From assembly GCA_035466595.1 (NCBI GenBank), contig DATIUV010000072.1:5816-69815 (forward strand): 64,000 nucleotides of DNA. The letters are read 5' to 3'. The notes under the pieces are model-generated. The model searched no databases, had not been told where the DNA came from, and saw nothing but the letters and a program-made list of their open reading frames with translations. Origin of the DNA: Pelomicrobium sp. GTDB lineage: Bacteria > Pseudomonadota > Gammaproteobacteria > Burkholderiales > UBA6910. The translations under genes and the position numbers were made by a program. This document shows positions 1 through 64,000 of the stretch, piece by piece. The number at the start of each line of letters is the position of its first letter. Position 1 is the first letter of the stretch.

Positions 1-189
1 CGCCACGTCCCGCAGCGCCGGCGCACCGACGGCCTCCGCCAGCGTGAGCAGCAGCGCCGTGCCGGCGGTGCCGAACAGCTGCGCGGCCACCATGCGGTCG
101 GCGGGCGTCGGCCCGCGCAGGATGCGGACCAGCCCGCCGGCGAGGCTGAGCAGGATCAGCACGCCCATCGCCAGCAGAAAGTCATCCAT
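1..189 (-). CDS. mrpF: Monovalent cation/H+ antiporter subunit F (MrpF/MnhF), 5' part only; the gene runs off the left edge
   Basis: Manual minus-strand translation from the ATG at 187-189 gives MDDFLLAMGVLILLSLAGGLVRILRGPTPADRMVAAQLFG..., a hydrophobic protein with the GPTxADR motif typical of MnhF. The start overlaps the mrpE stop (ATGGATGA). Confidence 0.65.
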   Translation of the reverse strand, partial: MDDFLLAMGVLILLSLAGGLVRILRGPTPADRMVAAQLFGTAGTALLLTLAEAVGAPALRDVA

Positions 190-676
190 CGTCGAGCTCC
201 TCTCCGAAAACGGCCGCCACGCGGCGCTCGAGCCGGGCCAGCGTGGGCTCGAACGGCATGGCGCGGTCCAGCACGTGCACCCGCAGGCTGTCCCCGCGCA
301 GGGTCGCCGACAGGGTGCCCGGCAACAGGGTGACAACGCCGGCCATGAAGACCCGCGCGGCCGGCGCCGACAGCCGGAAGTCGTGGACCACCAGCGCCGG
401 GTCGATCGCCAGGGAAGGCACGACGATGCGCCGGGCGACGTCGACCCCGGCGCTCACGGACTGCAGCGCGAAGAAGCCGGCGAACCGCAGCACGCCCAGC
501 GGCCGCAGCCGGATGCGCTCGAGCCGCGCGCTGCTGACGACGCTGATGGCGAGCACCGCGGGCAGGCCGACGACCCACGATTCCGGCGCGCCGCCCGTGA
601 GCACCCACCACAGGGCGCCCAGCACAATGGCATGGGCGGCCGCGCGGGTCGTGCGCTGCCTGGTCGCGGTGTTCAC
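182..676 (-). CDS. mrpE: Monovalent cation/H+ antiporter subunit E (MrpE/MnhE)
   Basis: The C-terminal 164 codons of ORF 182..1309 read VNTATRQR...LWWVLTGG...LRFAGFFALQSVSAGVDVARR...LLPGTLS, which is MnhE-like. The start was set at the in-frame GTG at 674-676. The upstream part of that ORF is antisense to the CaCA gene. Confidence 0.7.
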   Translation of the reverse strand: MNTATRQRTTRAAAHAIVLGALWWVLTGGAPESWVVGLPAVLAISVVSSARLERIRLRPLGVLRFAGFFALQSVSAGVDVARRIVVPSLAIDPALVVHDFRLSAPAARVFMAGVVTLLPGTLSATLRGDSLRVHVLDRAMPFEPTLARLERRVAAVFGEELDDG

Positions 677-738
677 ATCAGTTACGACCGCGGCCGGCGG
701 CAAACGATCTGCCGCGACGGCATCCGGCGCGAATCGGC

Positions 739-1791
739 TTAGCGGCCCGCGCGGCGGCGGAACTCGCGGTAGGCCAGCACGGCCAGGGTGACGGCGGTCA
801 GCGGCAGCACGAACAGCAGCATCGCCCCGCTCAGCGCGGGCAGCGCGGCGTGCTCCGTCGCTTTGAGCACCAGGAATGCGGTATAGGCCGCGTAGAAGGC
901 GAGGAACAGGCCGCCCTCCCAGCGCTCGATGCAATGGCCGGTGAAGAAGATCGGCAGGCAGGCGGCCGCGACGGCAATCATGACCGGGATGTCGAAGGCC
1001 AGCGCGGCGGGAGCCACGGCGATCCCGGACGGCGCCACCGTCGCGGCGATGCCCAGCACGGCGAGGATATTGAAGATGCCGCTGCCCACCACGTTGCCCA
1101 CCGCGATGTCGCGCTGGCCGCGGACCGCGGCGATGACGGACGTCACGACCTCCGGCAGCGACGTGCCCGCAGCGATGATGGTGAGCCCGATCACGAGCTC
1201 CGACAAGCCCAGCGACCGCGCCAGGCTGACGGCGGCCTCCACCAGCCAGCCCGCGCCGATCACCAGCAGGCCGAGGCCGATCACGATGAGTACCACGCTG
1301 CGCCACCACGGGCCGGCCGGCGGCGCGCCCTCGTCGCCCGCCGCCGTATCGCGGCGGCTCAACCAGACGGCGAACGCAAGGTAGCCGGCAAGGCCGGCGA
1401 CCAGCAGCATCCCGTCCAGCCGGCTGACCTGTCCGTCGAGCGCAAGCAGCAGGAGCAGGAAGGAGACGCCCACCATGATGGGCGCGTCCCAGATCACCAG
1501 CTGGCGCGAGACCGCGAGCGGCGTCACCAGCGCCGCGGCACCGAGGATGAAGAGCACGTTGAAGATGTTGCTGCCCACCACGTTGCCGAGCGCCACGTCG
1601 ACGGTGCCCGACAAGGCCGCGCCGACGCTCACGGCCAGCTCCGGCGAGCTGGTGCCGAAGGCTACCACCGTCAGCCCCACCACCAGCGGCGTGAGCCCGA
1701 GGGCGAGCGCGAGGCGGGACGCGCCGCGCACCAGCAGCTCGCCGCCGGCGATGAGCAGGACCAGTCCGCCCAGAAACATCAGCGTCGTCAT
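739..1791 (-). CDS. Ca2+/Na+ antiporter, CaCA (YrbG-like) family
   Basis: 350-aa polytopic protein with two alpha-repeat motifs (GTSSPELAVS and GTSLPEVVTS) typical of CaCA exchangers. Confidence 0.85.
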   Translation of the reverse strand: MTTLMFLGGLVLLIAGGELLVRGASRLALALGLTPLVVGLTVVAFGTSSPELAVSVGAALSGTVDVALGNVVGSNIFNVLFILGAAALVTPLAVSRQLVIWDAPIMVGVSFLLLLLALDGQVSRLDGMLLVAGLAGYLAFAVWLSRRDTAAGDEGAPPAGPWWRSVVLIVIGLGLLVIGAGWLVEAAVSLARSLGLSELVIGLTIIAAGTSLPEVVTSVIAAVRGQRDIAVGNVVGSGIFNILAVLGIAATVAPSGIAVAPAALAFDIPVMIAVAAACLPIFFTGHCIERWEGGLFLAFYAAYTAFLVLKATEHAALPALSGAMLLFVLPLTAVTLAVLAYREFRRRAGR

Positions 1792-1877
1792 CGCAGCATC
1801 CGAAAAAAGAAAACGGCCCCGCTGCAGGCGGGACCGTTCCTATTGTAGCGGGCCGGCGCGGCGCGCCGACACCCGGC

Positions 1878-2849
1878 TTATCCGGCGCTCTCGGTCTGCG
1901 GCTTCGCCGCCGGCTTGGTCAGCAGGCTCAGCACCACCGCCGCGGCCAGGATCGCCGCGACCACGCCGAGGGAGGCGAACACCGGGATCTTGACGAAGTC
2001 CACGATCAGCATCTTGGTGCCGATGAACACCAGGATCAGCGCCAGGCCGTAGGTGAGCAGGTGGAAGCGGCTGGCGAAGTCGGCCAGCAGGAAGTACATC
2101 GCCCGCAGTCCCAGGATCGCGAACACGTTGGAGGTGAGCACGATGAACGGGTCCAGCGTGATGGCGAAGATCGCCGGGATGCTGTCGACCGCGAACACCA
2201 CGTCGGTCACGCCCACCATCACCATGACGACGAACAGCGGGGTGGCCCACTTGAGGCCGTCCTTCATGACGAAGAACCGCTCCTGGTGGAACTCGGGCGT
2301 GATGCGCAGGTGGCCGCGCAGCCAGCGCAGCACCGGGTTGCGGTCCAGGTCCGGCTCCTGCCCGGCGAACAGCCACATCTTGACGCCGGTCACCAGCAGG
2401 AACAGGCCGAAAATGTAGAGCACCCAGTGGAACTGCGCGATCAGCCAGGCGCCGATCAGGATCATGATCGCGCGCAGCACGATCGCGCCGATGATGCCGA
2501 AGATCAGGACCCGGCGCTGAAACTCGGGCGGCACGGCGAAGAAGGTGAACAGCATCAGGAAGACGAAGATGTTGTCCACCGCCAGCGATTTCTCGATCAG
2601 GTAGCCGGTGACGAACTCGGTCGCCTTGAGGTTGGCGACCTCGCGCCCGGCCGAGCCGTCCAGGTACCACCACAGCAGGCCGGCGAACACGAACGAGAGC
2701 GCGACCCAAAGCGCCGACCACCACGCCGCCTCCTTCATGGTGACCTTCTTCGCGCCCTTTCTCTCCAGCAGCAGGATGTCGACGGCGAGCGCCACCACCA
2801 CGAATGCCGCGAACGCGGCCCACATCCACCAGGTGCCGATGCTTTCCAT
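1878..2849 (-). CDS. TerC family integral membrane protein (Alx/YkoY-like, putative Mn2+ exporter)
   Basis: 323-aa membrane protein. The stretch [12 protein letters not shown]...FAVDSIPAI is typical of the TerC family. It lies downstream of a yybP-ykoY riboswitch. Confidence 0.85.
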
Positions 2850-2963
2850 GTCCCAATCTCCCCTTTCAGTTGCGAAGCAAATAAGTCACGGGCGCCGGCG
2901 TCCCCGGCAACACCGCTTTGTCCCCCCGTCCCCGCGCCGGCATCCCGCAGCGCGCGGTTCCCG

Positions 2964-3383
2964 TCAGGCCGTCTCCGCCAGGGCCTGCCGCAGCGACTCC
3001 AGCGTGAGACCCCAGCGCTCCAGCACCTGGTGCAGGAAGGCCAGCTCGGCCTCGTGGAACCGGCCGTCGGCGTCGCAGACGTTGAGCAGGAGCCCGCAAA
3101 CCCGCACCCGCAGCCGGGGGTCGGTGACCTCGTCCAGGACGCGCCCGATGCGCTGCGGATCCAGCAGGCGAATGCGCTCGGCGCCGCTCCCCTCGGCGAG
3201 AAGGTCCTGGCAGTACTGGTGAACGACCTCGAGGAATTCGGCGCGCGTGAGGCCGAGGATGGCGTAGGCGTCCAGGTCGTCGAGGACCTGCAGCTCGCGG
3301 TGGTCCAGGCGGGCGTCGGTGACGATCGCCATGGCGACGACGCGGGCCAGCGCGCGGGGACTGTTGGTCGGATACGGTCTCAT
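2964..3383 (-). CDS. TerB-like (tellurite-resistance TerB / DjlA N-terminal domain family) protein
   Basis: 139 aa. The DGRFHEAELAFLHQV pattern and helical composition resemble the TerB fold. It is the first gene after the riboswitch. Confidence 0.6.
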   Translation of the reverse strand: MRPYPTNSPRALARVVAMAIVTDARLDHRELQVLDDLDAYAILGLTRAEFLEVVHQYCQDLLAEGSGAERIRLLDPQRIGRVLDEVTDPRLRVRVCGLLLNVCDADGRFHEAELAFLHQVLERWGLTLESLRQALAETA

Positions 3384-3504
3384 GGTGCTCCCTTGTCAGG
3401 CGGCACCACGAAGGCGGGGGTGCCGGTCCGCGCAGCCCGCGCCAGGAATCCTCAGGAGGATGGGGTCTTTCGGCGGCGGGATCGCGCGGAGCGGCCCCAG
3501 AAAG

Positions 3505-3625
3505 CGAAAAGACCCTTGCCATCGCTGGCAAAGGTCTCGCTTGCAACGCCTGGCGTTGCCAACCGGACCGGGGCTCGACGCCCGTATTGACGATCCGGCT
3601 GCTGGAAGCTACTCCCCTTTGGCCA
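3505..3625 (-). promoter_or_regulatory. yybP-ykoY (Mn2+) riboswitch with terminator expression platform
   Basis: The minus strand reads CCAAAGGGGAGTAGCTTCC...GGTTGGCAACGCCAGGCGTTGCAAGCGAGACCTTTGCCAGCGATGGCAAGGGTCTTTTCGCTTTC. This contains both conserved cores (AAAGGGGAGUAGC and GCAAGNGAGACCUUUGCC). The hairpin GACCTTTGCCA/TGGCAAGGGTC is followed by a U-rich tract. Confidence 0.8.
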
Positions 3626-3750
3626 TCGCGTCCCGTTGGGGGGCGACAGCGGAGTGCGGGTTACCGACAAGTAGACCGGCCGCCGGCCAAAAGTTCCCGG
3701 CCGGAAAAAGAAAACCCCGAATCAATGGGTTGCAGCAGACCGCCGGGCGC

Positions 3751-4713
3751 TCAGCGGATCAGGCCGGCGGCCATGATCAGCGGCAGGCTGACCCAGAAAG
3801 CCAGCGTGCTCCAGCCGATCAGCAGCGCCGCCGCCTCGTGGTCGAGGCGGAAGCGGTCGGCCAGCAGCAGCGCCGTCATCATGGTCGGGGTCGTGCCTTC
3901 CACCACCGCAGCGAACTGCGGCTCTTCGAGCGGGCGGAACAGCAGCCACGCGGCCGCCCAGACCAGCAATGGCGTCACCAGCAGCTTGACGCCCGCGGCC
4001 GCGAGGATCTCGCGCCGGGGGCGCAGCGCGCGCCATGGCACCGTGAGGCCGAGCACGAACAGGATCACGGGAATCGTCGCCTGGCCGATGAAGTAGGTGG
4101 CGCGCACCAGCGGCTCGTACACGAGCCCGGATTGCTGCGCGGCCACGCCCAGCACGAACGCCCAGATCGGCGGCATCGTCACCATGACGCGGAACACCGA
4201 CGGCTGGTCGGCCGCGTCGCGGTGCGCGCCGAGCCGCGTGCAGATCCACACGCCGACGCTCCAGACCAGTGGCATCGTCATCAGCATGTCGTTGAACACG
4301 GCGTAGCGGATGGCGTCGGGACCGTAGAAGAACTGCAGCACCGGAACGCCGATGTTGAAGGTGTTGCCGAACATCCCGCCCACCATGAGGATCGCGCGCG
4401 TGCCGTCGGCGAGATTGCGCCCCAGCGGGGAGCGGTACAGCAGCCAGTACAGCACCACGCCCGAAAGCAGCGAGCCGATGCCCACCAGCAGCGGCACGCT
4501 CAGCAGCGCGGCGTCGATCGGGGTCGTCGCCGAGACCGCGAAGACGATCGCCGGATAGAAGACGTAAAGCACCAGCCGGTTCAGCTGGCTGCGCAGCACC
4601 GCCAGCGGCGCGTCGCGGAAGATGAGCGGCCACACGCCGCCGGCGGCGACCAGCAGCGCCAGCGGCAGCATGACCTGGACCATCAGGCCGATCAGCTGCG
4701 CGGGGTAGTTCAT
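3751..4713 (-). CDS. AEC (auxin efflux carrier) family transporter
   Basis: 320-aa protein with about 10 predicted TM segments and the two-lobe hydrophobic architecture typical of AEC/MleP-like permeases. Confidence 0.75.
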   Translation of the reverse strand: MNYPAQLIGLMVQVMLPLALLVAAGGVWPLIFRDAPLAVLRSQLNRLVLYVFYPAIVFAVSATTPIDAALLSVPLLVGIGSLLSGVVLYWLLYRSPLGRNLADGTRAILMVGGMFGNTFNIGVPVLQFFYGPDAIRYAVFNDMLMTMPLVWSVGVWICTRLGAHRDAADQPSVFRVMVTMPPIWAFVLGVAAQQSGLVYEPLVRATYFIGQATIPVILFVLGLTVPWRALRPRREILAAAGVKLLVTPLLVWAAAWLLFRPLEEPQFAAVVEGTTPTMMTALLLADRFRLDHEAAALLIGWSTLAFWVSLPLIMAAGLIR

Positions 4714-4782
4714 GGCGGGCCGCTGCCCGAGGAAGGGGGCGGAACGTCGGTCATGGGAGGGCGGACGGGCAGCGGGTTACTG

Positions 4783-4972
4783 GCGATGGGTGATAGGGGA
4801 ACGGGAAATCGGGTGATCGACGATGGGTGGTTGGGGACTCGGGCAGACCGAGGCGAAGCGCCGTTCAGCTACTGCTCATCAGGATCGCTCATCACCAATT
4901 GCTCATCACCGATCGCTCATCACCGATCGCTCATCACTCATCACCCATTGCCCATCACGGATCGCCCGTCAC
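4783..4972. repeat. Degenerate 11-14 nt tandem repeat array (unit about TCGCTCATCACCGA, about 8 copies at 4873-4972) with an inverted partner arm (4783-4835)
   Basis: Read directly from the sequence: tgctcatcagga / tcgctcatcaccaat / tgctcatcaccga / tcgctcatcaccga / tcgctcatcac / tcatcacccat / tgcccatcacgga / tcgcccgtcaccgc. The left arm (gcgatgggtgata, cgggtgatcga, cgatgggtgg) is the reverse complement of the same motif. Confidence 0.8.
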
Positions 4973-5946
4973 CGCTTCTTCGCGTCCGGGTTGACCAGGT
5001 TGGGCGGATTGCCGACCGTGAGCGCCGCGACCAGGTTGTCAGCCGCCTTCTTCGCCATGTTGTAGCGGGTGGTACGCGTCGAGCTCGCGATATGCGGCGC
5101 CAGCACCACGTTCCGGAGTTCGAGAAAACCGGGATGCAGCTTGGGCTCGCCTTCATAGACGTCGAGCCCGGCGGCGGCGATGGTGCCGTCCTTCAGCGCC
5201 GCCACCAGCGCGGCATCGTCCACCACCCCGCCGCGCGCGGCGTTGATGAGAATCGCCGAAGGCTTCATGCGCTTGAGTTCCGCAGCGCCGATCAGGTGAT
5301 GGGTTTCCGCCGAGTAGGGGCAATGCAGCGTGACGAAGTCCGACTGCTCCAGCAGCTCCTCCTTGGTGACCAGCGTGGCGTTGCAGCGGCTCTCGATCTC
5401 CGGCGCCACGCGCTTGCGGTTCCAGTAGAGGACCTTCATGTCGAAGCCGGCGGCGCGGCGCGCCACCGCCTGGCCGATGCGGCCCATGCCGACGATGCCG
5501 AGCGTGGCGCCGTGGACGTCGGCGCCCAGCAGCTGCTTCAGCTCCCAGCGCTTCCACTCGCCGTGGCGCAGATAGGCCTCGGCCTCGGTCAGGCGCCGGG
5601 CGGCGCCGAGGATGAGCGCCCAAGTGAAGTCGGCGGTGGCGTCGTCCAGCACGCCCGGCGTGTTGGTGACGAGGATGCCGCGCTTCGTGCACTCGGCCAC
5701 GTCGATGTTGTTGTAGCCCACCGCGATGTTGCACACCGCCTTCAGCTTCGGCGCATGGTCCAGCAGCGCGGCGTCCACTTTGTCGACGATGGACGTCATG
5801 ACGCCTTCCTTGTCGGCCAGCCGCTCGGCCAGCTCCTGCGCGGACCAGGTCTCGTCGGCCTGGTTGGCGGTGACGCCGAAGCGGGATTCGAGGCTCACGA
5901 TGACCTCGTCGAAGATTTCGCGGGTGACCAGGATCTTGGTTCTCAT
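4969..5946 (-). CDS. D-isomer-specific 2-hydroxyacid dehydrogenase (glyoxylate/hydroxypyruvate reductase B-like)
   Basis: 325 aa with the GxGxxG motif (GIVGMGRIGQAV) and the catalytic region LINAARGGVVD...APHIASST. Confidence 0.85.
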   Translation of the reverse strand: MRTKILVTREIFDEVIVSLESRFGVTANQADETWSAQELAERLADKEGVMTSIVDKVDAALLDHAPKLKAVCNIAVGYNNIDVAECTKRGILVTNTPGVLDDATADFTWALILGAARRLTEAEAYLRHGEWKRWELKQLLGADVHGATLGIVGMGRIGQAVARRAAGFDMKVLYWNRKRVAPEIESRCNATLVTKEELLEQSDFVTLHCPYSAETHHLIGAAELKRMKPSAILINAARGGVVDDAALVAALKDGTIAAAGLDVYEGEPKLHPGFLELRNVVLAPHIASSTRTTRYNMAKKAADNLVAALTVGNPPNLVNPDAKKR

Positions 5947-6051
5947 GCTCGGCAGGTCCGGGAGTTGGCGTTAACGCGGGATGGTGCGGCCGGGGCGGAG
6001 AAGTTTAGCACGGCCCCTGCCGGCAGCCGGCTTGTTGGTCCCTGCGCCTTC

Positions 6052-6068
6052 ATATACGCTTGGTATAT
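6052..6068. promoter_or_regulatory. 17-bp palindromic operator candidate, copy 1 (ATATACGCTTGGTATAT)
   Basis: ATATAC-N5-GTATAT inverted repeat 31 nt upstream of the panB-like start. It is one of three near-identical copies in the window. Confidence 0.6.
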
Positions 6069-6098
6069 CAGCTATCGCACAGAGCCAGGGAGGCCGTC

Positions 6099-6968
6099 GT
6101 GCCGGAGGAAAAGCGCGCCAAGCGCACCATCACCGAGATCCGCGACTCGAAAAAGACCGGCGAGAAGATGGTGTACATGTCTGTGCCGGACTACACGTCG
6201 GCGCGCTGGGCGGAGATGGCGGGCGTCGACGTGGCGGTGGTGGGCGACAGCCTGGCGATGGTGGCCCACGGCCACCCAAGCACCATCCCCGCGACCATGG
6301 ACATGATGGTGATGCACGCCCAGGCGGTGCGGCGCGGCGCGCCGAACACGTTCGTGCTGGGCTGCATGCCCTACCAGAGCTACAACACCGTCGACCGGGC
6401 GCTCGTCAACGCGACCCGTTTCATGCAGGAGGCGGCCTGCGACGCGGTCAAGCCGCAGGGCGGCAAGAGCCAGGCGCACATCCTCAGGGCGCTGGTGGAC
6501 GCCGGCATCCCGACGGCCTCGCATATCGGCCTGACGCCGCACACCATCGCCATGTTCGGCGGCTTCAAGATCCAGGGCCGCACCGCGGACGCGGCGATGA
6601 GAATCCTCGAGGACGCATTCGCCATCCAGGACGCCGGCTGCTTCATGCTCGAGTTCGAGGCCGTGCCGGCGAAGATCGCGAAAATCATCTCCGAGCAGCT
6701 CGAGATTCCCACCATCGGCATCGGCGCCGGCGTCGGCACCGACGGCCAGATCCTGCTCTCGTACGACCTGCTCGGCGTGTTCACCGACTTCAAGCCCAAG
6801 TTCACCAAGCGCTACAGCAACCTGACGGAGGTCGCGGTGAAGGGCATCCGCCAGTACGTCGACGAGGTGAAGACCGGAAAATTCCCCGACGACGACCACA
6901 GCTACGGCGTCGACGACGCCGAGTACGAGAGGTTTCTCGGCCTGGTCGAGCGCCGCAGGCAGCTCTGA
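6099..6968 (+). CDS. 3-methyl-2-oxobutanoate hydroxymethyltransferase family protein (PanB-like paralog)
   Basis: The PanB signature is present throughout (VGDSLAMV...HIGLTPH...IGIGAG). The start was moved to the GTG at 6099, preceded by AGGGAGG. The reported ORF start at 6060 is a TTG with no ribosome-binding site. Confidence 0.8.
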   Translation: MPEEKRAKRTITEIRDSKKTGEKMVYMSVPDYTSARWAEMAGVDVAVVGDSLAMVAHGHPSTIPATMDMMVMHAQAVRRGAPNTFVLGCMPYQSYNTVDRALVNATRFMQEAACDAVKPQGGKSQAHILRALVDAGIPTASHIGLTPHTIAMFGGFKIQGRTADAAMRILEDAFAIQDAGCFMLEFEAVPAKIAKIISEQLEIPTIGIGAGVGTDGQILLSYDLLGVFTDFKPKFTKRYSNLTEVAVKGIRQYVDEVKTGKFPDDDHSYGVDDAEYERFLGLVERRRQL

Positions 6969-6969
6969 G

Positions 6970-7701
6970 ATGCCGCGGGCAAGTTCCGCCGCCGCGGCGC
7001 GCAAGCGCACCGCTCCGCCCCGCCGGCGCTCGACGGCAGCGCGGCGCGACCGGCCGCCGCCGCTGAGCCTGACCGAGCGTGCCTACCGCGACCTCGAGGA
7101 ACTGATCGTCACCCTCAAGCTCGCGCCCGGCACTGCGGTGTCCGAGAGCGCGCTGAGCGAGCGCCTCGGCATCGGTCGCACGCCGATCCGCGAAGCGCTG
7201 CAACGGCTTGCGCGCGAGCGTCTGGTAACCATCCTGCCCCGCCGCGGCATCATCGTCTCCGAGGTGAACATCAAGAGCCAGCTGCGGCTGCTGGAGCTGC
7301 GCCGCGAAGTGGAGCGCCTGGTCGCGCGCTGCGCGGCGCGGCGCGCCAGCGAAGCGGAGCGCGCCCGCTTCGCCGAGCTCGCCGCCCTGTTCGAGAAGAG
7401 CGCGCGGGAAAACGACGACACCACCTTCCTGCGCATCGACCGCGAGTTCAACGAGCTGTGCGTGGCCGCCGCCCGCAACGAGTTCGCCAGCGTGGCGATG
7501 GGGCAGATGCAGTCGCTGTCGCGCCGGTTCTGGTACTTGCACTACAAGCAGGCGGCGGACCTGCCCGAGACGGCGCACCTGCACGCCGACATGGCGCGCG
7601 CCATCGCCGAGGGCAACCCGGAGGCGGCCGCCGCCGCGACCGATCGCCTGCTGGACAAGATCGAGTCGTTCACGCGCGCCACGGTGACGACGGATTTCTG
7701 A
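6970..7701 (+). CDS. GntR family transcriptional regulator (FadR subfamily, FCD C-terminal domain)
   Basis: Winged-HTH motif LSERLGIGRTPIREALQRLARERLV followed by a helical FCD-like domain. The N-terminal approximately 35 aa are Arg/Ala-rich, so the true start may lie further downstream. Confidence 0.85.
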   Translation: MPRASSAAAARKRTAPPRRRSTAARRDRPPPLSLTERAYRDLEELIVTLKLAPGTAVSESALSERLGIGRTPIREALQRLARERLVTILPRRGIIVSEVNIKSQLRLLELRREVERLVARCAARRASEAERARFAELAALFEKSARENDDTTFLRIDREFNELCVAAARNEFASVAMGQMQSLSRRFWYLHYKQAADLPETAHLHADMARAIAEGNPEAAAAATDRLLDKIESFTRATVTTDF

Positions 7702-7781
7702 GCCGCGATGCTGCATTGCCGCAGCCGCGCCACGCGCCGCGCTTGAAAAAACCGGGCCGGCAGGGCACACTTTGGGACTAG

Positions 7782-7798
7782 ATATACACCTGATATAT
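7782..7798. promoter_or_regulatory. 17-bp palindromic operator candidate, copy 2 (ATATACACCTGATATAT)
   Basis: Same motif as 6052-6068, located 59 nt upstream of the hydroxylase gene start at 7857. Confidence 0.6.
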
Positions 7799-7856
7799 TA
7801 GTGTCGCCGAATCCGTCAGGAGCGGCGCCGCAACCACCCGGCAGGAGGCAGCAGCC

Positions 7857-8678
7857 ATGACTACCCAAGACATGCTCGTCGAGCGCCACGCCATGGGCGA
7901 ACGCCAGCGCAAGTTCCGCCAGCAGTACATGTCGGAAGTCAGCCCGCTCTACAATGGTCCCTTCCACATCGGCGTCATCTACGTGGTGGGCGCCGCCGCC
8001 ATCTGGTGGTGCCTGACGCGGCTGGAGAACGCGACCTGGGAGTGGCTGCTGGTGATACCGGTGTTCGTGTTCTCGAACCTGTTCGAGTGGTGGATCCACA
8101 AGAACGTGATGCACCGGCTGAAGGACAAGTTCGCCCTGCGCGCGATCTACGACCGCCACACGCGCCAGCATCACGTCTATTTCTCGGACAACGAGATGAC
8201 GGTCGATTCCACGCGCGAGTGGCGCATCATCTTCTTTCCCTGGCGCGCGCTGTTCACGTTCATGGCGCTCGGCACGCCATTCGCGTTCCTGCTCGGCTGG
8301 CTGGTGAACCCGAACGCCGGCTACATCCTGATGATCACCATCGTCGGCCAATACCTGATCTACGAGACCTTCCACTACTGCTGCCACGTCCACGACAACT
8401 GGTTCGTGCGCAACATGCCGTTCGTCAACACCATCCGCCGCCACCACACCGTGCACCACAATGTCGGCGTGATGATGGACCTCAACATGAACCTCACTTT
8501 CCCCATCGCCGACTGGCTGATGGGCACCAGCGACCTCGACCGCGGCCTGCTGGGGCACATCTTCAACGGTTACAGCATGAAGCACCAGAAGCCCGAAGTC
8601 CGCGCCAAGATGCAGAAGTACATGAACGACGAGCAGGCAGCGGCCGCGGTCATCGACAGCGTTCGCCAGCCGGCCTGA
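7857..8678 (+). CDS. Fatty acid hydroxylase / sterol desaturase superfamily membrane di-iron enzyme
   Basis: 273 aa with hydrophobic segments and histidine boxes HKNVMHR, HTRQHH and HHTVHH. The ATG is preceded by AGGAGG. Confidence 0.8.
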   Translation: MTTQDMLVERHAMGERQRKFRQQYMSEVSPLYNGPFHIGVIYVVGAAAIWWCLTRLENATWEWLLVIPVFVFSNLFEWWIHKNVMHRLKDKFALRAIYDRHTRQHHVYFSDNEMTVDSTREWRIIFFPWRALFTFMALGTPFAFLLGWLVNPNAGYILMITIVGQYLIYETFHYCCHVHDNWFVRNMPFVNTIRRHHTVHHNVGVMMDLNMNLTFPIADWLMGTSDLDRGLLGHIFNGYSMKHQKPEVRAKMQKYMNDEQAAAAVIDSVRQPA

Positions 8679-8737
8679 GGTTCCCGCGCCGGCGACGGGC
8701 AACAAGACATCGAACCCAACCCAGAGGAGGAGGCAAC

Positions 8738-9817
8738 ATGAAGCAGGGACGCAGACAGGCACTCAAGGCGCTGGGCGCCACCGGCTTGCTGGCCGCCGTG
8801 GCCAGCGCGCGCGACGCGGCGGCTCAGCAGGGCGGCCCGAGCTACAGCTTCAAGATGGCCACCGCCTGGTCCGGCGGCCCGCTCATGGACATCGGCGCCA
8901 AGGCATTCGCCGAGAATCTCGAGTTTCTCTCGGGCGGCCGCATGAAGGTGCAGGTTTTCCCCGGCGGCGCGCTCGGCAACGCGCTCAAGGTTTCCGAAAC
9001 GGTCAAGAACGGCATCGCCGAGATGGGCCACACCTGGATGGGCTACGACTGGGGCGCCGACCCCACCACGGTGGCGTTCGGCGGCTACGCCGGCAGCTTC
9101 AATTCCGAGTACATGCTGCACTGGCTGTATCAGGCCGGCGGCGTCGAGATGCAGCGCCAGTTCCGCGAGGAGAAATTCGGCATCGTTTCGATGCCGCTGT
9201 TCATCCGCACCGCGGAGGTGTTCCTGCACTCGCGCAAGCCGGTCCGCACGCTCGACGACCTCAAGGGCCTGAAGATGCGCACCGCCGGTGCCTGGATCGA
9301 GATGTCGAAGGAGCTCGGCGCCGCGCCGGTGACGACCCCCGGTGGCGAGATTTACCCCGCGCTGGAGCGCGGCGTCATCGACGCGACCGAGTGGGGCACG
9401 CTGTGGGAGAACATCACGCCCGGCTTCTACAAGGTCGCCAAGTACCTGATCATCCCGGGGGTGCATCAGCCCACGGCGCCGTTCGAGCTCTGCATCAACA
9501 AGGGAGTCTGGGACAAGCTGTCGACCAACGACCGTCGCCTGATCGAGATGACCGCCCGGCTGGTGACCTACGACTGTTTCACGCGCATCGGCCAGGAGGA
9601 TGCCAAGGCGCTGGACTTCTACAAGAAAGCGGGCAACGAGATCATCGAGCTCGACCCCGAGGTCCAGTACCGCGGCCGCGAGATCGGCCTCAACTGGGGC
9701 GACAAGACCGCCGACGCGAATCCCTGGTTTGCCAAGGTGCACAAGAGCCAGCGCGAGTTCGAGGCGCTCTGGAAGGACGCGCCGCGCTACCGTAACGTCA
9801 AGGTGCGGCCGGCCTGA
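8738..9817 (+). CDS. TRAP transporter substrate-binding protein (DctP-like, COG4663 type) with Tat-like signal
   Basis: Begins MKQGRRQALKALGATGLLAAVASA after GAGGAGGAGG. The start was trimmed from the long ORF 8006..9817. It is a paralog of the protein at 18278..19429. Confidence 0.85.
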   Translation: MKQGRRQALKALGATGLLAAVASARDAAAQQGGPSYSFKMATAWSGGPLMDIGAKAFAENLEFLSGGRMKVQVFPGGALGNALKVSETVKNGIAEMGHTWMGYDWGADPTTVAFGGYAGSFNSEYMLHWLYQAGGVEMQRQFREEKFGIVSMPLFIRTAEVFLHSRKPVRTLDDLKGLKMRTAGAWIEMSKELGAAPVTTPGGEIYPALERGVIDATEWGTLWENITPGFYKVAKYLIIPGVHQPTAPFELCINKGVWDKLSTNDRRLIEMTARLVTYDCFTRIGQEDAKALDFYKKAGNEIIELDPEVQYRGREIGLNWGDKTADANPWFAKVHKSQREFEALWKDAPRYRNVKVRPA

Positions 9818-9834
9818 CGGCCGCGATGCGGCAA

Positions 9835-9875
9835 GCCGGCGGGACCGCACGGACGCGGCGTCCCGCCGGCTTTTT
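9835..9875 (+). terminator. Intra-operon hairpin plus T5 (partial terminator/attenuator) between the TRAP binding protein and permease genes
   Basis: GCCGGCGGGAC-N14-GTCCCGCCGGC followed by TTTTT. Confidence 0.6.
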
Positions 9876-9937
9876 CGTTCGCGCCCGCGCGCACGGCGCC
9901 GGGGCGCCGCATCCGACGAACCCGAATCCGACTGCCG

Positions 9938-10459
9938 ATGCTGTCCTGGCTGCTCCGCTTTCTCGACCGGGTGACCGGTACCTCCGGTGCCGTGGTCGCC
10001 TGGCTGGTGATCCCGCTGATCGCCGCCAGCTGCTACGAGGTGTTCTCGCGCTACGTGCTCAACGAGCCCACGCTGTGGGCGTTCGAGGTGGGCTACATGG
10101 TGATGGGCACCCACTTCCTGGTCGGCATGGCCTATACCCTGCGCGAGAACGAGCACGTGCGCGTGGACCTCTTGTACGCCCGCCTCTCGCCCAGGCTGCA
10201 GGCGCTGGTGGACACCTTCACCTACGTCTGCCTGCTGTTGCCCCTCACGCTGTGGCTTTCGGTGAGCCTGTGGGACAAGGTGCTCAAGGCCTACGAGTCG
10301 CAGGAGCGCTCGGGCATGTCGGCGTTCAATCCGCTGATCTGGCCGTACCGCGCGGTGTTCTTCACCGCATTCGTGCTGCTCAGCCTGCAGGCGATCGCCC
10401 AGCTGATCCGCTGCTACCAGACACTGACCGGCCGGGGCCGTGACGAAAGCGACGCATGA
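9938..10459 (+). CDS. TRAP transporter small permease (DctQ-like)
   Basis: 173 aa with 4 predicted TM segments. It overlaps the downstream dctM-like start by 4 nt. Confidence 0.85.
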   Translation: MLSWLLRFLDRVTGTSGAVVAWLVIPLIAASCYEVFSRYVLNEPTLWAFEVGYMVMGTHFLVGMAYTLRENEHVRVDLLYARLSPRLQALVDTFTYVCLLLPLTLWLSVSLWDKVLKAYESQERSGMSAFNPLIWPYRAVFFTAFVLLSLQAIAQLIRCYQTLTGRGRDESDA

Positions 10460-11778
10460 GCGAATACCTGCCGCTGTTCATGCTGCTGGCGATGTTCGTC
10501 CTGATCTTCCTGGGCGTGCACGTCGCGTTCGCGCTGATGGGCACCGCGCTCATGTTCGGCTTCGCCATCTTCCAGGGCGCGGTCATCTTCCAGTTCATGG
10601 AGAAGATCGAGGACATCGCGTCCAACTTCGTGCTGGCGGCGGTGCCGCTGTTCGTGTTCATGGGCACCATGCTGGAGCGCTCCGGCATCGCCGAGCAGCT
10701 GTTCGAGGCGGTGCATCTGTGGACGCGGCGGCTACCGGGCGGCCTCGCGCTGGGCACCGTGATCATGTGCGTGATCTTCGCCGCGTCCACCGGCGTGATC
10801 GGCGCGACCGAGACCGTGGTCGGACTGCTGGCGATCCCGGCCATGATGAAGTACGGCTACAACAAGCCCCTCATCTGCGGCACGATCTGCGCCGGCGGCT
10901 CGCTGGGCACGATCATCCCGCCGTCGGTCGTGGTCGTGGTACTGGGACCGGTCGCCAACGTATCGGTGGGCGACCTGATGGTGGGCATGATCTTCCCGGG
11001 CATGATCATGGCCGGCCTGTACCTGCTCTATATTCTCGTGCTGTGCCTGATCCGGCCCGAGGCCGGGCCGCGCATTCCGCCCAGCTCGGACGACCCGCCG
11101 CTCGTGCAGCGGCTCCTGACCACGGCCCACGCGCTGGTGCCGCCGCTGTTCATGATTTTCGCCGTGCTGGGCTCCATCATGCTCGGCTGGGCGGCGCCCA
11201 CCGAGGCCGCCGCCCTGGGCGCCTTTGGCGCCATCCTGCTCACCATCTTCTACCGCCGGTTCAGCCTGGCGACGCTGAAGGATTCCGCCCTGAAGACGCT
11301 GCGCATCACGTCCATGATCATGGCGATCCTGCTGGGCGGCACCATCTTCACCGGCGTGTTCTTCGCCGGCGGCGGCATCAATCTGACCAACCAGCTGGTG
11401 TCGCACATGGACCTGGGACCGTGGGGACTGCTGTTCCTGCTGCTCGGGATCTGCTTCCTGGCGGGCTTCGTGCTGGACTGGATCTCGATCCTGCTCATCT
11501 TCATCCCGATCTTCATGCCGCTGGTGAACGGTGCCGGCTTCGACCCCGTGTGGTTCTGCATCCTGTTCCTCATCATCATCCAGACCAGCTACCTGACGCC
11601 GCCGCTGGCGCCGGCAATTTTCTACCTGCGCGGCATCGCACCGCCGTCGATCACGCTGATCGACATGTACAAGGGCGTCGTTCCGTTCATCCTGCTGCAG
11701 GTCGCGACGCTGGCGGTGGTGATGACGTTTCCGCAAACTGTTCTCTGGCTGCCGGACAAGCTGCTCGGCTTCCGGTAG
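10456..11778 (+). CDS. TRAP transporter large permease (DctM-like)
   Basis: 440-aa polytopic protein that aligns by eye with the second DctM at 16249..17595. Confidence 0.9.
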   Translation: MSEYLPLFMLLAMFVLIFLGVHVAFALMGTALMFGFAIFQGAVIFQFMEKIEDIASNFVLAAVPLFVFMGTMLERSGIAEQLFEAVHLWTRRLPGGLALGTVIMCVIFAASTGVIGATETVVGLLAIPAMMKYGYNKPLICGTICAGGSLGTIIPPSVVVVVLGPVANVSVGDLMVGMIFPGMIMAGLYLLYILVLCLIRPEAGPRIPPSSDDPPLVQRLLTTAHALVPPLFMIFAVLGSIMLGWAAPTEAAALGAFGAILLTIFYRRFSLATLKDSALKTLRITSMIMAILLGGTIFTGVFFAGGGINLTNQLVSHMDLGPWGLLFLLLGICFLAGFVLDWISILLIFIPIFMPLVNGAGFDPVWFCILFLIIIQTSYLTPPLAPAIFYLRGIAPPSITLIDMYKGVVPFILLQVATLAVVMTFPQTVLWLPDKLLGFR

Positions 11779-11802
11779 CCGTGTCGCCAAGGAGGCAAAC
11801 CC

Positions 11803-12708
11803 ATGACACCCGAACAAGTCCTCGCCGTCGAGCCGAAGATCCTGACCCGGGAGCAGCGCGAGTTCTACTTCGCCAACGGCTATCTGGTGCTGGAGCGCAT
11901 CATTCCGCAGGAGTGGCTCGCGAAGCTGCGCGCCGCCACCGAGGAACTGGTCGAGCGCAGCCGCGCGATCACGAAATCGGACGCGATCTACGACCTCGAG
12001 CCGGACCACCGACCCGACGCCCCGCGCCTGCGCCGGGTCTCCAATCCCGTCGAGCAGCACCCGGCGTTCTGGGAGTACTGCTCGCGCTCGCTGCTGGGCG
12101 ACGTCGTCGCCGACCTGGTGGGCCCGGACGTCAAGTTCCACCACTCCAAGCTCAACTTCAAGTGGGCCAAGGGCGGCGAGGAAGTGAAGTGGCATTACGA
12201 CATCGGCTTCTGGCCCCACACCAACTACTCGCCGCTCACGGTGGGCACCTACCTCTACGACTGCGGCATGGACCAGGGCCCGCTCGGCGTGCTGCCGGGC
12301 AGCCACGAGATCGAGCCGATGTTCTCGCAATACGACGACAAGGGCGAGTGGATCGGCTGCCTCAAGCCGGCCGACGCGGCGAAGCTCGACCTGTCGAAGG
12401 CCGTGTTCCTGCCGGGCCCCGCGGGCTCGATCACGATTCACAACTGCCGCACGCTGCACTACTCGGCCAAGAACACGTCCGATCTCGGCCGGCCGCTGCT
12501 GCTGTTCGCCTACTCGTCGGCCGACGCGTTTCCCTACACGGTGAACCCGATCCGCTCGAAGTACGATCAGGCGATCATCCGCGGCCAGCCCGCGCGCTGG
12601 GCGCACCACGATCCGCGCCCGTGCCTGATGCCGCCCGACTGGTCGGGCGGCTACACCTCGATCTTCGCCCTGCAGCAGGAGGAGGCGAAGAAGGCGGCGG
12701 CGATGTGA
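11803..12708 (+). CDS. Phytanoyl-CoA dioxygenase (PhyH) family Fe(II)/2-oxoglutarate dioxygenase
   Basis: 301 aa. Begins REFYFANGYLVLE, has the HxD motif in VKWHYDIGFW, and a distal His in ITIHNCRTLHYS. Confidence 0.8.
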   Translation: MTPEQVLAVEPKILTREQREFYFANGYLVLERIIPQEWLAKLRAATEELVERSRAITKSDAIYDLEPDHRPDAPRLRRVSNPVEQHPAFWEYCSRSLLGDVVADLVGPDVKFHHSKLNFKWAKGGEEVKWHYDIGFWPHTNYSPLTVGTYLYDCGMDQGPLGVLPGSHEIEPMFSQYDDKGEWIGCLKPADAAKLDLSKAVFLPGPAGSITIHNCRTLHYSAKNTSDLGRPLLLFAYSSADAFPYTVNPIRSKYDQAIIRGQPARWAHHDPRPCLMPPDWSGGYTSIFALQQEEAKKAAAM

Positions 12709-12760
12709 CGGCGCTGCGTTCCATTGCCTGAGGACGGGAGCCGTTTTTCGTGAGGGGCGC

Positions 12761-14092
12761 GTGAACGCCATCGATTTGCGCGAGGGCCTGCGCGTCGAGG
12801 CCGACGTCGTCGTGGCGGGCGGCGGCGCGGCCGGCGTCGCGGCGGCGGTGACCGCGGCGCGCCAGGGCCTCCGGGTGGCGCTGGTCGAGCGCTACGGCTT
12901 CTGCGGCGGCGGCGCCGTCGCGGGCATGTCGGGAACGATCTGCGGCCTGTACCTGGCGCGCGACGGAGACGCGGGCCCGGAGCAGGTCGTGTTCGGCTTC
13001 GCCGACGAATTCCTCCGCCTGCTTGCGGCCCGCGGCGGCATCACGCCGGCGGTGCGCTACGGCAAGACCTGGACCCACGTCCATGACCCGCTGGTGTGGC
13101 GCGAGGCCGCCGATCACCTGTTGCGGGAAGCGGGCGTCCACGTGTTCCTGCACAGCACGGTCACCGATGTCCTGCTCGAGGGCGACCGGGCGCAGGGCCT
13201 GATCGCCTACAACAAGCAGGGCAAGCTCGAAATTCGCGCGAAGGTGACCATCGACGCCAGCGGCGACGCCGATCTCGTCGCCATGGCCGGGTGGCCGTCC
13301 TTCGTCGGCGATGGCGGTCGGGTGCAGAATCCAACCATGATCTTCCGCCTGGGCGGCGTCGACACCGCGCGCTTCCTGCAGGCCTACGGAGCCGACACCA
13401 TCATGCCGGAGCAGGTTTCCGAGCTGCTGCGGCGGCATCACGGCCAGGGCTACACGCTGCCGCGTGCGAAGATCTGGCTGTTCACCACGCCGCGACCCGG
13501 CGAACTGCTATGCAACTGCACCCGCGTCATTGGCCCCGACGGCCGCGAGCTGAACACGCTCTACGCCGCCGATTTCACCGACGCCGAAATCGAGGGCCGG
13601 CGCCAGGTCCGCGAGTACGCGCGTTTCTTCCGCGATCACCTGGCGGGCTGCGAGGCGAGCTTCGTCAACGACACGGGCGTGCAGGTCGGCGTGCGCCAGA
13701 CGCGGCAAGCGCGCGGCACGGCGCTGCTTGCCAACGAGGACGTCGTCGCGGCGCGCAAGTTCGCCGACGGAATCGCCCGCTCGCCGTGGCCGATCGAGCT
13801 GCACGCCGGCCAACGACCCCGCGTCGAGTGGATCCTGGATGACTTCTACGAGGTGCCCTACGGCTGTTTCGTGCCGCAGACCGGCGACGGTCTGCTGCTG
13901 GCGGGGCGCTGCCTCTCGGCACAGCATGAGGCCGTGGCCTCCGCCCGGGTCACGGCGCAGTGCTTCAGCTACGGCCACGCGATGGGCCACGCGGCGGCCA
14001 TGTGCATCGCGGACCGCTGCGAGCCGCGGCAGCTCTCCGGGACGGACGTGCGCGCCCGGGTCAGCCGCGACGGCGCGCGCCTCGATCGGTAA
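12761..14092 (+). CDS. FAD-dependent oxidoreductase (FAD_oxidored/GIDA-like family)
   Basis: N-terminal dinucleotide fold DVVVAGGGAAGVAAAVTAARQGLRVALVE. 443 aa. Confidence 0.8.
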   Translation: MNAIDLREGLRVEADVVVAGGGAAGVAAAVTAARQGLRVALVERYGFCGGGAVAGMSGTICGLYLARDGDAGPEQVVFGFADEFLRLLAARGGITPAVRYGKTWTHVHDPLVWREAADHLLREAGVHVFLHSTVTDVLLEGDRAQGLIAYNKQGKLEIRAKVTIDASGDADLVAMAGWPSFVGDGGRVQNPTMIFRLGGVDTARFLQAYGADTIMPEQVSELLRRHHGQGYTLPRAKIWLFTTPRPGELLCNCTRVIGPDGRELNTLYAADFTDAEIEGRRQVREYARFFRDHLAGCEASFVNDTGVQVGVRQTRQARGTALLANEDVVAARKFADGIARSPWPIELHAGQRPRVEWILDDFYEVPYGCFVPQTGDGLLLAGRCLSAQHEAVASARVTAQCFSYGHAMGHAAAMCIADRCEPRQLSGTDVRARVSRDGARLDR

Positions 14093-14204
14093 GCTCCCGG
14101 CATCCCGTATCGCTTCGCCCCCGCTGTTCGGCACCACTCGCCGTCTGCGCCCGGCCGCCGGCCGGGTTTGACCCAGATCAAAGACAGCGGCCTCCAGATC
14201 GGTA

Positions 14205-14221
14205 ATATATCAGGCGTATAT
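14205..14221. promoter_or_regulatory. 17-bp palindromic operator candidate, copy 3 (ATATATCAGGCGTATAT, the reverse complement of the ATATACGCCTGATATAT form)
   Basis: Third copy of the motif, 24 nt upstream of the ATG at 14245. Confidence 0.6.
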
Positions 14222-14244
14222 CAAAGCTCTCGACGGAGGCCCGA

Positions 14245-14577
14245 ATGACGGTCAACGCTTTCCTGGTTCTGGCATTGCTCGGCGTGCTGGCGAGCGCGTT
14301 CTGGTGGCTGCTGCTGCGGCAGGCGGCGCGGGCGACGACCGCGCGGCCGCCAACGCTGTTCGCTCGCATGCGCGAGCACCTGGGGATCGACCTGGCGAGA
14401 ACGCCGGTGTCCGGCGCTGCGCCAGCGGTTGCCGAGGCGACCGAGCGCTGCGGCCGCTGCACGCATCCCGCGGAGTGCCGTGAGTGGCTGGCGACCGACA
14501 AGGGCAGTCGGGCGCCGGGGTTCTGCGTCAACGCCACGCTCCTGGCCGAACTGCAGGAACAGACGCGGCGGAACTAG
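14245..14577 (+). CDS. Small membrane-anchored Cys-rich protein of unknown function (DUF6455-like by recollection)
   Basis: 110 aa with an N-terminal TM helix and the motif CGRCTHPAECREWL...FC. It is directly preceded by the operator copy and a GGAGG site. Confidence 0.55.
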   Translation: MTVNAFLVLALLGVLASAFWWLLLRQAARATTARPPTLFARMREHLGIDLARTPVSGAAPAVAEATERCGRCTHPAECREWLATDKGSRAPGFCVNATLLAELQEQTRRN

Positions 14578-14688
14578 GCCAGCCGCCCCCGGCTGCCGAC
14601 GACGGCGCGGCGGGACGCAAGGTGTAACGCAGGATGGGCGCGCGGGACGATGCGCCGGCGCGGAGCCAGCGCAGCCGCGCCAGGGGCG

Positions 14689-14859
14689 TTACTCGTCGCG
14701 GTGGCGCAGCGCCTCGATGTACTCCCAGATCATGAAACCCATGCCGATCAGGAGCACCACCACCAGCGCCACTTCCTTGACCTTGACGACGACGACCCCG
14801 AGGAAGATCACCATCAGGATCAGCGCCAGCGCACCCGTAACCGCTTTGACCAGAACCAT
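14689..14859 (-). CDS. 56-aa two-TM small membrane protein, last gene of the TRAP-amidase operon
   Basis: Internal ATG of ORF 14689..15051, preceded by GAGGGAGA. It reads MVLVKAVTGALALILMVIFLGVVVVKVKEVALVVVLLIGMGFMIWEYIEALRHRDE. Confidence 0.5.
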   Translation of the reverse strand: MVLVKAVTGALALILMVIFLGVVVVKVKEVALVVVLLIGMGFMIWEYIEALRHRDE

Positions 14860-14888
14860 TCGCGAATCTCCCTCTCGAGTGTCGGCCG

Positions 14889-16259
14889 TTACGCCGACCT
14901 GACCGATTTTTCCAGCCAGCGCGCCGTGCGCAGCAGGCGGGCGTCGTCCATGCGCTGCCCGACCAGCTGCACACCCAGCGGCATACCGTTTTCGCCCTGC
15001 AATAGCGGCAGCGTCAACGCGGGCGTGCCGCACAGCGTCCACAGGGTGCAATAGATCGGATCGCCGGTGCCTTCCTCGAACCTGGGTGCCGTGCCAAGGG
15101 TCGCCGGCGTCAGGATGGCGTGGTACTCGCCGAAGATCTCGTCTAGCACGCGGTTCAGCAAGGGAATGCGGTCCACGCAGTTGAGGTAATCGACGGCACG
15201 CACCTCACGGCCGCGCTCGATCTGCCCGCGCAGCGACGCCGACAACTTGTCCCGACCCTCGTCGTATTCCTGGGCGAAGCTGCGCGCCAGATCCGCCTCC
15301 ATGATGGTCTTGTGCCACGCCACGGCCTGCAGAAACGTCGCCGGGAGTTCAACCTCGGTGACGCTGCCGCCGAGGTGCTCCACCAGCTCGGCGAAGGCCT
15401 CCTGGGTATCCGGCGATGTCCGGTCCCAGGCGGGCGCCTTGATGAAGGCGAACCGCGGCTCGAGCGGCACCTCCTGGCGGGAGGTCTCGAGCAAAGGGGG
15501 CCGCGCCGTCAGCTGCGTCGCGGGATCGTCCTCGTCGTACCCGGTGAGGGTCTCCGCGATGAGCGCGATATCCTCGATCGAGCGCCCCATCACGCCGACC
15601 TGGTCCAGCGGTCGCGACTGGCGCAGCACGCCGGAGCGGGGAATCATGCCGAAGGTGGGCTTGTAGCCGTAGACGCCGCAATAGGCGGCCGGGCGGATCA
15701 CCGAGCCATTCGTCTGCGTGCCGACCGCCAGAGGCGCCATGTAAGAAGCCACGGCAGCGGCCGAGCCGCTCGAAGACCCGCCGGGTGTATGCGCCGGATT
15801 GTGCGGATTGCGTGTCTTTCCCGGCGCGTAGGTCGCCAGCTCGGTGGTGACCGTTTTGCCGAGGACGATCGCGCCATCGGCGCGCAGCCGCCGGATGAGC
15901 GCCGCGTCCTGGCGTGGAATGCGGCCCTCGTGCAGGACGGTACCGTCGCCGGTCGGCATGCCGCGGACGTCGATGATGTCCTTGATCGCCACGGGCACGC
16001 CGTGAAGCCGCCCGAGGGGCCGGCCCTGCCGCCGGTGTTCGTCGAGCGCCCGCGCCTGCTCGAGGACGTGCTCGGGGCCGAGGAAGGCCCAGGCCTCCAC
16101 CGAGGCGTCTACGTCGCGGATGCGCTCGAGGCAGTCCGTCACCGCCTGCTCAGTCGACACGAGCCCGGTCGCGATGGCGTCGCGCAACGCCACCGCGCCC
16201 AACGCGGCGCGCGTCGCCGGCGCGTCCACGGGCCTTACCGGTTCGTGCTCAGTTGCCAT
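14889..16259 (-). CDS. Amidase-signature family amidase (GatA-like)
   Basis: 456 aa with the amidase signature GGSSSGSAAAVA. Confidence 0.9.
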   Translation of the reverse strand: MATEHEPVRPVDAPATRAALGAVALRDAIATGLVSTEQAVTDCLERIRDVDASVEAWAFLGPEHVLEQARALDEHRRQGRPLGRLHGVPVAIKDIIDVRGMPTGDGTVLHEGRIPRQDAALIRRLRADGAIVLGKTVTTELATYAPGKTRNPHNPAHTPGGSSSGSAAAVASYMAPLAVGTQTNGSVIRPAAYCGVYGYKPTFGMIPRSGVLRQSRPLDQVGVMGRSIEDIALIAETLTGYDEDDPATQLTARPPLLETSRQEVPLEPRFAFIKAPAWDRTSPDTQEAFAELVEHLGGSVTEVELPATFLQAVAWHKTIMEADLARSFAQEYDEGRDKLSASLRGQIERGREVRAVDYLNCVDRIPLLNRVLDEIFGEYHAILTPATLGTAPRFEEGTGDPIYCTLWTLCGTPALTLPLLQGENGMPLGVQLVGQRMDDARLLRTARWLEKSVRSA

Positions 16260-17595
16260 AGAGCTGGTTGGGCAGCCAGGCCACCAGTTCCGGGAAGATG
16301 TAGACCAGGATCATCGACACGAACACCATGCTCAGGAACGGGAAGCAGCCCTTGAAGATGGTCCACAACTGCACGTGCGGCGGTGCGATGCCCTTCAGAT
16401 AGTAGGCCGACATCGCCATCGGTGGTGTCAGGAACGACGTCTGCAGGTTCAGCGCCACCAGGATGCCGAAGAACATCGGGTCGATGTTGAAGTGCGGCAG
16501 CAACGGCAGGAAGATCGGCACGAAGATGATGATGATCTCGCTCCACTCCAGCGGCCAACCGAGAATGAAGATGATGATTTGTGCCAGGATCAGGAACGTG
16601 ATCGGCGTCAGGTCCATGCCCAGCACCCAGTCCTTGATCAGACCCTCGCCGCCGAGATAGGAGAACACCGACGAAAACGTCCACGACCCGACGAACAGCC
16701 AGCACACCATCGCCGAGGTGCGCGCCGTCAGGAACACCGCCTCCTTCAGCCGCTCCCAGGTCAGCGCTCGGTACGCGGCGGCCAGCACGATGCCGCCGAA
16801 CGCCCCGACCGAGGCGGCTTCCGTCGGCGTCGCCAGGCCGAACAGGATCGAGCCCAGCACCGCCAGGATCAGCACCGCCAGCGGTATGAACGCTTTCAGC
16901 AGCAGAAGCAGCACCTGGCCCCAGGGAACGTTCGATTGCTCCTTCGGCAGCTTCGGCGCCAGTTGCGGGCGCAGGATGCCGACGCCGATCACGTAGAGCA
17001 TGTACAGACCGGCAAGCAGGAAGCCCGGAAAAAGCGCCGCCGCGTAGAGCTTCACCACGGAAACCGCGGAGGTCGCGCCGTAGACGATGAGCATGATCGA
17101 AGGCGGGATCAGGATGCCCAGCGTGCCGCCGGCGCAGATCACGCCGGCCGAGAGCTTCTGATCGTAGCCCGCCTTCAGCATCGCCGGGAACGCCAGCAGG
17201 CCCATCAGCGTGACGACGGCGCCGACGATGCCGGTCGCGGTGGCGAACATCGCGCAGGTGGCAAGCGCCGCCACCGCCATGGCCGCCGGCACGCCGCGGA
17301 ACGCCAGCTGCAGGCTCAAGAACAGCCGGTCCAGGATGTTGGCCCGTTCGACGATGTAGCCCATGAACAGAAACAAGGGCACCGCCACCAGCACGTCGTT
17401 GTTCATGACGCTGAACGTGTTCTGCGACAGCAGGTAGAACACGCGGTTGTCGAAGAACGTCTGGTCCGGCACGTAATAGGCGTAATAGCCGAAGCCGACG
17501 CCCATCGCCATCAGCGTGAAGGCGATCGGGAAGCCCAGCAGAATGATGAAAATGAACAGGCCCAGCATCAGCAGGGCGACTTCGGGGTTGGTCAC
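16249..17595 (-). CDS. TRAP transporter large permease (DctM-like), system 2
   Basis: 448-aa polytopic protein, paralog of 10456..11778. Confidence 0.9.
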   Translation of the reverse strand: MTNPEVALLMLGLFIFIILLGFPIAFTLMAMGVGFGYYAYYVPDQTFFDNRVFYLLSQNTFSVMNNDVLVAVPLFLFMGYIVERANILDRLFLSLQLAFRGVPAAMAVAALATCAMFATATGIVGAVVTLMGLLAFPAMLKAGYDQKLSAGVICAGGTLGILIPPSIMLIVYGATSAVSVVKLYAAALFPGFLLAGLYMLYVIGVGILRPQLAPKLPKEQSNVPWGQVLLLLLKAFIPLAVLILAVLGSILFGLATPTEAASVGAFGGIVLAAAYRALTWERLKEAVFLTARTSAMVCWLFVGSWTFSSVFSYLGGEGLIKDWVLGMDLTPITFLILAQIIIFILGWPLEWSEIIIIFVPIFLPLLPHFNIDPMFFGILVALNLQTSFLTPPMAMSAYYLKGIAPPHVQLWTIFKGCFPFLSMVFVSMILVYIFPELVAWLPNQLYGN

Positions 17596-18188
17596 TTGGC
17601 GTTCTCCCCGGCCATCTTCGCATGGTCCTGGTGCTGGGCCAGCACCGCCGTTTCCATCTCCTCGACGTCATGCAGCCGCGGCGGCCATTTGCCCTCCCGC
17701 AGGGCGATGAAGCAGCGGATCACCTCCGCCACCCCCTGGATCGCCAGCAGCAGGCCGGCCAGCGGAATCAGCGCCTTCAACTGGAAGATCGGCACGCCCA
17801 CCGGGCTGTTGACGCTGACCTCCTGGATGCGGATCGAATCCCAGGCGTAGCCGCCGCCCGCGATGATGAGCGAGAGCACGCCGGGGAAGAAGAAAATGAT
17901 GTAGAGCGTCAGCTCGACGCCGGCCTGCACGCGGATCGGCCACAGGCGGTAGAACACGTCGCCACGGACATGGGCGTTCCTTGACAGGGCATAGGCGCCG
18001 GACATCAGGAACAGGCCGCCGTAAAGGATGTAGCTCATGTCGAATGCCCAGCTGGTCGGGTCCCGCAGCGCATAGCGCACGAATACCTCGTAGACCGTGC
18101 CGAAAGTCAGGATGAGAATGCACCACGCAAAGGCATGGCCGACCGACTTGGAGAGCTGGTCGATGGCCTGCAACAGTCGATTGAGCAT
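17592..18188 (-). CDS. TRAP transporter small permease (DctQ-like), system 2
   Basis: 198 aa with 4 TM segments. There is a 4-nt overlap with dctM. Confidence 0.85.
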   Translation of the reverse strand: MLNRLLQAIDQLSKSVGHAFAWCILILTFGTVYEVFVRYALRDPTSWAFDMSYILYGGLFLMSGAYALSRNAHVRGDVFYRLWPIRVQAGVELTLYIIFFFPGVLSLIIAGGGYAWDSIRIQEVSVNSPVGVPIFQLKALIPLAGLLLAIQGVAEVIRCFIALREGKWPPRLHDVEEMETAVLAQHQDHAKMAGENAK

Positions 18189-18213
18189 CGCGGCACCCGG
18201 AGTGGGTTCGGAT

Positions 18214-18244
18214 ATGAAACGGGGCGGCGCACGCGCGCCGCCCC
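18214..18244 (-). terminator. Intra-operon GC hairpin (attenuator candidate) between the TRAP-2 binding protein and permease genes
   Basis: Minus strand reads GGGGCGGCGC-gcgt-GCGCCGCCCC followed by GTTTCAT, a weak U tract. Confidence 0.4.
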
Positions 18245-18277
18245 AACGGTTGGACCTAGCTCAAGTCGGCGCGAGCC

Positions 18278-19429
18278 CTAGAACGGCAGCTTGCCGAAAA
18301 TGTGCTCGTAGCCGGTCTTGTAATCCGCGTCGTTGAAGAAATGGTAGTAGGCGACGCGCTTGGCCCAGGCCTTTTGCGAGTCCACCACCTTCTTGAAGAA
18401 CGGATCGGCGTCGGACAGACGCTTGGTGATGACGTCCCAGGCCTTGAGCTGGGCCTCGAACACCGACTTCGGCGTGCGGTGAACCTTGACGCCGTGCTTG
18501 TTGATGAGCTCCTGCAGGTCCTTCGAGTAGTTGTCGAGGCCGGTCCAGAAGTTGGACGACGATGCCGCCTCGGCCGAGTAGCGCAGCACGGCCTGCAGAT
18601 CCTTCGGCAGGGCGTTGTACTTTTTCTTGTTGATCAGGATCTCGAAGAACTCCATCGCCTGGTGATAGGAGCCCATCATGTAGATCTTGCGCACGTCCTG
18701 GGCGCCGAACCGCATGTCCGAGGTCGGGTTGTTGAACTCGAACGCCTCGATGACGCCGCGCTCGAGGGCCGGCACGATCTCGCCGCCGGGCAGCTGCGTC
18801 ACCTTGACGCCCATTTCCTGCATCAGGTCGGCGGCCAGACCCACGGTGCGGTACTTCAGGCCCTTGAGGTCGTCGGCGCTCTTGATTTCCTTCGAGAACC
18901 AGCCGAGCGGCTGGGTCGGCATCGGCATCGCAAAGAAGCCGACGACGTCCAGACCGATCTTGCCCAGCAGCTCGTTGTAGAGCTCGAGCCCGCCACCACG
19001 GTAAATCCAGGCCAGCTGCTGGTGAGCGTCACAGCCGGTGATCGGGCCCGAGCCGAACAGCGACGCCACCTTGCTCTTGCCGTACCAGTACACCGGCACC
19101 GAGTGACCGGCATCGAGCACGCCCTTGGACACCGCGTCGGTCACCTCGAAGGGCTTCACGACCGCGCCGCCCACCAGGTAATCGATCTTCAGGCGGCCCT
19201 CGGACATCTCGTTGACACGCTTGACGTACTCCTCGGCCATCTCGTTGAAGATGTCCTTGGCACCCCAGGCGCCCTGCATCTTGATGACGATCGGCGACTG
19301 CGCGACGGAGATCATCGGGAAGCCGGCGATGGCCGCGCCCGTGGTGGCCGCAGCGGCCCCCTTCAGGAACTTGCGGCGGGAAGTCTTGACCTCGCCCTCG
19401 ACGGCGGGCTTGCGGGTTTCCTCACTCAT
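18278..19429 (-). CDS. TRAP transporter substrate-binding protein (COG4663 type) with Tat signal, system 2
   Basis: Has SRRKFLKGAAAATTGAAIAGFPMISVAQS. The mature part aligns with the protein at 8738..9817. Confidence 0.9.
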   Translation of the reverse strand: MSEETRKPAVEGEVKTSRRKFLKGAAAATTGAAIAGFPMISVAQSPIVIKMQGAWGAKDIFNEMAEEYVKRVNEMSEGRLKIDYLVGGAVVKPFEVTDAVSKGVLDAGHSVPVYWYGKSKVASLFGSGPITGCDAHQQLAWIYRGGGLELYNELLGKIGLDVVGFFAMPMPTQPLGWFSKEIKSADDLKGLKYRTVGLAADLMQEMGVKVTQLPGGEIVPALERGVIEAFEFNNPTSDMRFGAQDVRKIYMMGSYHQAMEFFEILINKKKYNALPKDLQAVLRYSAEAASSSNFWTGLDNYSKDLQELINKHGVKVHRTPKSVFEAQLKAWDVITKRLSDADPFFKKVVDSQKAWAKRVAYYHFFNDADYKTGYEHIFGKLPF

Positions 19430-19502
19430 TGCGTCCTCCAGCTTGTTGTTGAAGAGATCGACAGGTCTTGATTGGATCGCGTTGCGAACCGGGTGTTCTC
19501 GT

Positions 19503-19517
19503 TATTGCAGTGCAATA
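19503..19517. promoter_or_regulatory. Perfect 15-bp palindrome TATTGCAgTGCAATA upstream of the TRAP-2 operon
   Basis: Read directly from the sequence, 74 nt upstream of the start codon at 19429. Confidence 0.4.
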
Positions 19518-19634
19518 CTTTCCCCGAACCGCCGGGAAGCCCGGATACGCCACGGGATGGCCCCTCGCAACACGCGCTAAATATTACCCTTTTCCGCGGC
19601 GGGTTGGCCAGCGCGCAAATCCGGCTGCGGGCCG

Positions 19635-21065
19635 CTAACCCGCCGTGGCGGTTCTCGCCGTCTGCCGCCTGATCAGAAATGCCAGGATTGGCGGCGTCAT
19701 CAATGTCGTCAGCATGACCATGATCACGATCACCGAGAAAACCTCGTCCGAGACGACTCCCAATGTCTTTCCGACTACAGCGAAGATCAGTCCGACCTCG
19801 CCGCGCGGCACCATTCCCCAGCCGACCAGCCATTTGTTGGTCTTGCCGGCCGCCAGCCCGGCCGCCACCTTGCCCGCCACCGCCGCAACCGTGATGGCGA
19901 GCGCAATCAGCACCGCGTGAAGGTTGAACAGCACGTCCATGCGCACGCTCATGCCGGTGACGACGAAAAAGAACGGCACCAGGAAGTGGCCGATCGGGTC
20001 CATCAGGGCCTCGAGGTCGCGTTCCTCGTGGTGGGTGATGACGCGCGCGACCCGGCGTTTCACTTCCGGCGGCACCTCGTGCAGCGCCTCGGAGAGGTCG
20101 CGGCGGAACTCGGGCGGCGAGAAGTCGCGGAAATGCACGGAATCCAGGATGAGGCCGGCGGCGAAAGCGCCGACGATGGGTGCCAGCCCGATCGCCTGCG
20201 CCAGGTACGCGAACACGAGGCAGGTGCCGATCACAAGCGTGAATTTCATGCCGACGCCGGTGTGGATGCGCGAGAAAGCGCGGCTGAACAGCGGCGCCAG
20301 CGGCTGCCCGATCACCAGCGCGCCCACCAGGAAGGCGAATGCTTTCAGAATGATGCCGCCGACGCCGAGGGCGTCCACCGTGCCCGCGGAGACGATGGCC
20401 GAGACCACCGCCAGAATCACGAGGCCGAGGACGTCGTCGATGACCGCGGCGCCGAGCACGATCTGCGCCTCCGGCGTCTGCAGCGTGCCCATGTCCTTGA
20501 ACACCCGTCCGGTGATGCCGACCGAGGTGGCGGTCAGCGTGGCGCCGATGAACAGGTACGCGTTCTGCGAGAGCCCCGGCAGCAGCAGCGGACCAACGAT
20601 GACGGTGCCGAGCAGGAACGGCAGGACGACGCCGATGATGGCCACCAGAAATGCGCGCAGCCCGACCTTGCGCATGGTGGCGACGTTGGACTCCAGCCCG
20701 ATCTGGAACAACAGAATGACGACGCCCAGTTCGGCGAGGAAGCGCACGACCTGGTCCGACTTGATCGGCTCGAACCAGTCGAAGCCCGCCAGGAACAGGT
20801 TGCCGAGGATGATGCCGACGACCAGCTCGCCGAGCACTGCCGGCTGACCGAACTTCTCGACCAGCGCGGCGGCCTTGGCAAAGCCGAGGATCAGGGCGAT
20901 CCACAGGAAAACCTTGGCAGTATGCTCGGCCTCGGCTCCGCCGGCGGCGGCTGCCGTCACCGACCAGAGCGCCGCCGCCGCGACCGCGCATGCCAACGCC
21001 CCGCGCAACCACGCGGGCTTAGAACTCCTCGTCATCCTCTCCTCGCTCTCCCCTGTTCTTGTCAC
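19635..21065 (-). CDS. Cation:proton antiporter (CPA2/Kef-type membrane domain, no KTN domain)
   Basis: 476-aa polytopic protein with the Na_H_exchanger-like stretch GQPAVLGELVVGIILGN. Confidence 0.8.
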   Translation of the reverse strand: MTRTGESEERMTRSSKPAWLRGALACAVAAAALWSVTAAAAGGAEAEHTAKVFLWIALILGFAKAAALVEKFGQPAVLGELVVGIILGNLFLAGFDWFEPIKSDQVVRFLAELGVVILLFQIGLESNVATMRKVGLRAFLVAIIGVVLPFLLGTVIVGPLLLPGLSQNAYLFIGATLTATSVGITGRVFKDMGTLQTPEAQIVLGAAVIDDVLGLVILAVVSAIVSAGTVDALGVGGIILKAFAFLVGALVIGQPLAPLFSRAFSRIHTGVGMKFTLVIGTCLVFAYLAQAIGLAPIVGAFAAGLILDSVHFRDFSPPEFRRDLSEALHEVPPEVKRRVARVITHHEERDLEALMDPIGHFLVPFFFVVTGMSVRMDVLFNLHAVLIALAITVAAVAGKVAAGLAAGKTNKWLVGWGMVPRGEVGLIFAVVGKTLGVVSDEVFSVIVIMVMLTTLMTPPILAFLIRRQTARTATAG

Positions 21066-21097
21066 TGCGCGCCGCGGCTAGCGGCGGCGGCTTCGCC

Positions 21098-21760
21098 TCA
21101 ATCCACCACGATGACGTGCACGCGGTACGGGCCGTGGGCACCAAGCGTCACGGTCTGCTCGATATCCGCCGTTCGCGACGGCCCCGAGACCAGGTTCAAC
21201 GCCCGCGGCGGGCCGCCGCGCTCGGCGCGGACGAGCCCGAGCGCATCCTCGACGGAGTCGACGATCCGCTTCGCCGACACGACGGCGACGTGATTCTCGG
21301 GCACCAGGCTCACCGAGCCCGGCGTGCCGGCGCCGGACAGCAGCGCCAGGGTGCCCGTTTCGGCAATGCCGCAAAACGCGCCCGTGATGCCGACGAGATC
21401 CTCACCGCGCGCCCGGCGCGGCTCGACATTGATGCCGGCGGCGTCCCAACCCCAATCCGCGACTTCCGGCCAGACCACGGCGCTGGCCGGGAGCCCGGCA
21501 TCGCGCAGGTAACGCGCCACCGCTCCGGGAACCTGTTCGAGCGTTCCGACACGCTCGACGGTACATGCCATGGCCTTGGCCCGCTCCATGAATCGCTCGA
21601 GCCGATCCCAATCGGCGGGCGGCCGCGGACCGGTCGCGTGCCCTTCCATGTACGCACGCGCCTCGTCCTGGACCGCTTGCGCTGGCGGGCCGCTGCGGCC
21701 CAGCGCCTGGCGGATGCGTCCGAGAATCTGTTCGCGCGAGCTCATCGGGCTGTCAGGCAA
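21098..21760 (-). CDS. lutC: Lactate utilization protein C (LutC/YkgG, LUD domain)
   Basis: 220 aa. Begins SREQILGRIRQALG and has a C-terminal LUD-like region. It is the last gene of the lut-type operon. Confidence 0.75.
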   Translation of the reverse strand: MPDSPMSSREQILGRIRQALGRSGPPAQAVQDEARAYMEGHATGPRPPADWDRLERFMERAKAMACTVERVGTLEQVPGAVARYLRDAGLPASAVVWPEVADWGWDAAGINVEPRRARGEDLVGITGAFCGIAETGTLALLSGAGTPGSVSLVPENHVAVVSAKRIVDSVEDALGLVRAERGGPPRALNLVSGPSRTADIEQTVTLGAHGPYRVHVIVVD

Positions 21761-22700
21761 CGCGGTTGCGCGGCTCGCCGGCGACGTACGCTTCGATATT
21801 GTCGATCAGCTGGTCGGCCATCACCTGCATCGCTTCGCGGCTTGCCCACGCCACATGTGGCGTGAGAATAAAATTCGGCCGCTCGATCCCGAGCAGCGGA
21901 TTGCCTTCGCGCGGCGGCTCCACCGACAGTACGTCGAAACCGGCCCCGGCGATCCAGCCCTCGTCCAGCGCGCGCACCAGGGCGCGCTCGTCCACCAGCC
22001 CGCCACGCGCGGTGTTGATGAGGACCGCGTCCCGCTTCATGGCGCGCAACTCCTGCTCGCCGATCAGGCCGCGGGTGGCGGGCGTCAGCGGGCAGTGCAG
22101 CGAGATCACGTCGCTTTCGGCAATCACGCGGTCGAACCCCTGATAGCCGGCGCGCGGCTCCTTCACGCCCTTGCGCTCCGCGAACGCCACCCGCATGCCG
22201 AAAGCCTCGCCCAGTCGCGCCACCGCGTCGCCGAGCCCGCCGCGCCCGATGATTCCGAGCCGGCTGCCGTGCAGGTCCCGGATCGGATGACTGAACAGGC
22301 AGAAGAACGGCGCCTCCTGCCAGCGTCCCCGGCGCACGTCGTCGCGGTAGGCCAGCAGATTGCGCCGCAGCGCCAGGATCAGCGTGAAGACGTGCTCCGG
22401 CACGGCGTGCACGCCGTAACCGCGAATGTTGGAGACGACGATGCCGTGGCCGCGGCAGTACTCCAGGTCGACGTTGTCCGTTCCCGTCGCGCACACCGCG
22501 ATCTTGCGCAGCGCCGGCAGCTGCGCGAGTGCCTCCGCGCGCATCGGCACCTTGTTCACCACGGCAATGGTGACCCCCGCCAGACGCGGCAGGATTTCCG
22601 CCGGCGCGGTCAACGGGTAGTCGACCCACTCGTGCGCAAACGCCGGCCGCCGGATGTCGGCCTCGATCGTCGAGCGGTCGAGGAAGACGACGCGGTGCAT
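21753..22700 (-). CDS. D-isomer-specific 2-hydroxyacid dehydrogenase (glycerate dehydrogenase-like)
   Basis: Starts at the internal ATG 22698-22700 (MHRVVFLDRS...). Has GIIGRGGLGDAV and LINTARGGLVD...TPHVAWAS. Confidence 0.85.
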   Translation of the reverse strand: MHRVVFLDRSTIEADIRRPAFAHEWVDYPLTAPAEILPRLAGVTIAVVNKVPMRAEALAQLPALRKIAVCATGTDNVDLEYCRGHGIVVSNIRGYGVHAVPEHVFTLILALRRNLLAYRDDVRRGRWQEAPFFCLFSHPIRDLHGSRLGIIGRGGLGDAVARLGEAFGMRVAFAERKGVKEPRAGYQGFDRVIAESDVISLHCPLTPATRGLIGEQELRAMKRDAVLINTARGGLVDERALVRALDEGWIAGAGFDVLSVEPPREGNPLLGIERPNFILTPHVAWASREAMQVMADQLIDNIEAYVAGEPRNRVA

Positions 22701-22704
22701 CGCG

Positions 22705-24246
22705 TCAGCCCAGCGTCGGCATCGACAGGCTCTTGCCCGGCAGGTCGCTGTCCGCCCAGCGCGTCGTGACGACCTTGGTGCGGGTATAGAAGTGGACGCC
22801 CTCCATGCCGTGCATGTGCAGGTCGCCGAACAGCGACGACTTCCAGCCGCCGAAAGAGAAAAACGCCATCGGCACCGGAATCGGCACGTTGACGCCAACC
22901 ATCCCCACCTCGATCTCGTTCTGGAACCGCCGCGCCGCAGCGCCGGAGCGCGTGAACACCGCCGTGCCGTTGCCGTAGGGATTGCGGTTGACGAGGTCGA
23001 TCGCCTCGTCGAAATCCTTCGTCCGCACGACCACGAGCACCGGGCCGAAAATCTCGTCCTTGTACACGGTCATGTCGGGCGTGACGTGATCGATCAGCGT
23101 CGGACCAAGGAAGAAGCCGTCCTCGTGGCCCTTGACGGTGAGGTCGCGCCCGTCGACCACGAGGGTGGCGCCGGCGGCCTCGCCCTGGTCGACGTAGCCC
23201 TTCACCCGCTCCCGGTGGGCACGGCTGATGAGGGGGCCCATCTCGACGCCCTCGGCGCCACCCGGCCCGACGCTGAGCTTGCGCGCCCGCTCCGCGATCT
23301 TCTCCACCAGCGCGTCGCCGGCCTCGCCCACTGCCACCACCGCGGAGATCGCCATGCAGCGCTCGCCGGCCGAGCCGTAACCGGCGCCGATCAGCGCGTC
23401 GGCCGTGAAGTCGAGGTCCGCGTCCGGCAGCACGACGGCGTGGTTCTTCGCCCCGCCGAGCGCCTGCACCCGCTTGCCGTGCCGCGCACCGGTTTCATAG
23501 ACGTACTGCGCGATAGGCGTCGAGCCGACGAACGACACCGCCTTCACGTCCGGATGGGCGAGCAGCGCGTCGACGGCTTCCTTGTCGCCGTGCACGACGT
23601 TGAGTACCCCCTCGGGCAAGCCGGCCTCGGTGAACAGCTCGGCCATCCGCACCGAGGTCGACGGCACCTTCTCCGACGGCTTCAGCACGAACGTGTTGCC
23701 GCAGGCGATCGCCACCGGGAACATCCACAGCGGCACCATGGCGGGGAAGTTGAACGGCGTGATGCCGACGCAGACGCCGAGCGGCTGCAGCAGCGAATGG
23801 CAATCCACGCCGCGGCCGACGTCCTCGGAATGCTCGCCCTTCAGAAGATGCGGCGCACCGCTCGCGAACTCGATTACCTCGATGCCGCGCTGCACCGATC
23901 CCGCCGCATCCGCGAGCGTCTTGCCGTGCTCTTCGCTCACGAGCCGCGCCAGCTCGTCGCGGTTTGCCTCCATCAGCTCGCGGAACCGCGTGATGATGCG
24001 CGCACGGCGCAGCGGCGTCGTGGCACGCCAGCCGGGGAACGCCGCCCTCGCCGCCGCTACCGCGGCGTCGATGTCCGCCTTGCCGCACAACGGCACGCGG
24101 CGAATTGCCGCGCCGGTCGCCGGATTCGTCACCTCGCCCCAGCGCTTGGTGACCGCCGCAGCCTTCCGGCCGCCGATCCAGAGGGACACCTGCTCGAGAG
24201 AGGCCGCCGCCACGGCGGCGCCTTGGGATTTCGGTACGCTGCTCAT
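22705..24246 (-). CDS. CoA-acylating methylmalonate/malonate-semialdehyde dehydrogenase-like aldehyde dehydrogenase
   Basis: Internal ATG at 24244-24246 (MSSVPKSQG...). Has ITPFNFPAMVPLW, GERCMA and the MmsA-type C-terminus GDLHMHGMEGVHFYT. The ATGA overlaps the lutB stop. Confidence 0.85.
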   Translation of the reverse strand: MSSVPKSQGAAVAAASLEQVSLWIGGRKAAAVTKRWGEVTNPATGAAIRRVPLCGKADIDAAVAAARAAFPGWRATTPLRRARIITRFRELMEANRDELARLVSEEHGKTLADAAGSVQRGIEVIEFASGAPHLLKGEHSEDVGRGVDCHSLLQPLGVCVGITPFNFPAMVPLWMFPVAIACGNTFVLKPSEKVPSTSVRMAELFTEAGLPEGVLNVVHGDKEAVDALLAHPDVKAVSFVGSTPIAQYVYETGARHGKRVQALGGAKNHAVVLPDADLDFTADALIGAGYGSAGERCMAISAVVAVGEAGDALVEKIAERARKLSVGPGGAEGVEMGPLISRAHRERVKGYVDQGEAAGATLVVDGRDLTVKGHEDGFFLGPTLIDHVTPDMTVYKDEIFGPVLVVVRTKDFDEAIDLVNRNPYGNGTAVFTRSGAAARRFQNEIEVGMVGVNVPIPVPMAFFSFGGWKSSLFGDLHMHGMEGVHFYTRTKVVTTRWADSDLPGKSLSMPTLG

Positions 24247-25649
24247 GATCTTCCTCGCTCCGCGTAGAGTTCTCTGAAGGTCTTGCCAGCCGGCGCCGGC
24301 ATGTCGCGGCCGCCGGTCCAGCCCGACGCCAGCGGCAGCCGGTGCACCAGTCCGTCGCCGCGGCCCATCCATTTCAGCACCCGCGCGCCGATGCGCGTCG
24401 CCAGGGCGTACAGCGCGGGCTGCGTCGCCAGCCAGGCCCAGGCGCGCAGGCCCAGGCGCTCGGGCCACGGCCGCAAGCCCCGCTCCACCTGCTTCTCGCG
24501 CAGCTTGCGCATGAGATCCGGCAGCGGGATCTTGACCGGGCAGACCACCCCGCACTGGTTGCACAGGGTCGCCGCGTGGGGCAGATCGAGCGCGTTCTCC
24601 AGCCCCACGTAAGCCGGCGTCAGCACCGAGCCCATGGGACCGGGGTAGACCCAGCCGTAGGCGTGGCCGCCGACGCTCTGGTAGACCGGGCAGTGATTCA
24701 TGCAGGCGCCGCAGCGGATGCAGCGGAGCATCGGCTGCAGTTCGGTGCCCAGCAGCCGGCTGCGCCCGCCGTCGACCAGCACGATGTGGAAGTGCTCGGG
24801 CCCGTCGAGGTCGCCATCACCGCGAACGCCCGTGGTGATCGAGACGTAGTTGGTGATCGACTGGCCGGTGGCGGAGCGCGGCAGCAGGCGCAGCAGCGTC
24901 GCCAGGTCCTCCAGCGTCGGCACCACCTTCTCGATGCCCGTGATGGCGACGTGCACCCGCGGCAGCGTCGTCGTCATGCGGCCATTGCCTTCATTGGTGA
25001 CGATCAGCGTGGAGCCGGTCTCGGCGCAGTAGAAATTGGCCCCCGAGATGCCCATGTCGGCCGACAGGAAGTGCGGCCGCAGCATCTCGCGCGCCTCGCG
25101 CGTGAGCTCGGCGATATCGGTCTTGCGCGCTCGCGCGTGGACCCGCTCGAACAGGTCAGACACCTCGTCCTTGTTCTTGTGCACGACCGGCGCGACGATG
25201 TGCGACGGCGGCTCCTTGGCGAGCTGGAGGATGTATTCGCCCAGGTCGGTTTCCACCACCTCGACGCCGGCCGCCTCGAGCGCGTCGTTGAGCGCGCACT
25301 CCTCCGACACCATCGATTTCGACTTGATCGCCTTGCGAACGCCGTGCTCGCGGGCGATGTCGCAGATGATGCCGGTGGCCTCCTCATACGTTGCCGCCCA
25401 GTGCACCTTGGCGCCGCGCGCCGTGGCGTTGCGCTCGAACTCCTCGAGGTAGAAATCCAGGTTCGCCAGCGTACGGTCACGGATCGCGGCGGCGGCCTCG
25501 CGGATCTCCTCGAAGTTCGGCAGTTCCTGGATGGCGCGGGCGCGGGCGCCGACGAAGTTGGTCTGCAGCTTGGCCAGTGCCTGCTGCAGCGGCGCGTCGC
25601 GCAGCTTCTCGTGGGCGCGGGCCTTGAAGTACATGGAAGTGACCTGCAC
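24243..25649 (-). CDS. lutB: Lactate utilization protein B (LutB/YkgF, 4Fe-4S protein)
   Basis: 468 aa with CIRCGACMNHCP and CNQCGVVCP ferredoxin motifs plus a LUD domain. Confidence 0.85.
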   Translation of the reverse strand: MQVTSMYFKARAHEKLRDAPLQQALAKLQTNFVGARARAIQELPNFEEIREAAAAIRDRTLANLDFYLEEFERNATARGAKVHWAATYEEATGIICDIAREHGVRKAIKSKSMVSEECALNDALEAAGVEVVETDLGEYILQLAKEPPSHIVAPVVHKNKDEVSDLFERVHARARKTDIAELTREAREMLRPHFLSADMGISGANFYCAETGSTLIVTNEGNGRMTTTLPRVHVAITGIEKVVPTLEDLATLLRLLPRSATGQSITNYVSITTGVRGDGDLDGPEHFHIVLVDGGRSRLLGTELQPMLRCIRCGACMNHCPVYQSVGGHAYGWVYPGPMGSVLTPAYVGLENALDLPHAATLCNQCGVVCPVKIPLPDLMRKLREKQVERGLRPWPERLGLRAWAWLATQPALYALATRIGARVLKWMGRGDGLVHRLPLASGWTGGRDMPAPAGKTFRELYAERGRS

Positions 25650-25661
25650 GCGTCCCTCCGC

Positions 25662-26402
25662 TCAGTCCACCGTGTCGCCGTCCATCCCGGCGAGGACCTC
25701 GGCCACGTGCAGCACGCGGGTCTGGCGGTTGCCGCGCCGGCGCAGACGGCCCTCGATGTTGAGCATGCAGCCCAGGTCTCCCAGCACGAGCGCGTCGGCG
25801 CCGGTCGCTTCCACCGCGTCGCACTTGCGATCCGCGATGTGGGTCGAGATCTCGCCGAATTTAACCGAGAAGGTGCCACCGAAGCCGCAGCACTGCTCGG
25901 CGGCATCCATCTCGGCAATCTTGAGGCCATCCATTGTAGCGAGCAGCGCGCGTGGCTGGCGCTTCACGCCCATCTCCCGCAGCCCGGCGCAGGAATCGTG
26001 GTAGGTGATGGTACCGCGGCGACTGCCCGGCACGCGCTCGAGGCCGGCTACGTTGACCAGGAAATCGGTGAGCTCGTAGGTCCTGGCGCAAAGCCGCTCG
26101 ACGTCGGCCGCCCGCTCGGGGAAGTCGCGCAGCAGCTCGGGGTAATGGGTGCGGATCATGCCGCCGCAGGAGCCGGACGGCGCCACGACGTAGTCGCAGT
26201 CGCGAAATTCGTCCAGCAGCTTCAGCGCCAGCCGCTGGGCGCTGCGGCGGTCGCCCGAGTTGTAGCCCGGCTGGCCGCAGCAGGTCTGTCCTTTCGGCAC
26301 CACCACCTCATGGCCGGTCGCCTCCAGCAGGCGCAGCGCGGCGAAGCCGATGCGGGGCCGCATCACATCCACCAGGCAGGTGACGAACAGACCGATGCGC
26401 AC
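25662..26402 (-). CDS. lutA: Lactate utilization protein A (LutA/YkgE, CCG-domain Fe-S oxidoreductase)
   Basis: The GTG at 26400-26402 gives VRIGLFVTCLVD..., the canonical LutA N-terminus. CCG motifs are present (TCCGQPG, EQCCGFGG). No clear SD precedes the start. Confidence 0.8.
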   Translation of the reverse strand: MRIGLFVTCLVDVMRPRIGFAALRLLEATGHEVVVPKGQTCCGQPGYNSGDRRSAQRLALKLLDEFRDCDYVVAPSGSCGGMIRTHYPELLRDFPERAADVERLCARTYELTDFLVNVAGLERVPGSRRGTITYHDSCAGLREMGVKRQPRALLATMDGLKIAEMDAAEQCCGFGGTFSVKFGEISTHIADRKCDAVEATGADALVLGDLGCMLNIEGRLRRRGNRQTRVLHVAEVLAGMDGDTVD

Positions 26403-26487
26403 GGGAAGGTTGATAGACCGAAGACGATGCCGACAGTGGATCGATGATAGCACGCGGTCTGCGGGCCTCCGCCGCGGCTGCGGATGG

Positions 26488-26516
26488 TTGTCCGGAGAAA
26501 TTTCATAATGTAAAAT
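26488..26516 (+). promoter_or_regulatory. Candidate sigma-70 promoter for the iclR-family gene (TTGTCC-17-TAAAAT) enclosing the palindrome GAAATTTC
   Basis: Read from an AT-rich patch in the lutA/iclR divergent region. Confidence 0.35.
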
Positions 26517-26553
26517 TCCGCCCAATTGTTGCAGCGCAAGAGGAAACCCACCT

Positions 26554-27336
26554 GTGTCCGAGAACGGAGCCAAGTCGTCGATCCAGGTCCTGGAGCGGAT
26601 GGTGAGTCTGCTCGACGCCCTGGCCGAAAGCGCGGAGCCGCTCAACCTGAAGCAACTCGCCCTGCGCACGAGCCTGCATCCCTCCACCGCCCACCGCATT
26701 CTGGGCGTCATGGTGGAGCACCGGCTGGTCGACCGGATCGAGCCGGGCACCTACCGGCTCGGCATTCATCTGCTCGAGCTCGGCAACCTGGTAAAGAGCC
26801 GCCTCAACATTCGCGACGAGGCGCTGCCGTTCATGCAGAAGCTGCACGACCAGATCCACGAGACCGTGAATCTGTCGATCCGCCAGGGCGATGAGATGGT
26901 CTACGTCGAGCGCCTGGTGTCGAGCCGTTCGGCGATGCGCGTCGTGCACCTGATCGGCGCCCGTGCGCCGCTGCACATCACGGCGGTCGGCAAGCTGTTC
27001 CTGCTGGAGGACGGCCCGGAAAAGATGCGCGACTATGCGCAACGCACGGGATTGCCGTCGTCGACGCGCAATTCCCTCGGCACGCTGCCCAAGCTTGCCC
27101 AGGAAGTCGAGCGGGTGCGCAAGCAGGGCTACGCGTTCGACAACGAAGAGGCCGAGCGCGGCGTTTCCTGCATCGGCGCCGGCATCCGCGACGACGAGGG
27201 CCGGCTGGTCGCGGGCCTGTCGATCTCCTCACCGTCGGACCGCCTGCGCAAGGAATGGGCGCAGATGGTCAAAGACACGGCCGACGACATCTCGCACGCG
27301 ATCGGTTATCGTCCCGCGCGCATGCTGCGGCGCTAA
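26554..27336 (+). CDS. IclR family transcriptional regulator
   Basis: 260 aa. Has the HTH LNLKQLALRTSLHPSTAHRIL and an IclR effector domain (GVSCIGAGIRD). GTG start after AAGAGGAAA. Confidence 0.9.
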   Translation: MSENGAKSSIQVLERMVSLLDALAESAEPLNLKQLALRTSLHPSTAHRILGVMVEHRLVDRIEPGTYRLGIHLLELGNLVKSRLNIRDEALPFMQKLHDQIHETVNLSIRQGDEMVYVERLVSSRSAMRVVHLIGARAPLHITAVGKLFLLEDGPEKMRDYAQRTGLPSSTRNSLGTLPKLAQEVERVRKQGYAFDNEEAERGVSCIGAGIRDDEGRLVAGLSISSPSDRLRKEWAQMVKDTADDISHAIGYRPARMLRR

Positions 27337-27399
27337 CCTCGGTCCGCCCGCCCCTCGCCGGCGACGCGCGCCGCGATCGCGGCGCGGCCCGCGCTGGGG

Positions 27400-28431
27400 C
27401 TAGACCCCCGCCTCGAGATAGGACACGGCGAAGCCCTCGTCGTCCGCGAGCCATTGCCGGCGCATGACCCAGCCGCCCCGGCGCGCGAGCTCGCTGAACT
27501 CCGCGAGGTCGTACTTGTAGGAGTTCTCGGTATGCAACGTTTCGCCAGGAAAGAACGAGATCGTGCGGCCCGCGAGCCGCACTTGCTGGTGGCCAATGCT
27601 CGCCAAGTGCATTTCGATTCGACTGTCGGCGGGGTTGTACAGCGCCACGTGGCGGAAGCCCGTCGGATCGAAATCGGCGCCGAGCTCGCGGTTCATCCGC
27701 TCGAGCAGATTGCGATTGAAGGCCGCCGTCACGCCGCGTGAGTCGTCGTACGCTCTCGTCATTCGATCCACCGGCTTCTTCAAATCGATGCCGATGAGCA
27801 GGCCGCCGCCGCTGCCCGTGAGCGCGGCGACCCGCGCCAGGAACGCGGTCGCGTCCGCGGGAGCGAAGTTGCTGATGCTGGAGCCGGGAAAGTACGCCAC
27901 GCGCCGCAGCGCGCGGGCATCGGCGCTGAGGGGAAGCACCAGCGGTCGCGAGTAGTCGCCCCACATTGCCTCGATCGAAAGCCAGGGATAGTCTTGCGCC
28001 AGCTGCCGGACCGAGGCTTCGAGGGCAGAGCGCGAAATCTCGATCGGCGCATAGACCGCTGGCCGCAGCGCTTCGATCAGCAACCGCGACTTCTGGCTGC
28101 TGCCGCTGCCGAACTCGATGAGGACGCATCGCCGTCCCAAACATGCGGCCATCTCGGGCGCGTGCCCGCGCATCATCGCCGTTTCCGTGCGCGTCACGGC
28201 GTATTCCGGCAGCTCGCAGATCAGGTCGAACAGACGGCTGCCTTCGGCGTCGTAGAAATACTTCGGCGGCAGCGACTTCGGCGTTGCGCCGAGCCCGTTG
28301 ACCGCGTCCTCGAGAAAGCGGTCGACGATGGGTCCGCAGTCGTGCAGGACGGCGTTCGACGCGAGCTGCACCGAGGCGAAAGGTCCGACGCGAAAGGCAT
28401 CGGCGGCGGGCGCCGCCGGGAAATCGGGCAT
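27400..28431 (-). CDS. EgtD-like L-histidine N-alpha-methyltransferase family protein (Methyltransf_33)
   Basis: Internal ATG at 28429-28431. Motifs YFYDAEGSRLFDLICELPEY, LIEFGSGSSQKS, YFPGSSISNF and TENSYKY match the EgtD family. Confidence 0.8.
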   Translation of the reverse strand: MPDFPAAPAADAFRVGPFASVQLASNAVLHDCGPIVDRFLEDAVNGLGATPKSLPPKYFYDAEGSRLFDLICELPEYAVTRTETAMMRGHAPEMAACLGRRCVLIEFGSGSSQKSRLLIEALRPAVYAPIEISRSALEASVRQLAQDYPWLSIEAMWGDYSRPLVLPLSADARALRRVAYFPGSSISNFAPADATAFLARVAALTGSGGGLLIGIDLKKPVDRMTRAYDDSRGVTAAFNRNLLERMNRELGADFDPTGFRHVALYNPADSRIEMHLASIGHQQVRLAGRTISFFPGETLHTENSYKYDLAEFSELARRGGWVMRRQWLADDEGFAVSYLEAGV

Positions 28432-28496
28432 GGTCGGGAACGGGTCCGGCTTCTTGGGCTGCCGCGGGTCGCCGGTCCCCGCGACGGAAGTTCTAT

Positions 28497-29432
28497 CTAC
28501 CCAGACACCTGGCCGGGCAGCAGGTTCGACTCCATCCAGCGCTTGATGCGGTTGGCATCGCCGATGCGCGTGAGCGTGCCCCACGAGTCCAGCAGCACGA
28601 TGATCACCTGGCGTCCGGCCACCTGCGCCTGCATGACGAGGCAGCGACCCGCCTCCCGGATGTAGCCGGTCTTGGACACGCCGATGCTCCAGGCGCGGTT
28701 GTTCACCAGCCGGTTGGAGTTGCGGAACTCGAGCGGATGACGGTAGCCGCTGGCGTCGACGGCGTATTGCGCGGTGGTCGAGTACTCGCTGATCAGCGGG
28801 TAGGTGCTGCTGGCGTGCACCAGTCGCGCCAGATCGCGCGCCGTCGAAACGTTACCGCTGTCGAGGCCGGTCGGCTCCACGAAATGCGTGTCGGCCATGC
28901 CGAGGGTCGCCGCCTTGCGGTTCATTGCGGCCACAAAGGCCGGCATGCCGCCCGGGTAAGCGCGGCCCAGCGCGGATGCGGCGCGGTTCTCGGAAGCCAT
29001 CAGCGCCAGCCGCAACAGCTCGCCGCGCGTGAGCACGGTGCCGACGCGCAGCCGCGACGCCGAATTCTTCAGCGTGTCGACGTCGTCGCTCGTGATCCGG
29101 ATCGGCTCGTCGAGAGACAACCTCGAATCGAGCACCACCATCGCCGTCATGAGCTTCGTGATGGAAGCGATGGCGGTCACCTCGGTCCCGTTCTTCTCGT
29201 AAATCGGGCTGCCGGTGGCAGCGTCGACCACGAGCGCGACGTTGGAACGGAGCTGGGGGTCTCCGCGCATCTTCTGGACCGCCGGGGATGCCGCCACCGC
29301 CTGGCTGTCCGGCGCCCGCAGGCTGAAATGCAGTTTGGGAGCAATCGCGTCGCCTTTGACCGGCGTCTGCTCGCCCGCATGAGCGGACGCTGCGCCGCAC
29401 AAAAGCGCCAAAGAAATCCAAGCGAACCGCAT
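28497..29432 (-). CDS. D-alanyl-D-alanine endopeptidase (PBP7/PbpG-like, peptidase S11)
   Basis: Internal ATG at 29430-29432 after GGGGAAG. Has a signal peptide, SITKLMT (SxxK), SENRAA (SxN) and KTGY (KTG). Confidence 0.85.
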   Translation of the reverse strand: MRFAWISLALLCGAASAHAGEQTPVKGDAIAPKLHFSLRAPDSQAVAASPAVQKMRGDPQLRSNVALVVDAATGSPIYEKNGTEVTAIASITKLMTAMVVLDSRLSLDEPIRITSDDVDTLKNSASRLRVGTVLTRGELLRLALMASENRAASALGRAYPGGMPAFVAAMNRKAATLGMADTHFVEPTGLDSGNVSTARDLARLVHASSTYPLISEYSTTAQYAVDASGYRHPLEFRNSNRLVNNRAWSIGVSKTGYIREAGRCLVMQAQVAGRQVIIVLLDSWGTLTRIGDANRIKRWMESNLLPGQVSG

Positions 29433-29562
29433 GCTTCCCCCTTTCCGCGTCCCCAAGCTGCGTCCCGACATGCTCAGAAAGCCGCCGGGAACCGCTACCG
29501 TAGCAAAAAAGCCCGTCCCCGGAAAGGGTTGGCGCAAAAATTTAAGGCGGGGTCGAGCTAAT

Positions 29563-31410
29563 TCACGCGGCGCCGACCGGCCCCGGCGGCATCTCGACGG
29601 GCACCTCGGTGTCGGGCCTTGCGACACGCTCCTGCCGCTGCAGCTCCCACAGGTGCGCATACGTGCCGCCGATCCCCAGCAGCTCAAGGTGCGAACCGCG
29701 CTCGACGATGCGGCCGTGGTCCAGGACCAGGATTTCGTCGGCGGCGACAATCGTGGAAAGCCGGTGCGCAATGACAAGCGTGGTGCGCGCGGCCGCGATC
29801 CGATCCAGCTCGGCCTGGATCGCCTTTTCCGAGCGCGAATCGAGCGCCGACGTGGCTTCGTCGAAGACGAGGATCGGCGGATTCTTGAGAATGGCGCGGG
29901 CGATCGCAACGCGCTGCTTCTCGCCGCCCGAGAGCTTGAGCCCGCGCTCGCCGACGAGCGTGTCGTAACCTTGCGGCAGGCTGCTGATGAAGCCATGCAT
30001 GTGAGCCGCGCGCGCCGCCTCGACCACCTCCTCGCGGGTCGCCCCGGCGCGCCCGTAGGCCACGTTGTAATAGACGGTGTCGTTGAAGAGCACCGTGTCC
30101 TGCGGCACGATGCCGATCGCCGCGCGCAGGCTGGATTGCGTCACGTCGCGAATGTCGATCCCGTCGATGACGATGCGCCCTTCCCACACGTCGTAGAACC
30201 GGAACAGCAGGCGCGAGAGCGTCGACTTGCCGGCGCCGCTCGCGCCCACCACGGCCACGGTCTTGCCGGCCGGCACCTCGAAGCTGACGTCGAACAGGAT
30301 CTGGCGGTCGCGCTCGTAGCCGAAGCTCACGTTCTCGAAGCGGATTGCCCCGCCGCTCGGCACCAGCGCCGGCGCGCCCACGCGGTCCTCGACCTCGCGG
30401 TTCTCGTCCAGCAGGCGGAACATGCGCTCCATGTCGGTCACCGACTGCTTCAGTTCGCGGTAGATGACGCCGAGAAAGTTGAGCGGGATGTAGAGCTGGA
30501 TCAGCAGCGCGTTGACCAGCACGAGGTCGCCGAGCGTGAGCTCCCCGCGCACCACGCCTTTTGCCGCCAGGGTCATCAGGGCCGTGACGCCCGCCGCGAT
30601 GATCAGGCTCTGCCCCGCGTTGAGCGCGCCGAGCGAGGTCTGGCTGCGGATTGCCGCCTGCTCCCACTGGGCGAGATTCTCGTCGTAGCGGCGGGCCTCG
30701 AACGCCTCGTTGCCAAAGTACTTCACCGTCTCGTAGTTGAGCAGGCTGTCGATCGCGCGCGTGTTGGCCTTCGAGTCCAGCTCGTTCATGGCCCGCCGGA
30801 AGCGCGTGCGCCATTCCGTGACCCAAACGGTCAACCCGATGTAGATGACCAGCGTGACCACGGTAACCAGCGCAAACACCGGTGGAAACTTGACCAGAAG
30901 CACGGCCGCCACCAGCCCGATCTCCACCAGAGTCGGCAGGATCGAGAAAAGCAGGTAGCTCATCAGCGCCGAGATCGCCCGCGTGCCGCGCTCGATGTCG
31001 CGCGACATGCCGCCGGTCTGGCGCGCCAGGTGAAAGCGCAGGCTGAGGCCATGCAGGTGGCGGAAAACTTCCAGCGCGATTCGGCGGATGGCGTGCTGCG
31101 TGACCCGCGCGAAGACGACGTCGCGCAGTTCCGTAAACAGGGTGCTCGACAGGCGCAATGCGCCGTACGCGATCAGCAGCGCCGCCGGCACCACCAGCAG
31201 CGCCGGCGGCCGGTCCAACGCATCGACGATCTCCTTCATCAGGATCGGCACGCCGACGTTGGCCACCTTGGCGAGGATCAGGCAGCCGGCGGCGAGCAGG
31301 ACGCGCCCGCGAAACTCCCACAGATAGGGAAACAGCGTGCGCAGCGCCTTCCACTCGTCTCCCTGAGGGCGCGGCGCAGCGTCGGTCGAATCGTGGCCGT
31401 GACGTCGCAT
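29563..31410 (-). CDS. ABC transporter permease/ATPase, ABCB (Atm1-like) exporter
   Basis: 615 aa with six N-terminal TM segments, Walker A GASGAGKST, signature LSGGEKQR and Walker B ILVFDEATS. Confidence 0.9.
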   Translation of the reverse strand: MRRHGHDSTDAAPRPQGDEWKALRTLFPYLWEFRGRVLLAAGCLILAKVANVGVPILMKEIVDALDRPPALLVVPAALLIAYGALRLSSTLFTELRDVVFARVTQHAIRRIALEVFRHLHGLSLRFHLARQTGGMSRDIERGTRAISALMSYLLFSILPTLVEIGLVAAVLLVKFPPVFALVTVVTLVIYIGLTVWVTEWRTRFRRAMNELDSKANTRAIDSLLNYETVKYFGNEAFEARRYDENLAQWEQAAIRSQTSLGALNAGQSLIIAAGVTALMTLAAKGVVRGELTLGDLVLVNALLIQLYIPLNFLGVIYRELKQSVTDMERMFRLLDENREVEDRVGAPALVPSGGAIRFENVSFGYERDRQILFDVSFEVPAGKTVAVVGASGAGKSTLSRLLFRFYDVWEGRIVIDGIDIRDVTQSSLRAAIGIVPQDTVLFNDTVYYNVAYGRAGATREEVVEAARAAHMHGFISSLPQGYDTLVGERGLKLSGGEKQRVAIARAILKNPPILVFDEATSALDSRSEKAIQAELDRIAAARTTLVIAHRLSTIVAADEILVLDHGRIVERGSHLELLGIGGTYAHLWELQRQERVARPDTEVPVEMPPGPVGAA

Positions 31411-31596
31411 GAAGGGTGAAGCCTACCGTCTCGGCACGGACAGGTCACCTCGACCCGCATTGACAGCGGCGCGCGGCGCGCACCAGAATGGAGCAACGTC
31501 GCGGGCAAACGACAACGACGCCGGAGGAGGCCCCCATGCTCGCAGCCGAGGCAACGCGCCAGCGTTGCTCGTCAAGCCGTTCCCATCGAGGCTCCG

Positions 31597-32544
31597 ATGG
31601 CTAGCGCGCGCCGCCCGCCGAGGATTCCCGCGGGCGTGCGCGTGGTCGTGCGCGACTGGCTCAACTCCAACCACGTCGTCGTTCTCGGCGCCCGGGAAAA
31701 TGTCCTCATAGACAGCGGGTACTCCGCGTGCGCCGGCGAGACGCTGCAGCGCCTCCAGCAAGCCGATGCGCTCGGCCGCGGCCGGCTGGATCGTCTGGTC
31801 AATACCCACTGCCACAGCGACCACGTCGGCGGCAACCGGCTGCTGCGCAGCGTCTACGGCTGCCGGGTCAGCATCCCGGCGGCCCACGCCGATCTCGTCA
31901 ACGACTGGGATGCGCGCGCGCTCTGGCTCGATTACGCCGACCAGTATCTCGAGCCGTTCGCGTTCGACGATACGATCGCAGCGGGCGAGCATCTCCGCCT
32001 GGGCGACATGGACTGGCAGGCCATCGCCGTGCCGGGGCACGACATGGGTGCCCTGGTCTTCTACGCGCCGCAGGAGCGGCTGCTCGTTTCGGGCGACGCG
32101 TTGTGGGAGCGCGGGTTCGGCGTGGTGCCGCCCGAGGCGGGTGAGCCCGTACGGCTGAAGGCGACCCGCCAGGCGCTCGAGACCATCGCGGGGCTCGACG
32201 TCGACACCGTGATTCCGGGACATGGCCGGCCGTTCACCGACGTCCGCGCCGCGCTGGACTTCGCGTTTCGCAAGCTGGAGGCGTTCGAAGCCGACCCGCT
32301 GCGCACCGCGCGGCATTTCCTCAAGGTCATGCTGACCTTCTCGCTGATCGAGAAGGGGCGCATGCCGGTCAGCCTGCTGCCGGCGTATTTCGAGCAGGTC
32401 GACGCCTATCGCGAGACCAACGCCGAGTTCTTCCGGCTGCCGGCGGCAGCGCTGGCGGAGCAGCTCGTCGGCGAACTGGAGCAGGCCGCCGCGATCGTGC
32501 GGCGTGAAGGATTTCTCTTCCCCGCGAGCGCGCGGATTCGCTAG
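31597..32544 (+). CDS. MBL-fold metallo-hydrolase
   Basis: Has the HxHxDH motif THCHSDHVGG. 315 aa. The start is uncertain. Confidence 0.75.
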   Translation: MASARRPPRIPAGVRVVVRDWLNSNHVVVLGARENVLIDSGYSACAGETLQRLQQADALGRGRLDRLVNTHCHSDHVGGNRLLRSVYGCRVSIPAAHADLVNDWDARALWLDYADQYLEPFAFDDTIAAGEHLRLGDMDWQAIAVPGHDMGALVFYAPQERLLVSGDALWERGFGVVPPEAGEPVRLKATRQALETIAGLDVDTVIPGHGRPFTDVRAALDFAFRKLEAFEADPLRTARHFLKVMLTFSLIEKGRMPVSLLPAYFEQVDAYRETNAEFFRLPAAALAEQLVGELEQAAAIVRREGFLFPASARIR

Positions 32545-32612
32545 GTTCAGCGCGCTTCAAAAAAGAAGCCCCGGCGCCCGCCGGGGCTTTTCTTGTTTCG
32601 TGCCGCTGCCGC

Positions 32613-33848
32613 TCAGTGCCCCATGCTGGGCGTCGTGATCTTGTTCCCGTTGCTGAGCGACGTGAGGTAATACTCGATATCCGCGTACTCCGGCGCATCC
32701 GGCGGCAGCTCGTTCGCCCGGATGGCCACGCCGCACCACTGCAGCCGCTTGCGCACCGTCCACATCTGGCTCTGGCTGGTGCGATAGTACGGATGGTGGC
32801 CGAGCTGATTCTGGGAGGGACCGAGGTACTGGCCGCGGATCCACCGGTTGGCCGCCTGGCCGTGGCAGTCATTGCAGGAAAAGTTCAGCTGTCCCACCTT
32901 GCGCTCCATGAGCTGTTTGCCGTTTGCCGCGCGTGCCTTTTCCTCCGCGGTCCGGAACCGGATGTCGATCACCGCGCCGCGCGCCAGGCCGCGCAAATAG
33001 GCGGACAGGGCAATATTCTCCGTGCTTTGCATCAGGTACTCGGCCCCGGTGGTCGCCCGCGCATGGCGGGTAATGAACTCCTCGCCGTTGAGCACTTTCT
33101 TCATGCGCGGCTCGTAGTAGGGCATCTTGGCCGCCCAGGTCCGAAACGCCTTCTTCGGGTCCTGGTGGCAGGACGCGCACGACTTGCCGTTGGGGCCGGG
33201 GGTGGCGAACACCTTTTCGCCTCGATCCACCTCGCCCCAGGCCGGGTTCTCGAAGGGATCGTCCGGGTTGTACAGCGGCGTTTCCTTCTTGCGCTGGTTC
33301 GGGTCGTCGCGTACGTCCTTGAACGTCGCGGGCGTCTTAAGCGTTTTCAGATAGGCGACCATGTCCCGAATCTCGCCCTCCTTGTACAGGCCGTGCCTCC
33401 CCCAGGGCGGCATCATGGTATTGGCGTTGAAGACGCGGGCGTCGTAGATGTAGTTGTAGAGGTACCAGTCCGACCGGCCCCAGGTGCCGATGGTGGAGAG
33501 GTCGGGGCCGACGTTGCCCGGCAGCGTGGCGCCGGGGAGAATGTGGCAGGCAAGGCAGCCGCCGCCCCGGCTGCGGTCGAACGCGAGTTTCTTGCCGTTC
33601 TCCGCGTTGCCGTCCTCGATGGGCCCGTAGACTTTCTGGAACCGCTCGACCGGCGGCGACGCGTCGGTGCGCATGGTGTTGAACTTGTCCCAGTTCGCCT
33701 GGGGCCAATTCGAGTAACGGGACCATGGCTCCGGCGCCGCCGACTTCTGCGTTTCCAGCGGCGCCCGCGATCCCGCCGCAGCCGCAAACAGCCCGGGTGC
33801 GGACAATGAAACGATCGCCGCGACGACGATCTTCGATACAGTTCCCAT
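32613..33848 (-). CDS. Fused SoxX-SoxA-like triheme c-type cytochrome
   Basis: 411 aa with a signal peptide. The N-terminal SoxX-like domain has GGCLACH...NTMMPPWG. The C-terminal SoxA-like domain has CASCH, LNFSCNDCH and the conserved Cys in RKRLQWCG. Confidence 0.8.
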   Translation of the reverse strand: MGTVSKIVVAAIVSLSAPGLFAAAAGSRAPLETQKSAAPEPWSRYSNWPQANWDKFNTMRTDASPPVERFQKVYGPIEDGNAENGKKLAFDRSRGGGCLACHILPGATLPGNVGPDLSTIGTWGRSDWYLYNYIYDARVFNANTMMPPWGRHGLYKEGEIRDMVAYLKTLKTPATFKDVRDDPNQRKKETPLYNPDDPFENPAWGEVDRGEKVFATPGPNGKSCASCHQDPKKAFRTWAAKMPYYEPRMKKVLNGEEFITRHARATTGAEYLMQSTENIALSAYLRGLARGAVIDIRFRTAEEKARAANGKQLMERKVGQLNFSCNDCHGQAANRWIRGQYLGPSQNQLGHHPYYRTSQSQMWTVRKRLQWCGVAIRANELPPDAPEYADIEYYLTSLSNGNKITTPSMGH

Positions 33849-33910
33849 GGTGCCCCCTCCGTGATTAAGACGCCTGTGACCGGCAAACGAGTTCTACTGC
33901 AAAGACGGAG

Positions 33911-33942
33911 AAAAAAAAAGAGGCGCTTTATGCAAGCGCCTC
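33911..33942 (-). terminator. Intrinsic terminator (9-bp stem GAGGCGCTT/AAGCGCCTC, 5-nt loop, T9) in the leader of the fused soxXA gene
   Basis: Minus strand reads GAGGCGCTTgcataAAGCGCCTCTTTTTTTTT. It lies between the sigma-54 promoter and the ATG at 33848. Confidence 0.75.
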
Positions 33943-34004
33943 AATAGCCAAAGGAGGAGGATGAAAACAACGAGAATGCTCCCGCTGCCTTCAGTCCCTT
34001 TTAA

Positions 34005-34019
34005 GCAATCCCCATGCCA
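34005..34019 (-). promoter_or_regulatory. Sigma-54 (-24/-12) promoter TGGCATggggaTTGC
   Basis: The minus strand reads GTGGCATGGGGATTGCT, matching TGGCAC-N5-TTGCW with correct GG-to-GC spacing. It sits in an AT-rich gap. Confidence 0.65.
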
Positions 34020-34048
34020 CAAAATATCTGCTGTATTTTCAATAATCT

Positions 34049-34076
34049 AGAAAAAACGCCGGCTCGCGCCGGCGTT
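34049..34076 (-). terminator. Intrinsic terminator after soxX-soxA-lipoprotein module 1
   Basis: Minus strand reads AACGCCGGCgcgaGCCGGCGTTTTTTCT. Confidence 0.75.
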
Positions 34077-34135
34077 TCGGTTTCGTCAATTCCGCTACAT
34101 CCCGGTGCACCGTGCACCATCGTGCAGCGAAACCC

Positions 34136-34462
34136 TTAGAACGACAAGGTCGGGTATTTCTTCTGCCGTTGGCTCAAATTCGCCTGCTCGCTGGCCTTCT
34201 TGGCATTCTTGAGCACCGTTGCACTGTCACCCTTGCGCGCCGCATCTTCGGCGGCTTTGAGGGCATCCGTTGCCGTGGACCAGGAGTTACCGGACTTCTT
34301 CGCGTCCTTGACGTCCGCCTCGGCCTGCGCCAAGGCGTCCATCGCCTGCTTCGACAGGCCGCCCTGGGCGACCGGCTTGGCGGGCGGCTCCTCGAGCGCG
34401 GTGGCGCAGCCGGCCAAAATCAGCGCGGCGACCATGGCCGCAAACAGCGTCACTCGCTTCAT
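34136..34462 (-). CDS. 108-aa helical lipoprotein in the soxK position (paralog of 35936..36262)
   Basis: ATG at 34460-34462 after GGGGAGGAGG. Has the lipobox LILAGC. It shares ...KGD.A.VLKNAK.AS..A.L.....KYP with its paralog. Confidence 0.7.
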   Translation of the reverse strand: MKRVTLFAAMVAALILAGCATALEEPPAKPVAQGGLSKQAMDALAQAEADVKDAKKSGNSWSTATDALKAAEDAARKGDSATVLKNAKKASEQANLSQRQKKYPTLSF

Positions 34463-34507
34463 CGTGCCTCCTCCCCGTTCCGGATCATGTCGTGAGCTCA
34501 TGGGCGC

Positions 34508-35335
34508 TCACTTGCGGTAGATCGATGAATACATGGGCAGGCCGTTGCTCATGTACGACATGAAGTATTCGAGGTTGTTGTACTCCTCGCTGCCAGGCTT
34601 TTTCGGGTCGGCCCGCACCTGTTCCTCACAGCGCTTGTAGCGCATGTGCAGGGTGTTGAGCGAGTCGCCGCCGCGGAATACCGGCCAGTGGGTCGCCTGC
34701 CCCAGCATGGGCGACAGGATCTCGGTACGCAGCGTGTTGCCCGCATTGCCAATATGGCAGGTGGCGCAGGCGAAGTTCAGCTGGCCGTGCCGCGAGAAAT
34801 AATACTTCTTGCCTTCTTCGTACTTTTTCAGCGCACCCGGGCTGTCGACCTTGATGTTCATCTTCATGCCGTCCGACAGGGTCCGCGCGTAGGCCACCAG
34901 CAGCCCCATGGTGCGGCGGTCGCCGTAGTCGTAGGGCTCCTCGCCGTTTGCCTCCCGGCAAAGATTGACGGCGCCCTCGAAGGTAACGACTTTCCCCAGT
35001 TTCTCGTCGTAGTACGGGTAGTTGCCCGCCACCATTTTGCCGCCGTTCTGGAAGCAGTCCGCGTAGGTCTTGCCGTTCTTGAATGGCGTCTCCCATAGCT
35101 TCTTGCCCTTGTCGATGTCGACCAGAAAGGGCGGGAAGGCCATGATGCTCTCGTACTGCTGCAGCGCGTCGGGGCTGACGATCATCGCGCCGTGGATATA
35201 GTCCTCGAACTTCACGTTCGGGTACTTCTGCTTATACATCGCCACCAGTTTCTGGCGGTCCTCTTCGGGCGAGGCGTTCGCCGCCCCCGTGACAACTGCC
35301 GCAATTCCCGCCAAGGCAAGAATCCAATGCTTCAT
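34508..35335 (-). CDS. soxA: SoxA, monoheme type (L-cysteine S-thiosulfotransferase subunit), copy 1
   Basis: 275 aa with a signal peptide, a single heme site LNFACATCH and the conserved ligand Cys in RYKRCEEQ. The first heme site is degenerate (YADCFQNGG). Confidence 0.85.
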   Translation of the reverse strand: MKHWILALAGIAAVVTGAANASPEEDRQKLVAMYKQKYPNVKFEDYIHGAMIVSPDALQQYESIMAFPPFLVDIDKGKKLWETPFKNGKTYADCFQNGGKMVAGNYPYYDEKLGKVVTFEGAVNLCREANGEEPYDYGDRRTMGLLVAYARTLSDGMKMNIKVDSPGALKKYEEGKKYYFSRHGQLNFACATCHIGNAGNTLRTEILSPMLGQATHWPVFRGGDSLNTLHMRYKRCEEQVRADPKKPGSEEYNNLEYFMSYMSNGLPMYSSIYRK

Positions 35336-35406
35336 CTTTTCCTCCGTAAAACGTCGTCACCGCCCGTCGCGGCGGGCGCCGGCTGGCCGGATCGCCAACG
35401 GGCGCG

Positions 35407-35793
35407 CTACAAGCCGTGCACGAAATCCGTGATCAGGTCAATTTCCTTGTCCGTCAGGATTCCATGGACGCCGAACGGCGGCATGGACGTTTCCGGATTG
35501 TTGCGCATCGGGTCGGCGATCTGCTGGCGCAACTTGGCCCGGTCGGGAAACCGGGCCTTCATTGCGATCAGCGGTGGGCCGATGTTGGCCGCCGTGTAGT
35601 TCTTGGACGTGGGCGACAGCGTTTCCTGCAGCGTGGGAAACGAATGGCACGCCATGCAGTTGCCCTTGCGGTTGTTGAAGGCCAGGTCCTTGCCGGTAGG
35701 CTCCTTGGCGGTCTGGGCCGACGCGGCAGCCGAGATCGCCAAGAAACCCATGGCAATGGCAGGCCCCAGCCAGCGCTTGCGCGTTGGGGTCAT
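35407..35793 (-). CDS. soxX: SoxX monoheme cytochrome c, copy 1
   Basis: 128 aa with a signal peptide and RKGNCMACH...SMPPFG. Confidence 0.85.
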   Translation of the reverse strand: MTPTRKRWLGPAIAMGFLAISAAASAQTAKEPTGKDLAFNNRKGNCMACHSFPTLQETLSPTSKNYTAANIGPPLIAMKARFPDRAKLRQQIADPMRNNPETSMPPFGVHGILTDKEIDLITDFVHGL

Positions 35794-35867
35794 CGCTCCT
35801 CCTCGTGGTAGTTATCGTGAGCGGCGCTTATTCTGCCATGCAGCCGAATGTTGTAAATACGGGAGCG

Positions 35868-35903
35868 AAAAAATTGAAAAAGGGGCGGCCCAGAGGCCGC
35901 CCC
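35868..35903 (-). terminator. Intrinsic terminator after soxX-soxA-lipoprotein module 2
   Basis: Minus strand reads GGGGCGGCCtctgGGCCGCCCCTTTTTCAATTTTTT. Confidence 0.75.
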
Positions 35904-35935
35904 TTTTCCTGCCGAACCCGAAACCGCCGCACCCG

Positions 35936-36262
35936 TCAGTAGGTAGTCAGGGGATACTTCGTTTGCATAGCCCCGAGCTTGGCATGGTCACTCGCGATCT
36001 TGGCGTTCTTGAGCACGGCCGCATTGTCGCCCTTCTTCGCCGCCTCCTCGGCCTGCTTCAGTGCCTTGTCTGCCGTCGTCCACAGGGCGGCTTCCTTTTT
36101 CTTCGTTGCTGCGACCTCGGCACGGGCCTGTTCCAGGGCAGCACTCGCCTCGCTCGAGAGGCCAACCATCGGTTCCGCGGTGGGCTTGACCGTCGCCCCG
36201 CCCTCACACCCGGCCAGAACCACCGCGGCCAAGGCGGCGGCGGCCAGCATCTTCAAGTCCAT
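35936..36262 (-). CDS. 108-aa helical lipoprotein in the soxK position (paralog of 34136..34462)
   Basis: ATG after GAGGAGG. Has the lipobox VVLAGC. Its length and C-terminal motif are conserved with the paralog. Confidence 0.7.
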   Translation of the reverse strand: MDLKMLAAAALAAVVLAGCEGGATVKPTAEPMVGLSSEASAALEQARAEVAATKKKEAALWTTADKALKQAEEAAKKGDNAAVLKNAKIASDHAKLGAMQTKYPLTTY

Positions 36263-36311
36263 GGGTATCCTCCTCGTTATCCGTGACTGATTCCGCTTTT
36301 CCGGTCCCGCG

Positions 36312-37142
36312 TCACTTGCGGAACACGGAGGCCTGCATCTCGAGGCCGTTACTCAGGTAGCTGTGGAAGTATTCGAGGTCGTTGAACTCGGTGCTTCCGG
36401 GCTTGAGAGGCACCGCGCGAATCCGGCTCAGGCAGCCGCGATAACGGTCCTGCAGGGTCACGAGCCGGCTGCCGCCCCGGAATACCGGCCAATGGGTCGC
36501 CTGACCAATCGCCGGGGAAAGGTATTCCGTCCGCACGATCTGGCCCGCCCCCTGGATGTGGCAGCTCGCGCACGAAAAATTGAGCTGGCCATGGCGGGTG
36601 AAGAAGAACTTCTTACCCCGCTCGAACGCCTCCTGCGCGGCCGGCGACTGGACCTTGATGTTCATCTTCATGCCGTCCGACAGGGTCCGGGCGTAGGCGG
36701 TCAGCACCCCCATCGTCTTCATGTCGTTGTAGGCCAGCGGCGCCTCCCCGTTGGCCTCGCGGCAGGCGTTCAGGGCCATTTCGAAGGTGACGACCTTGCC
36801 GGCCTTGTCGTCGAAGTAGGGATAGTTCCCGGCCACCATCCTGCCGCCATTGGGGAAGCAGCCGGCGTAGGTCTTGCCGTTCTTGAACGGCATCTCCCAC
36901 ATTTTTTTGCCCTTCTCGATGTCGCTCACATAGGGCGGGAAGTCCATGATGGCCTCATACTGGCCCATCGAATCTTCGCTGAAGTTCAGCGCGCCATGGA
37001 CGTAGTCTTCGAGCTTGATCTCCGGGTAGCGCTTCTGGAAATACTGCAGCAGGGCCTGACGATCCTGTTCCGGAGCCGCGACGGCGGCGGCCGGTGCCAG
37101 AACCAAAGCCAGGGCGGCAAGAGCCGTTATCAGCCTTGTCAT
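36312..37142 (-). CDS. soxA: SoxA, monoheme type, copy 2
   Basis: 276 aa. Has LNFSCASCH and RYRGCLSR and is collinear with copy 1 throughout. Confidence 0.85.
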   Translation of the reverse strand: MTRLITALAALALVLAPAAAVAAPEQDRQALLQYFQKRYPEIKLEDYVHGALNFSEDSMGQYEAIMDFPPYVSDIEKGKKMWEMPFKNGKTYAGCFPNGGRMVAGNYPYFDDKAGKVVTFEMALNACREANGEAPLAYNDMKTMGVLTAYARTLSDGMKMNIKVQSPAAQEAFERGKKFFFTRHGQLNFSCASCHIQGAGQIVRTEYLSPAIGQATHWPVFRGGSRLVTLQDRYRGCLSRIRAVPLKPGSTEFNDLEYFHSYLSNGLEMQASVFRK

Positions 37143-37215
37143 TTCATGCCTCCTAATCGGTAACCGGGCCGAGGGAGCGCGGCGGCGTCGCCTCGTGCCA
37201 CAAGCGGTCGGTGGA

Positions 37216-37611
37216 TCACAGACCGTAGATGAAGTCGGTGATCAGATCGATTTCCTTTTCGGACAGGATCTGATGCTTGCCGAACGGCGGCATCAAAGTG
37301 TCCGGATTGGTCGTCATCGGATCCCAGATCTGGGCGCGGAGCTTGCCCTTGTCCGGGTACCGCTTGTTCATCGCGATGATCGGGGGACCGATCGTGGCGG
37401 CCGTGTAATTCTTGGAAACGGACGAGCGCGTGGTCGCCAGGGTCGGGAACTGGTGGCAGGCCAGGCAGTTGCCCTTGCGGCGGTCAAACGTCAGATCCTG
37501 GCCGGTAGGCTCCTTTGCCTTTTCAGCTGCTGAAACCGCAACAGGAGCCGATGCAACGGCCATCAAGGCGGCAACCCCGGCAGTGGCCAGGGCGAAACGG
37601 GAAGTTCGCAT
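37216..37611 (-). CDS. soxX: SoxX monoheme cytochrome c, copy 2
   Basis: 131 aa. Has RKGNCLACH...LMPPFG and is collinear with copy 1. Confidence 0.85.
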   Translation of the reverse strand: MRTSRFALATAGVAALMAVASAPVAVSAAEKAKEPTGQDLTFDRRKGNCLACHQFPTLATTRSSVSKNYTAATIGPPIIAMNKRYPDKGKLRAQIWDPMTTNPDTLMPPFGKHQILSEKEIDLITDFIYGL

Positions 37612-37698
37612 GGATGCTCCTCCAGGAGTCTGATATAAATGGATTTTTATTTATTTTTGTTCTTGTTCTTCAGAATCTAGCGGGTATGGCATCGGCGG

Positions 37699-37731
37699 GC
37701 CAATAAAAATCGTCTATTGGCGCATAGCCAA
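37699..37731. promoter_or_regulatory. Overlapping inverted repeats GCCAATA-N9-TATTGGC and TTGGC-N5-GCCAA upstream of sox module 2
   Basis: Read directly from the sequence, 88-120 nt upstream of the soxX copy 2 ATG and next to an AT-rich stretch (37630-37680). Confidence 0.4.
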
Positions 37732-37796
37732 AACTGATGGAGCGCCCAGGGCGCAGAGCCGATTTTTTCGCTTCCGCGCCGGCGGGAAGCCGGCGC

Positions 37797-38579
37797 TCAG
37801 TCCCGGACCATCGTCGCCGACAACGCGGCGTGGTCCGAAATTCGGGACCAGGGATTGCCGTGGTGGACGTGAGCGTGCCGGACGCGAAAACCCCGGACAT
37901 AAATGCGGTCGAGCCGAAGCACCGGCAGGGCGGAAGGGTAGCTGCGGGCGCACTGCCCGCGGGTCAGCTCAAATACCTCGCACAAGGCCAGTTCCTCGAC
38001 CAGGATGCGGCGCGCGTGACCCCGCCAGTCGTTGAAATCGCCGGCCACGATCAACGGCGCGTCGCGAGGAACCATGGCTTCGATGCGCTGGGCCAGAGCC
38101 TTCAGCTGCTTGCGCCGGCCGACGGCGAACAGGCCCAGGTGCACGCACACGCAATGGAGATTCGTGCTCCAGCCGGGAACCCTGACCTCGCAGTGCAGCA
38201 GCCCGCGGCGCTCAATCCGGTTCGTGGAGACATCCTCGTTCTCCCAGCTGACAATGGGATAGCGACTGAGGATGGCGTTGCCGTGGTGACCCTCGTCATA
38301 GACGGCGTTCTTGCCGTAAGCGAAATCGAGCCACACCGTGTCCGCGAGGAACTCGTACTGGGGTTGCCCGGGCCAGTTGTGAAAGCGCTCCGCATGACGG
38401 TCGTGGGCGCCCACCACCTCCTGCAGGAAGATCAGGTCGGCGCCGAGCGCGTGCAGCCGCTCCCGCAACTCGTGCACCACCATGCGCCGATTGAAGTGGG
38501 AGAAGCCCTTGTGAATGTTGTACGTGGCGACGTGCAGGATCTCGTTCATTTTTTTCGCGATTCTCTTAACACGCCGCAT
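37797..38579 (-). CDS. Endonuclease/exonuclease/phosphatase (EEP) family protein
   Basis: Has the N-terminal TYNIHKG, plus GDFNDW and the C-terminal SDHAAL. The start may instead be the ATG at 38549 (MNEILHV). Confidence 0.8.
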   Translation of the reverse strand: MRRVKRIAKKMNEILHVATYNIHKGFSHFNRRMVVHELRERLHALGADLIFLQEVVGAHDRHAERFHNWPGQPQYEFLADTVWLDFAYGKNAVYDEGHHGNAILSRYPIVSWENEDVSTNRIERRGLLHCEVRVPGWSTNLHCVCVHLGLFAVGRRKQLKALAQRIEAMVPRDAPLIVAGDFNDWRGHARRILVEELALCEVFELTRGQCARSYPSALPVLRLDRIYVRGFRVRHAHVHHGNPWSRISDHAALSATMVRD

Positions 38580-38618
38580 GCCAGCCGTCGATCGCCGGCT
38601 CTCCCTGCCCTGCCGTGG

Positions 38619-39122
38619 TCAGGAGAAACCCCCGCGCGCCTCGGCCCGTCGCATGATCTCCCCTTCGATGCCCTGCAACTGCGTGTCGACGTGCCGCCGC
38701 ACGAGCGCCGGTCCCACCGAAGCCGGCATCCAGAAAGCGGGCACTAGCTCCACCGAGTAGACCACCTTGGCGCCTTTCCCCAACGCTACGATCCGCCATT
38801 CGCCGCGCATTTCACGAACGTTGCCCTTCACTGCGGTGAACTGCAACCGCTCGATGGGATACTCGTCGACTCGCAGCGTCACCGCCACTTCCGCGCTGAA
38901 AACGCCGATCCGGGTCCGGCCGCGTTGCGCCAGCAGCCGCGGCTCGCCGGGCGCGCTCACCACGCGGCTTTCGATCAGATCAGGGACGAAATCGGCCAGC
39001 CGCTCGTAGTCGGTCAGGACCTCCCAGATCAGGGCCGGGGAAACGGGAAGCAGCAACTGGGCGTCGATCGGAGTCTCCCGCTCGGCCGCGGCACCGGCCC
39101 CGACCGGCGCGCGCACCCCCAA
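38619..39122 (-). CDS. SRPBCC (START/polyketide cyclase-like) family protein
   Basis: Has VLTDYERLADFVPDL and a beta-rich pattern typical of SRPBCC. The start is uncertain. Confidence 0.65.
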   Translation of the reverse strand: MGVRAPVGAGAAAERETPIDAQLLLPVSPALIWEVLTDYERLADFVPDLIESRVVSAPGEPRLLAQRGRTRIGVFSAEVAVTLRVDEYPIERLQFTAVKGNVREMRGEWRIVALGKGAKVVYSVELVPAFWMPASVGPALVRRHVDTQLQGIEGEIMRRAEARGGFS

Positions 39123-39127
39123 CGCTC

Positions 39128-40225
39128 TCAGGAAACCTCGAGCATGCGGTCAAGCGCCACCTTCGCGAGGCGGGCTTCGTCCGCGGGCACCTGGATACGA
39201 TTCACCACCTTGCCTTCGACCAGGTTTTCCAGCGTCCACGCCAGATGCTGCGGATCGATCCGGGCCATGGTCGAGCACATGCAGACCGTGGGCGCCATGA
39301 ATTGGATCTGCTTGCCCTGTGGCTTGAACTCCTCGGCGATGCGGTTCACCAGGTTGAGCTCGGTGCCGACCAGCCACCGCGTGTTCGGGGCGGCGTCCGC
39401 GATCGTCCTGATGATGAACTCCGTCGAGCCGACGTAATCGGAGAGCCGGCAGACGTCGAAATTGCACTCGGGGTGGGAAATGACGATGCCGTCCGGATGC
39501 TCCCCGCGCCAGCGCGTGATGTGCGCAGCCTGGAACATCTGGTGCACCGAGCAATGGCCTTTCCACAGCAGAATGCGCGCGTTGCGGATCTGCTCCGGGG
39601 TGAGTCCTCCCAGCGGCTCGTCGAAATCCCAGACCACCATCTGGTCCATCGGAATGCCCATCTGGTGTCCCGTCCACCGGCCGAGGTGCTGATCGGGGAA
39701 GAACAGCACTTTCTCGCGCCGCGCGAACGACCAGTCCAAAATCCTGCGGGCGTTGCTGGACGTGCAGACAATGCCGCCGTGCTCGCCGCAGAACGCCTTC
39801 AGGTCGGCGGCGGAATTGATGTAGGTAACCGGCGTGACGTGCTGGTCGGGATCCAGGATCTCGTTCAGCTCCCGCCAGGCGCGCTCCACCTTCGCGAGGT
39901 TGGCCATGTCCGCCATCGAACAGCCGGCGTTCAGATCCGGCAGAATTGAAACCTGGTCCGGACGGCTGAGGATGTCCGCCACCTCGGCCATGAAGTGCAC
40001 CCCGCAGAAGACGATGAACTCGGCGTCCGTCTGCGAGGCGAGCCGCGAGAGCTTGAGGGAATCCCCGGTAAGGTCCGCGTGCTTGTAGACGTCGGCGCGC
40101 TGGTAGTGGTGCCCCAGGATCACGGCGCGCTTGCCCAGCGCCGCCTTCGCCGCCAGGATGCGCGCCTCGCAGTCCTGGTCCGGCAGGCGGATGAATCGGT
40201 CGATCGCTACAGCGGCCGTTTGCAT
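39128..40225 (-). CDS. nadA: Quinolinate synthase
   Basis: 365 aa with GHHYQ...FCGVHFMAE...NAGCSMADM and the three conserved Cys regions. Confidence 0.9.
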   Translation of the reverse strand: MQTAAVAIDRFIRLPDQDCEARILAAKAALGKRAVILGHHYQRADVYKHADLTGDSLKLSRLASQTDAEFIVFCGVHFMAEVADILSRPDQVSILPDLNAGCSMADMANLAKVERAWRELNEILDPDQHVTPVTYINSAADLKAFCGEHGGIVCTSSNARRILDWSFARREKVLFFPDQHLGRWTGHQMGIPMDQMVVWDFDEPLGGLTPEQIRNARILLWKGHCSVHQMFQAAHITRWRGEHPDGIVISHPECNFDVCRLSDYVGSTEFIIRTIADAAPNTRWLVGTELNLVNRIAEEFKPQGKQIQFMAPTVCMCSTMARIDPQHLAWTLENLVEGKVVNRIQVPADEARLAKVALDRMLEVS

Positions 40226-40294
40226 CGGCTAAGCCCTCTCGGCGTCCAAGTCATTCATGTCTAAGTGAGGTCGCACTGGGACCCGTTCAAGGGT

Positions 40295-40741
40295 TCAGGG
40301 GTTCCGGCAGCGCTGCGGCAACATCAGGATAACGTCGCGATTGCTCCAGGAAAACACTTTCTCGGCCGCTTCCCGGTAGGGCAGCCACTGGAATCCGAGA
40401 TGCTCGTCCGGCGCCACCTGGATCGGCAGCGGCGCCGGCACCCGCAGCGCGAACACGTGTTCGGTGTTGCGCGTCACGCCCGGCGCGTACCGGCTGCGCC
40501 AGTGAGCGTAGATTTCGAACTCGTTGGTGAGCTGCCAGTCCTCCAGCGCATGGCGCTCCGGGTCGAGGCCGGTTTCCTCCCGCACCTCCCGGCGGGCGGT
40601 CTCCTCGAGCGTCTCCCCCGGATCCTGGCTGCCAGTCACCGACTGCCAGTAGCCGGGCCGATCGGCGCGCTCCAGCAAGAGTACTTGCAGGTCCGGCGTA
40701 TGGATCAGCACCAGAACCGAGACCGGGGTCTTGTACGCCAC
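40295..40741 (-). CDS. nudB: Dihydroneopterin triphosphate diphosphatase (Nudix)
   Basis: 148 aa with the Nudix box GSQDPGETLEETARREVREETG. It lies immediately downstream of aspS, as in many proteobacteria. Confidence 0.8.
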   Translation of the reverse strand: MAYKTPVSVLVLIHTPDLQVLLLERADRPGYWQSVTGSQDPGETLEETARREVREETGLDPERHALEDWQLTNEFEIYAHWRSRYAPGVTRNTEHVFALRVPAPLPIQVAPDEHLGFQWLPYREAAEKVFSWSNRDVILMLPQRCRNP

Positions 40742-40757
40742 CGGGAGCCGGATCCGT

Positions 40758-42539
40758 TCAGGCCTTGACCGGCTCCTGGCGCCGGACCCGGATGTGAAGC
40801 TCGCGCAGCTGCTTCTCGTCCACCGCGTTGGGCGCGGCGGTCAGCAGGCACTGGCCGCGCTGCGTCTTCGGGAAGGCGATCACGTCCCGGATCGAGGTGG
40901 CGCCGGTCATCAGCGCCGCCAGCCGGTCGAGGCCGAAAGCGATGCCGCCGTGCGGCGGCGCCCCGTACTGCAGCGCCTTCAGCAGAAAGCCGAATTTCTG
41001 CTCCGCCTGCTCCGGGCTGATGCCGAGCGCCCGGAACACCTTGGACTGCACGTCCTGACGATGGATACGCACCGAGCCGCCCCCAACCTCCCAGCCGTTC
41101 AGCACGACGTCGTACGCCTTCGAGCGCGCCTTGCCGGGATCGGACTCCAGCAGGTCTTCGTGTCCGTCCATCGGCGCCGTGAACGGATGGTGCAGGGCCG
41201 CCCAGCGTTTCTCCTCGTCGTCCCACTCGAACATGGGAAAATCGATTACCCACAGCGGGCGCCAGCCCGGCTGCACCAGCCCCCGGTCCTGGCCGACCTT
41301 GAGCCGCAGCGCGCCGAGCGCCTCGTTCACGACCTTGGCCCGGTCCGCGCCGAAGAAAATCAGATCGCCGTCGCCGGCCTGCGTGCGCTCGAGAATTGAC
41401 TTGACCACCTCCGGCGCGAGGAACTTCAGGATCGGGGACTGCAGGCCGTCGATGCCCTTTTCCAGTGCGTTGACCTTGACGTAGGCGAGGCCCTTGGCGC
41501 CGTAGACCTTCACGTATTCGGTGTAGTCGTCGATCTCCTTGCGCGAGAGCTGGCCGCCCTGAGGGACCTTGAGCGCCGCCACCCGGCCGTCGGCCAGGGT
41601 CGCAGCGTCGCGAAACACCTTGAAGTCCACGCTGCGCATGATGTCGGTCAGCTCGGTAAGCTCGAGCGGAATACGCAGGTCGGGCTTGTCCGAGCCGAAC
41701 CGCGCCATGGCCTCGTCGTAGGTGAGGCGCGGGAACGGATCCTCGAGGTCGACATCGAGGACGCTCTTGAACACGCTGCGCACCATCCCCTCCATCAGCG
41801 CGGTGATCTGCGCGACGTCGAGGAACGACGTTTCCACGTCCACCTGGGTGAACTCCGGCTGCCGGTCGGCGCGCAAGTCCTCGTCGCGGAAGCACTTGAC
41901 GATCTGGTAGTAGCGATCGAAGCCCGCCATCATCAGCAGCTGCTTGAACAGCTGCGGCGACTGAGGGAGCGCGTAGAACTCGCCCTCGTGCAGCCGGCTC
42001 GGCACGAGGAAATCGCGCGCGCCTTCCGGCGTCGAGCGTGTCAGCATCGGCGTCTCGATGTCGATGAAACCATGCTCGTCGAAGAAGCGCCGTACCGCCA
42101 TCGCCAGGCGATAACGCAGCTGCAGATTGCGTTGCATCTCCGGCCGGCGCAGGTCGAGCACGCGGTGCTCGAGCCGGACCTGCTCGCTGATGGAATCGTC
42201 GTCCATCAGGAATGGAGGCGTCAGCGACGGATTGAGCACCTCCACCGCGCGCGCCAGCACCTCCACCGCGCCGCTCGGGAGGTTGGGATTGACGGTGCCC
42301 TCGGGCCGCGGCCGCACCACGCCGCGCGCTCTAACGACGAATTCGTTGCGAAGCGTCTCGGCAACGCGAAACGCGTCAGCCTGGTCCGGATCGCAGACGA
42401 CCTGCACCAGGCCCTCGCGGTCCCGCAGGTCGATGAAAATGACGCCGCCATGATCGCGGCGACGATGGACCCAGCCGCACAGGGTGACCTCTTGTCCAAC
42501 GTGGCCGCGGCCGACTAGGCCGCAATAGATGGTTCGCAT
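40758..42539 (-). CDS. aspS: Aspartate--tRNA ligase
   Basis: 593 aa with class II synthetase motifs ([21 protein letters not shown]). Confidence 0.95.
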
Positions 42540-42601
42540 GGGATCGCTTGTCGCTTTTCTTGGTGAATTCGCTTCAGGCAGCCGGCGCCGGCCGCCGCAG
42601 G

Positions 42602-43255
42602 TCAGGCGACGCGCTGCTCGGGATGTGCCGGCGCGCGTTCAGGGATCGGATCAGGCGCCGGCAGCCGGCTCTCCGGCGCGACGACACCCATGGAGATGAT
42701 GTATTTCAGCGCGGCGTCGACGCTCATCTCCAGTTCGACGACGTCGCTCCGGGGCACCATGAGGAAGAAACCGGAGGTCGGGTTAGGCGTCGTCGGCACG
42801 TAAACGCTGATGTAGTCGCCATTCAGGTAATTGGCGATGTCGCCGCCCGGCTTGCCGGTCAGGAAGGCGATGGTCCAGGCACCCTGACGCGGGTACTGGA
42901 TCAGCAGCGCCTTGCGGAACGCCACGCCCTTGCTCGAGAACAGGGTGTCGCTCACCTGCTTGACGCTGTAATAGATCGACTTCACGACCGGAATGCGCGC
43001 CAGCAGGCCCTCCCAGTAACGGATCAGCCGCTCGCCGATGACGTTGGCGGCGAAGACGCCGGTCAGGAAGATCACCAGCAGGCTCAGCACGAAGCCAAGG
43101 CCGGGGATGCGGATGCCCAGCCACTTCTCGGGCCGCCAGGTCTCCGGCAGCAGCAAAAGGGTCTGATCCATGGTGCTGAACAGCAGGTCCAGCACCCAGA
43201 TCGTGATCCCCAGCGGCGCCCAGACCAGCAGTCCCGCGATCAGGTATTTCTTCAC
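42602..43255 (-). CDS. DUF502 domain membrane protein
   Basis: 217 aa with two N-terminal TM segments and the typical ...IPVVKSIY...[11 protein letters not shown]... pattern. Confidence 0.8.
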
Positions 43256-43530
43256 GCCTCGGCCTTCGGCGCACAGCCGCAGGCGCCGGCCGCACAGCCG
43301 TGCCCCCCGGCCGGCTTCTCCGCCGTGTCGCCTTTGGGCTTGCTTGCCCCGCCCTTGAAGTCAGTCGCGTACCAGCCCGAGCCCTTGAGCTGAAAGCCGG
43401 CTGCCGACAGTAGCTTGTGGAATGCATCCTGGCCGCACTCGGGGCAAGTTGTGAGCAAGGGCTCACCCACTTTCTGCAGAAACTCCTTTTGGAAACCGCA
43501 GGATTCGCAACGGTATTCGTAGATCGGCAT
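43252..43530 (-). CDS. FmdB family zinc-ribbon protein
   Basis: Begins MPIYEYRCESCG...CPECG, followed by a Gly/Cys-rich tail. Confidence 0.85.
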   Translation of the reverse strand: MPIYEYRCESCGFQKEFLQKVGEPLLTTCPECGQDAFHKLLSAAGFQLKGSGWYATDFKGGASKPKGDTAEKPAGGHGCAAGACGCAPKAEA

Positions 43531-43768
43531 CGACTCTCTCCCGAAGAAGAAAACGCATTATACCTGAGACAGTTACAGCTCGATCGGATATTGGGGCAGC
43601 GGTTGCCCAAGGCAATCCCCCTGCCGGGGTCCCGGAGACTCGCCGGTGCCGCGGCGGGTACAATTCGGGCACGATCAACGGCCCCGGCGATCCGGCCGGA
43701 TTAACCCGCCGGGGCGCCGCCCCAACGCCCCTGGCTGCGGCCGGGGCGGACAGAATCAGGACAACCGC

Positions 43769-45208
43769 ATGTCGCAGCCCGCCGAGCAGCACTGGCAACA
43801 GGTTCAGTTCCGGGACCTGGTGGAAAATCACCCCTTCGAGGAAGTCTGCCTCGGCGACCGGGCTGTGCTTGCGCGCGTGCTCACGCGCGAGGACATCGAG
43901 ATCTTCGGCGTCATCTCCGGCGACATCACGCCGGCCCTCCTCGATGCCGAGCTGGCCAGGGGCCAGGTACCGCCCCAGTTCGTCGCGCACAGCATGTGGG
44001 GCTCCGCGCTCGTGTCGACCGTCGTGGCCACGCGCTTCCCGGGCCCCGGGACCGTGCAGCTGGACCAGACCCTGCACTTCGGCAACCCCGTGATGATCGG
44101 CGACGAGGTGACCGTGACCGTGCGCGTGATCGCCAAGCACCCGGCGGATCGCACGGTGGACCTCGATGTCGAGGCGAAGAACCAGGACGGCGTTCGCGTG
44201 ATTTCGGGCCGGGTCCGCGTCCGCGCGCCGGCCGAGAAGATCAAGCGCCCGCGCACGATCCTTCCCACCGTCCGGCTCACCGACGTTTACGCCCGCTATT
44301 ACCGGCACCTGATCAACATGACGCGCAATCTGGCGCCGATTCGTACGGCCGTCGTCCACCCGGTTGACGGCGTGTCCCTGATGGGCGCGATCCGCGCCGC
44401 GGAGCAGGGTCTGATCGCGCCGGTGCTGATCGGCCCGGAAGCGCGCATCCGTGCCGCCGCCGAGGCGGAGGGCGCCGACCTTGGCCGCTGCACGCTGATC
44501 CACACCGAGCACAGCCATGCGGCCGCCGAGCGGGCCGTGGCCATGGCGCGCACCGGCGAAGTCGACGCCGTGATGAAGGGCAGCCTGCACACGGACGAGC
44601 TGATGTCAGCGGCGGTGGACAAGGAGCGCGGCATTCGAACCGCACGGCGCATGAGCCACGTCTTCATCATGGACGTCCCGACCTACCCGCGCCCGCTGTT
44701 CATCACGGACGCGGCGATCGCGATTGAGCCCACGCTCGACGACAAGGTGGACATCGTGCAGAACGCCATCGACCTCGCCCACGCGCTCGGCATCGAGCAG
44801 CCCAAGGTGGCGATTCTTTCGGCGGTCGAAACCGTCACGACCAAGATGCGCTCGACCGTGGAGGCCGCGGCGCTGTGCAAGATGGCCGACCGCGGTCAGA
44901 TCCGGGGAGCGATCCTGGACGGCCCGCTCGCGTTCGACAACGTCGTCTCGGAAGTGGCGGCGCGCACCAAGGGCATTGTCTCGCCGGTCTCGGGCAAGGC
45001 CGATATCCTGCTGGTGCCGGACATCGAGTCCGGCAACATGCTGGCGAAGCAGCTGGAGTATCTCGCCGACGCGCAGTCGGCCGGGATCGTGCTGGGAGCG
45101 CGGGTGCCGATCATCCTCACCAGCCGCGCCGACAAGGAACTCGCGCGCATGGCCTCGTGCGCGGTGGCGCTGCTGCTGGTGCGGCGCCGGCAGGAACCGG
45201 CGAAGTAG
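43769..45208 (+). CDS. Bifunctional MaoC-like dehydratase / phosphate acyltransferase (Pta/Ptb family)
   Basis: Internal ATG at 43769. The N-terminal hot-dog fold (about 150 aa) is followed by a phosphate acetyl/butyryl transferase domain (DAVMKGSLHT...ILLVPDIESGN). Confidence 0.8.
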   Translation: MSQPAEQHWQQVQFRDLVENHPFEEVCLGDRAVLARVLTREDIEIFGVISGDITPALLDAELARGQVPPQFVAHSMWGSALVSTVVATRFPGPGTVQLDQTLHFGNPVMIGDEVTVTVRVIAKHPADRTVDLDVEAKNQDGVRVISGRVRVRAPAEKIKRPRTILPTVRLTDVYARYYRHLINMTRNLAPIRTAVVHPVDGVSLMGAIRAAEQGLIAPVLIGPEARIRAAAEAEGADLGRCTLIHTEHSHAAAERAVAMARTGEVDAVMKGSLHTDELMSAAVDKERGIRTARRMSHVFIMDVPTYPRPLFITDAAIAIEPTLDDKVDIVQNAIDLAHALGIEQPKVAILSAVETVTTKMRSTVEAAALCKMADRGQIRGAILDGPLAFDNVVSEVAARTKGIVSPVSGKADILLVPDIESGNMLAKQLEYLADAQSAGIVLGARVPIILTSRADKELARMASCAVALLLVRRRQEPAK

Positions 45209-45232
45209 GCCGGAGGCGGCGAGCCCTCCGGC

Positions 45233-45697
45233 TCAGAAAGGAATATCGTCCTCGAAGTCGTCGAAGCTGGAGCCGGCCTTGGCGCTCTGGCGCTTCTCGC
45301 CCGCAGCGGGCGGCGGCGCCGATGCCGAGCTGTCCTTGTCCATCGCCTCGAACCCGCCGCCACCGCCGCGGCCGCCCAGCATCTGCATGCGATCGCCGCG
45401 GATTTCGGTGGTGTAGCGGTCCTTGCCTTCCTTGTCGGTCCACTTGCGCGTCTGCAGGCGGCCCTCGACGTAGACCGAGCTGCCCTTGCGCAGGTATTCG
45501 CCGCAGATCTCGGCCTGGCGGCCGAAAAAGGCGACGCTGTGCCACTCGGTCTGCTCCTGCATCTCGCCGCTCTTGTCCTTCCACTTCTCGGTCGTGGCCA
45601 CGCGCAGGTTCGCCACCGCATCGCCGCTGGGGAGGTACCGTACCTCGGGGTCGCGCCCCAGGTTGCCGATCAGGATCACTTTGTTGACCGATGCCAT
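45233..45697 (-). CDS. ssb: Single-stranded DNA-binding protein
   Basis: Begins [18 protein letters not shown]..., with a Gly-rich linker and the acidic tail DDIPF. Confidence 0.95.
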
Positions 45698-47077
45698 CTA
45701 TGCCCTTCCCCCTAGTAGCTGCAGCACGCGCTGCTCGTCGAAACCGGCCGCGTCCGCCTTGATGTAGGCGACGCGCTCGCCGGCGATCACCATGGCTTCC
45801 CGCACGCCGGGCAGCCGGGAAAGCTGCTCGGCCAGACCGCGCGCCCGCTGCGCGTCCATTTCCGGGATCGGATACACGTGGGTTCGCACCGAGGGCGGCG
45901 GCCGCATGCCGGCGGCAAGGCCGAGCCAGGCCAGCAAAAGAATAACGCAGAAGGCAAACACCGCATAGGCGCCGTAGTGCTGGGCCAGCCAGCCGCCGGC
46001 AACGCCGCCGACGAAGGTGCCGAAAAACTGCACGCTGCTGTAGACGCCGATGGCCGTTCCCTTGGCGCGCACCGGCGCCATCTTGCTGATCAGCGACGGC
46101 AGCATCGCCTCCAGCAGGTTGAACCCGATGAAAAAGCCCAGCAGGCCGAGCACGAGCCAGGACAGCGCGGCCCCGGCCTGGAACAACGCCACCTCCCCGG
46201 CCGCCAGCACGACGATGGCCGCCAGGAACACCGGCTTCAGCTTTGCCCGCCGCTCGGCGTAGATGATCGCGGGAACGATGAACGCGATCGACGCCACCAT
46301 CACCGGCAGGTAGACCCACCAGTGGTGCGCGGTCTCGAGTCCGGCCTCGCGCAGCTGGAACGGCACCACCACCCACAGCGCCGTCAAAACGGCGTGCAGG
46401 ACAAACGCGCCAACGTCGAGCCGCAGCAGGTCCGGATCACGCACCACGGCGGCGATCATCGCGACGTTGGCGCCGGCATCGACGTGGAAAGCACTGCGCT
46501 CGGGATCCGGTACGACGAACGCCACCACGGCCATCGCCGCCAGCGCCAGGGCGCCGGTCAGTGCGAAGATGCCCGGCACGCCGATGAAGCGGTCGAGGAT
46601 CGGCGCAGCTACCAGTGACACCATGAACGCCACGCCGATGGTGATGCCGATGACCGCCATCGCCTGGGTGCGATGCTCATCGCGCGTGAGGTCCGCCAGC
46701 AGCGCGACGACCGCGGCCGAAATCGCGCCGGCGCCCTGCAGCACGCGGCCGACGATCACCCAGTAGATATTGTCGGCGGCTGCCGCGACGAAGCTGCCGA
46801 AGGCCAGCAGCGCCAGGCCGGCGTAGATCACCGGCTTGCGGCCGACGCGATCGGACAGCCAGCCGAACGGCAGCTGGAACAGCGCCTGGGTGAGGCCGTA
46901 GATGCCGATGGCGAGGCCGACCAGCGCCTGGTTGTCGCCCCCGGGCAGGCGCTCGGCGTAGAGCGCGAACACCGGCAGGATGATGAACATCCCCAGCAGG
47001 CGCAGCCCCGAGACGCCGGCAAGGCTGGCCGTGGCACGCCGCTCGAACGCGGTCAGCCTAGCGCGCGAAGGATGCAT
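45698..47077 (-). CDS. MFS transporter with an approximately 70-aa C-terminal soluble extension
   Basis: 459 aa with 12 TM segments and the MFS loop GWLSDRVGRKP. Its stop codon abuts the ssb start. Confidence 0.85.
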   Translation of the reverse strand: MHPSRARLTAFERRATASLAGVSGLRLLGMFIILPVFALYAERLPGGDNQALVGLAIGIYGLTQALFQLPFGWLSDRVGRKPVIYAGLALLAFGSFVAAAADNIYWVIVGRVLQGAGAISAAVVALLADLTRDEHRTQAMAVIGITIGVAFMVSLVAAPILDRFIGVPGIFALTGALALAAMAVVAFVVPDPERSAFHVDAGANVAMIAAVVRDPDLLRLDVGAFVLHAVLTALWVVVPFQLREAGLETAHHWWVYLPVMVASIAFIVPAIIYAERRAKLKPVFLAAIVVLAAGEVALFQAGAALSWLVLGLLGFFIGFNLLEAMLPSLISKMAPVRAKGTAIGVYSSVQFFGTFVGGVAGGWLAQHYGAYAVFAFCVILLLAWLGLAAGMRPPPSVRTHVYPIPEMDAQRARGLAEQLSRLPGVREAMVIAGERVAYIKADAAGFDEQRVLQLLGGRA

Positions 47078-47142
47078 GCCGCCTTGGGACTGGAAAGGAA
47101 AGTTGGGTATATTAGCAGGTTTGGTTTTAGGCCCGCCAAGCG

Positions 47143-49978
<2,836 letters not shown>

Positions 49979-50007
<29 letters not shown>

Positions 50008-51250
50008 CTTCCACGCCGCCGTCGCGGCGGCCGAGCCGCTCGCCATCGTGCCGCCGCATCTGCCGCGTCCACCGAAAGGCCGGACCGTCGTCGTCGGCGC
50101 CGGCAAAGCGGCGGCGTCGATGGCGAAGGCGGTCGAAGGCCACTGGCCCGAGCGCGCCGATCTTTCCGGGCTCGTGATCACCCGCTACGGGCACGGCCTG
50201 CCGACCCGCCGAGTCCGCGTGGTGGAGGCCGGCCATCCGGTGCCGGACGAGAGCGGCGAAGCGGCGGCGCGCGAGATCCTCACGCTCGTGAAATCGCTCG
50301 GGCCAGACGACCTGCTGCTGGCGCTGGTGAGCGGTGGCGGCTCGAGCCTGCTGAGCCTGCCGGCCGACGGCGTGACGATGGCCGACCTGAAGGGCGTCAC
50401 GCGCGAGCTGCTGCGCTGCGGCGCCTCGATCCAGGAGATCAACACGGTGCGCAAGCACCTGTCGGCGATTCAGGGCGGCCGCCTGGCAGCGGCGTGCCGG
50501 GCCCGCGTCCTCGCGCTGGTGATCTCGGACGTCACCGGCGATGATCCGACGCACATCGCCTCGGGGCCCTGCGCCCCCGACCCCACGACTTTCGCGGACG
50601 CGCTCGCGATCCTGCGCGACTACGACGTGCGCGAGCCGTCGGCGGTCATCGAGCGGCTCGAGCGCGGCGCCGCGGGCCGGATCGAGGAGACGCCCAAGCC
50701 CGGCGACGCCGTATTCCGCCGCGTGGAAAACCGTGTCATCGCCACTGCGCACCAGTCGCTGGTGGCCGGCGGCGAGGTGCTGCGCCGGGAGGGCGTTCCG
50801 GTCGCGATTCTCGGCGACAGCGTGGCGGGCGAGGCCCGCGACGTGGCCGCCGTGTACGCGGCGCTGGCGCGGGAGGTGAGCACCTACGGCCACCCCTGGC
50901 AACGGCCGGTAGCCCTGGTTTCCGGCGGCGAGACCACCGTCACGGTCCGCGGCGATGGCCGCGGCGGTCGCAATGCGGAGTTCCTGCTGGCGCTGACCGT
51001 GGAGCTTGATGGGATGCGCGGGGTGCACGCGCTGGCGGCCGATACCGACGGCATTGACGGCACCGAAGACAACGCGGGCGCAATCTGCGGCCCGGACACC
51101 CTGAAACGTGCGGCGCAGCTCGGCATTGATGCACGGACCATGCTGGCCAACAACGACGGCTACACGTTCTTCAAGGGACTCGGCGATCTCGTCCTGACGG
51201 GTCCCACCCGCACCAACGTCAACGACTACCGGGTGATTCTGATCCGCTGA
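49979..51250 (+). CDS. Glycerate 2-kinase / hydroxypyruvate reductase-like (DUF4147 + MOFRL domains)
   Basis: Internal ATG at 49979 ([11 protein letters not shown]...). Has VSGGGSSLL and the C-terminal MOFRL pattern [11 protein letters not shown]. It overlaps the uvrA 3' end by 29 nt. Confidence 0.8.
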
Positions 51251-51791
51251 ACTCCAGCGCGCGCTGGCCGCCGCCGTCGAGGTCATAGACGAGGCGACCG
51301 GCGTCCAGCCGCAATCGCGGATCGAGGCGGTGCTCTTCGGCGTGCCCGGGCTCGAGCAGGTGGGTCACCCGAGTCCCCGCGGCGACCAGTCCATCGGCGA
51401 TGAGCTTGCGGTGGCACTGCATGGGATCGCGCTCCGCGCAAAGCAGCGCGGGCCGCTCAACCTGCGCGGACTCGACCAGACGGAACAACGCGGCGCCGAA
51501 CGCAGCCGTTGCCATGTGATCGGCGAATCCGCGGAAACCAGGCTCCAGTGCTGTGTGCGGCGAGCCCGCCGCAGCCTGACGCATGCCACCCAAATCCCGG
51601 CCTTCCCAGCGATAGGCGATGCCGGCCTGCGCCAGCGCTTCCGCCAGACGATCCCGGTTGAACTGGGGATGCCGCCGCGATGCCGGATACGCACGCACGT
51701 CGACGAGCGACGTCACCGCTGCCGCCCGCAGCAAGTCGATCAGCTCCACGAGTGTGCGATTGCCGTGACCCGCGGTGAAGATCATGCCCAT
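51219..51791 (-). CDS. DUF488 domain protein
   Basis: Has IFTAGHGNRT...LVDVR...LLCAERDPMQCHR, typical of DUF488. Confidence 0.75.
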   Translation of the reverse strand: MGMIFTAGHGNRTLVELIDLLRAAAVTSLVDVRAYPASRRHPQFNRDRLAEALAQAGIAYRWEGRDLGGMRQAAAGSPHTALEPGFRGFADHMATAAFGAALFRLVESAQVERPALLCAERDPMQCHRKLIADGLVAAGTRVTHLLEPGHAEEHRLDPRLRLDAGRLVYDLDGGGQRALEFSGSESPGSR

Positions 51792-51795
51792 CAGA

Positions 51796-52527
51796 CTAGG
51801 TCAGGACACTCACGGCATCGCCGATGCCGAGCCCGAGGACATCGGCGGCGCTGCCGCCGTTGACGGCGATCTCGACCAAACCCAAGCTGCCGACGTACCA
51901 GAACGCGCTGCCGGCCGGCACATCGGAAAAGGTCCGGGCACGGGCCAGGTTTCGGCCGCCCGCCTGCAGCCGCGCGTCGTGCAAGCCGTCGCCGGCCCGC
52001 AGGCCGGTAATCGCGTTGCCGTAGTGGTCGACGTAGATCACCTCCGCCAGGTCGCCGTCGGAGAACTGGACCGAGAGTCGTTCCCGCGGCGCCAGCAGCG
52101 ACGCCGGGTCATCCCCCCGCGCAAGCCGGGCCGCCACGGGTGCAAACAGATCGCGGCCGTGAAAGGTCGGCGACAACAGCCCCGGTCGCCACGTGATGGT
52201 GTACGCCGCTGCCTGAGATGTTCGCGCCACGGCGACCGACAGCAATCCGTTGTCGGGACCCACGAGCCAGTGCGCACCGCACCTCACCGCGACGGCGTCC
52301 CGCGCCCCGCCGACTCCCGGATCGACGACTGCCAACACGACGCTGGGCGTTCTGAGCTGCGGCGTCAACGCCGCCAAAAGGTGCGCCCCCGCCCGTGCAT
52401 CGAAGCGGGGCGCGTCGTGAAGCAGATCAACGATCCCGATATCCGGCGCCTCGGCAGCGAGGACCGCATGCACCTGCCCGACGTAGAGGTCCGCGGAACC
52501 GAAATCGGTGAACAGAACGATCTGCAC
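51796..52527 (-). CDS. SAM hydrolase / SAM-dependent halogenase family protein (DUF62)
   Basis: The GTG at 52525-52527 gives VQIVLFTDFGSADLYVGQ...VVDPGVGG...GPDNGLL...TFHGRDLFAP. The rest of ORF 51796..54162 is antisense to rplQ and rpoA. Confidence 0.75.
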   Translation of the reverse strand: MQIVLFTDFGSADLYVGQVHAVLAAEAPDIGIVDLLHDAPRFDARAGAHLLAALTPQLRTPSVVLAVVDPGVGGARDAVAVRCGAHWLVGPDNGLLSVAVARTSQAAAYTITWRPGLLSPTFHGRDLFAPVAARLARGDDPASLLAPRERLSVQFSDGDLAEVIYVDHYGNAITGLRAGDGLHDARLQAGGRNLARARTFSDVPAGSAFWYVGSLGLVEIAVNGGSAADVLGLGIGDAVSVLT

Positions 52528-52544
52528 CGGCCGATTGTACGGCG

Positions 52545-52571
52545 AAAAAAAAGCCCGGCGTGCAGCCGGGC
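52545..52571 (-). terminator. Intrinsic terminator after rplQ
   Basis: Minus strand reads GCCCGGCtgcacGCCGGGCTTTTTTTT. Confidence 0.8.
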
Positions 52572-52595
52572 TCGGGTTTGCGTGGTGCGCCCTGC

Positions 52596-52988
52596 TTATT
52601 CGGCTGCGGCCGGCGCGGCGGCTTCTTCCTCGGGCCGGTCCATGAGCTCGATCAGCGCCATCGGCGCGTTGTCGCCCTTGCGGAAGCCGCACTTGAGGAT
52701 GCGCAGGTAGCCGCCGTTGCGGGCCTTGTAGCGGGGCCACAGTACGTCGAAAAGCTTGACCACGTTGTCGCGGTCGCGCAGGCGGTTGAACGCCAGCCGG
52801 CGGTTCGCCAGCGACGGCTTCTTGCCCAGCGTGATGATCGGCTCGGCGACGCGGCGCAGCTCCTTTGCCTTCGGCAGCGTGGTGGTGATCACCTCGTGGC
52901 GCAGGAGCGAGTTGGTCATGTTGCGCAGCATCGCCTGGCGATGGCTGCTGGTGCGGTTGAGCGTGCGATAACCCTGACGATGGCGCAT
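52596..52988 (-). CDS. rplQ: 50S ribosomal protein L17
   Basis: Begins [23 protein letters not shown]. Confidence 0.97.
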
Positions 52989-53003
52989 GGCGCTTCTCCC
53001 GAA

Positions 53004-53984
53004 TCAGGCCTGCTCGAGGTTGGCCGGCGGCCAGTTCTCGAGCTTCATGCCCAGCGTGAGCCCCCGCGAGGCGAGGACTTCCTTGATCTCGTTCAGCGAC
53101 TTGCGGCCCAGGTTGGGCGTCTTCAGCAGTTCGGTCTCGGTGCGCTGGATGAGGTCGCCGATGTAGTAGATGTTCTCGGCCTTGAGGCAGTTGGCAGAGC
53201 GCACCGTCAGCTCGAGGTCGTCCACCGGACGCAGCAGGATCGGGTCCACCTGCGGCGACTTCGGCTGCTCGATGGTCTGCGGCGTTCCCTTCAGGTCCGC
53301 GAACAGCGACAGCTGATCGACCAGGATGCGGGCGGCGTAACGGATCGCCTCCTCCGGTTCGATCACGCCGTTGGTCTCGATGTCCATGATCAGCTTGTCG
53401 AGGTCGGTGCGCTGCTCCACGCGGGCGCTCTCGACGGAATAGGCAACGCGGCGCACGGGGCTGAACGAGGCATCCAGCAGAATGCTGCCGATGCCGCGCG
53501 TGCTGCCCTCGGCCGGACGTCGCGCCGTGGCCGGCACGTAGCCGCGCCCCTGCTCGACCTTGATCTGCATCTCGAGCTTGCCGCCGGCGGTCAGATGCGC
53601 GATGACGTGCTCCGGATTGACCACCTCGACATCGTGGGTGCCCTCGATATCGCCCGCCGTGACGACGCCCTCGCCCTGCTTCTTGAGATTGAGCGTGACG
53701 TCGGGGCGATTGTGCAGCTTGAGAACCAGGCCCTTCAGGTTGAGCAGGATGTCGACCACGTCCTCCTGCACGCCCTCCAGCGTGGAGTACTCGTGCAGCA
53801 CGCCCGCGATATGCACCTCGGTGGGGGCGAAGCCGGGCATCGACGACAGCAGAACCCGCCGCAGCGCGTTGCCCAGCGTGTGACCGTAGCCGCGCTCGAA
53901 AGGCTCCATGGTGATGCGCGCGTGGGTCGGCGAGACGTGCTGGACGTCGACGATCCTCGGCTTGAGGAAAGCACTGGCTTGCAT
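53004..53984 (-). CDS. rpoA: DNA-directed RNA polymerase subunit alpha
   Basis: 326 aa with [11 protein letters not shown] and the C-terminal domain motif. Confidence 0.97.
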
Positions 53985-54047
53985 ACTGGCGTACCTCTTG
54001 GACGTTGGAACGGCAAGCCCGCCGCAACTCGCAGCGGGCAGGCCCGA

Positions 54048-54674
54048 TTATTTCGAGTAAAGCTCGACGACCAGATTCTCGTTGATGGTCTGGGGCAGCT
54101 CGGCCCGCTGCGGCAGTGCCTTGAACGTGCCTTTCAGGCCCTTGGCGTCGACCTCGATCCACTCCGGGAAGCCGCGCCCTTCGGCGGACTCGGCAGCCGC
54201 CTTGACGCGTAGGTGCGCCTTCGCGCCCTCGGCGACCTCGACGACGTCGCCCGGCCGCAGCTGGTACGACGGAATGTTAACGCGACGGCCGTTCACCAGA
54301 ATGCCGTTGTGGCGCACCACCTGCCGCGCCTCCGCGCGCGAGGCGCCGAAGCCCATGCGGTAGACCACCGAGTCGAGCCGGCTTTCCAGCAGCTGCAGGA
54401 GGTTCTCGCCGGTGATCCCCTTGCGGCGGTCGGCCTCTACGTACAGCGAATGGAACTGCTTCTCCATCAGGCTGTAGGTGCGCTTGAGCTTCTGCTTCTC
54501 GCGCAGCTGAACCGCGTAGTCGGACAGGCGTCCGCCCTTCTGCCCATGCTGGCCCGGCGGATAGCTGCGCCGCTCGACCGGGCACTTGTCGGTGAAGCAC
54601 TTCTCGCCCTTGAGGAAGAGCTTCTCGCCTTCCCGCCGGCACAGGCGGCACTTGGCGTCCAGGTATCTAGCCAC
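54048..54674 (-). CDS. rpsD: 30S ribosomal protein S4
   Basis: Begins [23 protein letters not shown]. Confidence 0.97.
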
Positions 54675-54689
54675 GCTGAATCTCCTCGA

Positions 54690-55079
54690 TCAGATGCGAC
54701 GCCGCTTCGGCGGCCGCACACCGTTGTGCGGAATCGGCGTCACGTCCGAGATGCTGGTGATCTTGAAGCCGACCGCGTGCAGCGCACGCACCGCCGACTC
54801 CCGCCCCGGTCCGGGGCCCTTGATCCGCACTTCCAGATTCTTCACCCCGCACTCCTGGGCGGCGCGGCCGGCGCGCTCGGCGGCCACCTGAGCCGCGAAC
54901 GGCGTGCTCTTGCGCGAGCCCTTGAAGCCGTTGCTGCCCGAGGTCGCCCACGAGAGCGCATTGCCCTGCCGGTCGGTAATGGTGACGATGGTGTTGTTGA
55001 ACGACGCGTGGACGTGGGCGATGCCCTCCGCCACGTTCTTCTTGACCTTCTTGCGCGCCCGGGTTTGGGTCTTTGCCAT
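54690..55079 (-). CDS. rpsK: 30S ribosomal protein S11
   Basis: Has [17 protein letters not shown]. Confidence 0.97.
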
Positions 55080-55094
55080 GCTGGATTCCTGCCT

Positions 55095-55463
55095 TTAGCC
55101 TTTCTTAGCGGCGCTGATCAGCTTGCGCGGGCCCTTGCGGGTGCGTGCGTTGGTCCGCGTGCGCTGACCCCGCATCGGCAGACCGCGACGATGCCGGACG
55201 CCGCGGTAGCAGCCGAGATCCATGAGCCGCTTGATGTTCATCGTCACTTCCCGGCGCAGATCGCCCTCCACCGTGAAGGAACCCACCGCCTCCCGCAGGC
55301 GATCCACTTCGCTATCCGACAAGTCCTTGATTTTACGGGACCCCTCCACACCGGCGGCGACGCAGATCGCGCGCGCCCGGCTGCGGCCGATGCCGTAAAT
55401 GGAAGTCAGCGCGATTTCCGCGTGCTGATGGTTCGGAATGTTGACGCCTGCAATGCGGGCCAT
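55095..55463 (-). CDS. rpsM: 30S ribosomal protein S13
   Basis: Begins [14 protein letters not shown]. Confidence 0.97.
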
Positions 55464-55536
55464 CCTGGGAACTCCGAAAAACGAAAACTTTAAATTATAT
55501 GCGGTTACGCCTTTTCGCGCAAAGGCGCGAAGGGCG

Positions 55537-55650
55537 TCAGCCCTGGCGCTGCTTGTGCCGGGGGTCGGTGCAGATCACCCGCACCACACGCTTGCGCCGC
55601 ACAATCTTGCAATTGCGGCACATCTTCTTCACCGACGCGTTCACTTTCAT
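55537..55650 (-). CDS. rpmJ: 50S ribosomal protein L36
   Basis: Not in the ORF track. Manual translation gives [37 protein letters not shown]. Confidence 0.93.
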
Positions 55651-55674
55651 TGGTTCTCTCCTTTCGCCGCCGAC

Positions 55675-55893
55675 CTACTTCGCCCGGAACACGATGCGTC
55701 CGCGGGAAAGGTCGTAGGGCGTAAGCTCCACCGTCACCTTGTCGCCCGGCAGGATGCGGATGTAGTGCATCCGCATCTTTCCGGAAATGTGGCCAAGGAC
55801 CTCGTGGCCATTCTCGAGCTTGACGCGAAACGTCGCGTTCGGGAGGTTCTCGATCACCTCCCCCTGCATCTGGATCGTCTCTTCCTTGGCCAT
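55675..55893 (-). CDS. infA: Translation initiation factor IF-1
   Basis: 72-aa S1-like fold, reading [30 protein letters not shown]. Confidence 0.97.
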
Positions 55894-55934
55894 GCCCTAC
55901 GAGGTTCCGTCTCGACCCCGCGCCCGCTCTCGCC

Positions 55935-57257
55935 TCAGCGGGCGGGCAGCCCACCCTTGAGGTTGGCCTTCTTGAGCAGGCTCTCGTACTGATGCGACAT
56001 GACGTAGGCCTGCACCTGCGCCATGAAGTCCATCGTCACGACGACGATGATCAGCAACGAGGTGCCGCCGAAATAAAACGGCACGTTCCACTTCAGGATC
56101 AGAAACTCGGGCAGCAGGCATACCAGCGTGACGTAGATCGCGCCGGCCAGCGTGAGCCGCATCATGATCCGCTCGACATAGCGCGCGGTCTGGTCGCCGG
56201 GCCGGATGCCGGGGACGAAGGCACCGCTCTTCTTCAGGTTCTCCGCCGTCTCCTTGGGATTGAACACCAGGGCGGTGTAGAAGAAGCAGAAGAAAATGAT
56301 CGCAGCCGCGTAAAGCATCACGTAGATCGGCTGGCCAGGCGACAGCGTGGCGGCGATGTCACGCAGCCAGGTCGTCGACTCCGAGGCGCCGAACCAGCCC
56401 GCCAGCGTGGCGGGGAACAAAATGATCGACGAGGCGAAGATCGGCGGAATAACGCCGGCCATGTTGAGCTTGAGCGGCAGGTACGAGCTGGTGCCGCCGT
56501 AGACCTTGCGCCCCACCTGGCGCTTCGGATAATTCACCAGGATCTTGCGCTGCCCGCGCTCGACGAACACCACCAGCGCGGTCACGGCCAGCGCACCCAC
56601 CAGCAGCACCAGCACCAGCGGGATCGAAAATGCCCCCGTGCGCGCCAGCTCCAGCGTGCCGCCAAGCGCCGCCGGCAGACCGGCGACGATGCCCGCGAAG
56701 ATGATCAGCGAGATGCCGTTGCCGATGCCACGCTCGGTAATCTGCTCGCCGAGCCACATCAGGAACATGGTGCCGGTGACGAGCGTAACGACGGTCGTCA
56801 CGCGAAACAGCAGCCCCGGCTCCGGCACCAGGCCAGGCTGGGCCTCGAGCGCGATCGAGATGCCAATGCTCTGGAACGTGCCCAGCAGCAGGGTTCCGTA
56901 GCGCGTGTACTGCGTGATCTTGCGCCGCCCGGCCTCGCCCTCCTTCTTCAGCGCCTCCAACTGCGGCACGACCACGGTCGCCAGCTGCATGATGATCGAC
57001 GCCGAGATGTACGGCATGATGCCGATGGCGAAAATCGAGAAGCGCGAGAGCGCGCCCCCGGAGAACATGTTGAACAGGCCGAGGATGCCGCTCTGCTGCG
57101 AGCGAAACAGCTCGGCCAGAACCACCGGATCGATACCGGGAACCGGAATATGGGCGCCGATGCGGTAGACCACCAGCGCGCCGATCAGGAACCACAAGCG
57201 GCGCTTGAGGTCCCCGAATTTCCCGGACATGCCGAGCAGCGATTCCTTGGTGGCCAT
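55935..57257 (-). CDS. secY: Preprotein translocase subunit SecY
   Basis: 440-aa protein with 10 TM segments at the conserved position in the spc operon. Confidence 0.97.
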
Positions 57258-57270
57258 GGAAATTCCGCTA

Positions 57271-57702
57271 TCAGGCGACGCTGCCGCCCGCCGCCTCGAT
57301 GGCCGCGCGCGCGCCCTTGGTCACCTTGAGCCCCTGGACCGTTACCTTGCGGGTAAGCTTCCCAGAGAGGATGACCTTCGCCGACGAAACGAGTTTCGGC
57401 ACGGCGCCCCGCTCCTTCAGCACCGCGAGATCGATCGTGTCGACGTCCAGCTTCTCGAGCGTCGACAGGCGCACCTCGGCGGTGTCGTCCCGGCTGGGCG
57501 AAGTAAATCCACGCTTGGGCAGCCGCCGCTGCAGCGGCATTTGGCCGCCCTCGAAGCCAACCTTGTGGAAGCCGCCAGCACGGGCCTTCTGGCCCTTGTG
57601 CCCGCGACCCGCGGTCTTGCCCAGCCCGCTGCCGATGCCGCGGCCGACGCGCTTGCGCGGGCGTTTGGACCCCGGCGCCGGTTTAATGTCGTTGAGCTGC
57701 AT
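57271..57702 (-). CDS. rplO: 50S ribosomal protein L15
   Basis: Has [19 protein letters not shown]. Confidence 0.97.
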
Positions 57703-57894
57703 CTAGCCCTCGCACTTCAACAGATAGCTGACTTTTCTGATCATTCCGCGAACCGCCGGCGTGTCCTCCACCTCCACGGAATGGTTGATGCGCTTAAGTC
57801 CGAGCCCGCGGATGCACAGTCGGTGCTCGGGCTTTGTCCCGATCAACCCGCGGATCTGAGTAACCCGGATGGTCTTGCCGCCCTTGCTGCTCAT
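57703..57894 (-). CDS. rpmD: 50S ribosomal protein L30
   Basis: Internal ATG at 57892-57894 gives [19 protein letters not shown]...[12 protein letters not shown]. There is a 4-nt overlap with the rpsE stop. Confidence 0.93.
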
Positions 57895-58406
57895 CGCCCC
57901 TGCTCCAGGATCTGCTCCACCGTCTTGCCGCGCTTCGCGGCGATCTCGGACGGCGCGCTGGTCGCCAGCAGGCCGTTGATGGTGGCCCTGACGACGTTGT
58001 AGGGGTTGGCCGAGCCGATGCATTTGGCCAGCACGTTCGTTACGCCCATGACCTCGAAAACGGCGCGCATCGGGCCGCCGGCAATGATGCCGGTGCCTTC
58101 GGACGCCGGCTGCATCAGCACCTTGGCGGCGCCGTGCTCGCCGACCACCGGGTGATGGAGCGTTCCTTCCTTGAGCCGGACCTTCACCATGCGCCGGCGC
58201 GCCTGCTCCATCGCCTTCTGCACCGCCACCGGCACCTCGCGGGCCTTGCCCTGACCCATGCCGATGCCGCCGTCGCCGTCACCCACCACGGTGAGCGCCG
58301 CGAATCCCAGCACGCGGCCGCCCTTCACCACCTTGGTGACGCGGTTGATCGCGACCATCTTCTCGCGCAGGTTGTCCTGCCGCTCTTCCACCTGAGTTTT
58401 TGCCAT
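57891..58406 (-). CDS. rpsE: 30S ribosomal protein S5
   Basis: Has [25 protein letters not shown]. Confidence 0.97.
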
Positions 58407-58445
58407 CGCGTTTGACCTCGTTCGCCTGTATGTGCGGCGGTCCGC

Positions 58446-58802
58446 TTAGAACTTCAGTCCGCCTTCGCGGGCCGCATCCGCCAGGGCCTTGATCCGCCCG
58501 TGGTAGCGGAAGCCGCCGCGGTCGAACGCCACCTGCTCGATGCCGGCGCCTTTCGCTTTTTCGGCGATGCGCTTGCCGACCGCCGCCGCCGCGGCCACGG
58601 ACCCGCCTTTGGGCTGCGCCTTGCGCAGCTCCGGCTCCAGCGTCGAAGCGCTCGCGACCACCCGGCCGCCGTCGGCCGCGATCAGTTGCGCGTAAATGTG
58701 GCTGTTGCTGCGGAACACCGACAGCCGCGCCACCCTGAGTTACGCAATTTTCGCCCGCGTCCTGCGGGCCCGGCGCAGCCGCGCCACCTTTTTGTTGACC
58801 AT
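58446..58802 (-). CDS. rplR: 50S ribosomal protein L18, reading frame interrupted by an in-frame TAA (58740..58742, codon 21)
   Basis: Translation from the ATG at 58800-58802 gives [38 protein letters not shown].... The stop sits where L18 homologues have Glu (AKIAEL). The track ORF restarts at the GTG at 58733. Confidence 0.85.
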
Positions 58803-58814
58803 TGATCGCCCCGC

Positions 58815-59351
58815 TTACTTCTTCTTGGTCTCTTTCAAGACCACTCGCTCATCGGCGTAGCGAATGCCCTTGCCCTTGTACGGCTCCGGCTTCCGGTAGG
58901 CGCGGATCTCCGCCGCCACCTGGCCCACCTGCTGCTTGTCGATGCCCTTGATCACGATCTCCGTCTGCGACGGCGTTTCCACCTTGATGCCCTTGGGCAT
59001 CTTGTGGCTGACCGGATGCGAGAAGCCCACGGTAAGGTTGAGCGCATCGCCGGCGGCCTGGGCCCGGTAGCCGACGCCGACCAGCGAAAGCTTTTTCTCG
59101 AAGCCCTTGGAAACGCCAGTGACCATGTTCGCGAGCAGCGCGCGCGTGGTTCCGGACATGGCACGGGCCTGCTGACTCTCGTTGGCCGCAGTGACCTGGA
59201 TGCGGTCTTCCTGCTGCTCCAGCTTCACGAGGCCGGCAGGCAGACGGCTCGACAGCGAGCCGAGCGGCCCCTTCACGCTGACCGCCTCCAGCGACAGCGT
59301 GACCTCGACGCCCTTGGGCAGCACGACTGGGTATTTGGCTATGCGCGACAT
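58815..59351 (-). CDS. rplF: 50S ribosomal protein L6
   Basis: Begins [17 protein letters not shown]. Confidence 0.97.
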
Positions 59352-59361
59352 GGATCCGGCC

Positions 59362-59757
59362 TCACGCGACGATGCACAGGACTTCGCCGCCGACTCCGGC
59401 CGCGCGCGCCTGGTAATCGGCCATCACGCCCCGGGAGGTCGACACGATCGCGATGCCCAGTCCGTTCATGACTTTCGGCAGATCGTTGCGGCCCCGGTAG
59501 ACGCGCAGTCCCGGCCGGCTGACACGCTCGATGGTCTCGATGACCGGCCGGCCGGCGTAGTACTTCAACGCCAGTTCCAGCGCCGGCTTGCCGTCCAGCT
59601 CGCGTGCGACAAAATCCTCAATGTAGCCCTCGTCCTTGAGCACCTTGGCGATGGCGACCTTGAGTCTCGACGACGGCATGACCACGCTGGTTTTCTCCGA
59701 CGCCTGGGCGTTACGGATGCGGGTCAGCATGTCGGCGATTGGATCACTCATGCTCAT
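59362..59757 (-). CDS. rpsH: 30S ribosomal protein S8
   Basis: Begins [17 protein letters not shown]. Confidence 0.97.
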
Positions 59758-59829
59758 ACGTTTTTCTCCTGCAGCCTGCCTGCGCCCCGGGAAGCGTCCC
59801 GCGGGCGACCGTAGCGTAGCAACTCGTCC

Positions 59830-60135
59830 CTACCAGCTGGCCTTCACCACGCCGGGAATTTCGCCGCGCATGGCGATCTCGCGCAGCTTGTTGCGGGCCA
59901 GTCCGAACTTGCGGAACGTGCCGCGCGGCCGCCCGGTGATGGCGCAGCGGTTGCGCAGCCGCACCGGCGAGGCGTTGCGCGGCAGCTTCTGCAGCCGCAT
60001 ACGCGCCTGGTGGCGCTCTTCCTCGCTGGCCTGAAAGTTGTCGATGATGGCCAGGAGCTCGGCGCGCTTGGCCGCGAACCTGGCGACCGTCGCCCGTCGC
60101 TTCTTTTCCCGATTGATGACCGACTTCTTCGCCAT
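59830..60135 (-). CDS. rpsN: 30S ribosomal protein S14 (long, non-zinc type)
   Basis: 101 aa ending in [11 protein letters not shown]. Confidence 0.97.
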
Positions 60136-60142
60136 GCCGTAC

Positions 60143-60682
60143 TCAGCTCCGGAAGGGAAACTTGAACGCCGCCAGTAGCGCCCGCGCCTCTTTGTCGCTC
60201 TTGGCGGTGGTGGTGATCGTGATGTTCATGCCCCGCAACGCATCGATCTTGTCGTACTCGATCTCGGGGAAGATGATCTGTTCCTTGACGCCCATGCTGA
60301 AGTTGCCGCGGCCGTCGAATCCGCGCGCCGAGATGCCGCGAAAATCGCGCACCCGCGGAATCGCGATCGTGATCAGCCGGTCGAGAAACTCGAACATGCG
60401 CTGCCGGCGCAGGGTGACCATGCAGCCGACCGGAAAGCCCTCGCGGACCTTGAAGCCGGCGATCGACTTGCGCGCCTTGGTGACCACCGGCTTCTGCCCG
60501 GCGATCTTCTGCATATCGCCGGCCGCGTTGTCCAGCACCTTCTTGTCGGCTATCGCCTCGCCCACGCCCATGTTGAGCGTGATCTTCTGGAGGCGCGGCA
60601 CCTCCATGTTCGTCTTGTAGCCGAACTGCTTGACGAGTTCGGGTACGACGGTTTCGCGGTAGTAGTCGTGCAACCGTGCCAT
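60143..60682 (-). CDS. rplE: 50S ribosomal protein L5
   Basis: Begins [16 protein letters not shown]. Confidence 0.97.
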
Positions 60683-60691
60683 GGCCAGCCC

Positions 60692-61009
60692 TTAAACGTC
60701 CATCACTTCGCCGTTGGACTTGAAATAGCGCACCTTGCGCTGGTCCTCCAGCACCTTGATGCCCACGCGATCGCCCTTCTGCGTCGCCGGGTTGAAGATG
60801 GCGACGTTGGAAACGTGCAGCGGCATCTCCTTCTCGACGATGCCGCCGGTGGTGCCCTTGAGCGGATTCGGCCGCTGGTGCTTCTTCACCTTGTTGGCGC
60901 CCTCGACCACCAGGCGCTCGTCGTCGACCACGCGCAGCACGGTGCCACGCCGGCCCTTGTCGCGTCCGGCGATCACGATCACCTCGTCACCCTTGCGGAT
61001 CTTGCGCAT
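60692..61009 (-). CDS. rplX: 50S ribosomal protein L24
   Basis: Begins [19 protein letters not shown]. Confidence 0.97.
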
Positions 61010-61019
61010 CAGCTTCTCC

Positions 61020-61388
61020 TTACAGCACTTCCGGCGCCAGCGAAACGATCTTCATGAAGCGCTCGGTCCGCAGCTCGCGGGTAACCGGGCCGAAGATGCG
61101 GGTGCCGATCGGCTCGAGCTTGTTGTTGAGCAGCACGGCCGCATTGCCGTCGAACTTGACCAGCGAGCCGTCCTGCCGGCGCACGCCTTTGGCGGTCCGG
61201 ACGACGACGGCGTGGTAGATCTCGCCTTTCTTCACGCGTCCGCGCGGCGCCGCTTCCTTGACGCTGACCTTGATGACGTCGCCGATGCCGGCATAGCGGC
61301 GCTTCGAGCCGCCCAGCACCTTGATGCACTTGAGCGTGCGGGCACCGGTGTTGTCGGCGACGTCCAACAACGATTGCATCTGAATCAT
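61020..61388 (-). CDS. rplN: 50S ribosomal protein L14
   Basis: Begins [17 protein letters not shown]. Confidence 0.97.
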
Positions 61389-61505
61389 GTGAAGTCCTTT
61401 TCCAACTTGACCCGCTCGGCGGTAATTCCGCGCGGCCAGCCAGTTTTGGATCCCGTCCGGGCGACGCCGCCTGTAACCTGCGAGGCGGGCGGCGAAAAGC
61501 CAGAA

Positions 61506-61534
61506 ATTTTAATCTAAATCAGCCGCCAAGGCAA
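61506..61534 (-). promoter_or_regulatory. Candidate spc-operon sigma-70 promoter TTGCCT-17-TAAAAT
   Basis: Read on the minus strand in the 149-nt rpsQ-rplN gap, the position of the spc promoter in E. coli. Confidence 0.5.
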
Positions 61535-61537
61535 AGC

Positions 61538-61810
61538 TCAGACCGTCTTGGCCTTCTCCAGCAGCTGGGTGACCCGCCACGCCTTGGTCTTGGAGAGCGG
61601 GCGGCACTCCTCGATCATGACGACGTCCCCCAGGTGCGCCTCGTTGTTCTCGTCGTGCGCATGGTATTTCTTCGACCGCGTGATGACCTTACCCTGCAGC
61701 GGGTGCTTGACCCGCCGCTCGACCAGCACCGTCACGGTCTTGTGCATCTTGTCGCTCACCACCCGGCCCGAGAGGGTGCGGCGGCGCTTCTCAGCGGTTT
61801 CCGTCATCAC
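61538..61810 (-). CDS. rpsQ: 30S ribosomal protein S17
   Basis: Has [21 protein letters not shown]. Confidence 0.97.
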
Positions 61811-61998
61811 TGTTTCGCCTTCTCGTTCAGCACCGTGCGCACCCGGGCAATGTCCCGGCGCACCTTGCTAAGCTGACTGGTGTTGTTCAACTGCTGCGTC
61901 GCATGCTGCATGCGCAGGCCGAAATGGCCCTTGAGCAGTTCGCCGAGCTCCTTCTCGAGCTCCTCCACCGACTTCGATCGCAGTTCGCTCGCTTTCAT
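61807..61998 (-). CDS. rpmC: 50S ribosomal protein L29
   Basis: Begins [18 protein letters not shown]. Confidence 0.97.
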
Positions 61999-62002
61999 CG
62001 TC

Positions 62003-62416
62003 CTACCCCAGTTGCCGCGCGACGAACGTGGTCAGCAGCGGCAGCTTGGCCGCCGCGAGGCGGAAAGCCTCCCGCGCCACCTGCTCGCTGACGCCGTCCA
62101 TCTCGTAGAGCACCTTGCCGGGACGGATCTCGGCGACGAAGTATTCCGGGTTGCCCTTGCCGTTGCCCATCCGCACCTCGGCGGGCTTCTTCGAGATCGG
62201 CTTGTCCGGAAAGATGCGGATCCAGATGCGTCCGCCGCGCTTGATGTGACGCGTCATCGCGCGCCGCGCCGCTTCGATCTGGCGCGCGGTCAGACGCCCG
62301 CGCGTCGTCGCCTTCAGGCCGAACTCGCCGAAGGAGACCTTGGTGCCGCGCGTGGCCGGGCCGGTATTGCGGCCCTTCTGCATCTTGCGATACTTGGTCC
62401 TAGCTGGTTGCAGCAT
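62003..62416 (-). CDS. rplP: 50S ribosomal protein L16
   Basis: Begins [16 protein letters not shown]. Confidence 0.97.
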
Positions 62417-63116
62417 GTTTCGCTCCTGGCCGGCGGCCGCGTCGAGCGGGCTCGGCCGGTGCCGGCGCCGCCGCCGGCTGCTCGCCCTTGCCCAGCAGCT
62501 CGCCCTTGAACACCCAGACCTTGACGCCGATGACGCCGTAGGTGGTCTTGGCTTCCGAAAAACCGTAATCCACGTCCGCTCGCAACGTGTGCAGGGGAAC
62601 CCGCCCCTCGCGATACCACTCCGTGCGGGCGATCTCGATGCCGTTGAGGCGCCCGGCGCTCATGATCTTGATGCCCTGCGCGCCCAGGCGCATGGCGTTG
62701 GTAATGGCGCGCTTCATGGCGCGGCGGAACATGATCCGCTTCTCCAACTGGGCCGTGATCGAGTCGGCGATCAGCTGCGCATCCACCTCGGGCTTGCGGA
62801 TCTCCTCGATGTTGACGTGCACGGGCACGCCCAGCAGCTTCTGCAGCTCGCCGCGCAGCACCTCGATGTCCTCGCCCTTCTTGCCGATCACGACGCCGGG
62901 CCTGGCGCTGTGAATGGTGATCTTGGCGTTCTTCGCCGGCCGCTCGATCACGACCTTGGCCACCGCCGCATGGGAGAGCTTCTTGCGCAGGAAGTCGCGC
63001 ACCTTGGCGTCCTCGTTCAGCATGCCCGAGAACGTCTTGGAGTTGGCGTACCAGCGCGAAGTCCAGTTGCGGTGCACCGCGAGCCGGAATCCGGTCGGAT
63101 GAATCTTCTGTCCCAT
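62400..63116 (-). CDS. rpsC: 30S ribosomal protein S3 (Ala/Pro/Arg-rich C-terminal tail)
   Basis: Internal ATG at 63114-63116 gives [14 protein letters not shown]. It overlaps the rplP start by 17 nt. Confidence 0.95.
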
Positions 63117-63126
63117 ACCTGTTCCC

Positions 63127-63456
63127 CTAGTCCCCGACCGTGATGAAGATGTGGCAGGTCGGCTTCGTGATCTTGGCGCCGCGGCCCTTGGCGCGTGCAT
63201 GGAAGCGCCGCAACGACGGCCCCTGCTCGACGAAGATTCGCTTCACCTTGAGCTCGTCCACGTCGGCGCCTTCGTTGTGCTCGGCGTTGGCGATCGCCGA
63301 CTCCAGCACCTTCTTCATGATGCCAGCTGCCTTTTTCGGGCTGAAGGCGAGGACGTTCAGCGCCCGCTCCACCGGCAGGCCGCGGATCTGGTCGGCCACC
63401 AGGCGGCCCTTCTGGGCCGAGAGCCGAACGCCGCGCAGATTTGCCGTCGTTTGCAT
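63127..63456 (-). CDS. rplV: 50S ribosomal protein L22
   Basis: Begins [22 protein letters not shown]. Confidence 0.97.
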
Positions 63457-63465
63457 GTCGACTCC

Positions 63466-63750
63466 TTACTTCTTGGCCACGGTGGCCTTCTTGTCGGCCG
63501 CGTGACCCTTGAATGTGCGGGTGAGCGCGAACTCGCCCAGCTTGTGACCCACCATGTTTTCCGTCACGAACACCGGAATGTGCTGCTTGCCGTTGTGGAC
63601 GGCGATGGTAAGGCCGACGAAGTCCGGCAGCACCGTCGAGCGGCGTGACCAGGTCTTGATCGGGCGCTTGTCGCTGGTCGAGCGCGCCGTGTCCACCTTT
63701 TTCATCAGGTGGTGGTCGACGAACGGACCCTTCTTTACTGATCGTGCCAT
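63466..63750 (-). CDS. rpsS: 30S ribosomal protein S19
   Basis: Begins [15 protein letters not shown]. Confidence 0.97.
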
Positions 63751-63762
63751 GGCAAAACCTCG

Positions 63763-64000
63763 TCAGCTCTTCCGGTTGCGGCGACGCACGATCATGCTCG
63801 TCGTGCGCTTGTTGCGCCGCGTCTTGAATCCCTTGGTGGACACCCCCCACGGGCTCACCGGATGGCGCCCGCCGGACGTACGGCCCTCGCCACCGCCGTG
63901 CGGGTGGTCGATCGGGTTCATCGCCACCCCGCGCACCGTCGGCCGCACGCCGCGCCAGCGTTTCGCGCCCGCCTTGCCGATCGACTCGAGCGAGTGCTCC
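63763..64000 (-). CDS. rplB: 50S ribosomal protein L2, 3' part only (runs off the right edge)
   Basis: Has [28 protein letters not shown] and the C-terminal [15 protein letters not shown]. Confidence 0.95.

Follow-up and report, generated by a model that had tools for sequence, protein, structure and literature searches.

In gammaproteobacteria, several short, terminated RNAs are transcribed by sigma-54 under the control of an enhancer-binding response regulator, namely LuxO for Qrr, GlrR for GlmY and CbrB for CrcZ. Qrr base-pairs through a conserved region of 32 nt, and GlmY and CrcZ sequester proteins. Stand-alone small RNA (sRNA) genes with an RpoN promoter of the TGGCAC-N5-TTGC type have been described as NrsZ in Pseudomonas aeruginosa and NfiS/NfiR in P. 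stutzeri, and NtrB/C activate the NrsZ system when nitrogen is scarce (PMC4253122, PMC6606865). MmgR (alpha-r8) of the alphaproteobacterium Sinorhizobium meliloti is an Hfq-dependent, trans-acting RNA of around 77 nt, with an anti-Shine-Dalgarno (anti-SD) motif located in a loop and an intrinsic terminator; NtrC induces its transcription when nitrogen is limiting, and the promoters listed are RpoD/RpoN for MmgR and sigma-70 (RpoD) for NfeR1 (PMC7143759). ncS16 (Bc_KC_sr1, RF02866) of Burkholderia cenocepacia is 83 nt long and is induced in biofilm, in stationary phase and under starvation (PMC5688073). Unpaired CU-rich anti-SD motifs, predicted to occlude ribosome-binding sites (RBSs), are carried by the Betaproteobacteria toxic small RNAs and by alpha-r14/alpha-r15, and the predicted targets of such sRNAs are often mRNAs of transporter binding proteins (PMC5688073, PMC7143759). 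NcS25 of Burkholderia was considered as a further sigma-54-dependent parallel and dropped, because there is no sigma-54 motif upstream of ncS25 (PMC10117139).

Read on the minus strand, the gap at 33849-34135 of the 64-kb window (the whole stretch of DNA analysed here) precedes a fused soxXA gene, whose ORF encodes 411 aa with SoxX and SoxA domains. In our judgement, this gap quite likely holds a gene of its own, encoding a small regulatory RNA of around 80 nt that would be transcribed by sigma-54 and act in trans. The following elements were recognized in and around it.

34113..34129, minus strand: putative activator box 1, CGCTGCACGATGGTGCA, agreeing with the NtrC box TGCACCAnnnTGGTGCA at 11 of 14 positions
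34093..34109, minus strand: putative activator box 2, TGCACCGGGATGTAGCG, agreeing with the NtrC box at 10 of 14 positions
34051..34075, minus strand: upstream intrinsic terminator, an 8-bp stem ACGCCGGC / GCCGGCGT (34075-34056) with a GCGA loop and a T-run (34055-34051)
34037..34049, minus strand: IHF-like site TAGATTATTGAAA, which differs from YAANNNNTTGATW at two positions and shares its register with the family
34004..34019, minus strand: sigma-54 -24/-12 promoter TGGCATGGGGATTGCT (TGGCAT-GGGGA-TTGCT)
33911..33993, minus strand: predicted sRNA transcript of around 76-83 nt, starting 12 nt past the C of the -12 element (34005) and ending within U9
33962..33993, minus strand: 5' hairpin, 14 bp in the window, the 12-bp consensus opening with a conserved GAAGGC
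33948..33964, minus strand: putative anti-SD seed UCAUCCUCCUCCUUUGG, unpaired in the minimum-free-energy and consensus structures
33960-33953, minus strand: CCTCCTCC
33911..33942, minus strand: sRNA intrinsic terminator, GAGGCGCTT-GCATA-AAGCGCCTC (33942-33920; 9-bp GC stem, 5-nt loop) followed by T9 (33919-33911)
33846..33860, minus strand: RBS GGAGGGGG (33860-33853) and ATG (33848-33846) of the fused soxXA gene

All elements named in the original prediction are present in the sequence, with coordinates differing by a base or two. The terminator of module 1, which it placed at 34076..34049 of the minus strand, was found at 34075-34051 (34070-34055 in a terminator scan). It belongs to the upstream SAXB-like gene, whose 121-aa ORF ends with TAA at 34138-34136, and lies between the activator boxes and the sRNA promoter; it is kept in a relative (L009) and missing in another (L005), which itself has no upstream sox module. 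The stretch named between promoter and hairpin is CCTCCTCC, and the 9-bp GC hairpin plus T9 (33942..33911) as well as the soxXA RBS followed by an ATG at 33848 occur exactly where they had been put. The -24/-12 element is also real, but its coordinates (34019..34005, given for a 17-mer) were one base off at each end. The gap was rightly described as AT-rich for this genome (G+C of 0.47-0.52, compared with around 0.62-0.73 in the flanks). The statement that the window has no enhancer-binding protein gene agrees with our search, in which no gene of the GAFTGA type was found within the 64 kb or in the family loci described below.

The ends of the sRNA are predictions, the start being placed from the promoter and the end from the U-run. 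For the predicted 89-nt RNA, the folding energy is -35.5 kcal/mol (z = -4.64), a value that none of 200 shuffled sequences attains. The single-stranded stretch around UCAUCCUCCUCCUUUGG, approximately 17-20 nt long, is the most conserved part of the RNA, and we take it to resemble the 3' end of 16S rRNA. In the predicted structure, the succession of a hairpin, a single-stranded stretch and a U-tailed terminator is the layout of an Hfq-type base-pairing sRNA, and we infer an involvement of Hfq. A covariance model, R1, scores 78 bits on the window (33913-33998), where it finds a single copy, and finds none in L003, a 74% soxXA relative. The sRNA was found once per matching contig, with one seed between two hairpins.

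An exact scan with the 17-mer, using one genome per species, yielded 116 loci, of which 46 (including L002/L043) carry the promoter, the 5' hairpin, the seed and the terminator. These 46 members all belong to metagenome-assembled genomes (MAGs) of Betaproteobacteria/Burkholderiales or to Pelomicrobium. Compensatory changes over the 46 species were recognized in 12 of the 20 base pairs of the two hairpins: in helix 1, the 5' hairpin, both partners have changed in six of 12 pairs, with 95.4% of cells paired, and in helix 2, the terminator, compensatory changes affect six of eight pairs. Overall, 95.6% of cells are paired, compared with 45-57% (around 50%) when the partners are slid, and double-change cells number 122, compared with 41 +/- 5 in 500 shuffles, none of which reaches 122. 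Both hairpins covary, and the unit is conserved in 46 species. The 17-nt seed is identical in all 46 members, an invariance that is partly built in, since the members were found with that 17-mer. A sample independent of the seed was taken by fetching 80 loci through the neighbouring phosphatase gene, and it contained two further members, L135 (78.9 bits) and L184 (62.4 bits); this sample, in which most loci have no shared downstream ABC gene, is too small to measure how variable the seed is. L184 has a variant seed that keeps the core AUCCUCCUUUGG; its promoter, TGGCAC-N5-TTGCT, is a perfect match, and it has a pair of TGGTGC boxes spaced 30 bp apart. The distribution is patchy, with the RNA present in two of nine metagenomic loci that have the same flanking genes.

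Comparison with Rfam gave no match at the gathering threshold in the window or in 18 family loci, and the sub-threshold matches are scattered across several anti-SD sRNA families. The best match of the window RNA is MmgR (RF00519, 'suhB'; E = 4e-4), at 29.6 bits, with relatives at 26.6-28.3 bits and the threshold at 41 bits. Both RNAs have a similar length, an anti-SD motif and an intrinsic terminator, but MmgR is alphaproteobacterial and has its motif in a loop, and the alignment covers only the CU-rich stretch and the terminator, the first hairpin of MmgR being deleted. The resemblance is generic, because other family members match other anti-SD sRNA models. For some members, such as L035, the best sub-threshold match is ncS16 (RF02866; 34.6 bits in L035, 27.2 in the window and 24.8 in L106, against a threshold of 48), which is likewise betaproteobacterial and in which a CU-rich single strand separates a 5' hairpin from a terminator. 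However, ncS16 belongs to the ompA 3' UTR region with its own start site, its seed reads CAUUCUCCUCUUGUCG..., and a sigma-54 promoter is not reported for it. RF02278 (ncS27 and others), NfeR1 and AbcR1/2 share the unpaired CU-rich anti-SD motif. With a threshold of 50 bits, RF02278 scores 26-27 bits on L032 and L123, and the window is not among the matches listed at E <= 10; these RNAs occur in multiple copies and form double or triple hairpins that carry the motif in their loops, an architecture unlike that of the window RNA. NrsZ resembles the window RNA in being a stand-alone gene with an RpoN-type promoter, but it is around 226 nt long, consists of three repeated stem-loops processed to units of around 40 nt, acts through the loop motif ACAGGCAG with no anti-SD seed, adjoins ntrC, and has no sequence similarity to the window RNA. 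The transcriptional logic of Qrr, GlmY and CrcZ is alike, whereas their activators and mechanisms differ, and the Rfam scan of the window gave no sequence or structural match to them. The sRNA family, which is absent from Rfam 15, is well supported; a literature search with the seed sequence found no relevant paper and none containing the sRNA sequence.

Within the 64-kb window, TGGCAY-N5-TTGCW is matched exactly by the promoter TGGCATGGGGATTGCT alone; 0.14 matches are expected by chance, and at least one occurs in 13 of 100 shuffled windows. Taken alone, this match is only mildly unusual, and its reality rests on the comparative data. GGC(A/G)-N8-GC is present in 46 of 46 members at a consistent distance from the seed, the GG and GC dinucleotides keeping a fixed spacing in the window and across the 46 species while the 5-nt spacer varies. 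The positions left free by the search also agree with the sigma-54 consensus tTGGCAY-N5-TTGCW (Barrios et al. 1999, as quoted in PMC4253122): T occupies -1 in 40 of 46 members and Y occupies +4 in all 46, the two T residues preceding GC are found in 40 and 35, and W follows GC in 45. That the unit is conserved in 46 species and has covarying helices also bears on the idea that it has no function, being a set of chance features in an AT-rich spacer, or the RBS and start (GGAGGAGG-ATG) of a small protein encoded on the opposite strand. An exact promoter match in 13% of shuffled windows is what such a reading would lead one to expect, and the reverse complement of the seed, AAAGGAGGAGGATGAAA, does look like an RBS with a start codon. 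But the orientation of the U-run is consistent with the minus strand only, and the antisense ORF varies from 6 to >68 codons with nothing conserved past MKT, so that an antisense small-protein gene was rejected. We give the absence of function virtually no credence and regard it as already refuted by the comparative data.

Sigma-54 promoters typically have activator sites around 100-150 bp upstream, often separated from the promoter by an IHF site, and putative activator sites and an intervening IHF-like site lie upstream of the promoter here. In the window, the GGTGC of box 1 is exactly 100 nt upstream of the -24 GG, and GGTGC is found at -100 (+/-4) in 27 of 46 members. NtrC boxes 31 bp apart also occur at glnAp2. 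The starts of 17-mers scoring at least 9 of 14 cluster at -111/-112 and -80/-81, that is, 31 bp apart; the second box starts at -80/-81 in most relatives and at around -91 in the window clade, so the two boxes of the window are spaced unlike those of most relatives. NtrC-box-like 17-mers (at least 10 of 14; the consensus, a 17-bp palindrome, is from PMC8743547) are present in 28 of 46 upstream regions, compared with 6.6% of background windows, and such boxes also precede the nearby Atm1-like exporter. The left half-sites are weak, and it is from half-site resemblance that we infer NtrC. No boxes were found at the standard positions in a sub-clade of eight members (L035, L038, L044, L052, L094, L100, L117 and L120). 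The family consensus of the IHF-like site, TAAnnnnTTGATT, lies at -31..-19 from the -24 GG, with A at -30 in 37 of 46 members and the TTGAT positions kept in 29-32 of 46. The window retains both the -100 box and this site.

The genes around the RNA show that the RNA gene, as delimited from sequence, is independent of soxXA. Its own promoter and U-tailed terminator stay together while flanks and downstream genes change, and at loci with soxXA orthologues the flanks have diverged and the RNA unit is nearly identical. Fused soxXA is located downstream of the RNA in only six of 46 species and upstream in two (L036 and L122). In all 42 of the loci with sufficient sequence, the neighbour conserved downstream is an Atm1-like ABC exporter; in most species it directly follows the RNA on the same strand, and its ATG lies 30-330 nt past the terminator in 27 loci. 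This arrangement might suggest that the RNA is a by-product of a purely cis-acting attenuating leader, in which a regulated terminator sits in the 5' UTR of the downstream gene, and in folds of the nascent transcript 4-6 nt of the CU-rich stretch can indeed pair with the terminator's G-rich 5' arm. However, in compact loci the ABC ATG has no SD and is preceded, at a distance of 9-11 nt, by a conserved extended -10 box, TGCTAGAAT, so that the exporter is served by a promoter of its own and its mRNA is near-leaderless; an exporter leader was rejected on this ground, and ABC orthologues at around 70% identity in other lineages are without the RNA. The downstream gene, moreover, differs between clades, being another one in eight species, and is a convergent MBL gene in L036 (L122 has too little downstream sequence to judge orientation). 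The highest conservation lies in an unpaired stretch of 17-20 nt, which suits a pairing seed rather than a ligand pocket or a switch. We consider a pure cis leader very improbable.

The same evidence separates the two readings that the original prediction had offered. A sigma-54-dependent sRNA of about 80-90 nt is strongly supported by the conservation of promoter, hairpins and CU-rich stretch as a covarying unit in 46 species. A leader attenuating soxXA fails on synteny, and we rejected it; no gene is constantly placed to be read from the terminator, soxXA occupying that place in six species and the ABC exporter or others elsewhere. Nascent-transcript folds of 45 members also contained no stable conserved antiterminator, the CU-rich stretch pairing with 3-6 nt of the terminator 5' arm and with at least 5 nt in only 14 of the 45.

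Some transcription of soxXA through the terminator may nevertheless occur in the window clade, because the consensus scan detected no sigma-70-like promoter within 33000-35000, a region that takes in the 63 nt separating U9 from the soxXA start. It could thus be imagined that the locus has a dual use in this clade, in which the sRNA gene also supplies soxXA, 63 nt downstream, by partial read-through; soxXA would then be under the same sigma-54/activator control, and the sRNA, or the 5' part of the read-through transcript, could pair with the soxXA SD. The same-strand order of sRNA and then soxXA is found in the window, L009, L002, L005, L051, L056 and L135, and the soxXA start region of the Pelomicrobium clade, GGAGGAGGAUGAAA, spacer included, complements the seed over 13-14 nt (-30.6 kcal/mol), with interspecies differences that are A-to-G changes keeping G.U pairs. 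However, in the window itself the pairing of the seed with the soxXA start is limited to 8 nt (-22.2 kcal/mol), the terminator, with its nine GC-rich pairs and U9, is a strong one for which no stable conserved antiterminator was seen, and the interval from terminator to soxXA is not conserved in close relatives. Furthermore, the consensus scan is insensitive to high-G+C betaproteobacterial promoters, so that a missed promoter is plausible, and a TAGAAC/TAGAAA element common to the window and L009 is a candidate -10 box. Dual use is, on balance, unlikely.

As to targets, the strongest predicted seed duplexes in the window involve the start of a gene for a DctP-family TRAP binding protein (-28.1 kcal/mol), followed by those of soxX (-25.9) and fused soxXA (-22.2). 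That the best complement is a TRAP binding-protein start parallels the transporter-binding-protein targets of known anti-SD sRNAs, but in-window predictions of this kind carry little weight, because any anti-SD seed pairs with any strong SD. As to the suggestion that the stretch could sequester the SD of soxXA, the predicted pairing of the seed with this RBS region is generic and weaker than at the two other sites. Fused soxXA is a neighbour of the RNA gene, lying outside it, and a possible target. The clade-specific complementarity to soxXA and the NtrC-like boxes hint at a further scheme, in which a nitrogen signal through NtrC and sigma-54 produces an anti-SD sRNA that directly represses translation of SoxXA and of transporter binding proteins; we think this improbable.

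For the independent, trans-acting sRNA that we prefer, the following course of events is envisaged. RNA polymerase with sigma-54 would bind TGGCAT-N5-TTGCT and be activated by an enhancer-binding protein from the two NtrC-like boxes approximately 100-130 bp upstream, probably aided by DNA bending at the IHF-like site. Transcription would start near 33993 and stop at the GC hairpin and U9, giving an RNA with a protective 5' hairpin, around 20 nt of single-stranded UCAUCCUCCUCCUUUGG and a terminator with its U tail. This RNA would most likely act in trans by pairing with the SD regions of a set of mRNAs, whose translation would be blocked while the signal of the activator, possibly nitrogen limitation, is on.

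The window RNA and its relatives probably represent a new family of sigma-54-dependent, anti-SD sRNAs, for which action in trans is probable. One consequence concerns annotation, in that the sigma-54 promoter is to be regarded as part of the RNA gene and not of soxXA. The promoter architecture, with two phased boxes, an IHF site and the -24/-12 element, could help to define the regulon of the activator in these genomes. Almost all members belong to uncultured, deep-branching lineages, Burkholderiales/Hydrogenophilia-like and living in soils and sediments, for which, to our knowledge, no riboregulators have been described. Should the NtrC-dependent repression of SoxXA prove true, nitrogen limitation would be coupled to sulfur lithotrophy in Pelomicrobium-like bacteria. 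Since Pelomicrobium is a cultured carrier, the predictions made for the sRNA are directly testable.

The AT-rich gap at 33849–34135 of the window has a G+C content of 0.47–0.52, compared with about 0.62–0.73 in its surroundings, and the terminators, sigma-54 element, hairpin with T9, GGAGGGGG and ATG that the original prediction placed there are all present on the minus strand. Three consecutive SoxXA units (32613–37611, minus strand) occupy this part of the window; relatives carry zero, one or two unfused soxX-soxA modules.

Features of the gap and its neighbors in the window
37611–35936, minus: soxX, soxA and a 108-aa ORF
35793–34136, minus: soxX, soxA and a 121-aa SAXB-like ORF
34138–34136, minus: stop codon TAA of the 121-aa ORF, weakly similar to SAXB (SoxAX-binding protein)
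34075–34056 (stem) and 34055–34051 (T-run), minus: intrinsic terminator of the upstream sox module, by sequence and terminator scan
34019–34004, minus: sigma-54 element TGGCATGGGGATTGCT, by sequence reading
33960–33953, minus: CCTCCTCC within the CU-rich stretch, by sequence reading
33942–33920, minus: 9-bp GC hairpin, followed by T9 (33919–33911), by terminator scan
33860–33853, minus: GGAGGGGG before fused soxXA, by sequence reading
33848–32613, minus: fused soxXA, a 411-aa ORF with SoxX and SoxA domains, ATG at 33848
29563–31410, minus: ABC exporter gene, 615 aa

In the fold of the predicted 89-nt RNA (about 33996–33908; −35.5 kcal/mol, z = −4.6), a 14-bp 5' hairpin and the terminator flank an open CU-rich stretch. 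The exact motif TGGCAY-N5-TTGCW occurs once in the 64-kb window, against a chance expectation of 0.14, and at least once in 13 of 100 shuffles, so that the sigma-54 motif by itself is weak evidence.

Among the soxXA orthologue loci of other genomes, L009, L002 and L005–L008 (fused SoxXA identity 91%, 87% and 84%) retain, nearly unchanged, the block that begins at the −24 element and ends with the U-run, with all surroundings diverged; the upstream genes of L005 are entirely different from those of the window. The block is absent from L003, a 74% SoxXA relative. Searching one genome per species with the 17-mer TCATCCTCCTCCTTTGG from the CU-rich stretch, hereafter the seed, yielded 116 loci, of which 46 are true relatives and the rest are coding or chance matches. 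The relatives belong to Betaproteobacteria/Burkholderiales metagenome-assembled genomes (MAGs), Pelomicrobium sp. G1 and one Pelomicrobium MAG, Pelomicrobium being placed in Hydrogenophilia incertae sedis in the NCBI taxonomy. Every one shows the same order: GG-N10-GC, a spacer of 9–13 nt, a hairpin opening with GAAGGC-like bases, the CU-rich stretch, a GC hairpin and a U-run. With the covariance model R1, built from the family alignment, the window yields a single copy, at 78 bits (33913–33998), and no non-family locus tested exceeds 22 bits. Five MAGs labeled Streptomycetaceae/Streptomyces (L039, L047, L061, L077 and L106) carry the sRNA locus with its flanking genes; their bins or taxonomic labels are probably wrong. 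TCATCCTCCTCCTTTGG also lies, between GGTGTGAGG and AGTATATGT, within a coding region that is conserved in Alistipes/Rikenellaceae and related Bacteroidales (including L010, L011, L014, L026, L029, L034, L042, L045 and L049). These loci are unrelated to the sRNA, and L010, the sole one tested, scores 17.3 bits with R1.

The RNAalifold consensus of 45 sequences comprises two helices, of 12 bp at the 5' end and of 8 bp in the terminator, with compensatory changes in 12 pairs. Paired cells amount to 95.6%, compared with 45–57% in a control with the partners slid, and double-change cells number 122, compared with 41 ± 5 in shuffles, none of 500 shuffles attaining the observed count.

Since the 46 members were found by the seed 17-mer, the invariance of the seed is partly circular. 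A seed-independent sample was provided by 80 metagenomic loci fetched via the neighboring phosphatase gene; the ABC gene lies downstream in only nine of these, and two of the nine contain the RNA. One, the Pelomicrobium-like L135, scores 78.9 bits with R1, and the other, L184 (3690–3900), scores 62.4 bits and carries a variant seed, UCGUCAUCCUCCUUUGG, showing that the core AUCCUCCUUUGG is conserved independently of the 17-mer search. The promoter of L184 is perfect (TGGCAC-N5-TTGCT). Its two TGGTGC boxes are separated by 30 bp and stand at −89 and −59 relative to the −24 GG, displaced by about one helical turn from the usual −100 and −69. Distribution within the lineage is patchy: in L179 (6152–6298) and L180 (6729–6819) the gap between phosphatase and ABC exporter is merely 90–146 nt, without the sRNA, and the lineage has thus acquired or lost the sRNA gene at this position.

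In all 46 members GGC(A/G)-N8-GC is spaced consistently from the seed, and at positions free of search constraint the consensus is tTGGCAY-N5-TTGCW. T precedes GG in 40 of 46, Y follows GGCA in 46 of 46, the two T's before GC are kept in 40 and 35, and W follows GC in 45, while the 5-nt spacer varies. Measured against the sigma-54 consensus as quoted in PMC4253122, this is how a functional sigma-54 promoter would be expected to be conserved at the level of sequence.

Further upstream, the pentamer GGTGC occurs at −100 (±4) from the −24 GG in 27 of 46 members, and a second element is GGTGC at −69/−70 or GCACC at about −80. Matches of at least 10/14 to the 17-bp reference NtrC box TGCACCAnnnTGGTGCA (PMC8743547, PMC4987338) were found in 28 of 46 upstream regions, against a rate of 6.6% among 2138 background windows of these loci. 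The starts of 17-mers matching at least 9/14 cluster at −111/−112 and −80/−81, a distance of 31 bp (three helical turns), and an IHF-like consensus, TAAnnnnTTGATT, lies at −31 to −19. The corresponding sites in the window, with the upstream sox module's terminator located between its boxes and the sRNA promoter, are as follows.

Putative regulatory sites upstream of the sRNA promoter in the window
34129–34113, minus: NtrC-like box 1, CGCTGCACGATGGTGCA, 11/14, with its GGTGC exactly at −100
34109–34093, minus: NtrC-like box 2, 10/14
34049–34037, minus: IHF-like site, two mismatches

These putative sites have the architecture of a textbook enhancer-dependent promoter. The predicted activator resembles NtrC in both site sequence and site spacing, and may be NtrC itself; we place this slightly below an even chance, because the match is weak in the left half-sites, boxes are missing at these positions from one sub-clade, and the comparison includes no genuine NtrC target of these genomes. 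As originally noted for the window, no enhancer-binding protein gene is recognized there by the GAFTGA motif, nor in any family locus. A 12/14 match to the NtrC box, TGCTCCATTCTGGTGCG (31479–31495, read on the minus strand), is the sole site that good in 64 kb. It falls in the divergent gap separating the Atm1-like ABC exporter from a metallo-beta-lactamase-fold (MBL) gene, around 85 nt before the exporter's ATG (31410), and is kept as TGCCCCATTGTGGTGCG in L002 and L005. The exporter or the MBL gene may be under the same regulator as the sRNA.

The original prediction allowed either a short sigma-54-dependent sRNA or an attenuating leader of fused soxXA. The conserved downstream gene is the 615-aa ABC exporter, named in JGI sources as a subfamily B heavy-metal/Fe-S-cluster (Atm1-type) transporter and present in each of the 42 family loci whose downstream sequence is long enough; the upstream neighbor is an endonuclease/exonuclease/phosphatase-family gene. 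Only in the clade of the window, L002, L005, L009 and two Pelomicrobium genomes is the RNA separated from the ABC gene by fused soxXA and the MBL gene. In L036 and L122 soxXA precedes the RNA, the next downstream gene of L036 being convergent. On this synteny, a soxXA leader was rejected. In nascent-transcript folding, moreover, the CU-rich stretch pairs with the 5' arm of the terminator over only 3–6 nt, and no stable conserved antiterminator was found. It is improbable that terminator read-through also feeds soxXA in the window clade; we retain this because a scan of the window revealed no sigma-70-like promoter in the stretch from the terminator to soxXA. A leader of the ABC exporter was rejected on the same folding result and on two others. 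In compact loci (L035, L038, L044, L094, L100 and L117), the space after the sRNA terminator contains an extended −10 box, TGCTAGAAT, that is conserved 9–11 nt before the exporter ATG, with no Shine-Dalgarno (SD) sequence; in the window, TAGGCT stands 9 nt ahead of this ATG (region 31411–31430). The ABC gene thus has its own promoter, and its mRNA is suggested to be leaderless or near-leaderless. ABC orthologues of about 70% identity in other lineages have no such RNA upstream. An antisense small ORF on the plus strand (GGAGGAGG-ATG) ranges from 6 to >68 codons, is not conserved, and was discarded. The sRNA reading is strongly supported, the unit being conserved with covariation in 46 species independently of soxXA, and the attenuator reading is not supported. 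We consider it probable that the locus is a genuine, independent sigma-54-type sRNA gene.

In its predicted layout the RNA follows Hfq-type base-pairing sRNAs: the transcript opens directly with a 5' hairpin, continues with a single-stranded seed of around 20 nt and ends in a terminator carrying a long U tail. The seed resembles the anti-SD 3' end of 16S rRNA. When the activator is on, the sRNA would occlude the ribosome-binding sites of several mRNAs, and such SD occlusion in trans is a fairly likely mode of action. Candidate seed complements in the window are listed here.

Start regions complementary to the seed in the window
8716–8745, plus: DctP-family TRAP binding-protein gene, the best complement, −28.1 kcal/mol
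near 35818, minus: second soxX, −25.9 kcal/mol
minus: fused soxXA, −22.2 kcal/mol, 8 pairs

The TRAP solute-binding protein ORF starts at 8738 (plus strand), with a Tat-like signal and the start region CAGAGGAGGAGGCAACAUGAAG. Complementarity of the soxXA start region to the seed extends over 13–14 nt in the Pelomicrobium clade and takes in the SD-to-AUG spacer (GGAGGAGGAUGAAA), with a duplex of −30.6 kcal/mol compared with −22 in the window. The start regions in L056, L051 and L135 (7185–7215) are GGAGGAGGAUGAAAUG, GGAGGAGGGUGAGAUG and GGAGGAGGGUGAAAUG, and the differences between species are A-to-G, keeping G·U pairs. These three sequences hint that the soxXA neighbor is a target in this clade.

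No Rfam 15 family reached its gathering score in the window and 18 family loci. The best scores were 29.6 bits for suhB/MmgR (threshold 41), 34.6 bits for ncS16 (48) and about 27 bits for the Betaproteobacteria toxic sRNA (50); being scattered across several anti-SD sRNA families, these sub-threshold scores indicate a likeness of architecture, not membership. The closest functional analogue is MmgR, a 77-nt, Hfq-dependent, NtrC-induced RNA with an anti-SD motif (PMC7143759), and NrsZ is a stand-alone sRNA controlled by RpoN/NtrC (PMC4253122). NcS25 was dismissed as a precedent, as it is not sigma-54-dependent (PMC10117139). A literature search for the seed sequence found no paper containing it. 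Comparative sequence evidence thus supports well a new family within a known class, that of sigma-54-dependent, anti-SD, probably trans-acting sRNAs. It would represent not a new principle, but a new sRNA family in poorly studied sulfur-oxidizing lineages, for which Pelomicrobium is a cultured organism available for testing.
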